Positions 1 through 64,000 are shown, counted from the first letter of the stretch. The stretch is 64,000 nucleotides of DNA from an uncultured Planctomycetota bacterium (GCA_963845755.1 CAWJTV010000039.1:64001-128000), one strand, 5' to 3'. Numbers and translations are program-made. The notes: generated by a model not told the origin, from the letters alone.

Positions 1-3000
1 AGCAGATTGCCGGGAGTCTCGCTGTGCTGTACGCCAGGGGCGTCCCCGTGGATTGGACGGCCTATCAGGCGGGGAGGGGCTGTCGTCGCGTCGCGGCACC
101 CACTTACCCGTTCGAACGGCAACACTACTGGCTGGACGCGCGGCCCGCACTCGCGGCGGTCGCGGGCTCGAAGAACATCCTACTCGGTGTGCGGGCGGCG
201 ATGGCGATGCCGATCTACGATGGCGTCCTGGACCTCGAGCACGCCGCGGGAGTCCGCGATCACCGCGTCGGCGGCGTCGCCGAGGCCCCCGCCGGCGTCT
301 ACTTGGAAATCGCCATGGCCCTCGCCGCCGAGGAGCAGAATTCCCATCGGCTTACGGTCTCCAACCTGAAGGTTGCGGCGCCGCTCCGCCTGACTGAGAG
401 CTGCCGCTTGCAGACGGTGCGGATGCCGGCCGAGTTCCAGGTCTTCAGCCTCTCCGGCAACGGCGACTGGGTCCTGAATGCCACCGGAGAGCTGGGCGGG
501 GCGGCCGAGCCGGTCCCGTGTGACTTCCCGAGCCTGCGCGCCCGTTTCCGGGAAGAACATCCGATCGAGACGTTCTACGGGCGACTGGCCGAACACGGCA
601 TCGACCTGGGCCCCGCTTGCCGTAACCTGAGCGCCCTGTGGCGAGGGGAGGGCGAAGCCCTGGGCGAGGTCGCGGCCCCGGCGGACGGTGTCGCGATCGC
701 CGATTCCTGCCTCCGCCTGCTTCAGGCGGCCGGGCTGTTCGATCCCGAGGGGGCGGCAACCGCCCTGACCGTCGCGCGAATCGGCGAATTCCGCGTGTTC
801 GCGCCGCTGTCCGGGCGTCTCTTCGTCCATGGCCAGGTGGCTGATCCGGACCGGGCCGAACTGCGGATCTTCTCGGCGGACGGCGGGCTGCTCGCCGAAG
901 CCCTGGATGTGCAGATGACCCCGGTCGCCCTCGACCCGACCGCACCGCGAGACTGGTTTTACCGACTGGAATGGCAGGATCGCCCGGCCGGAGGTACCGC
1001 GTCCGGCGCGATTGCGACCAATCCGGCCGCGATCGAGCATGTCCAACGAGAGTCGCACCGCCTCGTCCGCGAGCATGAGTTCTCTCGGTACGAGGACCTG
1101 GCGCCGCGGTTGGACCGCGTGTGCGCCGCGTATGCCCGCGTCGCCCTCGACGCCGTGCCCGATCCGCTCGCCGGGCGATACGGGCGCCTGTACAAGCACC
1201 TTCGCGCCACGCTCGCCCAGCACTGGGAGCTCCCACCGATCGATCCGGAGGAGGAATGCGCGCGGCTCGAGCGCGAGTTCCCGCAATTCTGCGGCGAATT
1301 GATGTTGCTTCGCCTCTGCGGCACTCAACTCTCCGAAATCTTCCGCGGCGCTGTCGACCCCGTGGACGTGCTGGGCGGCGCGTTCGAGACACTCGAGCGG
1401 ATTTACATCGAATCCCCCGGGGCCAAGGTGCTCAACGGCACGGTTCGAGTCGCCGTGGAATCCGCCCTCGCCGACCTGCCCCCGGACCGCATGATCAAGA
1501 TCCTCGAGATCGGGGCGGGCACCGGCGGGACGACCGAGTTCCTGGCGCCGACCCTGGCCGGACGGGCCGTCGATTATCTGTTCACCGACGTCTCCCCGTT
1601 GTTCCTGGCGAGGGCTCGTGAGCGTTTCCGGGAGTATTCGTTCTTCCGCTACTCGGTCCTCGACATCGAGCAGACGCCGAAGATGGCCGGAAGTTTCGAT
1701 ATCGTCGTGGTCGCCAACGTGCTCCATGCCACCGCCGACCTGCGCCGCGTGCTGCGAAATGTCCGCGAGCTGATGGCGCCCTCGGGCTTGCTCCTTCTCG
1801 TCGAGGGCACTCGGCCGGAGAGCTGGGTTAACCTGACCTTCGGATTGACGGAAGGTTGGTGGAAGTTCGACGACCATGAGTTGCGAGGAGACTATCCGCT
1901 CCTCTCGCGCGAAGGCTGGCTCGGCCTGCTCGAGTCCGAGGGTTTCTCCGCCGCGGCGGTCCAGCCCGCGCCGGGGTCGCAGCAGGTGCTGCTGCTCGCC
2001 CGGGCCCCCGCGCGCTCGGCGCCGTGCATCCTCGTCTCCGCCAAGGAGAGCAATCTCCCGGCCGCATTCGCGGAGAAGTTCGCCGGCCTGACCGTCGTTT
2101 CCGACGCCCGAGAACTCGAGCAGAGCCTCGTACCGGCGGCGGACATCGTGCTGGACGCGATCTCCGCGGATTGCTTCCTCCCCTCGATGCTCCGCGTGAT
2201 AGTGTCGGGCGCCGGTCCGGCCCGGGTGCGGCTCCTCACCCGCGGCGCCAACGCACTCTCCGATGAACCGACGTCCCCAGAACAGGCCGTCCAGTGGGGG
2301 CTGGCCCGCGTCGCGGCCCTGGAGCATCCCCATCTCTGGGCGGGCGCCCTGGACTTCGAACCCGGCGCCACGTCGTCCGAGATCGCCGCGGCCGTCCGCG
2401 ATGAGCTGTCGAGCGGCTCGAACGAGGACCAGGTGGGGTTTCGGGCCGGTCGGCGTTACGTGCCGCGCCTCGTCCGTGACGCGATCGAGCCGGCACCGGC
2501 CCCCACGTTCCGTGCCGACGGCGCCTACGTCATCACGGGGGGCCTCGGCGGGCTCGGCCGCAAGACCGCCGAATGGCTCATCCGCCACGGCGCCCGTCAG
2601 TTGATCCTCGTCGGCCGGACGGCGGCGCCGGATTCGCCGACGGTCGCCGCCCTGGAGCGACTCGGAGCGGTCGTCAAGGTCATCGCGGCGGATATTGCCG
2701 CCGACGATGCGGTGGCCATCCTGCGGGCCGCGACCGCGGCAACACCCGTCTGCGGCATCATACATGCGGCGGCCGTCTTCGATAACACTCCATTGATCGA
2801 CGTCACACAAGAAAGCCTTGAGGCCGCGCTCCGCCCGAAGCTCGCTGGAGCCCTCAATCTCGTGGAGTATGGCGTAGAAGCCGCGCCCGATTTCCTCGTC
2901 TTATTCTCGTCCACGACAGGAGTGCTCGGTGCCCGGGGGATGGGGGCCTACGCGGCGGCCAACGCGGCGATGGACGGCATCGCTCAATGTGCGCGCAGGC

Positions 3001-3701
3001 GGGGAATCCCCGCCGTCTCGATCAACTGGGGGACGTGGGACGAGATGGGGGGCACCTCGGAAGAGGATCGCCAATCCTTCGCTCGGAAGGGATTGGAGCC
3101 GATGCCGTCGGAATTGGCGCTCGCCGCCCTCGGCACCGTCGTAGCTGCGGGCCGAACCCGGGCGGTCGTGGCCAATATCGAGTGGGCAACGTTGAAGGCG
3201 GCATACGAAGCCTGGCGGCCTCAGCCGATGTTGGAACTCATCAGGTCGATCGAACGCCGCTTCGAATTGAACTTGCCCCCTGAGGCGTCCCGGGATCTCG
3301 CGACGATCCTCGGGGACACCCCCCAGGCCCAGAGGCTGGATCGCACCGTCAACGCCGTCCGGGGGGTCGCCGCCAGAGTGCTCGGCGTGCAACCTCACGA
3401 ACTGGATGCCGCCCTCGGCCTCTTCGAGATGGGCATGGACTCTCTCATGGCCGTCGAACTGAAGCGACGGCTGGAGGCGCTGTCCGGGAGCAGGTTGCCT
3501 TCTACGCTGACGTTCAATTATCCGAACGTCCTGTCCATCGGCGGTTTCCTGCTGGACCTACTGGGTTTGGCACCGGCGTCCAACCCGGTCGGCGCCGTAA
3601 CGGCCCCGCCGGCTCCACGGGCCGGAATCGATGCGCGTGATGACCTGTCGGAGAGCGAACTCGCCGGATTACTTGCGGAGTCTCTTAAGTCAATAATGTG
3701 A
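1..3701 (+). CDS. Type I modular PKS, 3' part (post-AT linker, DH, C-methyltransferase, KR, ACP, docking helix); 5' end outside the window
   Basis: ORF 24..3701: linker PTYPFERQHYW, DH HRVGGVAEAP, cMT ILEIGAGTGGTT and VLHAT, KR ITGGLGGLG, HAAAVFDN and YAAAN, ACP GMDSLMAVEL. Confidence 0.95.
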   Translation, partial: QIAGSLAVLYARGVPVDWTAYQAGRGCRRVAAPTYPFERQHYWLDARPALAAVAGSKNILLGVRAAMAMPIYDGVLDLEHAAGVRDHRVGGVAEAPAGVYLEIAMALAAEEQNSHRLTVSNLKVAAPLRLTESCRLQTVRMPAEFQVFSLSGNGDWVLNATGELGGAAEPVPCDFPSLRARFREEHPIETFYGRLAEHGIDLGPACRNLSALWRGEGEALGEVAAPADGVAIADSCLRLLQAAGLFDPEGAATALTVARIGEFRVFAPLSGRLFVHGQVADPDRAELRIFSADGGLLAEALDVQMTPVALDPTAPRDWFYRLEWQDRPAGGTASGAIATNPAAIEHVQRESHRLVREHEFSRYEDLAPRLDRVCAAYARVALDAVPDPLAGRYGRLYKHLRATLAQHWELPPIDPEEECARLEREFPQFCGELMLLRLCGTQLSEIFRGAVDPVDVLGGAFETLERIYIESPGAKVLNGTVRVAVESALADLPPDRMIKILEIGAGTGGTTEFLAPTLAGRAVDYLFTDVSPLFLARARERFREYSFFRYSVLDIEQTPKMAGSFDIVVVANVLHATADLRRVLRNVRELMAPSGLLLLVEGTRPESWVNLTFGLTEGWWKFDDHELRGDYPLLSREGWLGLLESEGFSAAAVQPAPGSQQVLLLARAPARSAPCILVSAKESNLPAAFAEKFAGLTVVSDARELEQSLVPAADIVLDAISADCFLPSMLRVIVSGAGPARVRLLTRGANALSDEPTSPEQAVQWGLARVAALEHPHLWAGALDFEPGATSSEIAAAVRDELSSGSNEDQVGFRAGRRYVPRLVRDAIEPAPAPTFRADGAYVITGGLGGLGRKTAEWLIRHGARQLILVGRTAAPDSPTVAALERLGAVVKVIAADIAADDAVAILRAATAATPVCGIIHAAAVFDNTPLIDVTQESLEAALRPKLAGALNLVEYGVEAAPDFLVLFSSTTGVLGARGMGAYAAANAAMDGIAQCARRRGIPAVSINWGTWDEMGGTSEEDRQSFARKGLEPMPSELALAALGTVVAAGRTRAVVANIEWATLKAAYEAWRPQPMLELIRSIERRFELNLPPEASRDLATILGDTPQAQRLDRTVNAVRGVAARVLGVQPHELDAALGLFEMGMDSLMAVELKRRLEALSGSRLPSTLTFNYPNVLSIGGFLLDLLGLAPASNPVGAVTAPPAPRAGIDARDDLSESELAGLLAESLKSIM

Positions 3702-3919
3702 ACAAGGTGGCTGGAAGGCAGGCACACGCCGTGAACCCCGATCCGGCGTCGCAGCAGACCGCCTCCGGCAATGTCGGCGCGACGGCTCGTTTCGCTCGGG
3801 ATCCCACTGTCACTCCCGGCGGAATGCCGCGGGGGTGACGGGGTCGGCGTCGTCCCGGAGTTCCTCGGACGGCGAACCATGGGCTCGATGTGGGGACCCG
3901 AACTGTGGAGGACCTAGGT

Positions 3920-9268
<5,349 letters not shown>

Positions 9269-9273
9269 CGGCG

Positions 9274-10687
9274 ATGAGGAGCGAGACCCCGTTGAATCCG
9301 AACGCGGACATGATGACTGCCGAGCAGAAGCGCGACCTGCTCAAGCGACTCCTGCGGAGGGAGCTCGAGCTCGAGCGGTATCCGCTCTCGTATAATCAGC
9401 GCCGCCCTCTGGTTCCTCCACCGCCTGGCGCCGGCGTCGGCCAATTACAATGTGGCGATCGCCACACGTGTTGCACCGCCGCTTGACCTCGGAGTCTTCG
9501 AACACGCGCTGCGTCAGGTCATGGCTCGACACGAACCACTGCGCTCAGTGGTCGGCGCAGGACTCCGCTGGACCCTGGCAGCGGCTGACGTCGGTACCGC
9601 CTGCAGTCGAGGTGCACGATGTCCGAGGCATGTCGCCAGGGCAACTTCAGGGTCTCGTCGAGGCCGATTATCGCCGGCCGTTCGACTTGCAGGGACGTCC
9701 GCCGTTGCGGATCTCGGCCTACCGTGGGACCGACCACGACGTGATTCTGATCAATGCCCACCATCTCGCCCTCGACGCTCAATCCTTGCTCGTCCTCATC
9801 GAAGAGTTGCGATCGGCGTACGAAGGGACGGCCCTGCTGCCGCTGACAGCGGCTTATCGTGATTTCGTCTACTGGCAGCGGGACATGCTCGCCAGCCGGC
9901 GCGCCAGGGTCCTCGAGGAGTACTGGTCCGAGCGTCTCGCGGGCGAACTCCCCGTCCTGAACCTGCGCTGCGCCGAAGGCGCCCCGAGATGCCCTCCTAC
10001 ACGGGAGGCTCGGTCCCTCTATCGATCGAGCCCCCGCTGCTCGAATCGTTGCGGGCACTCGCGCGCCGTGAGCAAACCACCCTGTTCACCGTTCTCCTCC
10101 TGGCCTGGAGCACGCTCCTGGCCCGCGAATCCGGTCAGTCGGAAGTCGTCGTCGGCACGCCGGTCTCGGGCCGTACACGCCCGGAATGGGCCACGATCAT
10201 CGGCTGCTTCGTCAATACGCTCCCCCTGCGCGTCCGCGTCGATGCCTGGCAACCGTTGGAGCCTCAACTTCCGTCGGTGATCGAGACGGTGCGCGGTGCA
10301 TTGGACCACCAGGATCTCCCCTTCTCGTGCATGGTCAACCTGCTCAAGGTGTCGCGAAGCGCCACGCACTCCCCGCTCTATCAGACGATGCTGAACGTAG
10401 TTCGCGTTCCCCGCACGGCCGGATTCGAAGACCTGTTCCTGGCCGATCACACGGGTGGCATCCCCTTCGGCAACTCCCGCATGCGAACGTTACCTCTCGC
10501 CCAGCAGCAAGGTCAATTTGACTGGTCGCTCGAGCTTGCTGAGTTCGAGGAAAGCATGGAGGGCAACCTGAAATACAGCGACGATGTCGGGACCTTAGAT
10601 GATGCAGTGCGACTCGCCCGTTTGCTTCTGTCCCTCCTCGCGGAGATGATTCCCGGGCGTGACGAACGTGAGGAACTGGCGATCTGA
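9274..10687 (+). CDS. Stand-alone NRPS-type condensation domain protein (frameshifted; start at 9274 or 9310)
   Basis: YPLSYNQ, HHLALDA core, YRDFVYWQ, EQTTLFTVLL, IGCFVNTLPLR, HQDLPF; no A or PCP domain before the stop at 10687. Confidence 0.88.
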
Positions 10688-10919
10688 GGGCTCGTCGGCC
10701 GGCTCGCAAGCTACCACCGAGGTCGGGCTGGCACAAATCAGGGGCGCATCGCTCATTCTTCCCCCACAGAATATCGCTCCCGGCGTCGTCCCCGAGCCGA
10801 CTCGGAGCTTCGGTGGCCGGTCCGCGACCGGACCAACCGGCTGCGGAGCGATCGGTAGCCGGGTTGTCACCGTATCCTCGGTACCTGTCAGGGTCATTAA
10901 ACGCGGATTTCCGCGGGCC

Positions 10920-12750
10920 GGAAAATAATCAACGATCCGCAAGAGGGCTAGGAGCCCCGGTGTTATTGGATGTAAGCTCTTGACTGGTCTACCTCATCAA
11001 GGATTTCGCAACAGCAGGGAGGTGTCAGGATGCCTTACTGCCTGGCCCAAGGATGCGGATTTCACCACGTGGGAGCTCGATGTCCTCGATCGGGACTGCC
11101 CGGTTTGCGGGCGCATGATGCATATCTGTGACCATCGCTACCGCCACTTCCATACCCTGACCGGTCCGGTGGAACTGGTCTGCAAGCTCAACCATTGTCC
11201 GGATCCCGACTGTCCCGGCCACGCCAGGACCAAGAGCCCGGAGCTCGAAGTCACGATCGCTCAGCCCAAGTGGGCCATCGGCTGGGATGTCTTCTGTTGG
11301 ATCGGTCATCGCCGGTTCTCGCGCCACTGGGCGATCTCCCAGATCCGGTCGGAGCTCTTCGACGGATACGGCATCCAGCTTTCCGAGGACTCCCTCGCCC
11401 GCTATCTCCGCCATTACCAGATCATGCTCGCCGCGCGGCAAGAGGACGCCGAGGCCCTGCGGCGGCAGTATGAAGCGGTCGATGAGATCATCCTCTCCAT
11501 CGACGGCCTTCAGCCCGAGAAGGGGCACGAGACCCTCTACGTGGTCCGGGAGTTGACCCAGAAGCGGGTGTGGTTCGCCGAGGCGTTGATCTCCGCGACG
11601 GCCGACGAGGTGCGGCGGCTGATCGCCAAGGCCAAGGAGTGGGCCGATGGGCTGGGCAAGCCGGTGGTGCTCTGGTTGTCGGACCGGCAAGATGCCTTCG
11701 TGACCGGAATCGCAGCGGAGTTCCCCGACGTGCCGCATCGCTACTGCCAGAACCACTTCCTCCGCGACGTGGCCAAGCCGGTGTTGGAGCTCGACAGCCA
11801 CACCAAAGTCCAGATGCGCAAGAAAGTGCGCGGCCTGCGGAAGATCGAGCAGGCCGTGCTCAAACGGCACCATGTCGCGACGTCGGAGGACCCGGCCGGA
11901 GACGATGCCCAGGCCACGAGCACGGTCCCTGGGGACCCGGCGGACCCGCCCCAGCCGACGGCCGATCCGGCCGGCGCCGTGGTGCTCGACTACTGCGCGG
12001 CGGTGCGCGGCATTCTCAATGACGATCAGGGTGGACCGCTGCAACCGCCCGGGTTGCGGATGGCCGAGGCCTTGGATGAGGTTCGCGAGTCGATCCAACG
12101 GAACTTGGACGAGAAAAAAGGGGGTTCGCGGAGAAGCAACTGGACCGCTTGGCCGGCTGCATCGACCGCGGCCTCGATGAAGTCGAGGCCGAACAAGAGA
12201 CGATCCGCGTCTACGTCAAGGACATCGAGGCGGTTGCGGCGACCCTGAATCCCGGCGCGGGAAGCTGCGCGGACCGCCAGGAACAGTTCGAGGAGTTGAT
12301 CGATCGGTTCGAGCAGAGTGAGGATTCGATCCGTGCGACGATGGCCCGGGTGATGATCAGCTTCCTCGCCGGGCTGTTCGTGGGCGAAGGGGAGTTCGAG
12401 GCGATCCGGGACAATCTCGATCTGGAGCGGTGGTTCCGCTTGCCCAAGAGTCACGAGCGGCGGATTCACGGTCACCGCCACGCGGGGGTTCGGATCGTTC
12501 AAGAAGGGCCGACGTTGGTGCATGCGTTAGATGCGCATGTTGCACACCCCGAACCGTTCACCGTGGAGGACCTGCTCCCGTATCGGACAGCCCGAGAGCC
12601 GCCGAGCCAAAAACAGGCGATGGACCGCCGGAAGAATCATGAGGAAGGCGCGATCCCCGAAGAAACGGCCGTTGCTCCTGGCCGACTTGGAGCGGCGTTA
12701 TCGGGAATCGCCGGTGTTTTAGCTCTGTCGCGGACCATTGTATTTTTTCC
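10920..12750 (+). mobile_element. Insertion sequence, Mutator/IS256-like DDE transposase
   Basis: Imperfect 31-bp TIRs 10920-10950 (GGAAAATAATCAACGATCCGCAAGAGGGCTA) and 12720-12750 (reverse complement GGAAAAAATACAATGGTCCGCGACAGAGCTA), 23/31 identical, enclosing one transposase gene. Confidence 0.85.
11030..12722 (+). CDS. Transposase (N-terminal CxxC Zn ribbon; DDE core with CxxH); -1 frameshift at A6G5
   Basis: CPVC and CKLNHC; ILSIDGLQPEKGHE, WLSDRQ, HRYCQNHF; continues in ORFs 12149 and 12531; TAG stop lies inside the right TIR. Confidence 0.82.
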
Positions 12751-13225
12751 CCTGTGGCGCTTTGGATATCGCGTCTGCGCGGTCAGGCTGGACGAGACGA
12801 GAAGCAGCTTCTGTGGCGTATCCATAAATCGAGGGACTCTATCAGGCCGAAGACCAAGCTCGTGCGAACCTCGATTCGATCCGAGGGTCCCTTCAACGGG
12901 CCTTCCTCATACCACCGGTTCGACCGATGGTGCTGATCGGCACGACATCCGCTCTTAGTCCCACGGAAGCCACCAAGAACAGCTCTCGACACCTTCGTCG
13001 TCCCCTGACACCTTCGTCGTCCCGAAGGAGCAGTCTGGTCGGAAGCTGGCGGGATTGTCCCGGGAAAGGCCGGGCCAACGATGGCTCGCCACACGAGTTC
13101 GAGAGTGCCGAATGCGGTCGCGCGACAAGGCATCGCGGCCACGGCCTCGCGTTGCTCATCGAAGGACGATTCGGGCTCGACTCACCCGACTTGGAAACCG
13201 CATCCTGGGAAAAACCCTCTTTTCT

Positions 13226-13258
13226 TGTCCCGGACCCGCGGCGGCCCGCCGGATATAA
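13226..13258 (+). promoter_or_regulatory. Putative ECF promoter TGTCCC-N20-GATATAA, apparently leaderless
   Basis: Same boxes at the same 36-nt offset from ATG as in the second ECF copy. Confidence 0.6.
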
Positions 13259-13261
13259 GGT

Positions 13262-13912
13262 ATGGGCAAGTTCAGGAACGACCCACCGAGTGAATCCGTC
13301 CACCTGTTCGAGCGCCTCCGGGCCGGGGATCGCCGTGCGCTGGCCGAGCTGTTCCAGCAGCACCGCGACCGACTGCGGAGGATGGTCGAGCTCCGAATGG
13401 ACACGCGGTTGCATGGTCGGATTGACGCCTCCGACGTGCTTCAGGACGGCTTCCTCGACCTGGCCCACCGGGTGGACAGCTATCTGAGCGATCCCAGCCT
13501 GCCGGTATTCCTCTGGCTGCGACGGATCGTCTGTGATCGGTTGGCGATGGTCCACCGCCACCACCTCGGGACGCAGATGCGAGACGTCTCCCAGGAGGTC
13601 TCGCTCTATCGCGATCCGATGCCCCAGACCAGCTCGGCGGCCCTGGTCTCGATGCTGCTAGGGCGGCTGACCACGCCCTCGAACGCCGCGATCCGCGCCG
13701 AGCAGATCCTCAAGGTCCAGGAGGCGGTCAACTCGCTCGATCCCCTCGATCGCGAGATCGTGGCGCTGCGGCATTTCGAGCAGCTCAGCCGGGCCGAGAC
13801 CGCGGAGGTGCTGGGCATCAGCGAGGAGGCCGGGGCCAAGCGTTACATCCGGGCCCTCAAGAAGCTCAAGACGATCCTGGCCGCGATGCCGGGCGGTCGG
13901 GAAGGACCGTGA
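13262..13912 (+). CDS. ECF sigma factor, planctomycete kinase-associated type (copy 1)
   Basis: sigma2 LRRMVELRMD..RIDASDVLQD; sigma4 LDPLDREIVALRHFEQLSRAETAEVLGIS; 3 nt upstream of the kinase ATG. Confidence 0.93.
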   Translation: MGKFRNDPPSESVHLFERLRAGDRRALAELFQQHRDRLRRMVELRMDTRLHGRIDASDVLQDGFLDLAHRVDSYLSDPSLPVFLWLRRIVCDRLAMVHRHHLGTQMRDVSQEVSLYRDPMPQTSSAALVSMLLGRLTTPSNAAIRAEQILKVQEAVNSLDPLDREIVALRHFEQLSRAETAEVLGISEEAGAKRYIRALKKLKTILAAMPGGREGP

Positions 13913-13915
13913 ACG

Positions 13916-16900
13916 ATGTCGAAGTCTCGTTCGGAACAGTTTGACCTGCTCGATCAATTGGCCGAGGAATTCGCGGCACGCTTCCGACGCGGCGAACGGC
14001 CTGCGCTGAAGGAATACACCGATCGCTACCCGAAGCTGGCCGAGGAGATCCGCGAGCTCTTTCCGGCGATGATCCAGGTGGAGCAGGCCGAGGGCGACCG
14101 GCAGGGTGATGAGGCGATGAACACGAGCGTTTCCCGGATTGCGAATCCATCCCTGGGACAGATCGGCGACTACCGGATCCTCCGCGAGATCGGCCGGGGC
14201 GGCATGGGCGTGGTCTACGAGGCCGAGCAGATCTCGCTGGGCCGTCGCGTGGCGCTGAAGGTCCTGCCGAGGCACGTGTCCGGCGACCGGCTGGTCCAGG
14301 AGCGGTTCCGCCGCGAGGCCCGCGCCGCGGCTCGACTCCATCACACCAACATCGTCCCGGTCTTCGAGGTGGGGCAGGATGAGGATGTCCGCTATTACGC
14401 CATGCAGTTCATCCAGGGTCAGGGCCTGGACCTGGTCATCAACGAGCTGCAGCAGCTCCGCGACCGGGGCGGATCCGAGCACAAGACCAAGGCGGCCGCC
14501 CAGGGCCAGTCACTGCAGCCCCGCCCCCGCGGAGAGCGCTCGCGCCAGGGCATCGACGCCCCGACCATCGCCGAAGGAGTCGAGGTCAGTGCGGTGTTGC
14601 GGTCCATTCTGATCGGTCGGTTCGAGCCTGGCGGCCGGGGCTCGGAGCCGGGGGGAGCCTCACCATCGATGCAGGGCAGTGACTGCAAAGGAACCCTCGC
14701 GACACCGACTGGGACTGGGGCCAAGCATCGCGCGACCAAATCCGACCCCGTGCCGGCGGACACCCAGACCGAGTGTGCGACCGTCGGCGTAATTGACGAC
14801 CTCGATCGCCAGGCACAATTCCGCATGGGCGAGCCTCAACGCGAGCCAGACGCTAACCCATCTGGGACGATGCCTCGGCCTCCCGGAACGACGAAAAACC
14901 ATCTCTCCGGGTCATCGTCCCTCTCCCCGTCGTCCAGCTCGGCGGTCCTGCCCGGGGGTGCCCAGCTCTCGTCGGTCGAGTCGGGCCGGCGGCGGTTCTT
15001 CCGCAGCCTGGCGCAGATCGGCCGGCAGGTCGCCGGGGGCCTCGCCTACGCCCACGCGCGGGGGATCGTCCACCGCGACATCAAGCCGTCGAACTTGCTC
15101 CTGGACACCGAAGGCGTGGTCTGGATCGCCGATTTCGGCCTGGCCAAGGGGGAAGACGAGGGGCTGACCCAGAGCGGCGACATCCTGGGCACCCTCCGCT
15201 ACATGGCCCCCGAACGGTTCCGGGGTGAAGGGGATGCTCGGGCCGACGTCTACGCACTGGGGATGACGCTCTACGAGCTGCTCACCCTCGCGCCGGGATT
15301 CGACTGTTCGGACCGGCTCAAGCTGATCGAGCAGATCAAGACCGAAGAGCCGGAGCGGCCGCGGGCCATCGATGCCCGGATCCCCGGGACCTGGAGACGA
15401 TCGTCTTGAAGGCGATCGAGAAGGACCCGAAGGCGCGGTACCCGTCGGCCGAGGCGTCGGCGAGGACCTGGGGCGGTTCCTCGCCGACGAGCCGATCCGG
15501 GCCCGTCGAGCGACCCTGACCGAGCAAGCGGTGCGGTGGTGCCGGCGAAACCCCGTACTCGCGTCGCTGGTCGCGGCCGTCCTGCTCGCCACGCTCACCG
15601 GGGCCGGGTTTGCATCGTTCTACGCGGTTCGCGCAGAGAACGAGCGCGGCAAGGCGGTTGACCGGGAGCGCGAGGCGATCCGCGCGAAAAGACGCCGAGA
15701 CCGCCTCGGTCCGAGCCTCCATCGCACGTCGGGCCGCCGAGGAATCGGCCGAGGAGGCGCGGAAACGACTGACGCGCCTCTACGTCTTTTCCGGCGTCCG
15801 ATACCAGGAAGACCGCGACATCCCCGCGGCCCTCCTCTGGTTCCACCGGGCGTGGGAGCAGGACCATGCCGATCCGGTGGCCGACGCCGCTCATCGGACG
15901 CGGATCGCCGGGGCACTCGCCGAGATGCCGGACCTGATCGGGGCGTGTTTCCACAAGACCAAGGTTTGCGACGCCGTCTTCTCGCCGGACGGACGGCGCG
16001 GTCCTCACCCGGACCGATGGGAACGAGGCTTATCTGTGGGATTACGAGAACAGCCGGCTCGCCGCCCCGGCCCTGTCGCACGCCGGCCGGGTGCGGCATA
16101 TCGCTTACAGTCCCGACGGGAAGTCGGTCGCCACGGCGTCGGCCGATGGCACCGCGTGCGTCTGGGATTCGGCCACCGGGGTCAGGCGATACACCCTGAA
16201 ACACGACGGCCCGCTGACCTGGGTCGCGTTCCACCTGGATGGCAAGCGGCTCGCGACCGCCGCCGAGGACAGGACGGTGCGGATGTGGTCCGCCGGCGAT
16301 GGAAACCCGATCAACTGGCGGCTGCCCGTCGACACAGTGATCGATCATCTCGCGTTCTCCCCCGACGGGTCCCGGCTCGTCACCGCCGGCCGGGATAAGC
16401 TCGTCCGGGTCTGGGATGTCGATCGGCCCAGGGACATCTACCCGACACTCCCCTATCGGCAACCGACCGACACCGAGCGGTACGCGTTCAACCAGGATAG
16501 CTGGCCCAAGTTCGCGCCGGATAGCCGGGCCGTGCTCAGTTCCAACGGAAAGGGATTGGCAGTGTGGGCGGGCGGGGAAAAGGACGCCGTCCGGATGATC
16601 CCGTTCGGATCGAGACACTGGGTGGTCGAGACGTACTTCGTGCCCCATACCGACCATGTGCTGGTGACCGGAAATGCCCATGTGGCGACGGTGGTCGACC
16701 TCAAGCACGGCAAGGTCGTTCACGAGTTGTCTCATCCGCGGGAAGCCAACCTCGGCGCGGTCAGTCCGGATGGCAAGTGGCTGCTCACGTGCAGCAGCGG
16801 GGGCCTGGTCAGCTCTGTGGGACGCGGCCACGGGCCTGCGAGCCGGGCCGCCGCAGCGGTGCGGCGACTTCTGTAGCGCGGTCGAATTCACCGCGGACAG

Positions 16901-18188
16901 CTCCCGGTATCTGGCGGCCAGCCAGGATGGCACGGTGCGGGTCTGGGCGACAGGGCCGCGCCCTCCGTCCTCCCAGCCCTATCGATACGACTGCGGACGC
17001 GCGAACCTCCTGGTCTCGGTCATGAAGGACCAATCGACATTCCGGTCTTACAGCCCGGACGCGCGGCGCTGGGTGGAATGGACGAAGGACGGGAAAGCGT
17101 GGTATGGCTCGGGGCCGAACGTCGCGCCGCGACCGATCTCCCACCCTGGCCCGGTCGAGGACGCTCGCTTCTGCGACGATGGCTCGCGGCTGATCGTTTC
17201 AGGCGGTCGGGCCATCCGTGCGTGGGACCCGGACACTGTCGCCCCGGCCGGGCCGGTCGTGTCGGCAGCCACGCTGGTCGATCCGCTCTGGCGCTGGAAC
17301 ACCCGCATTTCGTCCAGTCCGCCGGTCGCGACCGCAATTCCGGCCGATCCGCGCGAGAATACCAGGTTAACGCCGGAATTGCTCCGGCCGGATCACCTGT
17401 CCCGCGACGGAACGCGAATCGTCTGCCTGGACGACGAGAAGACGCTCTCCGTGTGGGACCTGACGGCCGGCCTGCGCGTGTTCGGTCCGGCCCGTCATCC
17501 CGACCCCGGCCCGCAGGTCTTCGAGCAGCCGAGCCGGGCGGGATGGGTGAGCGATGCGGCCCTCTCTCCCGACGGACGCCGGATGGCCGTCGGGATCGAG
17601 TGAACCGGCACGCTGACCGTCTGGGATGTCGATTCCGGCGAGATCGTCCACCACAACCGGAGGTTCCGTGGATATCTCCGGAAGGTGCAGTTCTCGGACG
17701 ACGGACGACGGGTCCTGCTGGCTTCGAGTGATGGTCAGGCTCGAATGTATGACGCCGATACGGGCATCCCGCTCGGCCCGGCGGTGAGCCAGCCGGACGG
17801 GCAGTTGGCGATCGGGGTGAGCCCGGATGGCCGGCGGTTGGCGGTGTACGACGACCACGTCAACGGCTTTCGGATGTTCGATGTGGAGCGCGGCGAGCGA
17901 CTCCTCACCATACCCTACGGCAACCGAACCAGGCCGACGGCCCTGTGGTTCGACGCCGCCGGTCGGTCGTTGAATGCGGTCGTGGGAGCCGAGACGCTCA
18001 CGTTTCCGCTCCCTCGGTTCGACGTCCCCTTCGCCGACTCCAAGGCACTGATGCGGTTCCTGACCGGGCAGCAGATCGACGGCAGCGAGGGTATTGAGTT
18101 CGTCGATCAATCCACGTTCCGGAAGGACCCGGACCACTATCGAGACGTTTTCCTCGCCTGGAAAACGCTGCGGGTGGACGGGAAGTGA
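13916..18188 (+). CDS. Ser/Thr protein kinase - TM - WD40 repeat protein (copy 1; frameshifts and an in-frame TGA at 17601)
   Basis: [41 protein letters not shown] after RRNP; many FSPDG..WD repeats in ORFs 15610, 16091, 16674, 17685. Confidence 0.88.
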
Positions 18189-18320
18189 AAGGTCCGTCCA
18201 CGGCCGACGATGTCTGTCCCTGAATCAGCCGTTTCTCTTTTTGTCCCGTGCGTCCTGCCGGTCCCGATCGCAATCGGTATCGGGAAGTAAGTGATCCCCT
18301 ACCATGAGGAGCCCGGATCC

Positions 18321-19454
18321 ATGACCTCCACTTCGACGCCCCGTCTCGTGCGTGGTTTCACCCTGATCGAACTCCTGGTCGTGATTGCGATCATCGCCGT
18401 CTTGATCGCCCTCTTGTTGCCGGCGGTGCAAGCGGCCCGTGAGGCCGCCCGCCGCGCCCAGTGCACCAACAACTTGAAGCAGATTGCCCTGGCCGCCAAC
18501 AACTACGAGTCCACCAACGGCTGCTTCCCCGGCGGATCGTATTCGGGCACACTCTTCAACCCACCCCACTGGGCCACCTATCCGGAGAACTTCAGTTGCT
18601 TCGCTCGCATGCTGCCGTTCTTCGAGCAAGCACCGATGTACAACGCGGCCAATTTCAACCTCTGCTCATCCGACCCGGCCAACCTGACGATTGCCGGCGT
18701 GCAGATCAACTCACTGATCTGTCCGAGCGACATCCAGAACCAGTCGATCTCCCTCCCCGCGACGCAGGCGTCCTCTGGCGTCACGCCCGGATGGAGTTTC
18801 AATGAGGTGTATCCCTTGCCGCCCGGCACCTGGACCCAGGCATTCACCAGCTACGGCGGCAATGCGGGCACCTGGACTTTCGGCTTCTCCAACCTGATGC
18901 CGCCCACCCCACTCCAGTATTACACCGGCGTGATCTACAACGACAGCTCTGTCAAGATCGCGAGCATCACCGACGGCACCAGCAACACCTTCCTGTTCGC
19001 CGAGCACAGCAAGGGGCACCTGTTCATCGTGGATCCGACCTATGCCATCTCGGACAACGCGTGGGACTCCGGCCGCTGGTACGACACCCTGTTCGCGACG
19101 CTCTATCCTCTTAACATCGGGATGGGCAACAGCCTGCCGATCGGCAGCACCGGCTACGGATACTTCGGCCCGACGGCGGCAGGGAGCTTCCACCCCGGTG
19201 GTGCGAACTTCGCGTGCTGCGACGGTTCAGTGCACTTCATCAAGAATTCCATCAGCTCCTGGACTTTCAACACCGGCAATAGCGACGGCTCCGGCGACTC
19301 CATGCCGGACGGCACGCTTTACCAGTCCATCGCTGCGACGGCTCCTTACACGAAGACGGGCCACTACCTCGTCAACAATGGCGCGAGGCTCGGCGTCTAC
19401 CAGCAGCTCTCGACGCGAGCCGGAGCCGAGGTGATCAGCTCCGATTCGTACTGA
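18321..19454 (+). CDS. DUF1559 protein (prepilin-type N-terminal cleavage/methylation motif, H-X9-DG)
   Basis: GFTLIELLVVIAIIAVLIALLLPAVQAAREAARRAQC; ITDGTSNT; HPGGANFACCDGSV. Confidence 0.96.
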   Translation: MTSTSTPRLVRGFTLIELLVVIAIIAVLIALLLPAVQAAREAARRAQCTNNLKQIALAANNYESTNGCFPGGSYSGTLFNPPHWATYPENFSCFARMLPFFEQAPMYNAANFNLCSSDPANLTIAGVQINSLICPSDIQNQSISLPATQASSGVTPGWSFNEVYPLPPGTWTQAFTSYGGNAGTWTFGFSNLMPPTPLQYYTGVIYNDSSVKIASITDGTSNTFLFAEHSKGHLFIVDPTYAISDNAWDSGRWYDTLFATLYPLNIGMGNSLPIGSTGYGYFGPTAAGSFHPGGANFACCDGSVHFIKNSISSWTFNTGNSDGSGDSMPDGTLYQSIAATAPYTKTGHYLVNNGARLGVYQQLSTRAGAEVISSDSY

Positions 19455-19600
19455 GGATCGTTGACCTCGAAGCCGACGGATCCCGTCGCTCCGCGGATGA
19501 AGTGAGACGCCTCCGTCCTCGAGACAATGCTGTTTCCATCATGCTTCCGCCTTCCCACTGGAACGGTTTCATTCGCCCCTGGGGTGAGAGGACTTTCTCG

Positions 19601-20017
19601 ATGTTCAGGATCGCACGCTCGGGTTGTCTCGTGTTTCTCGGACTTGTCGCCGGTTGCGGTGGGGGGGCTCCCTCGACGTCATATTCCGGGCCGCCCCCGC
19701 CCCACAAGGGGAACCTGGTCGCAATTTCAGGCGGTAAGGGATATGTCGAAGTCGTCAAGAAAGAGGTGTCGGGGAAGTCTCCGGTCAGCGCCGAGATCTC
19801 CTTTTACTTCCTCAAGGATGACGGGGCCACCCTCTACTCGCCCTCCCCGAGTGCGGGAACCCTCACCGTCGGGAAGAAGAAGGTGGATCTCAAGGCCGAG
19901 GGGGACGGCCTGGTTACGCCAAATGGGCCTCCCCTCTTTCCGAAAAGCGGGCTGGATGGGATGCTGAGAGTCGATCTCGATGGCAAGTCGATCAACATTC
20001 AATTGGGGCTCCGTTGA
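19601..20017 (+). CDS. Putative lipoprotein
   Basis: MFRIARSGCLVFLGLVAGC lipobox-like N-terminus; PPPHKG motif; directly follows the DUF1559 gene. Confidence 0.75.
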   Translation: MFRIARSGCLVFLGLVAGCGGGAPSTSYSGPPPPHKGNLVAISGGKGYVEVVKKEVSGKSPVSAEISFYFLKDDGATLYSPSPSAGTLTVGKKKVDLKAEGDGLVTPNGPPLFPKSGLDGMLRVDLDGKSINIQLGLR

Positions 20018-20363
20018 AGCGATTTGAGCTGTTACGTTCCGAACGGCCGGAACCGCCGGGCATCCTCGTCGTGCCGACGTCGTGCTCGCGGGATGCCGCA
20101 TTCGCGGATCGAGTCAGATCAGTGGGAGGCTCTGAAAGGCGGAGGCCGTCAATCATCCGGCGGCCTGGCCACCGGTTGCGTTGCGACGATCTCCGAGTTG
20201 GGGCCGTTCGAGGAATCGTTTCAGGTCAACCCCGATCTCGCTCCCACGACGAAGGACCAGCGGCGGCGGGGTTGAAGGGCATCGCGGCCCTGTGGGTCTC
20301 GATGTCGGCCGGGATCCCGACGTTCATGCTGGGGGACAGAGGGGATGTCGTCCCCAATCTTCT

Positions 20364-20396
20364 TGTCCCGAACCTGCCGCGGCGCACGAGTCATAA
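20364..20396 (+). promoter_or_regulatory. Putative ECF promoter TGTCCC-N20-GTCATAA, apparently leaderless
   Basis: Matches the copy 1 boxes; ATG at 20400. Confidence 0.6.
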
Positions 20397-20399
20397 GCT

Positions 20400-21048
20400 A
20401 TGGGCAAGATCATGATCGATTCACCCAGTGAAACCGACCACCTGTTCGAGCGGCTCCGGGCCGGGGATCGCCGCGCTGGCCGAGCTGTTCCAGCAGCACC
20501 GCGACCGACTGCGGAGGATGGTCGAGCTCCGAATGGACGCGCGGTTGCATGGTCGGATTGATGCCTCCGACGTCCTCCAGGACGGATTCCTCGACCTGGT
20601 CCAGCGAGTGGACAGCTATCTGAGCGATCCCAGCCTGCCGGTATTCCTCTGGCTGCGACGGGTCGTCAGCGATCGGTTGGCGATGGTCCACCGCCACCAC
20701 CTCGGGACGCAGATGCGGGACGTCTCCCAGGAGGTCTCGCTCTATCGCGATCCGATGCCCCAGACCAGCTCGGCGGCCCTGGTCTCGATGCTCCTGGGGC
20801 GGCTGACCACGCCCTCGAACGCCGCGATCCGCGCCGAGCAGATCCTCAAGGTCCAGGAGGCGGTCAACTCGCTCGATCCCCTCGATCGCGAGATCGTGGC
20901 GCTGCGGCACTTCGAGCAGCTCAGCCGGGCCGAGACCGCGGAGGTGCTGGGCATCAGCGAGGAGGCCGGGGCCAAGCGTTACATCCGGGCCCTCAAGAAG
21001 CTCAAGACGATCCTGGCCGCGATGCCAGGTGGCCGGGAAGGACCGTGA
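20400..21048 (+). CDS. ECF sigma factor (copy 2; 2-nt deletion near 20472, error or pseudogenisation)
   Basis: Near-identical to 13262..13912; 649 vs 651 nt. Confidence 0.9.
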
Positions 21049-21051
21049 GCG

Positions 21052-24000
21052 ATGTCGATCTCGGAATCGGGTCAGTATAACCTCCTGGATCAACTGGCCG
21101 AGGAATTCGCGGCGCGGTTCCGGCGCGGCGAACGGCCGGCGCTGAAGGAATACACCGATCGCTACCCGGAGCTGGCCGAGGAGATCCGCGAGCTGTTCCC
21201 GGCGATGGTCCAGGTCGAGCAGGCCGAGGGTGGCCGACAGGGCCAGGACCTGGATCAGACCGGCGACCTTCGGACCGCGAATCCACCCCTGAGCCAGATC
21301 GGCGACTACCGGATCCTCCGCGAGATCGGCCGGGGCGGCATGGGGGTCGTGTACGAGGCCGAGCAGATCTCGCTGGGCCGCCGCGTGGCGCTGAAGGTCC
21401 TGCCGCGGCAGGTGTCGGGTGACCGGATGATCCAGGAGCGGTTTCGCCGCGAGGCCCGGGCCGCGGCTCGACTCCATCACACCAATATCGTCCCGGTCTA
21501 CGAGGTCGGCCAGGATGGGGATGTCCGGTTCTATGCGATGCAGTTCATCCAGGGCCAGGGACTGGACCTGATCATCACCGAGCTGCGGCAGCTCCGCGAC
21601 CGGACCCGATCGGAGCCCAAGATCAAGGCGGCCTCCCCGGGCCAGTCGCTCCGGCCCCGCGGCGGGCGATCCGGCCAGGGTATCGAGGCTCCGACCGTCG
21701 CCGAAGGGGTCGAGGTCGGCGCGGTGTTGCAGTCGATTCTGACCGGTCGATTCGACCCTGACGGCCGGGGCCCGGAGCTGGCGGGGGCCTCGCCCTCGGT
21801 GCTGGCCAAGGCCCTTGCCGGCGTCGTCCCGACATCGAGCGGGACCGGGACGGAAAGCCGAGCACTCGAATTCGAGCTCGCCCTGACGAGCACCGAGACC
21901 GGGAGTGCGACTGCGGGCGACCGAACCGGCCCAAGATCGGAGCATCCGTCCCCACCCGCCTTGTCACCCTCGGCGCCGCCGTCGTCCAGCTCGGCAATTC
22001 TGCCCGGGGGTACGCAGCTCTCGTCGGTCGAGTCGGGCCGGAGCCGGTTCTTCCGCAGCCTGGCTCAGATCGGCCGGCAGGTCGCCGGCGGCCTCGCCTA
22101 CGCCCACGCGCGGCGGGATCGTCCACCGCGACATCAAGCCGTCGAACTTGCTCCTGGACACCGAAGGCGTGGTCTGGATCGCCGATTTCGGCCTGGCCAA
22201 GGGGGACGATGAGGGCCTGACGCAGAGCGGCGACATCCTGGGCACACTCCGCTACATGGCCCCCGAACGGTTCCGGGGCGAAGCGGATGCCCGGGCCGAC
22301 GTCTACGCGCTGGGTTTGACCCTCTACGAGCTGCTCACGCTCCGCGCGGGATTCGACTCGTCGGACCGGCTCAAGCTGATCGAGCTGATCAAGACCGAGG
22401 AGCCGCCGCGGCCTCGGGCCGTCGATGCCCGGATTCCGCGGGATCTGGAGACGATCGTCTTGAAGGCGATCGAGAAGGACCCGAAGGCGCGGTACCAGAC
22501 GGCCGAGGCGATGGGCGAGGACCTCGGGCGGTTCCTGGCCGACGAGCCGATCCGGGCCCGCCAGGTCAGCGCCCTCGAGCGCTACTGGCGGTGGGCCCGG
22601 CGCAACCCCGTGATCGCGGTGCTGGGCGGGGTGCTCACGGCGCTCTTGATCGCGACGACCGTGGGCTCGGTGGTGGCCGCCTCGTACTTCCGGAGTCTGG
22701 CCGGAAGTGAATCTCGCGCCAATCAGAAATCGCAAGAGGCTGAGCGACGGGCCACCCTCGAGCGCGACCATTCACGGCAGCAGTCCGCTGACCTGACGCT
22801 CGAGAAGGGATTCGCCCTGGGCCAGGAGGGCCACGCCGACCGGGGCTTGCTCTGGATGCTCGAGGCGCTCAAGACCGCTCCGGACGACGCGGAGGAATTT
22901 CGGCGAACGGTCCGCTGGAATCTGGGTGCGTGGCTCGGGCAGGTCCATAAGCCGCTCAGAATCATCGATCCCGGCAGTTTGCACAATCGCCTCGCCTTCA
23001 GCCCTGATGGAAGATCATTTGCGACGAGTTACCTTCCCAATAATCGTGCGAACGCGACACCAGTCGACCTCTGGGACACCGCCTCGGTCCGAAAGCTCTC
23101 AGCCTTTCCAGGTGTCTTTGGCCCGTTCGCCTTCCGACCGGATGGCAAAGTCCTCGTCGGCATCGCCGACAATTGGAGGCGCATGGTAGCCGTCGACCTG
23201 GCCACGGGGCGCGTGCTCTGGACGACTGCGGACTTACCCGGAGAGCCGAGGGAGAGTGCGATTCACTTCAGTCCCGACGGGTCCACGCTTCTCACGGAGC
23301 GCCTTTACGGTCCAAGCAGAGTTGGGTTAATTCGACTGGATGTCGTCACAGGCCAGCAGCGCGGGGAGCCGATGCGGGGCTGGGGATGTATCGCTGCTGC
23401 TCCCGACGGCAGAACGGCCGCTACCGGCCGTCTCGAGAAGGGCGAGGCGCACATTGATGTGCTAGATCTGCCCTCGGGACGGCTGACTGCATCCTGGCGA
23501 ATCGGCCGGCAAGCACCGCCGTCCTTGGTCTTTAGCTCCGACGGGAAGTCACTGTACGGGTCACTCTCAGAAGTCGAGGGCGTTGGCTACAATCAACACG
23601 GCTTCGGTCAGATCTGGGACGCAGTCACCGGACGACCGACAACTCGCCTCATGGCAGGCACCACCACGTACTTCCCCATTTACACCCCTGCGGGCGATCG
23701 TCTTCTGGCAGAGATTGAATTCAGGCAGTCCGTCCATGACGCCGCCACCGCGAGTGAAAGAGGCTCGAGGCTTCTTGTCGGAGGTCCCACGGCTTTGCAT
23801 CCGGACGGTCGTACGGTGCTTACCAACGCTTTTGACAAGAGCGCCCTGTTATGGCAAGTGTCGGCGGATGCGGAGCCGCTTGCCGACCTAGGAACCGGCA
23901 AGAAGGTAACGCCGACAGGGAGCGTAGCCAACCGCCGATGGCGTGGTCGCAATGTTTTCCGGTCAGGTCGGCTGCGGGCGGATGGCCAGATCGCCGTCTC

Positions 24001-26270
24001 GCTGGCCGATGGTGCGGATGGAAAGGAATTGATCCGATTATCGGATCCCGCAACCGGTCGCCCCATAGGAAGGCCCGCGCCGCACTACCCCGGCTGGATC
24101 GTTCGTGCAGTCGCCTTCAGCCCCGACGGTCGATGGTTCGCGACGGGGAGTAATCCGGAGACTCGCTACGCAAGCGAGCTCAGACTCTGGGACGCGAGCA
24201 CGGGCCGGTTGCGGTTTCCGCCGTTGCCGAACGCCAACTGGATCGCGGCACTGGCATTCCATCCCGATGGCAAGGTCGTGGCCGCGGGTGATTATGATGG
24301 ACTCGTCCGGTTCTGGGATACCTCGACCGGCCGGGAGCTCGGCCGGCCACTTCCTCAAGGAGAGATTGTCTTCAGCCTGGCTTACAGCCCGGACGGCACG
24401 ATGCTCGCGGTGGGTCTCGCCAGTGAGAAGGGCAAGACCGGCACCCAGCTCTGGGATACCCGGACGCGCCAACCCATCGGTGAATTACTGCCCGGCCCTG
24501 TCATCCGGATCGAATTCCGTCCGGATGGTCGGGCCCTGCTCGCGAGTGACGCTGCAGGCAGTGTCCAAACCCGCCTGTGGGACACGACGCGAGGGCAGGC
24601 GCTCGGCGACCCGATGGTTGAGGAGGCCCCCGAAGGATTCCGTCCCGACGGTCGTGCATTTCTGACTGCGGGTAAGGACGGCACGGTCAGGCTCCGCGAT
24701 GCGACCACCGGAGAGGTTCTCACCAAGCTCCTGACCGCCTCGTCGCCGGCCACGTGTGCGGTATTTCGCCGCGACGGCGGTCTGGTCGCCGCGGGGTTCG
24801 AGGACGGCGCGGTCCGGCTCTGTGACCCGGTTACCGCGGAGCCGGTCGGCCCGCCGCGGTTCATGAGACATGCCGTTCGTCAGGTCGTATTCACGTCCGA
24901 TGGCCGGACGGTCGCCGCCATCGACGATGTCGGCGAATCCCGCACCTGGCCCGTTCCCGAGCCGCTCCAGGCTTCGAGCTTGGGCGAGTTGACCCTGCGC
25001 ATCGAGGCCCGGACCGGCCTCCGGATGGACAAGGGACTGGCGATTTCCATGCTCAATGGTCCGGCCTGGCGCGAGCGGCTCGAAGAGCTCGGCCGCCTCG
25101 ATCCCGCCGCCGTAGAAGCTCGATGACGGCCCCGACTGGCACGAGCCGATGATCCGCGAGGCCGAGCAGAACGGCAACGCCTTCGCGGCGATCTGGCACC
25201 TCGACCGCCTGATCGCCGCCCGGCCCGATGACTGGCTCTTGGTCGCGCGCCGGGCCCGCGCGTGGTCCCTGTCCGACAAGTTCGACAAGTCCGCCGCCGA
25301 TTACCAGCAGGCCGAGCGGCTGGGCTCGCGGGAGCAGGTCCTGGACTTCCAGGCTCACTGCGCCAGCGAATGCACCACAGCCGGGCGGTGGGCCGAGGCC
25401 CTCTGGTACCTCGACCGCCTGATCGCCGCCCGGCCCGATGACTGGACGCAGCTTGAAGAACGTGCGGCGGTCTACGGCAAGCTCGGCCGCGAGGCCGACC
25501 GCCAGGCCGAGCTGGCACGCGTCTTCGAGCTGGGGGCCGATCAGGGAATCGTCATCCCCCGGGCCGAGGAGCTGGGCCGCGCCGGCCGCTGGGCCGAGGC
25601 CGCGGGCCTGCTGGCACGCTGCGCCCGGACCGGTCCGCTCAGCCGGGAGCTGGCCCAGGCCTGGGGCATCGCCTGCCTGAAGGCGGGCGACCGCGCTGGT
25701 TACCGCGAGGCCTGCGCAGCGGTCGTGGCGCGCGACTGGCCGGACCCGATCGTTGCCTGGGACGCAACGCTTGCAGGGTCGCTCCTGGCCCTGGGCGTCC
25801 AGGGCCTGGACGATTACCGCGTCCCGATCGCCTGGTTCGAGCGACGGCTGGCCGACGTTCCCGTGCCACCCCCCATCTATCGCCCTTACTACTTTCCGAA
25901 CGCATTGGGCGCGCTGCTCATCCGGGCCGGCCGGATCGACGAGGCGATCACCCGCCTGAACGAGGGAACGGCCGCCGCGACGGAGGCGAAGTTCCAGGAT
26001 TACCCCACCGATTGGGCCTACCTGGCCCTGGCCCACGCGCGAAAGGGAAACTTCGCCGAAGCCCGCCAGTGGCTCGACCGCCTCCGCACATTTCGTCCTG
26101 CTTCGTCGATCACCTCCTGGGACCTCCAGGAGCTCGCTCTCCTCCGGAGCGAGGCCGAGTCGCTGCTCTTCGATGCTGAGGTTCCGAGCGATCCGTTTCA
26201 GACTCGGGGGGCCGAGATGAACCGCTTCGCTTGGCCTCGTTTACTGTCCCGATGGGATCTGTTACATTAG
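21052..26270 (+). CDS. Ser/Thr kinase - TM - WD40 - TPR protein (copy 2; frameshifts near 22110 and 25120)
   Basis: Kinase motifs as in copy 1; [17 protein letters not shown]40 repeats; TPR-like helices in ORF 25149; tail EVPSDPF. Confidence 0.88.
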
Positions 26271-26284
26271 TGCACGCCAGAGGT

Positions 26285-26334
26285 TCAAGACGATCCTGTC
26301 AGCGAGGCCCGGTGACCGGGAAGGACCGCGATCA
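26285..26334 (+). pseudogene. 3' remnant of a third ECF sigma gene
   Basis: Ungapped 42/50 nt match to 21002-21051 (last codons of ECF copy 2 plus spacer); stop TGA changed to CGA. Confidence 0.8.
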
Positions 26335-29300
26335 GTGTCGATCTCGGAATCGGAGCGATATGACCTCCTGGATCGACTGGCTGAGGAATTCACCGATCGC
26401 TTCCGGCGCGGCGAACGTCCCACGCTGGAGGAATACACCGATCGCTGCCCGGAGCTGGCCGAGGAGATCCGCGAGCTGTTCCCGGCGATGGTCCAGGTCG
26501 AGCAGGCCGACGATCTGCGGCAAGGCGAGGAGAAGGAGACCCGGGATTCCTGGGCCGCGAATCCACCCCTGAGCCAGATCGGCGACTACCGGATTCTCCG
26601 CACGATCGGCCGGGGCGGGATGGGGGTTGTGTACGAGGCCGAGCAGATCTCGCTGGGCCGCCGCGTGGCGCTGAAGGTCCTGCCGCGGCAGGGGTCCAGC
26701 GACCAGATGGTCCTGGAGCGGTTCCGCCGCGAGGCCCGCGCCGCGGCAAGACTGCACCACACCAACATCGTGCCGATCTTCGAGATCGGCCAGGACGGAG
26801 ATGTCCGCTTTTACGCCATGCAGTTGATCCAGGGTCAGGGCCTGGACCTGGTCATCACCGAGCTGCGGCAACTTCGCGACCGGGCCGGATCCCTGCTCAA
26901 GATCAAGGCGGCCTCCTACAGCCAGTCGCTCCGGTCCCGCGGAGGGCAGTCCGGCCAGGGTGTCGATGGCCCGACACACGACGAAGGGGTCGAGGTCAGC
27001 GCGGTGTTGTGGTCGATTTTGACCGGTCGGTTCGAGCCTGACGGCCAGGGTCCTGAACAGGTGGAAGTCTCACCATCAATGCGGCCCCGCCCGCCCGCCG
27101 ACGGCCTCGCGACACCAACCCATACCGGGACCCACAAAGGCGCGGGCGAATCCGACCCGGCAGCGACGCGTCCCAAAGCTGAGAGCGCAGCCGAAGGCGA
27201 AGCAAACGGCCCACACCGGGCGCATCCGTCCGCCTCAATCTCGTCGTCGTCGGCCTCTGTGCCGTCCAGCTCGATGATCCTGCCCGGCGGTACCCAGCTC
27301 TCGTCCGTCGACTCGGGCCGGCGCCGGTTCTTCCGTAGCCTGGCTCAGATCGGCCGGCAGGTCGCCGGGGGCCTCGCCTACGCCCACGCGCGGGGGATCA
27401 TCCACCGCGACATCAAGCCGTCGAACTTGCTCCTGGACACCGAAGGCGTGGTCTGGATCACCGATTTCGGCCTGGCCAAGGGAGACGACGAGGGGCTGAC
27501 TCACACCGGCGACATCCTGGGCACACTCCGCTTCATGGCTCCCGAGCGGTTCCGGGGTCAGGGGGATGTTCGAGCCGACGTATACGCGCTGGGACTCACG
27601 CTCTACGAGCTACTCACGCTCCGACCGGCATTCGCCTCGCCGGACCGGCTCGTAATGATCGAGCAGATCAAGACCGAAGAGCCGCCACGGCCCCGGTCCG
27701 TGGATGGGCGGATCCCGCGGGACCTGGAGACGATCGTCTTGAAGGCGATCGAGAAGGATCCCAAAGCGCGGTACCCGTCGGCTGACGCGCTCGGCGAGGA
27801 CTTGCGGAGGTTCCTGGCCGGCGAGCCGATCCGGGCCCGCCAGGTCGGGGCCGCGGAGCGATACTGGCGGTGGGCCCGGCGCAACCCGGGGATCGCGGTG
27901 CTCGGCGGCGTGCTTACCGGAGTGCTGGTCCTCGCCACGGTCAGCTCCCTGGCGGCGATGCAGCGGTACCGGACCCTCGCCATTGCGCGCGAGGCCGAAC
28001 GAAAGGAAGCGGATCGCGCACGGGCGGAGGAAGTCGTGGCCCGCACGAAGGCCGACGAGGCCAACGCCAGCCTCTTGGGCACCCAGGAAGAGCTGCGCCG
28101 GACCGTGTACGCCACACGGTCCAACCTCGCCCTGGCCGCCTGGGACAACAACGACGTCGGCCGCCTTCGAAGTCTCTTGGATCTGTTGCAGCCAGCGCCG
28201 GGTGAGCCAGACCTTCGCGGCTGGGAGTGGCGCTATCTCTGGCAGCTCCTTCACGGCGATCGGCTCACACTCCAGGCCTACGACGGCAGGTTCAGTGACG
28301 TGGTGTTCAGTCCCGACGGGCAGACCCTCGCGGGCCTCGAGAGGAGCGGCCGCATCCGGTTCTGGGACCGCTGCACCGGTCAGTTACTGCAGACGGCGGG
28401 CGGCCCGACTCGGGGTCCATTTTCGGATCTAAGCCCGACGAGCGGCGTCAATGCGCTTGCCTTCAGCCCCGACGGCCGCCGTGTCGCCGGGCCGGGGCCA
28501 GACTCGGGCCTGGTGCTCTACGCCGTCGACACGGGCTTGCCCGTCTACCGCTTTGAGGGCGACCCCAGAGCGGTCATGAGGCTGGGGTGGAGCCCCGACG
28601 GGCGGACCTTAGTCGGCGCTCTCTCGTCACACACCCTGCGCGTGTGGGACGCCCGCAACGGCCAGATGATCCACCGGCGATTCGGTGGACACCAGGGCCC
28701 GGTTGCCGCCGTCGCGTTTTCCCCCGATGGCCGCACCATCGCCTCGGCCAGCTATGACCGCACGGTCAAACTCTGGAAACCCGAGGACCCAAAGCAGCCG
28801 CTCGCCACCCTGCGCGGGCACACCGACGAGGTCCGCGCCGTGGCTTTCAGCCCGGACGGCCAGCGGATCGCCTCGGCCGGGCTCGACCGGTCCCTTCGGG
28901 TCTGGAATGCCCAGTCGGGGGCACCGCTCGCCGTGATCTGGGGGCACCCCGGCGCGGTGTTGTCGCTGGCCTTCGGGCCCGACAGCAAAAGGGTCGTGAC
29001 GGCCTCCGCCGACGAGACGGTACGCGTCTGGGACACCACCTCGGGCCAGGAGCTTTGCACCTTCAGGGGGCACACCGGCGAGGTCGTCGCCGTCGCCTTC
29101 AGCCCCGACGGTAGGGACGTCGCCTCGGCGGGCGCCGACGGGACGGCGCGGGTCTGGGATGCCGCGAGCCCGCCTCGCCCCCGCAGCCTACGGAGCCCTC
29201 CTGTGCTGACTTACGCCGGAACCGTGGAAGGCCTGGCGTTTTCCCCCGACGGTCGCCGCCTGGTCTCTGGCCACGACGACGGCGCGCTGCGAGTCTGGGA

Positions 29301-30110
29301 ACTCCCATCGGGACGATTGCTCCAGATGATCCAAGGTCATACCAAAACCGTCGAATACCTCGTGTTCAGCTTCGACGGCCGCACGATTGCCTCCGGCGGC
29401 GCGGACAGCACGGTGCGGCTGTGGGACGCGGCCACCGGCCAGCCGCGGACCACCTTCACGGGACACACCGCCGAGATCAGTGGGCTGGTGTTCACACACG
29501 ACGGCCAGACCGTCATCTCGGGCAGCCATGACCGCACGATACAGGCCTGGGAGCCCGCGACCGGGGTCATCCGGTACGTCCTCCGCGGCCACTCCGATCG
29601 GATTCACGACCTGGCGATCAGCCCCGACGGGCGAACCCTCGCTTCAGCTAGCCGCGACAAGACATGCATCCTCTGGGATCTCCCGAACGTGCGCCCCGCG
29701 CGACTCTTCGAGGACACAAGGGTGAGGTCAACTCGGTTGCCTTTAGCCCGGACGGCCAGACCCTCGCGACGTCGTCTGACGACCGCACGGTGCGGCTTTG
29801 GGATGTCGCCGCCGGCTCAACCCGAGGCGTCCTGGAAGGGCACATCGACGAGGTCTACGCCCTCACTTTCAGCCCTGACGGCCGTCTCGCCTCGTCCGCT
29901 CTGGACAAGACCATCCGACTCTGGGACCCGGCCAGCCGGCAGACGTTGCTCATCCTCAAGGGGTACATGGGACGCCGCGAGTGCATCAAATTCAGCCCCG
30001 ACGGCAGAACCCTCGCCTCAGCAGGCAATGACCGCACCGTGAAGCTGTGGGAAGCCGCACCCGAGGCTGTCCTCGTCCCCGGATCCCCAAAACTCCGCAG
30101 TCTTCATTGA
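26335..30110 (+). CDS. Ser/Thr kinase - TM - WD40 repeat protein (copy 3; GTG start; frameshift near 29685)
   Basis: Kinase motifs; [10 protein letters not shown]; about 13 canonical GH..WD repeats. Confidence 0.92.
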
Positions 30111-30173
30111 ACGAGCCGCCCTCGCCGACCCGTGAAGCTAAGGGCGGAAAGCGTTCAACACCGAGGAGGGATC

Positions 30174-30420
30174 ATGAGCGAGCCGACTGTCGATTGCGAC
30201 CCCTTTGAGGTCGTCGCCGAGTCGTTCCGGGCGCGGTTCCGCTCCAGCCAGCGGCCCAGCGTCGAGGAGTTCGCCGCACGTTACCCCGAGCTGGCCCAAC
30301 AGATCCGCGACTGCTGCCGGCCTTGGTGATGGTCGAGCAGGACCTCGCATTTGACCCCGACGCCGGTCCCGATGGTGAGCCGCCCCGCCCCGATCCCTTC
30401 CCGCAACCGTCCGGCGAGTC
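30174..30420 (+). pseudogene. N-terminal fragment of a fourth Ser/Thr kinase
   Basis: GAGGAGG RBS; DPFEVVAESFRARFRSSQRPSVEEFAARYPELAQQIRD..LVMVEQ matches the kinase N-termini; no kinase core follows. Confidence 0.75.
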
Positions 30421-30712
30421 CGCGGCGCGGCTGGCCGCTGTCGTGCTTGCGGCTGGTCTGTGGCGCTACGGTTCCGGCACCTTCACGGCCCGAAACCCGC
30501 AGACCGGCCGCTTGAGCCCCAAGCGGCGAATCCTCGGGTTGCGGGAGCGTTCTCACTGAACTCGGCGGACGGGCACCGTCAGCGGCGCGGCCTGCGGTTT
30601 GTTGCGTCGCCGGACGCCCGATCGCGGCGACTTGCTCGAGAATGGGCCGCAAGCGGAGTCTGCAGACGGGACAAGATGTGAGGTGACAGCTGCTGAAAAC
30701 CTGCTGAAGATA

Positions 30713-30742
30713 TTGCTCATATGACGCCGATGCACCTATAAT
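30713..30742 (+). promoter_or_regulatory. sigma70-like promoter TTGCTC-N18-TATAAT
   Basis: Perfect TATAAT at 30737-30742 in a low-GC stretch, about 55 nt before a tRNA-Leu-like relic. Confidence 0.5.
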
Positions 30743-30799
30743 GTGCAATTGTCTCCTTGCCGCTCTAAGTTGTTGGTAAGCAACGCTATTCCAACGTCA

Positions 30800-30869
30800 G
30801 CCCAATTCGACGTTGATGGCAGAGGCGCCGGACTCAAAATCCGGTGCTCGGCAGGCCGACCCGTGCGGG
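30800..30869 (+). pseudogene. Degenerate tRNA-Leu(CAA), T-loop and 3' end lost
   Basis: GCCCAA start, TGGCAGAGGCG D-arm end, anticodon arm CCGGA-CTCAAAA-TCCGG, long variable arm ending CGTGCGGG; no TTCGA follows. Confidence 0.65.
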
Positions 30870-31011
30870 GGGGACAGGGGAAAAATAGGGGAAGGTATTG
30901 CCCGTGCGAGCCCAATCTTGGTTCGATGTGAAAGCCGTATGATTCTTGCGCATCCGGAGGGCCAGCAACGCGAATGCAACGTCGGACCAATATCTCCTCA
31001 ACGCTTTGCAG

Positions 31012-31036
31012 CTAGGTTCGAAATCCTAGCCTCCCA
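31012..31036 (+). pseudogene. 3' fragment of a tRNA (Gln-like T-arm and acceptor strand)
   Basis: CTAGG-TTCGAAAT-CCTAG-CCTCCCA; differs in sequence and orientation from the intact tRNA-Gln. Confidence 0.55.
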
Positions 31037-31203
31037 TCGGCTCGGTCAGCAGGGGGGTGGCGGTCGAGTAGTCTCACCGCCTGGGTTTCAAGCGGGCGTC
31101 ACCTTCTGCGGTTTTTCTGCGAATACTCGCGATGTCAGCGAAATGTGATTACAAACTAACCAACAGGCTGGTTGGACATAACTACCTGAATTGAAAGGGA
31201 AAC

Positions 31204-31277
31204 CAACGCGAGCCCAACCCCACAGCAACGTCAGTAGTGGCTAGACCGACTGGGTTCAGGTCCTATCGCGTGCACCA
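31204..31277 (+). pseudogene. Highly degenerate tRNA-like sequence ending in ACCA
   Basis: 74 nt; ACGCG/CGCGT acceptor pairing; AGCCCAA..ACAGCA D-like segment; CTGGG-TTCAGGT-CCTAT T-like arm; ACCA end. Confidence 0.4.
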
Positions 31278-31438
31278 GGCACCTGGCAGAAGTTGATATG
31301 GAGAATCGCAGATCACTCAATCAGGTGAACGGACGATCCGCAGTACACTTGATCTGTTATGAATGGCGTGCAGAAAAGTGGGTTCCGGTGGGCGAAATCT
31401 AACCATCTAGTTGGCGTAAGCCATTGCTGCTAAAGTAA

Positions 31439-31509
31439 CTGGGGATCAAGGATTCGAACCTTGACTAAGTGATCCAGAGTCACTCGTGCTACCGTTACAC
31501 CAATCCCCA
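31439..31509 (-). tRNA. tRNA-Gln (anticodon CTG)
   Basis: Reverse complement TGGGGATTGGTGTAACGGTAGCACGAGTGACTCTGGATCACTTAGTCAAGGTTCGAATCCTTGATCCCCAG folds as a cloverleaf; CCA not encoded. Confidence 0.97.
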
Positions 31510-31599
31510 AGGAGAACTCGCGATCGGATTCGTTCGATGATGCCTACATCCTACGAGTTCCGGCGATTCCTTTCAAGTCGAGCGGGATGTCGTGCGGAC

Positions 31600-32667
31600 T
31601 CAGAGGCTGGGGTTGGAAAACTCGCGGAGCGGAAGTGTTACGGGGACCTGGTGGCGCGAGCTACGGGCGACGGCCTCGGTGAATTGCATGTAGCGGACCC
31701 CTGTGCGAAAGCTGGTATGCGTCACCGGGCGTTCGCCCCGAATCGCGGCGACGAAATCGGCCTCGACGTTCCAGCCGCCTCGCTGCGAGTCGGGGATCCG
31801 CAGCACGCGCAGCCCCTCGTCGCCACGCTGGGCACCGCGGATCTCGTCGCGAAGCAGGTCGTAGATGAGCGTCCCCTGACTCCCGTACAGCGCAATCGCC
31901 ATCGCGTTGTCCTGCCAGACCACGCTGCTGAGGCGATAGACACCGCAGGAGCCGTCTTCCTGCGAGGTTAATACCTGGACGCTGTCCGGAGTGCCGACCC
32001 TTGCCTTCTTCCCTTGCTCCGGGTCGAATCGTTGCGGGATGATCTTCGACGCGTAGGCCAAAACGCGATTCGCCGGTGCCACCCAGCGGAGCACCGTCTC
32101 GTACAGGATCCCCAGGGAAAGCATGTTGAATCCCGAATAACGGGTCATCTGCCGCCAACCGAGCGGGGTTTCCCGATCGGCAAGCTGATCGTTCAGCGCG
32201 TGGACGTGGAGTTCGCGGAGCTTGCCAATCCAGCCCCCCGCGATCAGCGAATGCATGAAGGCGTCACCCGTGAGTCCGTAAGGACTGGGCACGACCATCG
32301 CCGTCAGACGCGGAGATTCCTCCGCCCGATCGCACATCCGTTGCGCCTCGCGCGCGTTCATCGCCATCCGCGCCTGGGTCAGGACGTGCTTGCCGGCGTC
32401 CAGCGCCGCCAGCGTCACCGAACAGTGTAGATACGGCCAAGCCCCGATGACGACCGCGTCCACCCCCGGATCCGCGACCAGATCTTCCCAGCTACTGTAG
32501 AGCCTCGGAATCTCGAAGTCGCGCGCCACTCGCGCCGTTGTCTCACGCGTGCGGTTGCAGACCGCAACCACCTTGACGCCAGCCAGACCCTGGAAACCAG
32601 GGAGGTGCCGCGTTCGCGTGATCTGTCCCGCCCCGACGATCCCGATGCGAACCTCGCTCGAGCTCAT
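31600..32667 (-). CDS. Gfo/Idh/MocA family oxidoreductase
   Basis: RIGIVGAG Rossmann motif; DAVVIGAWPYLH; ALDAGKHVL. Confidence 0.92.
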   Translation of the reverse strand: MSSSEVRIGIVGAGQITRTRHLPGFQGLAGVKVVAVCNRTRETTARVARDFEIPRLYSSWEDLVADPGVDAVVIGAWPYLHCSVTLAALDAGKHVLTQARMAMNAREAQRMCDRAEESPRLTAMVVPSPYGLTGDAFMHSLIAGGWIGKLRELHVHALNDQLADRETPLGWRQMTRYSGFNMLSLGILYETVLRWVAPANRVLAYASKIIPQRFDPEQGKKARVGTPDSVQVLTSQEDGSCGVYRLSSVVWQDNAMAIALYGSQGTLIYDLLRDEIRGAQRGDEGLRVLRIPDSQRGGWNVEADFVAAIRGERPVTHTSFRTGVRYMQFTEAVARSSRHQVPVTLPLREFSNPSL

Positions 32668-32990
32668 CGATCGCCCCATTATGTTGCATTTCGGTGCACG
32701 CGCGCCGGAGGGTTCTTGCCCGACCCCACTCAATTGTACTCGCTCCCAGACCCGCAAGCGACCGGATCGTCAGCAGAGGAAGATTATTAAATCCCGCCTC
32801 CTGGCATCGAGGCCCGGCGTCCCCCACTTTGATGCAGTGCAAGAATCATTTTATATTCAAATATTCGCCGAGTTGAATGAGCGTAAGTCCTGCCAGATTA
32901 GGGCATTGCGTTCATGGAATTCCCTTCTTGGAAGCTTCGAGCTCGATCTTTCCCATCCGTTCAGTCAACCATCACCTTCCCCGGCTGGGA

Positions 32991-33311
32991 TTATTCGCTA
33001 TCCCAGGTCCCTTGCTGGATCGTCACCTGGGGGGGTGCCTCGGGGGGGACGATCACTGGGACGCCCGCCGGGTTGCGTCGCGGGCGCATCGGCCCAAAAT
33101 CATCGCCGGCATAATTGCTCAGGTACAGCGGCCTCTTTTGCTCGAGCCAGGAAAAAATGGGCCGATAGGCGAGGTTGGTAGAATCGGCAGGCGGACGCTG
33201 GAACCAGCCTCCGAGCCGTCCGTCGGGCGATTGACAGGCCGGAAGCGCGATCAGGAAGACCCCAAGGACGACCCAGCGGGACAGTCGGAGTGGCCGTTTC
33301 GTCCTGGTCAT
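32991..33311 (-). CDS. Small putative lipoprotein
   Basis: Basic N-terminus, hydrophobic stretch, LPAC lipobox-like site. Confidence 0.55.
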   Translation of the reverse strand: MTRTKRPLRLSRWVVLGVFLIALPACQSPDGRLGGWFQRPPADSTNLAYRPIFSWLEQKRPLYLSNYAGDDFGPMRPRRNPAGVPVIVPPEAPPQVTIQQGTWDSE

Positions 33312-33559
33312 GGCGGATTGCATCCTTGCGATCCTGCGCCCGATCGCACTCCGGTTCATGGAAGCCAGCGCGGCCGACCCGGTCGTCGCCTCGGCCTCTC
33401 TGTGGCGCCTGTTTTCACGTGCTCCTCATTACATTATCGGTGATTCGCGCCCGGTAGATTGGCCAATTCGTCTCCGATACCATGAAGATCCGGGGACGGA
33501 TGGTCTCCAGCCGCGGTCTTGGGGAAGTGCATCGAGTTCACACAACGGGAGGTCTCGCC

Positions 33560-34064
33560 ATGCGGCGTTGTATCACGTGTCATGTCGCCATCGCGGCGAT
33601 CTGCATCTGGGTTGGGCCGGCGCGCGGCGAGCATGCCAAGATCCAGCTCGAGGTCGCCACACCGCGCGGGCAAGTCACGGCCTTCGTTGAACCAGACCCC
33701 GCCGGAGTGGGGGAAGAACCCGAGGCCCGTCGTTAGGGCCAAGGTCAAAGAGCCGATCCGGATCCAGTACATCCTCACCAACGTCTATCCGCACAAGACG
33801 TTGGAGAATGTGGTCGTCCACTTCTTCGTCGTGAAGGAGAAGAAGGCCGGCCAGAAAGATATCCCCGACTTGAAAGGCGATGTGGTGCTCGAGAGTGCCT
33901 TCGACATGGATTTCAAGCCTGGGGGCAAGGCCGGCCAGCGGACCACGCTCAAGATCGACACGCCCGGCGCCTACCTGATCCGGGTTGAGACCCAGAAGAC
34001 GCCAAGCGATCACGAACATTTCTCGGCCATCGATCTGGTCGTGGAGGAGGCGTCGAAGCCCTGA
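33560..34064 (+). CDS. Hypothetical secreted protein (one frameshift)
   Basis: GGGAGG RBS; signal peptide in ORF 33482 joined to the beta-rich body of ORF 33519. Confidence 0.7.
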
Positions 34065-34128
34065 CCGGGCGAGCTACGACCGGCTCGATTTCAGCGGAGA
34101 TCGGCCGGAGTCTGGGGACCTCTCCATC

Positions 34129-34610
34129 GTGAAGACCGTCGCCCGCTTCGTCCTTCGGCGTTTCTACTGGGTGGCCCTGTCGATCTGGCTGGGAGGATTC
34201 ACCCTCTACAGCGCGGTGGTGATCCCCATCCTGCACGATCATCTGGGAGTCCCGTTCGAAGTCGGGCTGATCACCCGGCGGGTGACGAACGTGCTCAATG
34301 CCATCGGCGTCGTGACCCTGCTGGTGGGATGGTGGCTCGTCGTCGATCCGGGCGCCGACCGGCCGATCGTAATTCAACGAATCGCCTACGCTCTGCGCCC
34401 TTGGCCATCTCGACCCTCTGCCTGGCCGCCCTGGTCGTGCTCCACGTGGTCATGGACGCGAAGCTCGATAGGGGCCGCCTGGCCGGCTTCTACTCCTGGC
34501 ATCGCGCGTATCTGTGGATCAGCACCGTGCAGTGGCTGGCCAACCTGGCCCTCTTGCTCTCAGCGGGGGGATGCGCTGAAGCCGGCTCGAGAGACGCAAC
34601 ACTGAGTTGA
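34129..34610 (+). CDS. Multi-TM membrane protein, DUF4149-like (frameshift)
   Basis: WLGGFTLYSAVVIPILH; FYSWHRAYLWIS; about four hydrophobic segments. Confidence 0.65.
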
Positions 34611-34766
34611 GGGCCGCCGGGGAAAAAACCTCAAGTGTCAAAGGGCACCGGCAGATACGGATTTCCCCTTGCAATCGGTTCAAGCCGGTGAACCCCCTGC
34701 GCCGATCGAATGGCTGTTGCTCGGCCGGGCGGATTGCCGGTTCGAGTGGGGCGGAGATCGGTGCCC

Positions 34767-36644
34767 ATGTCCTTGTGGTGGAACCGGATGTTCTCTCGCG
34801 ACTTCTGCCGTCGGGTTCGGTTTCTCGCCGGGATCGGGGCGGCGGCGGCGAGCCTGCTGATGGCCGGCGGATGGGCCGATTCGGAGCGATCCGGGCGCCC
34901 GGCCGCGGCCGAGGAGTTCTGGAGACCGGGCGTCCCCCGGGCGATCGCGGTTCGCGACGGCCGGGCGAGATTTCGGGTGGCAGCTCCTCCGCATTCGCAG
35001 ACACTCGTGGTGGTCTCGGCCCTGGCGCGATCTCCCGGCCCGTTCGCGATCCACCTCTCGGCGAACCCGGTGCCGGCGGCAACGATCCCGACGCTTGCCG
35101 ACGACGGCCCGCGGCGCGCCCCCGGCTCAGGGCGCCGGAATTGCCGCCGACCCCCGATCCGGTCGACCACTTGCCCCCGCAGCACCGATCTTTTCACATG
35201 ATGATCCACGAAGCGGATTCAGCGACCTCGAGCAACTACGCGCCGGTCCGTGGCGTTCTCAAAGGGGTCGGACGGAGGGTCCAGGTCTATGTCGCCGCGG
35301 AAGACGCCGAGACCGTCGATCGCGCGCTGATCAAGGACCTCATTACCACCTTCGATGACCGCATCCACCCCTTGACCTCGGCCGGGTTCGGGGCGGCGCG
35401 ACCTGGACGGCGACGGACGGTTCACCATCCTCCTCTCGAGCCGGCTCGGACAGCTCGGGGGCGGCCGGCATGCCGTTAACGGATTCGTCAGAGTGGCGGA
35501 CCTCGATCCGTTGCTGCCATCCCCCTTCGGCAATCATTGCGACATGATGTACTTGAACGCCTCGCTCAAGGCCGGTCCTTACGCGCGCACCGTCCTGGCC
35601 CATGAATATATGCATGCGGTTTCGTATACGGAGAAGTGCTCGAGACGGGCCTCGGCCGGCGAGCCGTGCGTGGACGAGGAGGGATGGCTCGACGAGGCGA
35701 TCGCCCACCTGGCCGAGGATCTGCACGGGTTTTCCACCGCGAACCTCGATTATCGGGTCAGCGCGTTCCTCTCGCGGCCCGAGTCCTATCAACTGGTGGT
35801 CGATGATTACTTCGCGGCGGACCTGTTCCGGAGCCACGGGAATCGGGGAAGCACCTACCTGTTCCTGAGGTGGTGCGTCGATCGATACGGGCCCCGGCTG
35901 ATCCCCGCGCTGGTGCATTCGACGCGGCGGGGCGTGGCCAATCTCGAGGCGGCGACCGGCACGACGTTCGCGGAGCTCTATCGACGTTGGTCGCTGGCGC
36001 TGTACCTCAGCGGGATGGATCCGCCCCAGGAGAGTCCGGCGGCGTCCCGCGACGGCTTCGTGTCGACCAACCTGCGAGCGCCGCTCGCGGACTGGGAGCT
36101 TGCCGGTCCGCGATCGACGCGGATGGTGGCCGGTGGCCCCGCGGAGCATTGGAATGCGTCGGGGACCAGCAGCCATTTCATCGTGATCGAAGGGGCGACG
36201 GTCGGCGCCGTGGAAGTCGAGGTCGTCGGACCGCCTGCGGCCCAGCTCCAGGTGACGGCCCTCCCGCTCGGATCGGACCGGGCTCGGCTGGCCTTATCGT
36301 TGCGTTCGAGCGTCGGGCCCGACGGCGGCCTGTGCATCCAGGCCAAGGTCGCGGAACAGCGCGGGATTCCCGTCCGGATCTCGGCTCTGGCCTGGGAGCC
36401 ATTGATCCCTGGTCCTTGTCCCCAGTCCGACGGCTTCCGAGCGGGGCGCCTCGACATGCTGGGTGTCGCCTCCGCCTTCGGGACTTCGGCGGTCCCGGCG
36501 AACGGCGCGATCGAATCCCGGCCGATTCTACTGACCCACATCCCGCGCGGGAGCGGCCCGATGGTCGTGAAGGTCGTCGGGACCGACGACCGGGGACGTC
36601 GCGTCAGTGCCTGGGCCGATCTGAACCCGGTCGCGGAGCCCTGA
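34767..36644 (+). CDS. Secreted zinc metallopeptidase, M30-like (frameshifts)
   Basis: VLAHEYMH plus WLDEAIAHLAE; signal-like N-terminus. Confidence 0.75.
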
Positions 36645-36678
36645 GTCGCCGTGAAGCGACCCCATTCGTTCTCATCTC

Positions 36679-36950
36679 TCAGCGTGCGAACGGATCGACG
36701 GGGAAATCCAGGCCGTCCAGGATCGCCCGGAATGCCGGATCCGAACGGATCGGGTCGAAGAGCGGCTCGTTCTTCAATCGGGCGGCGTCTTTGATGCCGT
36801 CGGCGACCGCCTGGTGGAGCACGGCGACGGCATCGGCCATGAATCGCCGGCGTCGCTGCTCGAGTTGTTGCGCATCGAGCTTGGTCGGGTACTTGCCGGC
36901 GAGTCCCGCCTTACGGGCGTAGTCGACGGATATGTCGTAGAGTATCTCAT
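36679..36950 (-). pseudogene. Orphan C-terminal fragment of a planctomycete kinase/TPR protein
   Basis: AVAVLHQAVADG..LKNEPLFDPIRSDPAFRAILDGLDFPVDPFAR with no upstream body. Confidence 0.6.
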
Positions 36951-37209
36951 TGTTGACTATGAACTTACTTCCGAGACTCACCGCCTCGCAACGGGTTCGA
37001 GCGGTCGTGTTCTTGCGTCCATGTGAATCGCTCCGGCGATTCGTGCTGGAAAAACTTTGGATCGAGTTTGTCCGTTCGCGAGCGCATGGCGCGGTCTCTT
37101 TGGTGTTGACGACGTTGCGACGGGCGGGGAGTTCACCGGGACGAGCCCGCGCATCTCCGCTAGATGATGTTGAAGCCGCGAGAGTTTTCCATCCCGGGAG
37201 ACGTGGATC

Positions 37210-40200
37210 ATGCTACGCGCGCATCGTGGGGTATCGCATCGCAGGGCTCATCGGCACGGCCGTTCACTCCATGTCTTCCTCGAGGCCCTCGAGCCTCGGA
37301 TCGCGCTGAGCACGTTTAATGTTTCCACCGAGACCGAACTGCGCTCCGCCATCGCTGCATCGGACAGCAACAGCTCCAGCAGCAACACCATCAACGTGGC
37401 CAGCTCGATCACGCTGAACGACGCAAGTGCTGGCCAGCTCGAGATCGAGAACACCTCGAGCACGCCCAAGACCCTGACGATCGTGGGCCAGGGGACATCG
37501 CCGTCGGACGCGGTGATCTCGGGCTCGTTCAACCTGGAAGACCCGGATCTTCGAGATCGTGGGGACGGGATCGTTGACCGTGACGGTCGTGTTCAAGGAC
37601 CTGGAGATCAAGGGGGGCAACGCGAAGGACGGCGGTGTCCTGGGCGGGAACGCGGCCCTGGGGGGCGGCCTGTTGATCGATGGTGAGCAGGTGACGCTCA
37701 GCCATGTGACCGTGTCGTCCGATGGCGCGACGGGCGCGACCGGCACCGCGGGCGCGGCGAGGAACAGCGGCAAGGCCGGGGGTCTCGGCGGCAATGGCGG
37801 CTACGCCCGAGGCGGCGGCATCTACCTGGCGAGCGGCCAACTGAGCCTGATCGATTCCACCATCCAGGACGACAGGGCCAGGGGGGGCATGGGGGGTCAG
37901 GGTGGCGTCGGCGCGAGCGGGGCCTCCGGAGCCCACGGCGCGGCCGGCGGCGTCGGAGTTGACGGCAAGACCGGCGGTACGGGCGCGGCCGGCGCTCGCG
38001 GCGGGACCGGCGGCGCCGGGGGATCGGCCGCGGGCGGGGGGATCTACCAGGCCGGTGGTCAACTCAGCCTGGTCAACTCTCAGGTGGGCGACGACGGGGC
38101 GACCGGCGGGACCGGCGGCGCCGGCGGTGCGGGCGGCAGCGGCGGCCGGGGTGGCAACGGCGGCTCGGGTGGGAGCGGTCTCAGCGCGGCGACGGCCGGC
38201 GGCCGGGGGGCCAAGGGGGCCGCCGGCGGGGCTGGTGGCGATGCGGGCCAGGGTGGCAACAGCGGTCCGGCGGGCCGCGGGGGCAACGCATCCGGAGGCG
38301 GGCTGTACATCGCCTCGGGCACCATGACGTTGTCGGGTGGGAAATTCGACTCCAATACCGTCCTGGCGGGCGTCGGGGGCGCCGGGGGGACCGGTGGCCC
38401 TGGCGGCGAGCCCGGGGAGGGCGGACCCGGAGGCCATGGCGGCACCGGCGGTGCCGGCAAGGGCTCGGGAGACGTCGGGGGCGCCGGGGGGACCGGCGGG
38501 GCCGGCGGCGCCGGGGGCAAGGCGGGTGCCCGGGGGCAAGGGCGGCGCCGGGGGCACTGGCGGCTTGGCCCAGGGGGCCGGGATTGACCTGGCGAACGGC
38601 CAGGCCAGCGTGAAGACCGGATCGTTTATCGGCAACAACGCCGACGGGGGGCTCGGCGGCGTGGGCGGTGTGGGCGGTCAGGGTGCGCTGGGAGCGGTCA
38701 CCGGTGGTGGTGAGGGAGGTCGTGGCGGGGTGGGCGGCATGGGCGGCCCATCAGCCGCGGGCGGACCCGGCGGGGCCGGTGGGCCGGAAGGTCGCGGTCT
38801 CCCCGGCGGTAACGGCGGTGCGGGCGGACCCGGCGGCAACGGAGGAATGGCCGAGGGCGCTGCGATCTTCGTCGCGGGCGGCACCTTCAACCTGACCAAC
38901 TCGGTCCTGGGGGAGGATAGGGCCGTCGGGGGAGCCGGAAAGGCCGGTGGCGGCGGTGGTGTCGGTGGCGATGGTGGCGGCGGCGGCCTCGGTGCCGGCG
39001 GCGCCGGCGGTGGCGGCGGTGCTGGAGGTGGCCCTGGCGCCCAGGGCCACGCCGGTCCCGGCGGTGCTGGCGGTGCCGGCGGCGGCGCGGGGATCGTCGG
39101 TTCCGGGGGCGCGGGCGGCGCGGCGGGATCGTCGGGTACCGGCGGTGATGCCCATGGTGGCGGGATCTACGTGGCCGGCGGCACGATGACCCTGACGCTC
39201 GTCAGCGTGAATAATGAATCGATCGTGGGTGGCGCTGGCGGCGGCGCGGTCAACAGCAGCAGCGGTTTCGGCAGCTCGGACGGCGCCGGCGGCGCCCCGG
39301 GCGGCGCCGGGGGCGCAGGCGGCAATGCCGCCTGGGGTGGCCAGGGCGGCACGGGTGGAAACGGCGGCGCCTACAGCTCTTCCAGCAACCCGGGTTATAA
39401 CGGCAACGGCGGGACCGGCGGCGCCGGCGGCCTCGCCGGCGAGGCCGCCAAGGGCGGCGCCGGCGGAGCTGGTGGGAATGCCTCGGGCGGCGGGCTCTAC
39501 GTGGCGACGGGCCAGGTGACCTTGGCCGGCGTGCAGGTCTCCGCCAATACCGCGACGATCGGCGACGGGGCCAACGGCGGCCCCGGGGGTGCGGCCGGCG
39601 CCGCCGGGACCGGAGGGCAAGTCAGCGCCGCTCTCGGCGGCGCCGGCGGCCTCGGCGGCAACGGCGACCGGGGCGACGGCACCACCGGCAAGGCGGGTCC
39701 CAGAGGGGCCCTCCCAACCGCCGGCGTCCCGGGATCGCCCGGCGTCGCCGGGACCAATGGCACGGCTGGCACCGCCAGCGATGCCGAGACCTTCGGCACC
39801 TTCACCCAGCAAACGCTCCAGCTCGTCGCGACCACCCCGCTCCCCAGCACCATCGCGCCCTTCACCGTCTTCGGCCTAACGGTCGCCCTGGAAAACGCCC
39901 AGGGTCAGGTTGACACCAATTTTGATGGCAGCGTGACCTTGAAACTGACCAGCAATCCCGACACGGGCTTCCTCAGCGGCAATACCACCGTGACGGCGCA
40001 GAACGGCGTGGCGACCTTCTCCGATCTCAGTATCGGCGTGAACGGCAACGATACCCTGACCGCGACCACCACCGGGGTCTCCTCGTCCCCGGTTCCGATT
40101 GTCGTTCAGTTACCGACACCAACGCCCACTCCTACACCAACGCCCACCCCCACACCAACGCCCACCCCCACGCCGACACCGACGCCGACGCCCACCCCCA

Positions 40201-40652
40201 CACCGGTACCGACTCCCACGCCGCCCACGATCATCGGCGAGCAACCCCTGTTCACACGCAAGCTCAACAAGAAGCACAAGCCGGTGGGCAAGCCGGTGCT
40301 TACGGGTTTCGAGCTGGTGTTCAGCGAGGCGATGAATGCCGCCACCGCAGGAAACGCGAGCAACTACCAGGTGAATTGGATCTCCTCCAAGAAGGTGAAG
40401 AGGAAGCCCGTGCAGATCCTTCATCCGCTCTCGTTCCGCGTGCACTACAGCGAATCCAACGATTCGGTGAGCTTGCTCCTGCTCGGTAAACAGGCGTTTG
40501 CCAGGGGAGGCCAGATCACAGTCGTCGCCGGGCCGCCCGGTGGAGTCCGCAGCGCCTCGGGCGTCTTGCTGGACGGCGACGATGAGGGGATTGGCGGCGA
40601 CAACGGCGTGTTCCCCGTCCTGCCGAAAGCGCGCGGGATCGAGCGGGGATAG
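37210..40652 (+). CDS. Large Gly-rich (PGRS-like) secreted protein with LEPR-type N-terminus, Pro-Thr linker and Lys-rich C-terminal domain (two frameshifts)
   Basis: LEALEPRIALS; repeated GGG(I/L)Y(V/L)AxG beta blocks between GGAGG runs; NGVATFSDL; (PT)n. Confidence 0.85.
40113..40229 (+). repeat. Pro-Thr coding tandem repeat (CCN ACN)n
   Basis: PTPTPT run of about 18 units. Confidence 0.9.
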
Positions 40653-40669
40653 GGTCGTTGATCCCCGAC

Positions 40670-41522
40670 TCATTGTCCCGGGGTGCTCGCTGCGACCTGC
40701 CGGCTGATGATCGTCTGGGGCTTCAGAGGTGTCGTCTCACCCGGGAGGAATTCGACCGCCCAGACGACCGCCTTGTCGAGCCTCGCCTCCAGGCCGCCGG
40801 CGGTGGCTCGGGCGAAGGTGTACTGCCAGCGCGGGCTCCCGTCCTGGCGAACTGCTTCCAGCAGGAGGATGGCCTCCGGGTCCGTCCCCTGGACGAAGCC
40901 AAACACGCCGCTATCGATCCAATCGGGGTCGGGGCTCTGCGCCTTGCCGGGCTCGGCACGGTAAAGCGGTTTGGCGAGCATGCGCAGGTCTTCGCGGTCC
41001 GATCGGTCGGCTTTCAATCCGGTCATCTTGACCTGGAAGCGGTCGGCGAGGACCTTCATCTGCCGGAGCCGGCCGGCCGGGGACGCGGCGGGCGCGGGGG
41101 CTCCGGGAAGGTCCTTGTACGCGACTCCGGGGACCTTCGGCGACCAGATGACGCGGCCCTCCTGGCGCGCTTCCATTTTCGCGCCCCGCGACAGGGACAC
41201 CAACTCGTGGGTGATGTACCCATACCACGGGTAAACGCTGGCCGAAGCCTCGGGCCGCCCCTTGTTGGTCCACAAGACGAACACGCCGTCCGCTTCCTGC
41301 TTCCCGCGTATCGAGTTACCCCAGCGCAGGACGGCCTGCGGCTTCATCGGTTCCGTGGCGCTGGTGTCGACGAACACCTCGTACCAGCCGATCGACTCCT
41401 CCACCTGCGCCTTGAGGGTCTTCGGCTCCACCTTGTCCCACGACCTGGCCGCGCAATCGCGCAGGGCCGGAGGAAAGCAGCACGCACGCCAGGGTGAGGA
41501 TCCAGTCGCGTCGATTGCTCAT
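40670..41522 (-). CDS. Hypothetical secreted protein (frameshift near 41435)
   Basis: Signal peptide in ORF 41316 joined to ORF 40670 (LRMLAKPLYR, GTDPEAILLLEA). Confidence 0.7.
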
Positions 41523-42389
41523 GATGGTGACCTCTCAGGAGGATGACCATGTGGCACATTGCCCGGAGGGAGTAGGCGAACGCCGCACCAGACCTGCATC
41601 GTATCCGGCCGGCTGGTCAGCCGGAAAGGGGGCGATCCCGTGCGCGCGGTCCGTCGCGAATCCGGCCCGGCTCGCCGGGTCCTCGGCTCATGGCGTCACA
41701 GAACGCATCGACGGGAAGGAGTGCGTCCCATCCGCCGGCCTCTGTCTCCCTTGTATATTCATCGTGACCAGTTGGTCTTCCATACTGGTCCCTGTGTCGT
41801 GAGGAGTGCTGGTCCTCCTTCCCTGAGGCTTTGACCTCTTCGGGAAGATGGCTCTCTCCGGCTTGGGTCCGGGATTTTGGTACATCTTGCGGCCTGGACC
41901 GCTGATCACAAGGATCGCCTTGCCCAAGACCTCCGGAGGAGACTCACGCCTCCTGCGACACCTGTGGCTCTGAGCGTCTCAACGTCTCCTCTTGCCGGAG
42001 GTCCCCATGTCCGCCACCGGACGGGGGCTCGATGCCCGGAAGCGGAGTCGGGGCCGCGCAAATCCGACCAGCATGACGAACGATCTTGGACGCCAGCGAC
42101 GGAAATCGAGCACCCCCACCTCCGGGACTGATGCCTCACCTCGCGAGGGTTTGACGCTGGTGAAACGGACCGGTGCCGCGGTATCATGTGAGGATGGCGA
42201 TCGCCCGAACAGTGAACGCCTGACGATCATCGTAGGCGATGTCTTACGAGTGTCCTATGTGTAAAGCCTCAATACTCCTATCGCATCAATGAAATCCGAG
42301 ACGTCGAATAACGACTTACGTCAAATTTGTGGTGTAAAGCCTCGATTAGTGTTGAGACTTGCCAGTCAGGCACCGTGAAGAGCCGACCT

Positions 42390-42911
42390 ATGCGACTGCC
42401 CCGGATGACGACAAGGCGGTGGATGGTCGCGATCCTCGCCGTAGGGCTTACGATGGCGGCTACGGTCAAATTGATACGGCTGTCCCAGGCAGCCCAGCGT
42501 TATCGACTCAGGGCCCAAGAATACTCAGCGATAGCGATTATGTGGAAGAGACATCACACGGGATTCCGGAATGAAGCTGATCGCTGGAGAAAGGCGGGCC
42601 ATCAGGAACTCGCCGAGTTATACGAATTCGTTCGGTCGAACGGGGAAGCCGCTGAGTCGTGCGCGAGGGGATGGCAAGAGAAATACGAATACGCCGCCTC
42701 GCATCCGTGGATCGGGGAACCGAGACGGGCGCCGGGCACCTACGTCGATCAGCCCTCCAGCTGCGCGACGAGTCAGGCATCTCTTGGGGCGAAGGTGTCA
42801 GTAGCTTTCGCGGCCACGATTGCCGTTGCCTTATTCATAATCATGTGGACTCGCCGATTTGCAGACTCAGAACCCTCTCATACCGAGCCGGCCGTGAGCT
42901 GTGAACTATAG
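42390..42911 (+). CDS. Hypothetical membrane protein
   Basis: MRLPRMTTRRWMVAI N-terminus; KYEYAASHPW; C-terminal TM. Confidence 0.6.
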   Translation: MRLPRMTTRRWMVAILAVGLTMAATVKLIRLSQAAQRYRLRAQEYSAIAIMWKRHHTGFRNEADRWRKAGHQELAELYEFVRSNGEAAESCARGWQEKYEYAASHPWIGEPRRAPGTYVDQPSSCATSQASLGAKVSVAFAATIAVALFIIMWTRRFADSEPSHTEPAVSCEL

Positions 42912-42967
42912 ATCAGATGCTCCAGGTGATGTCCGGGGCGCCAAGCGCTTTGATCGAGGAGAGGCTC

Positions 42968-43372
42968 ATGTTGACACCCGAGTCCCCAGGGCCAAACGAC
43001 GCCCCCTCTGGCGGTCGGCTCGTCTGGCTGGATGACGATGCCTTCGAGAAGCTCTTTCCCAAGACGACCATAGACCACCTCCTCTCCGAGGAGGAACGGC
43101 AGAAAGCAGAGCGGGAGCGGAAGGAATTCGAGGCCGTAGGCAGGACGCTGTTCCTGAAAGATATGGCGGAAGTCTTACCGGAGGCGGAACTCTATGCGAT
43201 TGCCTACGAAGTGATGTGCGGGTCGATTGCCTCCGGCGTGGTAAGCCCGAATGAGATCCGAGAGCAGTTGTCGATGCTCCACGGGCCTCTTTACCCGGTC
43301 ACCCCTATCATCCGAGAGGCGTATGAGGACGCACTGGCGGGTCGTCCCCCGAGACTCTCCTCGACGCTGTGA
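42968..43372 (+). CDS. Hypothetical protein
   Basis: GAGGAGAGG RBS; acidic, natural-looking composition. Confidence 0.55.
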   Translation: MLTPESPGPNDAPSGGRLVWLDDDAFEKLFPKTTIDHLLSEEERQKAERERKEFEAVGRTLFLKDMAEVLPEAELYAIAYEVMCGSIASGVVSPNEIREQLSMLHGPLYPVTPIIREAYEDALAGRPPRLSSTL

Positions 43373-43392
43373 GCGCAAAGTCTGATTCATAG

Positions 43393-44286
43393 TTGAAACT
43401 TGCCATTCGGGCTCCGGCCCGGAGGCGAAGCGTAAACGGTGATCCAGAAGCGAGATTTTATGGTCAAGCCCAGGAGAGCCGTGCCTTGGATGCCCACCTT
43501 CGAGACATTTACGAAGCAGACATTGACGGCCCGGGGGACCTGTCGCTCAAAAAAGACGCTCCCACGACGCGTGCGCCCTGGTTGCTTGTCGGCATTGCGC
43601 TCATAAGCTTGGGGTGGGCTGCTACGTCGATCTTTCTGTTCATCCAGGCGGAGCAAGTACGACGTCCGACAGCTCACCTCCTGAGCACCCCGGATGAGTT
43701 CGACCACCCCGTGCGGCCGTCGGCCGTTAGACCACTGTTCGCTGACATACCTGCCCCGGTTCGGAGGAAAGGGTTGCCAGGGTCTGAGGTCAGCCTCGCT
43801 TCCGACGTGAGAGCAGCCGAAGAGCGAGGCGGCGACGCTCTATGGACATCCCACGAGGCGTTCGGCGTTCACCCCACGAGATCGCAGACATCGACTTCGG
43901 ATGGCTTGAAGCGGCAGGTCTGCCCCGGTCGGGAAATCGACGGCTGGTTGATGAAGGTGAACTGGTCGATCCTGCGCGGAGCCGGAAGCTCCAAGTACAA
44001 CTACACTGGACATCCCGAAGTCTACGAGCTAACCCTACGTTTTCCCGAGGATCTTGCGGGCTCCGAGGTCTGGCTCTGGGGTCACAACTACGACTTCGGG
44101 GCTAGGAAGTTCACGTGCCCCAACCAGAAGTTCGAGGGCGTCAAGGACGGGGATTGGGTGAGGGTGTTCGGCGTCCTGCGGACGACGTCCCGGATGGAAT
44201 GGGACCGAACGAAAACCGGTGAGTTGCTTTCTCTGGGCGAGATGATCATTTCAGACATACGGATAGTGGATGCAATAAAGGAGTAG
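43393..44286 (+). CDS. Hypothetical single-TM protein with possible C-terminal OB-fold
   Basis: TM WLLVGIALISLGWAATSIFLFI; VKDGDWVRVFG; start uncertain. Confidence 0.55.
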   Translation: MKLAIRAPARRRSVNGDPEARFYGQAQESRALDAHLRDIYEADIDGPGDLSLKKDAPTTRAPWLLVGIALISLGWAATSIFLFIQAEQVRRPTAHLLSTPDEFDHPVRPSAVRPLFADIPAPVRRKGLPGSEVSLASDVRAAEERGGDALWTSHEAFGVHPTRSQTSTSDGLKRQVCPGREIDGWLMKVNWSILRGAGSSKYNYTGHPEVYELTLRFPEDLAGSEVWLWGHNYDFGARKFTCPNQKFEGVKDGDWVRVFGVLRTTSRMEWDRTKTGELLSLGEMIISDIRIVDAIKE

Positions 44287-44511
44287 ACCCAGGACGACGA
44301 CGCGTAGGTGGCACGTCTGATCTATAGTTGGTGCGGACAGGTGGGCGCGGGACCATCCAGGACGTGGAAAGAGTGATCCAGCTCATAGATGATATCATGA
44401 GGGAGAACCATGTCACCCTGTCTTCGGATACTAGCAGGGATCGGTCAAATCTCTTCTACATGTTAAATTGTTTCGATTTTGGTAATGGGTGCGCTTTAGG
44501 AGGACCCCAGG

Positions 44512-45760
44512 ATGTGGCGAGTCGTTTCGGTCTTTCTGCTCTTCGGAAGCGCCTCGTTGGCACTCTGGGCTCGCGACGAACCACCGCCGGGACCCAGAAC
44601 GCCGCCGGAGCAGTATCGGGCGCTGGTCGGGGAACACCAGGAGGCGGAGCGCCAGTTCTGGGGAACTTATCGGAAGATCAAGGCGCCCGTCGAACGGCGA
44701 AAGTTCTTCGCAGAGCGGTTTCCCCAACCTGGGCAGTACATCTCTCGGTTCCTCGAGATCGCCCGATCGGCCCCCGAGGACCAGGCGGCCGTCGATTCCC
44801 TCATCTGGATCGTGAAGAACGGCGGTTGCGACCCGGAGGTCAACCGAGCGGCCGAGCGGCTCGCGACTAATCATGCCAGCAACAAGAGGCTGGGCATGAT
44901 CGCCCCGAGACTGGTCCCCAACCTCGTTTATTCGCTCTCACCGTCGGCGGAGAAACTGCTCCGTGCGATCATTGCACAGAACCCGGACCGGGTCGCCCAG
45001 GGCCAGACCTGCATGGCTCTGGGCGAGTACCTCAAACGCGAATCCGAACTGGTCCTGCGCCCTGAAGGGAGATACCCAGCAGGCCCGGCAATTACAGTCG
45101 TATTACAAGATGTACGGTGCCGACGAGGCATCATTCCGGTCTGTCCGGGCATGGAATCCCGACGACTTGGCCAGGCAATCCGAAGCGATGTTCGTGCGAG
45201 CCGCAAAGAGGTACGCCGATGTGAGCGATTTCCTCCGCATCGTGGACATGGGAGCCCATGCCAAACTATTTGCAAATCCCAACCTGGGCATCGGCAAGCC
45301 GGCTCCCGAAATCATCGGTGAGGATATCGAGGGCAACCCGTTCAAGCTCAGCGACCTCAAGGGCAGGGTGATCGTGCTCCTCTTCTGGGGTGATTGGAAC
45401 GGGCCGAGCCGGACCTTGTACCCGCTCGCGCGGTCCCTGGTGCAGAAGATGGAGCGCAGGCCCTTCGCCCTGCTGGGCATCAATAGCGACAAGGACAAGG
45501 CGAAGCTGAGCCAGAGGATCAAGGACGAGGATATCAACTGGCGCTCGTGGTGGGACGGGGGCAGCGATCATGGGGCGATCGCTGCTGGGTATGGTATCCC
45601 CGGCTGGCCGACCATCTACATTCTCGATCACCACGGCATCATCCGCCACAAGTTCCTCGGCCCCCCGGATGACGAGACCTTCGATCTCGAGAAGGTCATC
45701 GACGAACTGACGACCGCGGCAATCACGGAGGCCCGTTCGCCCAGGCCGACTACGAAATGA
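44512..45760 (+). CDS. Secreted TlpA/redoxin-like protein lacking the CxxC cysteines (frameshift near 45060)
   Basis: AGGAGG RBS; signal peptide; GKPAPEIIGEDIEG..LSDLKGRVIVLLFWGDWNGPSR..GWPTIYILD. Confidence 0.85.
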
Positions 45761-45938
45761 GTGACGCTCCCCTCCGGGACGACGAGCCTGATCCACCATT
45801 CGGAGGCCGACCTGCTCGACAGGCGCAACGCCTGAATCATAGTTGAGACGTGCCACTCGGGCCTTGGCCCGGCAGCAAAACGCAAAAGGTGATCCAGAGA
45901 TCAGAGATGCCAGACCTCGGTTCGCGGGAGCCTGCGCC

Positions 45939-46437
45939 ATGGGATCGCCCCGACTTGCGATCGCCCTGACGAAATGCCTGTTCTCAGGGTCGGTCGCATT
46001 GCTCCTCATCGGGATCCTCACCGGCCTGCTCACACCGGCACGCGTGCACTTCATCGGTCCGGCCGATCGGAATCTCCACTTCCAAATCGTCGATCAGTCG
46101 CGGGGGGCACCGGTCGCCGGCGCTCGGCGTGGCGCTCGTCCATCCCTACGATCCTGAGCAGCCACCGATCGAGGGCATCACTGATCGGCAAGGCCGGGTC
46201 GAGTTGCGGGGCCGGTTCACACAGTCCGGAGGGGGCGACACCTGGCATGGTTCACGAGTGACGTACTACACCTATGGTCCCTGGTGCGTCACGGTCCGAG
46301 CCGATGGCTACCGGGATTTGCGCCGTGCCTTGGGGGACCATGCCGCCCCGGGGGATACCCCTAATCAGCTGTTGAACCTAAGCGACCCCGCGCCCTCACC
46401 GATCATCATCAAGATGGATCAGCTCGGGAGCCGCTAA
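45939..46437 (+). CDS. Hypothetical protein with carboxypeptidase-regulatory-like beta-sandwich (frameshift)
   Basis: TM followed by GAPVAGA, TDRQGRV, VRADGY. Confidence 0.5.
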
Positions 46438-47034
46438 CACTGAAGCGAGACGCTGTTCGGTGATGCCCGGCTGGAAGGGTGATTCATGAACGACACTTTA
46501 CATCAGGCGCGACGATGACCCATCAGGAAAGCGGTGGCGGGCTTGGCCCGCGCTGGTGATGAGTCTCGGGGGAGACGAGTCTCCCTCTCCCCAGACCCCC
46601 TCTACCCACTTCCCTGTTCCGCCAGAGAGGCATGCCAGGAATCGCAGAAGCCTTCGAGATGGCCGCTCACATCCCCGTGGAAGAACGGCCGCACGGAAGA
46701 CGGTGGAGCAGTGCCTCATTACCCAGACCTCCTCTCTGGTCCGGCGGACCGCTCTCAAGTCGCCAGCCGGAGCCAAACCCACGGGCGACCTGCGTCTCGA
46801 ATGGAACTCCCATGCATGCCGTCATCACGCCCCACGGCCCATGACTTTCAAAGGTACATCTTCCCGTTGCCGCGGAGATCGACGTATCGACCGATCGAAA
46901 ATCGAGTTGACCTGCGGCGCGGTCGCCCAGTAGATTAGTCGGGACAACTGCAAATTTTTGCAGAACCAGAATACTTGAGCCATCCGGCCAGATCCGCCCG
47001 ATCGTCATGGCAGTCAAACCTGAATAGTCCCATA

Positions 47035-47388
47035 ATGGTTGCGCTCGTCCTCAGTTTCGGCCTCGTCATTTCCGCCAGCTCGGGACGGCCCTCCATCGCC
47101 CTACCTCTCGATCCAGGGCCGCCCGCCCTCTCCGCGGATGAGATCGTCCTGGTGGGAATGCATTCCCCGATGGATCACGGTCTTCCGAGGCCCCTGACCC
47201 GCGACGGCTTGACCGAAGCGGATGCGGAAGAGGAAGACGACGAGATGGTCGCCCTCCGTCGCGTACTCACCTCATCGGTCCTGAATCTGGCCGTCAAGGT
47301 CCGGCGACAGGACCAGCCCACCGCCTCGCACGACTCGGGAGACGGTCTTCTCCACGAACTGCACTACTCCTGGCAGCTCCTCTGTTGA
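47035..47388 (+). CDS. Hypothetical protein
   Basis: Hydrophobic N-terminus, acidic tract; no recognised motif. Confidence 0.35.
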   Translation: MVALVLSFGLVISASSGRPSIALPLDPGPPALSADEIVLVGMHSPMDHGLPRPLTRDGLTEADAEEEDDEMVALRRVLTSSVLNLAVKVRRQDQPTASHDSGDGLLHELHYSWQLLC

Positions 47389-47747
47389 GTCCGGACCGGA
47401 CTGCGCACTCACCACAATGTTCCCTGTCCCAGCGCCGGGATCGGGGCAAGGTGCCGAGGGGTTGCGAGGTCGCGCGCCGTTGTGAATCATCAGGAGTGGG
47501 GCGCCCGCCGGACGAGTCGTCCCCTCCCGCGAGTCTCTGAAAGAAGCTCAGACGACGGAACTCCACAGGGCGCGAATGCGAACGGCTGGCGGGTTGACGG
47601 GCGGTCTTCTCGTTAAACGGTCGCGTCTCGATGGTGCCGCGCGGGACGAATCCGCCGACTCGAGACCGGCCGATCCCGTTTGGAAGAGCAAAGGCCGCGT
47701 GGAATCCATCCCCAGATCCGATGACTATCGATCAGGAGTAACCTGGT

Positions 47748-49319
47748 ATGAGTGCCGGACGAATTCCGAGGCTCGCCTTGTCCTTCCTCGTGGCCGCGTT
47801 GATCGTCTCCGTCCCGATCTGGGCGCAGGAAATTAAGGGAACCATCAAGTCAGTCGATCCAGCCACGTCCCAGATGGTCATCGAGGATGAGCATTCGAAA
47901 ACCGAAACGACTGTGAACCTCGGTGCCCTGGTCAAGGCCGGTCTGGGAAAGAACGTCAATCTCAAGACTCTCAAACCGGGAGCGAGGGTGGCCGTCACCA
48001 CGGGGGTCGTGGCGTCCAGGGTGGCGATCGAGGAAAGCGAATCGTCCGAGGTCGCGCCGCAGATGACGATCCTCGAGGAGTTCTGGTACAACTTCCGTCA
48101 TAACCTCTTCAAACCGCTGCTGCTCTTCTTCTATCTCGGGTTCCTGGTCCCGATCCTTAAAGTGAAATTTGAGTTCCCCTATGTGATGTACCAGGCACTC
48201 ACGATCTACCTGCTGCTGGCCATCGGCTGGCACGGGGGAGAGGAGCTCGCCTTCCTGAAACTGAGCGACGTCGGCAGGATTGTCGGGTTCATGTGCGTGG
48301 GCTTCGTCCTGAACTTCTTCATCGGGGTCGCCTCATATCTCATGCTCCGGGCTGCCACCCGGATGAGGCACATCGACCAGGCGACAGTGGCCGGCTACTA
48401 CGGGTCGGATTCGGCGGGCACGTTCGTGACGTGCATCGGTGTGCTGGCGACGGCCCACATCGTCTACGACGCCTATATGCCCGTCATGCTGGCTCTGATG
48501 GAGATCCCCGGCTGCCTGGTGGCGCTGTACCTGGTGGCCCGGCTGCGCGAGAAGGGAATGGACGCGTTCGGGAACATGCCGGACGAGCCGGGATATGACC
48601 CGATGGCCAAGGCGCCGGCTCTGGCGGGCGAGCATGGTCACGGAGACCACCCCGAGACCAAACGCGAGCGGGACATCGAGCAAGAACTCGAGATGTCGCT
48701 GGAGAAGCGGGAGCATCCCGAGCGGGACGGAAATGGCAATGGCAACGGCAATGGCAATAGCATCATCAATGGCAGGAAGAAGTCCCTGATCGACGGCAAG
48801 TTCCTTCATGAGGTCTTCCTCAACACGGGCCTGTATCTGCTGTTCGGGGGGATCATCATCGGCCTGATCAGCGGCTTGCAGGGAGAACAGGTGACCCGGC
48901 CCGACGACCAGTTCTTCGTGACCTTATTCCAGGGCGTGCTTTGCCTGTTCCTGCTCGAGATGGGGATGACCGCATCGCGCAAACTCAAGGACCTGAAATC
49001 CGGTGGTACCGGATACATCGCATTCGGATTGCTTGCGCCCAACCTGTTCGCGACCATCGGGATCGTCGTCGCCCACACTTATGCGTACATGACCGGCACG
49101 CACTTCCAGCCGGGGTCCTACATCTTGTTCGCGGTGCTCTGCGGCGCGGCGTCGTACATTGCGGTCCCCGCGGTCCAGCGGATGGCCATCCCCGAGGCCA
49201 GCCCATCCTTGCCACTGGCGGCGTCGCTGGGATTGACCTTCTCGTATAACGTGACGATCGGTATCCCAATCTACATCGAGATCGCCAAGGTCGTAACCCG
49301 GACGTTTCCCATCGCCTGA
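47748..49319 (+). CDS. sbtA: Sodium-dependent bicarbonate transporter family (SbtA/DUF897) with N-terminal exported extension
   Basis: TIYLLLAIGWHGG, YYGSDSAGTF, LFLLEMG, AASYIAVPA, SLGLTFSYN; about 10 TMs. Confidence 0.9.
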   Translation: MSAGRIPRLALSFLVAALIVSVPIWAQEIKGTIKSVDPATSQMVIEDEHSKTETTVNLGALVKAGLGKNVNLKTLKPGARVAVTTGVVASRVAIEESESSEVAPQMTILEEFWYNFRHNLFKPLLLFFYLGFLVPILKVKFEFPYVMYQALTIYLLLAIGWHGGEELAFLKLSDVGRIVGFMCVGFVLNFFIGVASYLMLRAATRMRHIDQATVAGYYGSDSAGTFVTCIGVLATAHIVYDAYMPVMLALMEIPGCLVALYLVARLREKGMDAFGNMPDEPGYDPMAKAPALAGEHGHGDHPETKRERDIEQELEMSLEKREHPERDGNGNGNGNGNSIINGRKKSLIDGKFLHEVFLNTGLYLLFGGIIIGLISGLQGEQVTRPDDQFFVTLFQGVLCLFLLEMGMTASRKLKDLKSGGTGYIAFGLLAPNLFATIGIVVAHTYAYMTGTHFQPGSYILFAVLCGAASYIAVPAVQRMAIPEASPSLPLAASLGLTFSYNVTIGIPIYIEIAKVVTRTFPIA

Positions 49320-49405
49320 CCGGCCCCGATCTCGTCGTCGGGGCCCTGTCGCGGCACGATCCACCAGGTATCGATGGAACTGTCTTTGCAGCCAGCTAGT
49401 GTGAC

Positions 49406-49543
49406 TTCCGGGATGCCGAGTCGGCACCCGGGAAAGGCCGAACACGCAATGGCCCCAGCGGGGCACGTCTGTCGGTGATGAGACGGCCACTCTCCCCGCC
49501 CGGGTGCCGATTGCAGACCCTGCCGGGCGGGCCTTTTCTTCTT
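49406..49543 (+). promoter_or_regulatory. Candidate attenuator/riboswitch leader with intrinsic terminator before dabA
   Basis: Stem CCCGCCCGG/CCGGGCGGG then CCTTTTCTTCTT; 12-bp alternative pairing 49421-49432 with 49499-49510. Confidence 0.5.
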
Positions 49544-49561
49544 ACGAGCCGATCGATCCCC

Positions 49562-52500
49562 ATGAAAACGTCCGTAGCTCCCGAAAGCGCCCGCCCGCGT
49601 GTGGAGAAACCGAGTCCGGACGTCGAGCAGTTGGCCGCGATGATCGAACGCACGGCCCACCTCCTGCCCGCGCAGGGGCCGATCACCGTCTTCATCCACC
49701 ACAACACCCTGCACGCCTTCGAAGACCTGCCGTTCCATGAGGCGCTCAAGGAAGCCGCCCGGGTCTTCGGCTGCCAGATGTACCTGAGCGAGGACCGCTA
49801 TCGCGAGGAGCTGCGGCGGGGCCGGATCCGATTCGCGGAATTGCAGGAGGTGCTGGAGCAAGACCTGGGGGAAGGTGCGCGACGGCCGATCCCCGGCTTC
49901 GGGACGCGGCTCGAGCTGCGGCTGGCGATGCTCCAGTATCCGCTGCGGATCGGCCCGACGGAGGAACTGCTCTGGCACGTGGCCGAGGCCGACGCCCTGC
50001 GTCGGGTGCGGCCGGAGGTCTCTTCGGCCATCCGCGCACGCCTGATCGCCGAGACGCGTCGATGGGTGATGCGCGACCTGCGGGGCGGCAACGAACGCAC
50101 TCACGGCTCGCCCCATGCTCCGGCCCGGCAGCCGGTCCCCACCAGCCTGGCCAAGCTGCTCGTCCGGTTCGGCGAGTCGCGGATCGAGAACTGGAGCGAC
50201 GACGATTGGGAATCGTTCACGCTCCAGGCGTTGTGGCGGATCTGCCGCGACGGGGTCCGGGACCTGCCTCCCTACACGCCGGCGCCCGCGTCCGCCGTGA
50301 GGCATCGGGACCTGCTGCTGGAAGCCACCGGCGAGGATGCCGACGCCCTGGTCCATGCCGTGCTCATCCGGTTCTGCACGGCATTCCTCGACCAGGGTCT
50401 GGCGGCCTGGCCGCTGCCGCATCGGTCGGAGGGCTTCTATCGCGCGTTCTGCAAGCTGTACCGGCAGCCCGGTGGGCCGCCCGACCGCTGGCTGCGCGGG
50501 CCTCGCCGTGGAGCTGAAGCGGCTGGAAGAGCAGGGGATCAGCCCCCTGGAGTCGATCCGCGAGTCCCTGGAGGCCCTGGGCGTGGACCGGCAGGAGTGG
50601 GAGCCGTTCCTCCGCGCCACGTTGCTGGCGCTCCGCGGCTGGGGCGGCATGCTCGAGCAGATCGAGGTGCGTGGCGACCGGGTCGTGCAGCCGGTGCCGC
50701 GGGGAAGCCTGGTCGAATTCCTGGCGATCCGGCTGCTGCTCGACCGGTTCGCCCTGGCCGACACGGCGCGCGAGGCCCTGGGGTTCACCGGCCCCCTCTC
50801 CATGCTGCGGGGCCTTGCGTCGTACTGGCCACCCAGCGTCGAGCAGCGGCGCGTTCGTCGTCTTCCAACTGGCCCAGGTCCACGGGCTCTCGCCCGACGT
50901 GCTCCATCGGCTGAGCCGGTCCGAATGGGCGGCGGTGCTCGAGGAGATCGAAGCCTTCACCGCGATGGAGCGTCGACGGGTCTTCCACCTGGCCTACGAA
51001 CGGCGATTCTACACGCAGACCCTCGACGCCATCTCCCTCCACGCCCGGAAGCCAATCGACACGCCGGCGCAGCCGCGGTTCCAGGCGATCTTCTGCCTCG
51101 ACGAGCGCGAGGAGTCGATCCGTCGACACATCGAGGAGCTGGCCCCGGACGCCGAGACGCTCAGCACGGCGGGCTTCTTCTCGATCGCCATGTACTTCCG
51201 CGGGGTGGCCGATGCGCACTTCGTCCCGCTCTGCCCGGCGGTCATGCGACCGCGGCACTGGGTCGTCGAGCGGGTGATCGACCGCCTCGAGCTCGATAGC
51301 CGCCGCCGCGCCCGGACGCGACGCGTGCTGGGGATCGCCTCCCACCGCTTCCACACCGGCAGCCGCTCCTTGACCGTCGGTGCGGTGCTCGCGGCCGCGG
51401 TCGGCGTCCTGGCCTCGATCCCGCTGGTCGCCCGCACCCTCTTCCCGCGGCTGACCTCGCAGATCCGCCGGCGGTTCGGCACCTTCGTCATCCTCCCCAC
51501 CGCTGACCCGCTTGCAGTTGGAGCGGGCCGACCCGACCTCCGGACCCGAGGACGGGCATCTGGGCTTCACGCTCGACGAGATGACCGGCCATCGCGGAGA
51601 CGGTGCTCCGGGAGCTCGGCCTGACCTCGCGGTTCTCCCGGCTCGTACTGCTCCACGGCCACGGCTCGACCAGCATGAACAATCCCCACGAGTCGGCGCA
51701 CGACTGCGGCGCCTGCGGCGGGGCGCGGGGCGGGCCCAACGCCCGTGCCCTGGCCCAGATCCTCAACGACCCGCGCGTCCGGGAGCGGTTGTCCGACCGC
51801 GGGCTCGCGATCCCGAGGGAGACGATCTTCGTCGGCGGCATGCACAACACCAGCAGCGAGACAGTGACCTTCTACGACCTGGATCTGATCCCCGAGTCGC
51901 ACCGCCGGGAGTTCGAATCGGCCCGGGCGATCATCGAGGAGGCCTGCGACCGGAACGCCCACGAGCGTTGCCGGCGGTTCCGATCCGCCCCGCTGACGCT
52001 CTCCTTCCAGGGCGCCCGCCAGCACGTGGAGGGACGCGCCGAGGACCTGGCCCAGGTGCGGCCCGAATGGGGGCACGCCACAAACGCCATCACGATCGTC
52101 GGCCGGCGGGATTGGACCCGCGGCCTGTTCCTGGATCGCCGCGCGTTCCTGACCTCGTACGACCCCACCCAGGACGACGCCGAGAGCTCGATCCTGACCC
52201 GCATCCTCTCGGCCGTCTTCCCCGTCTGCGCCGGGATCAACCTCGAATACTACTTCTCGTACGTCGACAACTACGGCTGGGGATGCGGCACCAAGCTCCC
52301 CCATAACATCGCCTCGCTGCTGGGGGTCATGGACGGCTACATGAGCGACCTGCGGACCGGCCTGCCCTGGCAGATGGTCGAGATCCACGAGCCGGTGCGA
52401 TCGCTCTTCATCATCGAGACGACGGCCGAGTCGATGCTGCGCATCATCGAGCGGAACGAGGGGATCCGCCGCCTCTGCTCCCACGGCTGGATCATCCTCA

Positions 52501-52695
52501 CGCTGATCCATCCGGAAACGAAAGCGGTCAGCCTGTACGAGGACGGTCGGTTCCAGACCTACCAGCCTCAGGCCACGGTGCTGCCCCGGGCCGCGTCCTC
52601 CGTTCGACTGGTATCGCGGCTGGCGGGATCACCTGGAGTTCGCGGAGATCGAGCCCGAAGGCCCCTCGGATCGGGGAGGATGCGATGTCTCATGA
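49562..52695 (+). CDS. dabA: DabA/DUF2309 (UPF0753) inorganic carbon transporter subunit (frameshifts)
   Basis: [24 protein letters not shown] and DCGACGG Zn ligands; [35 protein letters not shown]. Confidence 0.92.
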
Positions 52696-54083
52696 GCCGT
52701 CCTGGCTGACGTTCCTCGGCGTCGTCGTCGTCGCGGCGCCGCTTGCTCCTGACGCTGTCTGCTCGGCGTCTCCTCGCTGCTGGATCGGAAACTCGCCGAG
52801 GACACGACGACGCGAGCGGTCCAGGTCGCCGTGATCTCCGGGCTGACTCGCCGCGGTCGCGGTCCTGATCGCGATGCTCGCGCTGGGGACGCGGCACGTG
52901 ACGATCAGCCTGGGGAATTGGGTGGCGATCCCCCGCCACTACCACTTCTCGATCAAGCTCCTCTTCGACCGGCTGTCGGTCCCGATGGCCATCCTGTCGT
53001 TCATCCTGGCGGGCACGATCGGCGCATTCGCCAGCAAGTACCTCCATCGCGAACGGGGCTTCAATCGCTTCTTCGTGCTCTACGCGCTATTCCTGCTGGG
53101 CATGGTGGTCGCCTCGCTGGCCGGTACGATCGAGACTCTGTTCACCGGCTGGGAGCTGGTCGGGCTCTCCTCGGCACTGCTGGTCGCCTATTTCCAGGAA
53201 CGTCCGGCCCCGGCGCGGAACGGCCTGTGGGTCTGGACGAACTACCGGATCTCGGACGCGGCGCTGCTGCTGGCCTGCGGTGGCCATGCACCACCTGCGC
53301 GGCGAGGGCGACTTCGACGCGCTGCTCGGTGCGGCACCCTGGCCCGAGGCCCACGCGAACCTGCCCGCGTACCAGGCCTTCGTGGTCGGCATGCTGCTCC
53401 TGGTCGCGGCGGCCGGTAAATCCGCCTTGATCCCCTTCTCGGGCTGGTTGCCGCGTGCCATGGAAGGCCCGACACCCTCCAGTGCCGTCTTCTACGGAGC
53501 CCTCTCCGTCCACCTGGGGACGTTCTTGCTGCTCCGGATCAGCCCTCTCCTCGAACGTCTCCGCGTGGCTCTCGGCCATGGTCGTGGCCATCGGGCTGAC
53601 CACCGCCGATGTTCGCCTACCTGGCGGGGAGCGTCCAGGCGGACATCAAGTCGGCGCTGTCGTATGCGTCGCTCACCCAGGTCGGGATCATCACCGTCGA
53701 GGTTGGCCTGGGCTTTCGCTACGTGGCGCTGATCCACCTGCTGGGCCACGCCTGCCTGCGTGCGCTGCAATTCCTGCGGGCACCGACGCTGCTCCACGAT
53801 TATCACACGCTGCGAGAACGCCATCGGCGACCACTTGCCGGCGGCCGGGGTCGCCTGGGTCCGCCTGCCCGCGCAGCGCGCCGGCAACTGGCTCTATCGC
53901 CTGGCCATCCAGCAGGGCTATCTTGATGCGTTCTTGTCGGATTATCTCGTCGGGCCGTTCGTACGGCTCTTTCGCTGGTTCGACAGGCTTGAGCGGCGAT
54001 GGACCGACTTCCTCGCGGGAGAGGCGTCGCGCGAGTCGGACCAGGTCAAGCCGCACTTTGGAACGATCGAAGAATTCGCATGA
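52685..54083 (+). CDS. dabB: NuoL/ND5-like membrane subunit (DabB-type; frameshifts)
   Basis: [60 protein letters not shown]; overlaps the dabA stop. Confidence 0.88.
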
Positions 54084-55559
54084 ATCCGCTGTCACTCCCC
54101 TGGCTCGAGATGTCGATCGCCGTCACCCTGCTCGGCTCCCTCTGGGTCAGCCGGCTGCGGGAGCCGATCCGCGCCTACCATCGGGGCCTGGCATTCACGG
54201 GGACCGCGTTCGTCTGCACGCTCCTGGCGTGGCTGGGCTTCTACCTGCGGATTCCGGTCGACGCCAGCCTGGCGCTGAGCCCACAGTACCGTCTCCTCAG
54301 CCGGCAGATCTTCGCGCTGGACGAGCTGAACGCCCCCCTGGTGCCGGTCGTGGCCCTGATCCACTTCCTGACGGCGCTGGCCACGGCGCGGGTGAAGATG
54401 CGCCGATACTCGATCGCCTGGTCGATGGCCGCCGAGTCGATCCGCCTGGCCATGTTCTCGGCCACCGAGCCCTGGGTTCTGATCGCCTTGCTGGCCGCAT
54501 CGACCATACCGCCCTACATCGAGCTGGCGAGCCGAGCGCCGCCCGACACGCATCTACGTAATCCACATGATGCTCTTCGTCGGGTTGCTGGTGCTGGGGT
54601 GGTCGGCCGTCGAGCTTCGGGGACGAGACGCGATCCCGACGGCCCTTGCGAGCATTCTCCTGCTGCTGGCGACCTTGGTGCGGTGCGGGACCGTCCCGGC
54701 CCACTGCTGGGTTACCGACTGGTTCGAGCACGCCACGTTCGGCAATGCGATTCTGTTCGTGTGTCCCCTCGGCGGTGTCTACGCCGCCGTCCGGCTCGTG
54801 CTCCCGATCGCACCGGACTGGGTCCTCCACGGTATCTCGATCGCCTCGCTGATCACGGCCGTCTACGCCGCGGGGATGGCCGTGGTCCAGAACGAAGTGA
54901 GGCGGTTCTACGCCTTCCTGTTCTTGAGTCACGCCTCGCTCGTGCTCGTCGGGTTGGAGCTGGACACCGTCATGTCACTGACGGCCTCGTTGTGCCTGTG
55001 GTTCTCGGTCATCCTGTCGCTGACCGGCTTCGGCCTGACGCTCCGGGCACTGGAATCCCGGTTCGGACGGCTCTCCCTCACCAGCTTCCACGGCCTCTAC
55101 GAGCACACGCCCGCGCTGGCCGTCTGTTTCCTCCTGACGGGACTGGCGAGCGTTGGATTTCCGGGCACGCTCGGCTTCATCTCGACCGATCTGCTGGTCG
55201 ACAGCGCCGTGGAGGTCAACCCGACCCTCGGGATCGTGGTGGTCGCGGCGGCGGCCCTCAACGGGATCGCCGTGGTGCGGGCGTATCTCCACCTGTTCAC
55301 CGGAGCCCGCCATGTTTCGACGATCTGGCTGGGGATCGGCACGCGCGAGCGGATCGCGGTCCTGACACTGACGGCGATGATGCTTCTCGGCGGGCTGTTC
55401 CCTCAGCCCGGCGTGACGACCCGCCAGCGCGCGGCGGAAGCGATCCTCGAGGATCGGCGGTCCCGCCAGCGGGACCGGCGGGTGGAAGAGAGAATCTCCG
55501 CCCCGCCTACGGTTGCCGAGAAGATCCCGCCCCCGGCCAATGCGAGACCTTCGTCGTGA
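54080..55559 (+). CDS. NuoM/ND4-like proton-translocating membrane subunit (frameshift near 54540)
   Basis: ATGA overlap with the previous stop; VRCGTVPAHCW, LASVGFPGTLGF; many TMs. Confidence 0.85.
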
Positions 55560-55712
55560 ATGCTGGATCGGCCGATCGACGCGACGCCGGGATTGCGGGA
55601 TCGTGACGGATTTCCGGGGAGCCGGCACCCCTTCGGGGTGCGACGAGATTGGTGCGCCCAAGCCCCCAGGGTTTCGCCCTCACCAGAATCCGCGACGGTC
55701 AGAGTGTCCCCG

Positions 55713-56381
55713 TCAACGATGCGACGTCACGCCGACCTGCCGGCACATCGCGAGCAAGGGGCAGGTCGAGCATCTGGGCCGGATGCCGGTGCAGATGGAC
55801 TTGCCGAACGGGACGAGCCGCTCGTTGATCTCGACCCAGTAGCGTTCCGGCAACCTGGCGGCGAGCGCGGCCATGGTCTGCTTGGCGGTCGAGGTGTTGA
55901 CGTAACCCCAGCGATTGGCGACCCGGTGAACATGAATATCGACGGCGATCGCGGCCCGGCCGAATCCGACGGCCAACGTCAGGGCGGCGATCTTCGGGCC
56001 GACCCCGCGGAACCCGATCAGTCCCTCGATCGTGTCGGGCACCAGGCCCCCATGCTCCGCGACGATCCGCCTCGACAGGGCGATCAGGTCGCGCGCCTTG
56101 GCCACGGGGAACGATGTTCCCCGGAGCAGCCGGACGAGCCGCGCCTCGTCGATCGCGGCCATCGACGCGGGCGTCCGGGCCGTGGCAAACAGGCGGAGAC
56201 AGACCGCGATCGTCGTCTCGTCCCGCGTCCGGGCCGAGATCAGGCTGCCGACGAGCTGCTCGAACGGCGAGGAATAGCCCCGGTCGCGCAGCTCGAACAT
56301 GGCCGCCTTGGGCACGCCCGCCACGGCCTGGCGAAGCCGTCGGAAAACTTCGTCGATGTCGAACGGTTCCTTCGCCCCCAT
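55713..56381 (-). CDS. nth: Endonuclease III
   Basis: PFEQLVGSLISARTRD, HhH GVGPKIA, VDIHVHRV, C-x6-C-x2-C-x5-C Fe-S motif. Confidence 0.95.
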   Translation of the reverse strand: MGAKEPFDIDEVFRRLRQAVAGVPKAAMFELRDRGYSSPFEQLVGSLISARTRDETTIAVCLRLFATARTPASMAAIDEARLVRLLRGTSFPVAKARDLIALSRRIVAEHGGLVPDTIEGLIGFRGVGPKIAALTLAVGFGRAAIAVDIHVHRVANRWGYVNTSTAKQTMAALAARLPERYWVEINERLVPFGKSICTGIRPRCSTCPLLAMCRQVGVTSHR

Positions 56382-56432
56382 GCCCCGATCACCGGCAAAC
56401 GGCGGGCCGAATCCGTCCAGGGACCCACGGAC

Positions 56433-57380
56433 TCAAGGATTGTCGTCGCCGACCACCAGCGAGGGGAGTATCGGCGGGCCATTCTCGCCGGACGTCTCGC
56501 GATCCGGAGACTCGGGTTTGAGGATCTCCGCCATCTGGCGGGCCAGGGCCTGGAACTCGCGTGGGTTGGCGGGTGCCTGCGCCAGCCGGACATTCGAATC
56601 CGTCGCCGGTGCGAACGGATAGTTGGGCATGCTGACCTGGTGGTTGAAGAGGTTATAGACCCCATACACCACGTCGATCTCCCAGCGCCCGGCCATCTCG
56701 ATCTCCTGGCGGAGGACGAATGCCGCCTGGGCGGCATTGAGGCAGACCGCCGTCTCGATGAGGGCGTCGCGGAAATAGGGCGACTGCCGGCCGTCCCGTC
56801 CCCAGACTTCATCCAGGCCGTTGGCCGCCTCGCGGACCGAGACGAAGATCCGCTGGAGGATCGACCGCAGGGCCGGCGACGTCGATCTCGACCAGAATTT
56901 CAGCGGCCGGAGATACGCGTCAACCGCCCCGGTCACGGCGCCGCAGCCGCTGTGCCCCAGTACGACGATGACCTTCACGCTCTCGCTGAGCGCCTCGACG
57001 GCGAAGTCGATGCTCCCCAGACAGACGTCCCCCAGGACGTTCCCGGCGACGCGGATGACGAACAGGTCGTTGAAGCCCTGGCCGAAGATCATCTCCGTCG
57101 GCACGCGGGCATCGGAGCAACCGATCACGACCGCGAACGGGGCCTGCTTCGGCATCCCGCCCTGCTTCCGCACCATCCCGACCTCGAGCCCATTGCACTG
57201 GACAACGTACCCCGACTCCTCGCCCACCGTCACCTCATGGTTCTGGCAGCTCGCCATCCATCGCGCGAACATCCGGTTGCCATCTTCCAGGTTCTTCCGA
57301 GCCAGGTCCGCGTCGGGCGGGGAGGGCTTGGTGCTCGGGTTCTTGGGATCGAATCGATAAACATAATTAATAGTATTCAT
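56433..57380 (-). CDS. Beta-class carbonic anhydrase
   Basis: LEDGNRMF, GCSDARVP, FVIRVAGN, GHSGCGAV. Confidence 0.92.
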   Translation of the reverse strand: MNTINYVYRFDPKNPSTKPSPPDADLARKNLEDGNRMFARWMASCQNHEVTVGEESGYVVQCNGLEVGMVRKQGGMPKQAPFAVVIGCSDARVPTEMIFGQGFNDLFVIRVAGNVLGDVCLGSIDFAVEALSESVKVIVVLGHSGCGAVTGAVDAYLRPLKFWSRSTSPALRSILQRIFVSVREAANGLDEVWGRDGRQSPYFRDALIETAVCLNAAQAAFVLRQEIEMAGRWEIDVVYGVYNLFNHQVSMPNYPFAPATDSNVRLAQAPANPREFQALARQMAEILKPESPDRETSGENGPPILPSLVVGDDNP

Positions 57381-57549
57381 TGCAAAGTCCATTGTCGATA
57401 CGGATGTGATCTGCGAGCTGCTGGCAATCGACGCGGGGTGCACTCGGGGACGATCAATCTCACCGGATCGATCATAGCGTATGATAGACCGCCATGGGCC
57501 GCCACGCAAGTGGCGGCATGCAACCCGAACCTGGTGGGAGATCCCGGTG

Positions 57550-57972
57550 ATGAAGTCGCACACCGAGTATCTGACGTTCGACGTGCCGGCCCGGATGGAC
57601 TTCCTCAACATCACGCGGCAGGTGGAGGAAATCGTCCGCAAGAGCGGCGTGCAGGAGGGCCTGGTCCTGTGCAATGCCATGCACATCACAGCCAGCGTCT
57701 TCATCAATGACGACGAGCCGGGTCTGCACGAAGATTACAAGAAATGGCTGGAGGAGCTCGCACCCTTCGACCCGTCGCCGCAGCGTTACAAGCACAACCG
57801 CACCGGCGAGGATAACGCCGACGCCCACCACAAGCGCCAGATCATGGGCCGCGAGGTGGTGGTGGCCGTGACCCGGGGAAAGCTCGACTTCGGGCCATGG
57901 GAACAGATCTTCTACGGCGAATTCGACGGCCGCCGGCCCAAGCGAGTGCTCATCAAGGTGATCGGGGAATAG
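57550..57972 (+). CDS. yjbQ: YjbQ/UPF0047 family protein
   Basis: [37 protein letters not shown]. Confidence 0.93.
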
Positions 57973-58244
57973 TCGCCACGGCATCGTGGGATCTTCCCGA
58001 TGAGGGTCCAGGCTCGATGACTCCACGCAAGAGAAACGCCCTGAACGGAATCGCTCAGCCTGGGGGAGGGGATCCCCCATTTCCAGAAAGGCTTTCACGT
58101 TCAAATGAATGAGCTGATTCCGTTTTGGAGATCTTGCGATTCCTCTTGCGCGGAGTGATCGAGCCTGCCCGCCCACATTCCCGGTCCGCCCGGCGGGTCG
58201 GCCCGCCCGCCGCAGGCTGGGCGACGGGCACGCCTCCGCTCGGA

Positions 58245-58454
58245 TCAGGTCCGGTCGAAACTCGAGGTCTCGAAGTGCTGGACCTGGCGCTCGGCTTCGT
58301 CGCGAGCGATCCCGTAGCTCTTCTGGATCGCGCCGACGAGCTGATCGCGCTGGCCGGCGATGACATCGAGCTCATCATCGGTCAGCTTGCCCCAGGCTTC
58401 CTTGACCTTGCCTTTGAATTGCTTCCAATCGCCCTTCATCGTGTCCCAATTCAT
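58245..58454 (-). CDS. CsbD family stress protein
   Basis: MNWDTMKGDWKQFKGKVKEAWGKLTDD..GAIQKSYG. Confidence 0.93.
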   Translation of the reverse strand: MNWDTMKGDWKQFKGKVKEAWGKLTDDELDVIAGQRDQLVGAIQKSYGIARDEAERQVQHFETSSFDRT

Positions 58455-58559
58455 GGGTTGCTCCTCATTGGAAAACGATCCGGAAACCCCCCGCGCCAGA
58501 CACTCCTGGCGGGCGAGGTTCGGCCTCTTGAGTCGATGGTCCATCGTCCCCGGGCCGCA

Positions 58560-58730
58560 TCAGGCGATCGGGGCCCGGGTGCGCCCGAGAACCAGCGAGA
58601 CCACGAACAGGATCAGGAACAGGAGGAACAGGATCTTCGCGATCGAAGCCGCCGTCCCGGCGATGACTCCAAAACCCAAGACCGCGGCGATCAACGCGAT
58701 CACGAGGAATGTCACTGCCCAGCTCAACAT
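58560..58730 (-). CDS. DUF1328 (YtjA-like) small membrane protein; not in the ORF track
   Basis: [55 protein letters not shown]. Confidence 0.92.
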
Positions 58731-58820
58731 CGGATTGCTCCTCTCTCATGTTGTCCGTCTCAACGACGGTGGAAATCACATGTCTTTTCAATCATCCGCA
58801 ACACACTTTTGTTTGGTAGT

Positions 58821-58836
58821 AGCAAACCGTGTGCCG
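58821..58836 (-). promoter_or_regulatory. sigma54 promoter for DUF1328-csbD
   Basis: CGGCACACGGTTTGCT (GG-N10-GC). Confidence 0.75.
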
Positions 58837-58847
58837 CGGTCTGGCCG

Positions 58848-59046
58848 TCACCAGGGTTTCAACTTCCAGCCCAGGATGAAGCCGATCCCGAACGCCCATG
58901 CCGCGAAGGACAAGGGGTTCGACCGCGCGTAGTCCTCGGTCGAACTCGGCCACGGATCGGACCGTCGACTCGACCCAGTTCTCCACGCGGCCCGGGGCCG
59001 CCCGGAGTGCGTCTTCCGCGGAATGCACGTCGTATACTCGCGACAT
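58848..59046 (-). CDS. Small DUF883/ElaB-like tail-anchored protein (frameshift)
   Basis: GAGGAG RBS; EDYARSNPLSFAAWAFGIGFILGWKLKPW. Confidence 0.7.
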
Positions 59047-59146
59047 GTCCTTGGTCTCCTCAAAGTGATGGGTTCTGCCGTCGCATCGAGCTCGGCCGTC
59101 TGAGGAAGCTGTTGTCAGTCCTCGCGGTCCCACATCTCTCTTGTAG

Positions 59147-59162
59147 TGCAACTGCGATGCCA
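59147..59162 (-). promoter_or_regulatory. sigma54 promoter
   Basis: TGGCATCGCAGTTGCA. Confidence 0.75.
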
Positions 59163-59197
59163 GAGTTCGGAGCCCATCTCGAAGCGGACCGGAAGAG

Positions 59198-59213
59198 TGG
59201 CATGGAATCTGCA
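59198..59213 (+). promoter_or_regulatory. sigma54 promoter for the CBS gene
   Basis: TGGCATGGAATCTGCA. Confidence 0.7.
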
Positions 59214-59304
59214 AATGCAGATGAGAGTGAGATCGGCGACGATCCGTGTTGGGATCGATCGAGGGTCCGATCGTGCCTGAAGCAATGGAGAGGTCGTGAC
59301 AATC

Positions 59305-59748
59305 ATGGAACATGACGAATTGAAATCACTGTCCAATTTGACGGCCGCCGATGTGATGACGGCAGCCCCGCGGACGTGTTCGCGGTTCAGCACGGTCCTC
59401 GAGGCCGTGATGATCTTCCGCGACGCGGATTGCGGCGCCGTGCCGGTGCTGGAAGAGGGGAAACCGGTCGGCATCGTGACCGACCGCGACGTCGCGATCG
59501 CGCTCCCCGACACGCCCGACCTGTTAAATCGCCCGATCGGCGAGATCATGTTGACGGGCCTCGTGTCGGTCGCCCCCGGAGATAGCCTGAGCCATGTCCA
59601 CCAGGTGCTCGCCTCCCAGTCGATTCGTCGCGTCCTCGTTGTTGACGCGACCGAGCGACTCGTGGGCATCATCGGTTGGGCCGATATCGCGCCGGTCTTG
59701 TCGGAGCGCCTGATGGGCCGACTCGTTACTGAAGTGGTGGAGTCTTAG
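59305..59748 (+). CDS. CBS domain pair protein
   Basis: ADVMT, CGAVPV, VGIVTDRD, IRRVLVVD..LVGII. Confidence 0.92.
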   Translation: MEHDELKSLSNLTAADVMTAAPRTCSRFSTVLEAVMIFRDADCGAVPVLEEGKPVGIVTDRDVAIALPDTPDLLNRPIGEIMLTGLVSVAPGDSLSHVHQVLASQSIRRVLVVDATERLVGIIGWADIAPVLSERLMGRLVTEVVES

Positions 59749-59778
59749 TCGCTTCGCTCCGGTGGACAGTAGGTAGTC

Positions 59779-59924
59779 GAGTCGTCCTCCGTAGGATCCC
59801 TGCGCCGTGCGCGCCTCTGGGGATTCCGAATTCCGGATTCCCGGATCCTTCCCCTTCGGGAATCCGGAATCGCGAATCGGGAATCCCGATGGGGTTGCGG
59901 CCGAAGGACGCGTTAGGCAGTAGG
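59779..59924. repeat. About 150-bp direct repeat, copy A (internal heptamer palindrome)
   Basis: 36 nt identical to 60675-60710; shared tail GAATCCCGATGGGGTTGCGGCC..CGCGTTAG. Confidence 0.85.
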
Positions 59925-59987
59925 TAGTAAACGCAAAACCGCGTTGTTGTTTTACTGCCTACTGCCTACTACATACTGCCCACGCGA

Positions 59988-60494
59988 CTAACGCGCCGGA
60001 CGGCCGCTGTGAAGCAGGACGGTGCGGACCCAGTTCATGTTGCGGGCGAGTTCCTCGCGGCTGATGGGGAATCCCACGGCCGCGCGTCGCAACTGGCTGG
60101 CGGCAATGGCGATGCCGGCCCCCCCGATGAAGAGGGTCACGAGGGCAACGCTCAGGAAGGCGGCGCCGCGGTTCATCCCCAGCCCGGAGGCCAGTAACTC
60201 GGCGATTCCGATCAGGATCACGGGAAGGCTGGCCAGGGCCAGGGCGGTGCCGGCCAGGATCACCGCGCCGGTAACTTTGACGGCATCCGCGTTCTGCCGG
60301 ATCTCGATCGCGGTCAGCCGCGCCTGTAGCTCGCAGAGGGACAGCAGATTGTCGCCGAACTCGGCGACTCCGCTGATCACCTGACCCGGTCCGCCTTCAT
60401 CCTTGGGGCCCGTGGCATTGCCGGGTTCGGCGACCACGGCACCCCGTCGGCCCGCCAGCGAGCCATTGATTCTTACCGTCGCTTGATTAGCCAT
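59988..60494 (-). CDS. YqjE-like / phage holin family membrane protein
   Basis: LSLCELQARL, two TMs, SREELARNMNW. Confidence 0.8.
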   Translation of the reverse strand: MANQATVRINGSLAGRRGAVVAEPGNATGPKDEGGPGQVISGVAEFGDNLLSLCELQARLTAIEIRQNADAVKVTGAVILAGTALALASLPVILIGIAELLASGLGMNRGAAFLSVALVTLFIGGAGIAIAASQLRRAAVGFPISREELARNMNWVRTVLLHSGRPAR

Positions 60495-60673
60495 CCCAGA
60501 ATGACTCCCGCTGCCAGGGCGGCCCCCAGGGCCAGGGCCGGTCGGTTGGTGATGAGGTCCTTCACGAATTCCCCGGTCCCGGCCAGGTAATCGTTCGCCC
60601 GGGCGAACATCTCGCCGGCGCCCTCCCGTTCCCGCGATCCGGACGATGCGTGATCTCGTGCGATGGATATCAT
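60473..60673 (-). CDS. Small DUF883-like protein
   Basis: GGAGG RBS; NRPALALGAALAAGVILGWLIKRR. Confidence 0.8.
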   Translation of the reverse strand: MISIARDHASSGSREREGAGEMFARANDYLAGTGEFVKDLITNRPALALGAALAAGVILGWLIKRR

Positions 60674-60674
60674 A

Positions 60675-60830
60675 GAGTCGTCCTCCGTAGGATCCCTGCG
60701 CCGTGCGCGCATCTGGGGGATACCCGATTCGTGATTCCCCATTCGCCACTCCCCATTCCGGATTCCGAATCCTTCTTCATTGGGAATCGCGAATCCCGAT
60801 GGGGTTGCGGCCCACGGCCGCGTTAGTAGG
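60675..60830. repeat. About 150-bp direct repeat, copy B
   Basis: Matches copy A at both ends; contains the RBS of the 60673 gene. Confidence 0.85.
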
Positions 60831-61365
60831 TCTGTGCCTTCAACCAACCGTCGTGTCCCACGAAGCGGCGGCGGGTCGGGCGGAGACCGGTCATCAACGA
60901 ACGTCGCGGGGCCCCCGAGGCGTCCGGGTGCGCGGCGGGTCCGAGTCGGTCGCCACCCTCGGCCTGGGGGGCCAGCCACTGTTCCAGGTAGTGGGCGGCA
61001 TAATTCTGCGCGGCACGGATCGCCAGCGGAGCCAGGAGGCCCAGGACCGTGCCCGTCAGACTCCACGACTTCTCCCGCGGCGCACTGGTCAGGTTCACGT
61101 GCATGGGCGCCATTGCCTTGGCGCCGGAGGTCGGAACGCCCATCGCCACCACGGCGGGTGCCTCCGTCCGCCGCTTGGGGACGATCAGGTAGCCGGTCGC
61201 GCCGGCCGTCGCCAGGCTCAGCCACGGATGGCTTCGCACCAGGCTCCGCCAGTCGGTCAACGATTGAGCCCCCTTGACCGCTTCCCGGACATCCTTATGC
61301 ATGTCATGACGAACCAAGGCCATCCGCTGCTGGATTTCGCGGATCTCCTCCGTCGGGCTCGACAT
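60823..61365 (-). CDS. DUF3618-like membrane-anchored protein
   Basis: EIQQRMALVRHD..DWRSLVRSHPWLSLATAGATGYLIVP. Confidence 0.7.
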   Translation of the reverse strand: MSSPTEEIREIQQRMALVRHDMHKDVREAVKGAQSLTDWRSLVRSHPWLSLATAGATGYLIVPKRRTEAPAVVAMGVPTSGAKAMAPMHVNLTSAPREKSWSLTGTVLGLLAPLAIRAAQNYAAHYLEQWLAPQAEGGDRLGPAAHPDASGAPRRSLMTGLRPTRRRFVGHDGWLKAQTY

Positions 61366-61473
61366 CGCCGTAGCCATCGCCACCATCCTCTCGGAGTGTC
61401 TCACGTCGCGCGCCGGCATCCCTCATCGTTCGCCTCGCAGAGTCGCGCTTGCGTTCTCTCTCGGCTCCCAGCG

Positions 61474-61489
61474 AGCAAAAACTGTGCCA
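61474..61489 (-). promoter_or_regulatory. sigma54 promoter for the leftward operon
   Basis: TGGCACAGTTTTTGCT. Confidence 0.8.
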
Positions 61490-61725
61490 AAACGCGGGCG
61501 CGGCCGGTCGACGGCCTCACGTCACCTGCGTCGTCCCCGATCCTCATGAAAGGTTTTAAGAATTCTCAAATTTCTGTGAGAAATCTGCGACCGATTCTTG
61601 AGTAGTCCGACGCACATGAGTCCTTGCGGCCCGTCGTTCCCCCTTTTACCAGGGCGCCGGTTGTCGCGGACGCACGAAGAACTTTCGCATCGACCGCCCC
61701 CAAACCGGCTCAAACCCCTCCGGCT

Positions 61726-61741
61726 TGGCACACCCCTTGCA
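61726..61741 (+). promoter_or_regulatory. sigma54 promoter for the rightward operon
   Basis: TGGCACACCCCTTGCA. Confidence 0.8.
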
Positions 61742-61828
61742 TCAGTTTCGACCTTGATCATGATGGCCAGCCCCGGATCTCATGTGAGGTCGCTGGCCGT
61801 CCGGTTCCCAGAATGAGGGGAAAGTTTC

Positions 61829-62023
61829 ATGCGCAAGCTGATCAGTACGATGATGTTGGGTGTCCTCGTCGTGGGATGTGGGTTCGCGATCCCCGGCTGC
61901 TCGGAGGAGACTGCAACGAAGACACAGACCACGACGACCACTCCCAACGGCAAGACGGTGGAGACCCAGACCAACTCGATCAAGCAATCGGGTGACCAGC
62001 CGCCGCCGCCCAAGACACCTTGA
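61829..62023 (+). CDS. Small Thr-rich lipoprotein
   Basis: Signal peptide ending IPGC; TQTTTTTP. Confidence 0.75.
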   Translation: MRKLISTMMLGVLVVGCGFAIPGCSEETATKTQTTTTTPNGKTVETQTNSIKQSGDQPPPPKTP

Positions 62024-62100
62024 TCGGCCGAGACGTCACAAGGATTCACTTCGGGGTGGATCGGATTCCTTTTCCATCAGAGATCAGTGAGGTTGACACC

Positions 62101-62520
62101 ATGGTTAATGCGCAAGTGCTGCAAGGGCAGTGGAACCAGATTCGCGGTGAGCTGAAGAAGAAGTGGGGCCAGTTGACCGAGGACGACCTGCGGTTCACCA
62201 ACGGCAACATCGACCAGTTGATTGGCCGGATCCAGCACAAGACCGGCGAGGCCCGCGATGCGATCGAGAAGTTCCTGGACGAGGCGACGGCCCAGGGTGC
62301 CTCGATGATGACGCAGGCGACCGAGCAGGCGGGCAAGTATGCCCAGTACGCCTCCGAGCAGGTGCGCGAGGGGTACAACCGGCTCTCCGACCAGTTCAAC
62401 CGCGGCTACGACGTCTCGCAAGACATGATCCGCGAGAACCCCGGTCGTTCGATCGCCCTGGCCTTCGGCGCCGGCATCCTGCTGGGCGTCGTCGTCGGCG
62501 TGGCCCTGCGTTCGCGCTGA
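62101..62520 (+). CDS. CsbD domain fused to a DUF883-like C-terminal anchor
   Basis: GQWNQIRGELKKKWGQLTEDD; RENPGRSIALAFGAGILLG. Confidence 0.9.
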   Translation: MVNAQVLQGQWNQIRGELKKKWGQLTEDDLRFTNGNIDQLIGRIQHKTGEARDAIEKFLDEATAQGASMMTQATEQAGKYAQYASEQVREGYNRLSDQFNRGYDVSQDMIRENPGRSIALAFGAGILLGVVVGVALRSR

Positions 62521-62550
62521 TCATTTCAGCATGAGAAAGGCTTCTCGAGT

Positions 62551-62632
62551 GAAGGCGGAAGGCTGAAGGCGGAAGGCTGAGTCAGCACCGGTCCGGTCTT
62601 GATTCAGCCTTCAGCCCTCAGCCTTCGGCCTT
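62551..62632. repeat. Inverted heptamer tandem repeat
   Basis: (GAAGGCK)4 followed by TCAGCCT TCAGCCC TCAGCCT TCGGCCT. Confidence 0.85.
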
Positions 62633-62653
62633 TTAGAGTGAGGTACTCCGTCA

Positions 62654-64000
62654 GTGACCAAGCCCTCCGTTGGACCGACCTGGCAACGTGCGCTCATTAC
62701 CTTGACCGGGACCGTCATCTGCGTGGTCGCGATCGCGGCCTTGTACTGGGCGCAGTCGGTGTTCATCCCGGTGGCGCTAGCCGCCTTCCTGACCTTCCTG
62801 CTCAGCCCCCTCGTGGGCTGGTTCCGCCAACGCGGGGTCCGGCGGACCCCCGCCGTGATCATGGCCGTCCTGCTGGCGACACTCGCCCTGGGCTCGATCG
62901 GCTGGCTCGTCACTTCTCAGATCACCAGCTTGATCCAGGAGTTGCCCCGGTACACCCAGACCGTGAAGGAGAAGGTCCGGACCTTCAAGAAGGTCACGGA
63001 GAACTCGGGTCAACTCAAGAAGATGGTGACGGAGATCAACCAGGAGCTCGGCCAGACGACGGATCGACCGGCCAAGGACGATGCGGAAGAGAGCCCCGGC
63101 GGAGAGACGGCCGACTCCGGCCTGTCCACCAGACGGCCGACGGCCGTGATCCTCGAGCCGCAGAGCCCGGTCTGGCTGTCGCGCCTGACCTCGTTCTTGA
63201 GCCCGCTCCTGGAATCGCTCGGCGAGCTGGCGCTGGCCATCATCCTGGTCATCTTCATGCTGCTGAAGCGGGAGGAACTCCGCAATCGCATCATCCGACT
63301 GGCGGGACACGGGCAGATCGTCGTCGCCACCAAGTTCGTGGACGAGGCGGCGCAGCGGGTCAGCCGGTTCCTCCTCATCCAGGCGATCGTCAATGGGACG
63401 TTCGGCCTGATCTTCGGGATCGGCCTGCTCCTGATCGGGGTCAAGTATGCCTTGCTTTGGGGCTTCCTGGCGGCGATGCTCCGCTACCTCCCTTTCATCG
63501 GGCCCTATCTGGCCGTCACGTTCCCGATTTCGCTGAGCCTGGCCACCATCCCCGGCTGGGGAGCGACGTTGATGGTGATCGGCCTGTTCCTGACGGTGGA
63601 GCTGATCACGGCGAACTTCGTCGAGCCCCGGCTCTACGGCCAGAGCATGGGAGTCTCCGAGATCGCCTTGCTGGTCTCGGCGGCCTTTTGGGCATTCCTC
63701 TGGGGACCGATCGGGCTGGTCCTCTCGAGCCCACTGACGGTCTGCCTCGTCGTACTGGGCCGCTACAGCCCCCGGTTGGAGTTCATCTCGGTCCTCCTGG
63801 GCGATGAGCCGGCCCTCGATCTGAGCATCAGCTTCTACCAGCGCCTCCTGGCCCGGGACCAGGACGAAGCGGAGGACCTGGTCCTGGAGCAGGTCCAGGC
63901 ATCCAAATCTGCGGAGCCCATCTACGATGAGATGCTGCTGCCGGCCTTGATCGCCATCAAGCGGAACCGCATCCGCGATGACATCACCGAGGCGGACGCG
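62654..64000 (+). CDS. AI-2E family transporter (partial, runs off the window)
   Basis: GTG 62654 frame: ALYWAQSVFIPVALAAFLTFLLSP, LRYLPFIG, EPRLYGQSMGVS, WGPIGLVLSSPLT. Confidence 0.92.
   Translation, partial: MTKPSVGPTWQRALITLTGTVICVVAIAALYWAQSVFIPVALAAFLTFLLSPLVGWFRQRGVRRTPAVIMAVLLATLALGSIGWLVTSQITSLIQELPRYTQTVKEKVRTFKKVTENSGQLKKMVTEINQELGQTTDRPAKDDAEESPGGETADSGLSTRRPTAVILEPQSPVWLSRLTSFLSPLLESLGELALAIILVIFMLLKREELRNRIIRLAGHGQIVVATKFVDEAAQRVSRFLLIQAIVNGTFGLIFGIGLLLIGVKYALLWGFLAAMLRYLPFIGPYLAVTFPISLSLATIPGWGATLMVIGLFLTVELITANFVEPRLYGQSMGVSEIALLVSAAFWAFLWGPIGLVLSSPLTVCLVVLGRYSPRLEFISVLLGDEPALDLSISFYQRLLARDQDEAEDLVLEQVQASKSAEPIYDEMLLPALIAIKRNRIRDDITEADA

Follow-up and report, generated by a model that had tools for sequence, protein, structure and literature searches.

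The end of the window (the whole 64-kb stretch of DNA analysed) carries an island of general-stress-type genes among which lie five -24/-12 motifs (Table 1). Pfam matches uphold the labels given in the initial annotation to CsbD, DUF1328, CBS, the YqjE-type protein and AI-2E; the DUF883 matches are weak, and one of them, the DUF883_C match of the gene at 58848, falls below the Pfam cut-off. That gene has its start, with a GAGGAG ribosome site, in one frame and its conserved tail in another, and the frame change near 58945 is probably an assembly indel. The 184-aa protein, which we take to be YqjK-like from its position only, falls into Atlas clusters that are mostly from Planctomycetota, with a weak DUF3618 lead (0.89 on 13% of members). 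The closest match (64%) of the AI-2E transporter is an AI-2E gene divergent from the activator in genome G039; the gene has no motif of its own and sits behind a 40-bp hairpin repeat. The motifs had been described as heading all the named units, which is so for DUF1328, the DUF883-like gene and CBS, whereas CsbD, the YqjE-like gene and AI-2E come second or later in theirs. An Rfam search of three loci returned tRNAs only.

Table 1. Genes, motifs and repeat of the island, with positions in the window
Feature	Position	Strand	Observations
CsbD (YjbJ type), 69 aa	58245..58454	-	Pfam PF05532, E 2.2e-20
DUF1328 (YtjA type) small membrane protein, 56 aa	58560..58730	-	Pfam PF07043, E 2.7e-15
-24/-12 motif 1	58821..58836	-	score 17.6; heads DUF1328-CsbD; predicted start ~58810; 91 nt to DUF1328 start codon
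DUF883-like small tail-anchored protein	58848..59046	-	PF19029 weak; homologues at same place in relatives
-24/-12 motif 2	59147..59162	-	score 17.2; heads DUF883-like gene; predicted start ~59136; 101 nt to ATG at 59046
-24/-12 motif 3	59198..59213	+	score 14.0; heads CBS gene; predicted start ~59224; 92 nt to start codon
CBS-pair protein, 147 aa	59305..59748	+	PF00571, E 1.4e-23
YqjE-type membrane protein (Phage_holin_3_6), 168 aa	59988..60494	-	PF07332, E 4e-12
Short DUF883-type protein, overlaps YqjE-type start	60473..60673	-	no Pfam match; same-position gene in named relative annotated DUF883 family
184-aa planctomycete protein, first gene of its unit	60823..61377	-	no Pfam or NCBIfam match
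-24/-12 motif 4	61474..61489	-	score 19.8; heads 184-aa / DUF883 / YqjE unit; predicted start ~61463; 97 nt to 184-aa gene
Inverted repeat TTCTCA-N8-TGAGAA	61563..61582		between motifs 4 and 5; similar in 2/8 relatives
-24/-12 motif 5	61726..61741	+	score 17.6; heads lipoprotein-like / CsbD-DUF883 (/ AI-2E) unit; predicted start ~61752; 88 nt to 64-aa gene
64-aa exported, lipoprotein-like protein	61829..62023	+	signal peptide and cysteine predicted from sequence; homologues at same place in relatives
CsbD domain fused to DUF883-type tail, 139 aa	62101..62520	+	PF05532, E 2e-15; PF19029 weak
AI-2E family transporter, long C-terminal part	62654..64000	+	683 aa; end 705 nt beyond window

Five -24/-12 motifs and their conservation

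The five motifs are real. On re-examination the coordinates and strands of all five 16-mers in the initial annotation proved exact, and its description of them as GG-N10-GC, intergenic and in sense orientation holds for five of five; the distance to the start codon, put there at about 90-110 nt, measures 88-101 nt from the motif end. They are also the only matches to YGGCAY-N6-TGCW in the window, exactly five, where shuffled windows held a mean of 1.0 and a maximum of 4, and none of 100 shuffles reached five. A weight matrix built from 50 sites of the genome that lie outside the region gives them scores of 14.0-19.8, and the 3 kb that hold them are the densest in the genome, with 5 of 121 intergenic sites against 3 for the runner-up elsewhere. 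The start sites in Table 1 are predicted by the -12 convention. Motifs 2 and 3 stand back to back with 38 nt between their first Gs; such spacing is 38-41 nt in three pairs of this genome (G000) and 41-57 nt and wider in relatives, and the variation led us to reject a fixed spacing for back-to-back promoters.

The motifs are retained in orthologous regions. In two alignments of nine such regions, the invariant columns correspond to 10/10 and 14/16 motif bases, and the spacers vary. Within the family, DUF1328 is preceded by a site in 17 of 28 loci when up to 300 nt are considered (controls 0-1) and in 26 of 28 when up to 700 nt are (controls 1, 1 and 4), and across the class CsbD has a site in 13/29 and 17/29 (controls 0-4). 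A range for the DUF1328 site beyond the class was rejected: within 300 nt one is present in 3 of 25 cases from other classes of the phylum and in 4 of 74 from other phyla (controls 0-2), the latter rising to 10/74 within 700 nt, six of these in Pseudomonas. Because kin are not independent, these conservation tallies, like the linkage tallies given below, are overstated.

Upstream of YciF the weight matrix finds a site in 17/29 (controls 0, 1 and 4). At 17 of the 29 YciF sites GGAAY replaces GGCAY, which resembles the EcfG -35 box, and a similar 16-mer occurs in 20 copies of an insertion element. Both observations would suit a motif bound by some other protein (an ECF sigma factor or a repressor), or a sigma-54 acting mainly as a roadblock, with an incidental likeness to -24/-12 elements, a reading that we consider very improbable: the GG-to-GC distance is still exactly 10 in the GGAAY variant (25/29 by a pattern picked post hoc; other spacers 0-1), the sites are single-oriented and non-palindromic, no EcfG- or SigB-type bipartite pattern was found in the region, and a sigma-54 activator travels with the sites (see below). 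As 16 of 43 strict upstream matches stem from one insertion element, naive motif counts were rejected. The sigma-54 consensus is given as TGGCAC-N5-TTGC (PMC4676750). Exact spacing, orientation and conservation support the view that the motifs behave like sigma-54 promoters, and the five are very likely true ones.

Sigma factors and genome-wide reach of the motif

The genome contains one intact rpoN (TIGR02395 at 401 bits, cut-off 277; RpoN box present), the gene on which the initial annotation's proposal depends. RpoS was over the cut-off in none of 5 genomes, and neither SigB/F/G nor NepR in any of 21, with controls matched in each search. Sigma-70-family genes number at least 150, and there are three short RpoD-like paralogues; no -24/-12 site was found upstream of six non-ECF or RpoD-like sigma genes, and a cascade from RpoN to a group-2 sigma factor was rejected on this ground.

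The same motif stands in front of many further stress-type genes across the genome. An upstream site scoring at least 14 precedes 73 of the 11262 called genes, compared with 9, 11, 12 and 9 for spacer-shifted controls. This wider set, some tens of sites, includes YciF, Mn catalase, YflT, DUF3072, ferritin-like, pyruvate-oxidase-like and KaiC-kinase genes and rpoN itself, and also CsrA, pilin-like and DnaK-like genes as read from the sequence. Among stress-family genes chosen by Pfam outside the window, 5/23 have a site, 10-fold over background; by family, the counts are 0/4 for Usp, 1/5 for BON and 1/6 for Hsp20, and a partly circular inventory of homologues gives a site at 30 of 52 genes. Paralogous copies of CsbD, DUF1328 and AI-2E are without the motif and are preceded by sigma-70-like promoters and a terminator-bearing leader RNA, so sigma-54 is not the sole wiring, and the island is best viewed as one arm of stress control. 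The proposal that this lineage runs its general stress response through RpoN and an enhancer-binding protein is thus borne out in part: the motifs, rpoN, the wider targets and the co-travelling activator argue for it, the sigma-70-like paralogues and the Usp count against.

Those last two observations would also suit a programme of development or stationary phase (a switch in the life cycle, attachment to surfaces, envelope remodelling) instead of a multi-stress one; general stress would then be handled by ECF factors or short sigma-70 factors of group 2, together with the leader RNA. Small membrane or exported proteins are frequent among the targets, genes for CsrA and for pilin-like and DnaK-like proteins also have sites, and the wealth of sigma-70-family genes and short RpoD-like paralogues points the same way. 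In Rhodopirellula, moreover, ECF factors are up under all stresses, and rpoN is not heat-induced and is down under salt (PMC2754498). We nevertheless judge such a programme unlikely, given that no sigma-70 consensus promoter was found in 58000-64000 and that in Rhodopirellula heat, cold and salt each induce Mn catalase and Dps (PMC2754498). The gene set is likely to be induced by several stresses. In addition, YciF, Mn catalase, YflT, CsbD, DUF1328, the ferritin-like protein and a YhdF-like reductase make up a typical SigB/RpoS/EcfG set.

Y1 as candidate activator

An NtrC-type activator had been expected downstream of the window, but the island's contig (C39) has no PF00158 match. Our candidate, Y1, is a receiver-AAA+-HTH protein encoded on a different contig (G000:C16:66348-67817), in which the receiver Asp, Walker A and B, arginine finger, HTH and sigma-54 contact loop are all present. 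The loop reads GAFTSA here; in the family, the majority of Y1 proteins carry G[AS]FTSA instead of GAFTGA, and many orthologues G[AS][FY]TGA. A serine in that loop position is active in NorR (PMC2941729). Orthologues of Y1 lie within 25 kb of DUF1328 in 16 of 35 cases and paralogues in 0 of 78; window-type genes were present at all 23 family Y1 loci examined and at 9 of 12 loci selected solely by Y1, 11 of the 12 coming from a second family. Named plasmids carry the order kinase-Y1-AI-2E-CBS-DUF883-holin, with sites. These gene arrangements support a dedicated activator family that travels with the island in relatives.

In other Planctomycetia families the same kind of island holds activator subfamily X, different from Y1. 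The island-linked X proteins form a subclade of their own (support 0.90) in a midpoint-rooted FastTree tree of 93 trimmed proteins, where support for Y1 alone is 0.88; short or frameshifted proteins were dropped (e.g. G000 C28:310791, C26:16704 and C36:286164, and the Y1 of G035 and G045). Because that subclade excludes the X copy of this genome (G000:C9:368346), X was rejected as the regulator of the window and Y1 preferred. Both fall under every named NCBIfam equivalog cut-off (AtoC 512 of 714, NtrC 438 of 559).

No enhancer or leader common to the promoters was found by blastn, dyad count or Gibbs sampling. There are two local enhancer candidates: TTCTCA-N8-TGAGAA, of whose seven matches in the genome one is close to a site and which was rejected as a general enhancer, and TGCGCA-N-GGC, conserved only upstream of the Y1-adjacent module (5/5 loci), the TGCGCA count in Y1 islands being 19/115 vs 8.9 expected and 0 at the window's five promoters. 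This confinement and the want of a common enhancer suggest that true sigma-54 promoters might be served by no single master, several of the genome's roughly 20 other activators running separate islands with local kinases and Y1 only its neighbouring module (AI-2E, CBS, YqjE unit). The two unrelated subfamilies that occupy the islands and the variation of neighbouring kinases among genomes also speak for this, as do the 16 of 50 DUF1328-positive family genomes (many incompletely assembled) in which Y1 had no match, including the same-genus G020, whose island has sites. We give this arrangement a real but minority chance. Y1 follows DUF1328, which is present in 34 of 35 Y1 genomes, while 10 of 11 genomes without DUF1328 lack Y1, and back-to-back promoter pairs 9-57 nt apart leave no space for private upstream enhancers. 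Y1 is probably the main activator of the five promoters.

The kinase next to Y1 in this genome has no sensor domain, and the CHASE3 kinase and receiver known from close relatives were not found in this genome. Taken together, the five conserved sigma-54-type promoter sequences likely drive five small general-stress-type units, probably via phosphorylated Y1. Sigma-54 RNA polymerase would wait at the five promoters as a closed complex, and Y1, whose gene has a conserved sigma-70-like promoter from which it would be made, would be phosphorylated on its receiver domain by a cytoplasmic PAS-type hybrid kinase or relay. Phosphorylated Y1 would then assemble, hydrolyse ATP and open the promoters, and opening driven in this way would permit a fast response without a new sigma factor. 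More tentatively, Planctomycetia may possess a general stress switch of a fourth kind, next to those of RpoS, SigB and EcfG. Sigma-54 polymerase would be held in readiness at dozens of stress promoters, many of them arranged back to back, and a single phosphorylated activator, needing no fixed enhancer, would release all of them at once; different families would have recruited two unrelated activator subfamilies to the same island, and plasmids would be a further route by which the module moves. This broader picture is possible rather than probable.

Known systems and significance

Studholme and Dixon reportedly predicted sigma-54 regulons of Planctomycetia in 2004. Carrera-Reyna et al. 2025 (PMC12316311) used a matrix to predict sigma-54 control in Planctomycetia of Usp, MscS, chaperones, proteases, CBS, permeases, lipoproteins and CsrA; it refers to the activators as ZraR, and the parts of the paper covered here do not connect any activator with a stress island. 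Its main text lacks CsbD, YjbJ, UPF0391 and "general stress", and 11 supplements lack the five matching COG numbers. For Rhodopirellula, RpoN control has been suggested for one stress gene (PMC2754498). The view in the initial annotation that such wiring is undescribed for planctomycetes therefore needs narrowing: sigma-54 stress targets have been predicted or suggested in these two papers, whereas a sigma-54 regulon of the CsbD/DUF1328 type was not found described in the open-access literature searched.

For planctomycete general stress control, where RpoS, SigB and NepR were not found in the genomes searched, promoters, predicted starts and a candidate activator are now named. Cultured strains have Y1 orthologues (Paludisphaera borealis PX4, BSF38_RS29400; strain SH-PL62, VT85_RS25445), which, with the promoters named, makes the question directly testable. 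If the proposal is true, an entire conserved set of stress genes can pass to a sigma factor that works by a different mechanism, and several unnamed small proteins would acquire a function by association.

The system resembles NtrB/NtrC, AtoS/AtoC and ZraS/ZraR in its sigma-54 consensus, receiver-AAA+-HTH architecture and kinases adjoining the activator gene, and differs from NtrC, AtoC and ZraR in its stress-type small-protein targets, in promoters that are often back to back and in the failure to find a common enhancer. With the RpoS, SigB and EcfG-NepR-PhyR regulons it shares target families, including CsbD/YjbJ and DUF1328/YtjA. YciF, Mn catalase, YflT and DUF883/YqjE are likewise target families of general stress regulons. 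RsbK has a CHASE3 domain, and the PAS and CHASE3 hybrid kinases that may provide inputs here resemble it. In Salmonella, YjbJ/CsbD and YtjA/DUF1328 are RpoS-controlled (PMC5437024). Unlike in those systems, the promoters here are of -24/-12 type, and control would lie in activator phosphorylation, not in sigma level or anti-sigma switching.

Among sigma-54 regulators, Desulfovibrio vulgaris DVU3305 is a response regulator labelled "general stress response" that has a variant loop, GAFSGA (PMC4641369); as far as the sources covered go, the DVU3305 and PspF stress regulons comprise two local operons with other genes and no CsbD/DUF1328/YciF-type set. Ralstonia rpoN2 was rejected as a precedent, no stress genes being mentioned in the portion of the source covered. 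The Borrelia Rrp2-RpoN-RpoS pathway likewise places sigma-54 and an activator above a broad adaptive response, but there sigma-54 makes RpoS, whereas here no site was found ahead of the short group-2 sigma genes, so that control would be direct.

Motifs and units in the window

All five −24/−12 16-mers claimed in the initial annotation lie where it placed them (see table), and within the 64-kb window the pattern YGGCAY-N6-TGCW matches exactly these five (100 shuffles gave a mean of 1.0, and none reached 5). Motif end and start codon are 88–101 nt apart, close to the 90–110 nt proposed, and Pfam agrees with the families named (CsbD, DUF1328, YqjE-type holin domain, CBS, AI-2E) and supports a CsbD-DUF883 fusion. 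No sigma-70 consensus promoter was seen in window 58000–64000. Palindromic interspersed repeats of two kinds (~240 and 21 genome matches) are also present, one copy lying within the motif 4 unit and another ahead of AI-2E, and a 28-bp inverted repeat with a 103-nt interior separates the UPF0047 gene from CsbD. The preceding genes, a likely inorganic carbon uptake cluster, encode DabA (frame-split) with NADH-dehydrogenase-5-like partners, followed by an HhH-GPD glycosylase, a beta carbonic anhydrase and UPF0047.

Coordinates of the features discussed (C, contig of the source genome; L, locus taken for comparison)
Feature	Position	Strand	Content or remark
Motif 1	window 58821–58836	−	DUF1328-CsbD unit
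Motif 2	window 59147–59162	−	DUF883-like gene
Motif 3	window 59198–59213	+	CBS gene
Motif 4	window 61474–61489	−	184-aa gene, short DUF883 gene, YqjE
Motif 5	window 61726–61741	+	lipoprotein-like gene, CsbD-DUF883, perhaps AI-2E
Palindromic repeats	window 59779–59916, 60675–60826; 62552–62632		two kinds
28-bp inverted repeat	window 58009–58167
Likely carbon uptake cluster	window 49475–57972
rpoN	C33:387996
Y1 activator gene	C16:66348–67817
Sensor-less kinase gene	L143:4374–5198 (C16)		divergent from Y1
Kinase-like genes next to the activator in one subclade	L322:4789–5901, L323:3368–4303, L331:1587–2711		divergent
TGCGCA-N-GGC	L362:10440–10550; L363, L357, L358, L359		candidate local enhancer
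KaiC-like ATPase, hybrid kinase	L173:6453–9705 (C36)
Leader, 7 copies	C23:93575–107700, C20:432770–439790 (L170, L176)
Insertion element 16-mer	e.g. C17:11520–11535		20 places
YciF promoter variant	L183–L212		GGAAY-N4-TTTGC

Genome-wide counts and conservation of the motif

A matrix was trained on 50 intergenic consensus sites of the source genome (assembly of 14.3 Mb, 88% complete; 11262 genes called by a simple coding model), all outside the motif region of the window. Intergenic sites scoring ≥14 numbered 115 with the 10-base spacer against 29, 32, 30 and 42 with shifted spacers, the first figure being inflated by the training sites (65 are left once those are removed), and 73 genes had such a site upstream against 9, 11, 12 and 9 at shifted spacers. 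The strict pattern gave 43 upstream matches, against 0–11 at six other spacers. One end of an insertion element accounts for 16 of these, and 27 remain without it. In this element the −24/−12-like 16-mer stands 47 nt ahead of the transposase start and may be there by chance or be a sigma-54-driven transposase promoter. The densest cluster among 121 sites of the genome is the one in the window, and the stress-gene motif cluster is a real feature.

Conservation was counted at DUF1328, YciF and CsbD independently of matrix training; as the relatives share kinship, the tallies are descriptions and not probabilities. Of the best 30 loci from 50 DUF1328-positive family genomes, 28 were counted, the window itself and a truncated locus being set aside; a site lies ≤300 nt upstream of DUF1328 in 17 and ≤700 nt in 26, the shifted or reversed controls giving 1, 1 and 4. 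For YciF, a family without a member in the window, 17/29 loci pass the matrix (controls 0, 1 and 4), and 25/29 match a looser pattern picked after the data were seen (other spacers, 0–1). GGAAY replaces GGCAY in 17/29 of these loci, a gene-specific variant, GGAAY-N4-TTTGC, that is also found ahead of a kinase operon on two plasmids. Across the class, CsbD has a site in 13/29 and 17/29 loci (controls 0–4). When two divergent regions were aligned over 9 genomes, motif bases made up 10/10 and 14/16 of the invariant columns, while the DNA between the divergent promoters varied from a few to ~260 nt. In the scan of orthologous promoters across Planctomycetota that had been proposed, the DUF1328 link holds within the class and fades outside it, to 3/25 in the other classes of the phylum and 4/74 in other phyla. 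Six of six Pseudomonas DUF1328 loci (L035, L036, L040, L044, L065, L079) carry a site scoring 11.7–14.2, 138–433 nt upstream, and an activator gene is near three of them.

Sigma factors and the candidate activator Y1

The gene on which the RpoN reading depends is present, as one copy of rpoN over the cut-off with its RpoN box. With positive search controls, no RpoS was over the cut-off in 5 genomes, and neither SigB/F/G nor NepR in 21. Sigma-70-family matches number at least 150 in the source genome, including three short RpoD-like paralogues, upstream of which no −24/−12 site was found. A site scoring 17.5 stands 99 nt ahead of the rpoN start and suggests autoregulation.

The activator expected downstream of the window was not found there, none of the ~20 sigma-54 activators of the genome being on its contig. 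Two activator subfamilies, X and Y1, travel with stress islands. In 11/15 loci from several families, most of them chosen for nearness, the distance from X to CsbD or DUF1328 is no more than ~10 kb. The X copy of the source genome falls outside the island-linked X subclade in the tree, and Y1 is the better candidate.

Y1 has receiver, AAA+ and HTH domains and scores below all named-family cut-offs. Its Walker and arginine-finger motifs are intact and its contact loop reads GAFTSA; NorR with serine at that loop position is described as active (PMC2941729). In three relatives (G053, G060, G034) Y1 sits between DUF883-like and CBS genes, the place of motifs 2 and 3 in the window. Family matches at ≥55% identity lie ≤25 kb from a DUF1328 gene in 16/35 cases, against 0/78 for paralogues at 46–51%. 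Window-type genes occur at 23/23 relatives' Y1 loci covered (11 were left out), among them 6 that were selected even though no DUF1328 gene is close by. Where loci were fetched for Y1 alone (n = 12), AI-2E, DUF1328 or DUF2171 was present in 9, and 45 sites were counted against 8 and 3 in controls; site density was 107 in 447 kb around Y1 and 2 in 98 kb around core activators. A family in which no CsbD was detected has Y1 too, in 12/17 genomes. The window's AI-2E is the closest match (64%) to the gene divergent from Y1 in one relative (G039). The best three plasmid matches to Y1 (61–64%) are from Paludisphaera, strain SH-PL62 and Aquisphaera, which makes Isosphaeraceae the probable family of the source lineage; Atlas protein clusters place it in Planctomycetota. 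Two named plasmids hold kinases, Y1, AI-2E, CBS, DUF883 and holin genes as a single block whose gene starts bear 3 and 5 sites. Counting against Y1, a match is absent in 16/50 DUF1328-positive genomes, that of a same-genus relative (G020) among them.

Of the 9 closest orthologues of Y1, 7 have a sigma-70-like promoter (TTGT.. N17 TATAGT type) ahead of the gene and an eighth has a variant of it. Most adjoining kinases are PAS hybrids; CHASE3 occurs in the closest clade. In the source genome Y1 is flanked only by a kinase with HisKA and HATPase domains alone; at this position close relatives encode AI-2E, a CHASE3 kinase, a receiver and a PAS hybrid kinase, pointing to a deletion or rearrangement in the source genome. 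A weakly scoring histidine-kinase-like gene adjoins the activator in one subclade.

Sigma-54 polymerase opens a promoter only with an AAA+ activator, and such a regulon is therefore set by the state of the activator, with no need for rpoN induction. The motifs, their conservation, rpoN, and the domains and linkage of the activator are all observed; on this basis kinase input would lead to phosphorylation of Y1, phosphorylated Y1 would open the five promoters, and stress induction of the units would follow. Several sequence searches found no enhancer shared by the promoters, and several promoter pairs stand so close together that none would fit in between; the activator may act from distant or downstream positions, through degenerate sites, or without enhancer sites. 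Upstream of the promoter after the activator gene, TGCGCA-N-GGC is invariant in 5/5 modules, a candidate local enhancer.

Wider gene set, second wiring and known systems

Elsewhere in the source genome the motif heads units of YciF, Mn catalase, YflT, DUF3072, DUF3175, DUF2171, DUF1003, EcsC, a ferritin-like protein, a pyruvate-oxidase-like enzyme, a short-chain reductase, second CBS and AI-2E genes, KaiC with a kinase, Hsp20, and rpoN itself. The KaiC-like ATPase followed by a hybrid kinase behind a site recurs within the island of a relative (G044). An unbiased test on 23 genes lying outside the window and selected by Pfam (a further Usp lacked a gene call) was weaker than this list: for 5/23 the unit carried a site, the rate over all genes being 2.5% (Fisher p = 2e-4), namely DUF1328 1/3, CsbD 0/2, BON 1/5, YciF 1/1, Usp 0/4, AI-2E 1/2 and Hsp20 1/6.

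Four of the site-less genes are accounted for by a CsbD gene on C20 and an island of paralogues on C23. Paralogues of window genes without −24/−12 sites are headed here by a ~165-nt leader, without Rfam match, that ends in a terminator-like hairpin. A sigma-70-like sequence stands ahead of each of the 7 copies, and MpsC/DUF2294 and CsrA genes are close by. The same gene families are therefore wired in at least two ways in this lineage. The claim that general stress is wired through RpoN is upheld by the conserved sites and rpoN, but only in part, given the 5/23 and the paralogues behind the leader.

Our literature searches found no report of sigma-54 wiring of CsbD/DUF1328-type genes, yet, against the claim that it is undescribed for planctomycetes, such wiring is partly foreshadowed. 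In the parts consulted, sigma-54 enrichment is predicted in Planctomycetia for Usp, MscS, chaperones, proteases, CBS, permeases, lipoproteins and CsrA (PMC12316311), whose text and supplements, as far as seen, do not name CsbD, YjbJ, UPF0391 or the general stress response; its Usp enrichment does not agree with our 0/4. Excerpts on Rhodopirellula report that three stresses induced Mn catalase and Dps, suggest RpoN control via a promoter proposed for thioredoxin, and describe rpoN as unaffected by heat and reduced under salt (PMC2754498). Beside what these sources foreshadow, the main addition here is the assignment of the activator. One Desulfovibrio activator is labelled 'general stress response' in the portion seen of PMC4641369, and YjbJ and YtjA are listed under RpoS in that of PMC5437024. 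The five-motif set would work like a general stress regulon and is built in the same way as sigma-54 activator regulons; it does not appear to belong to the RpoS, SigB or EcfG systems.
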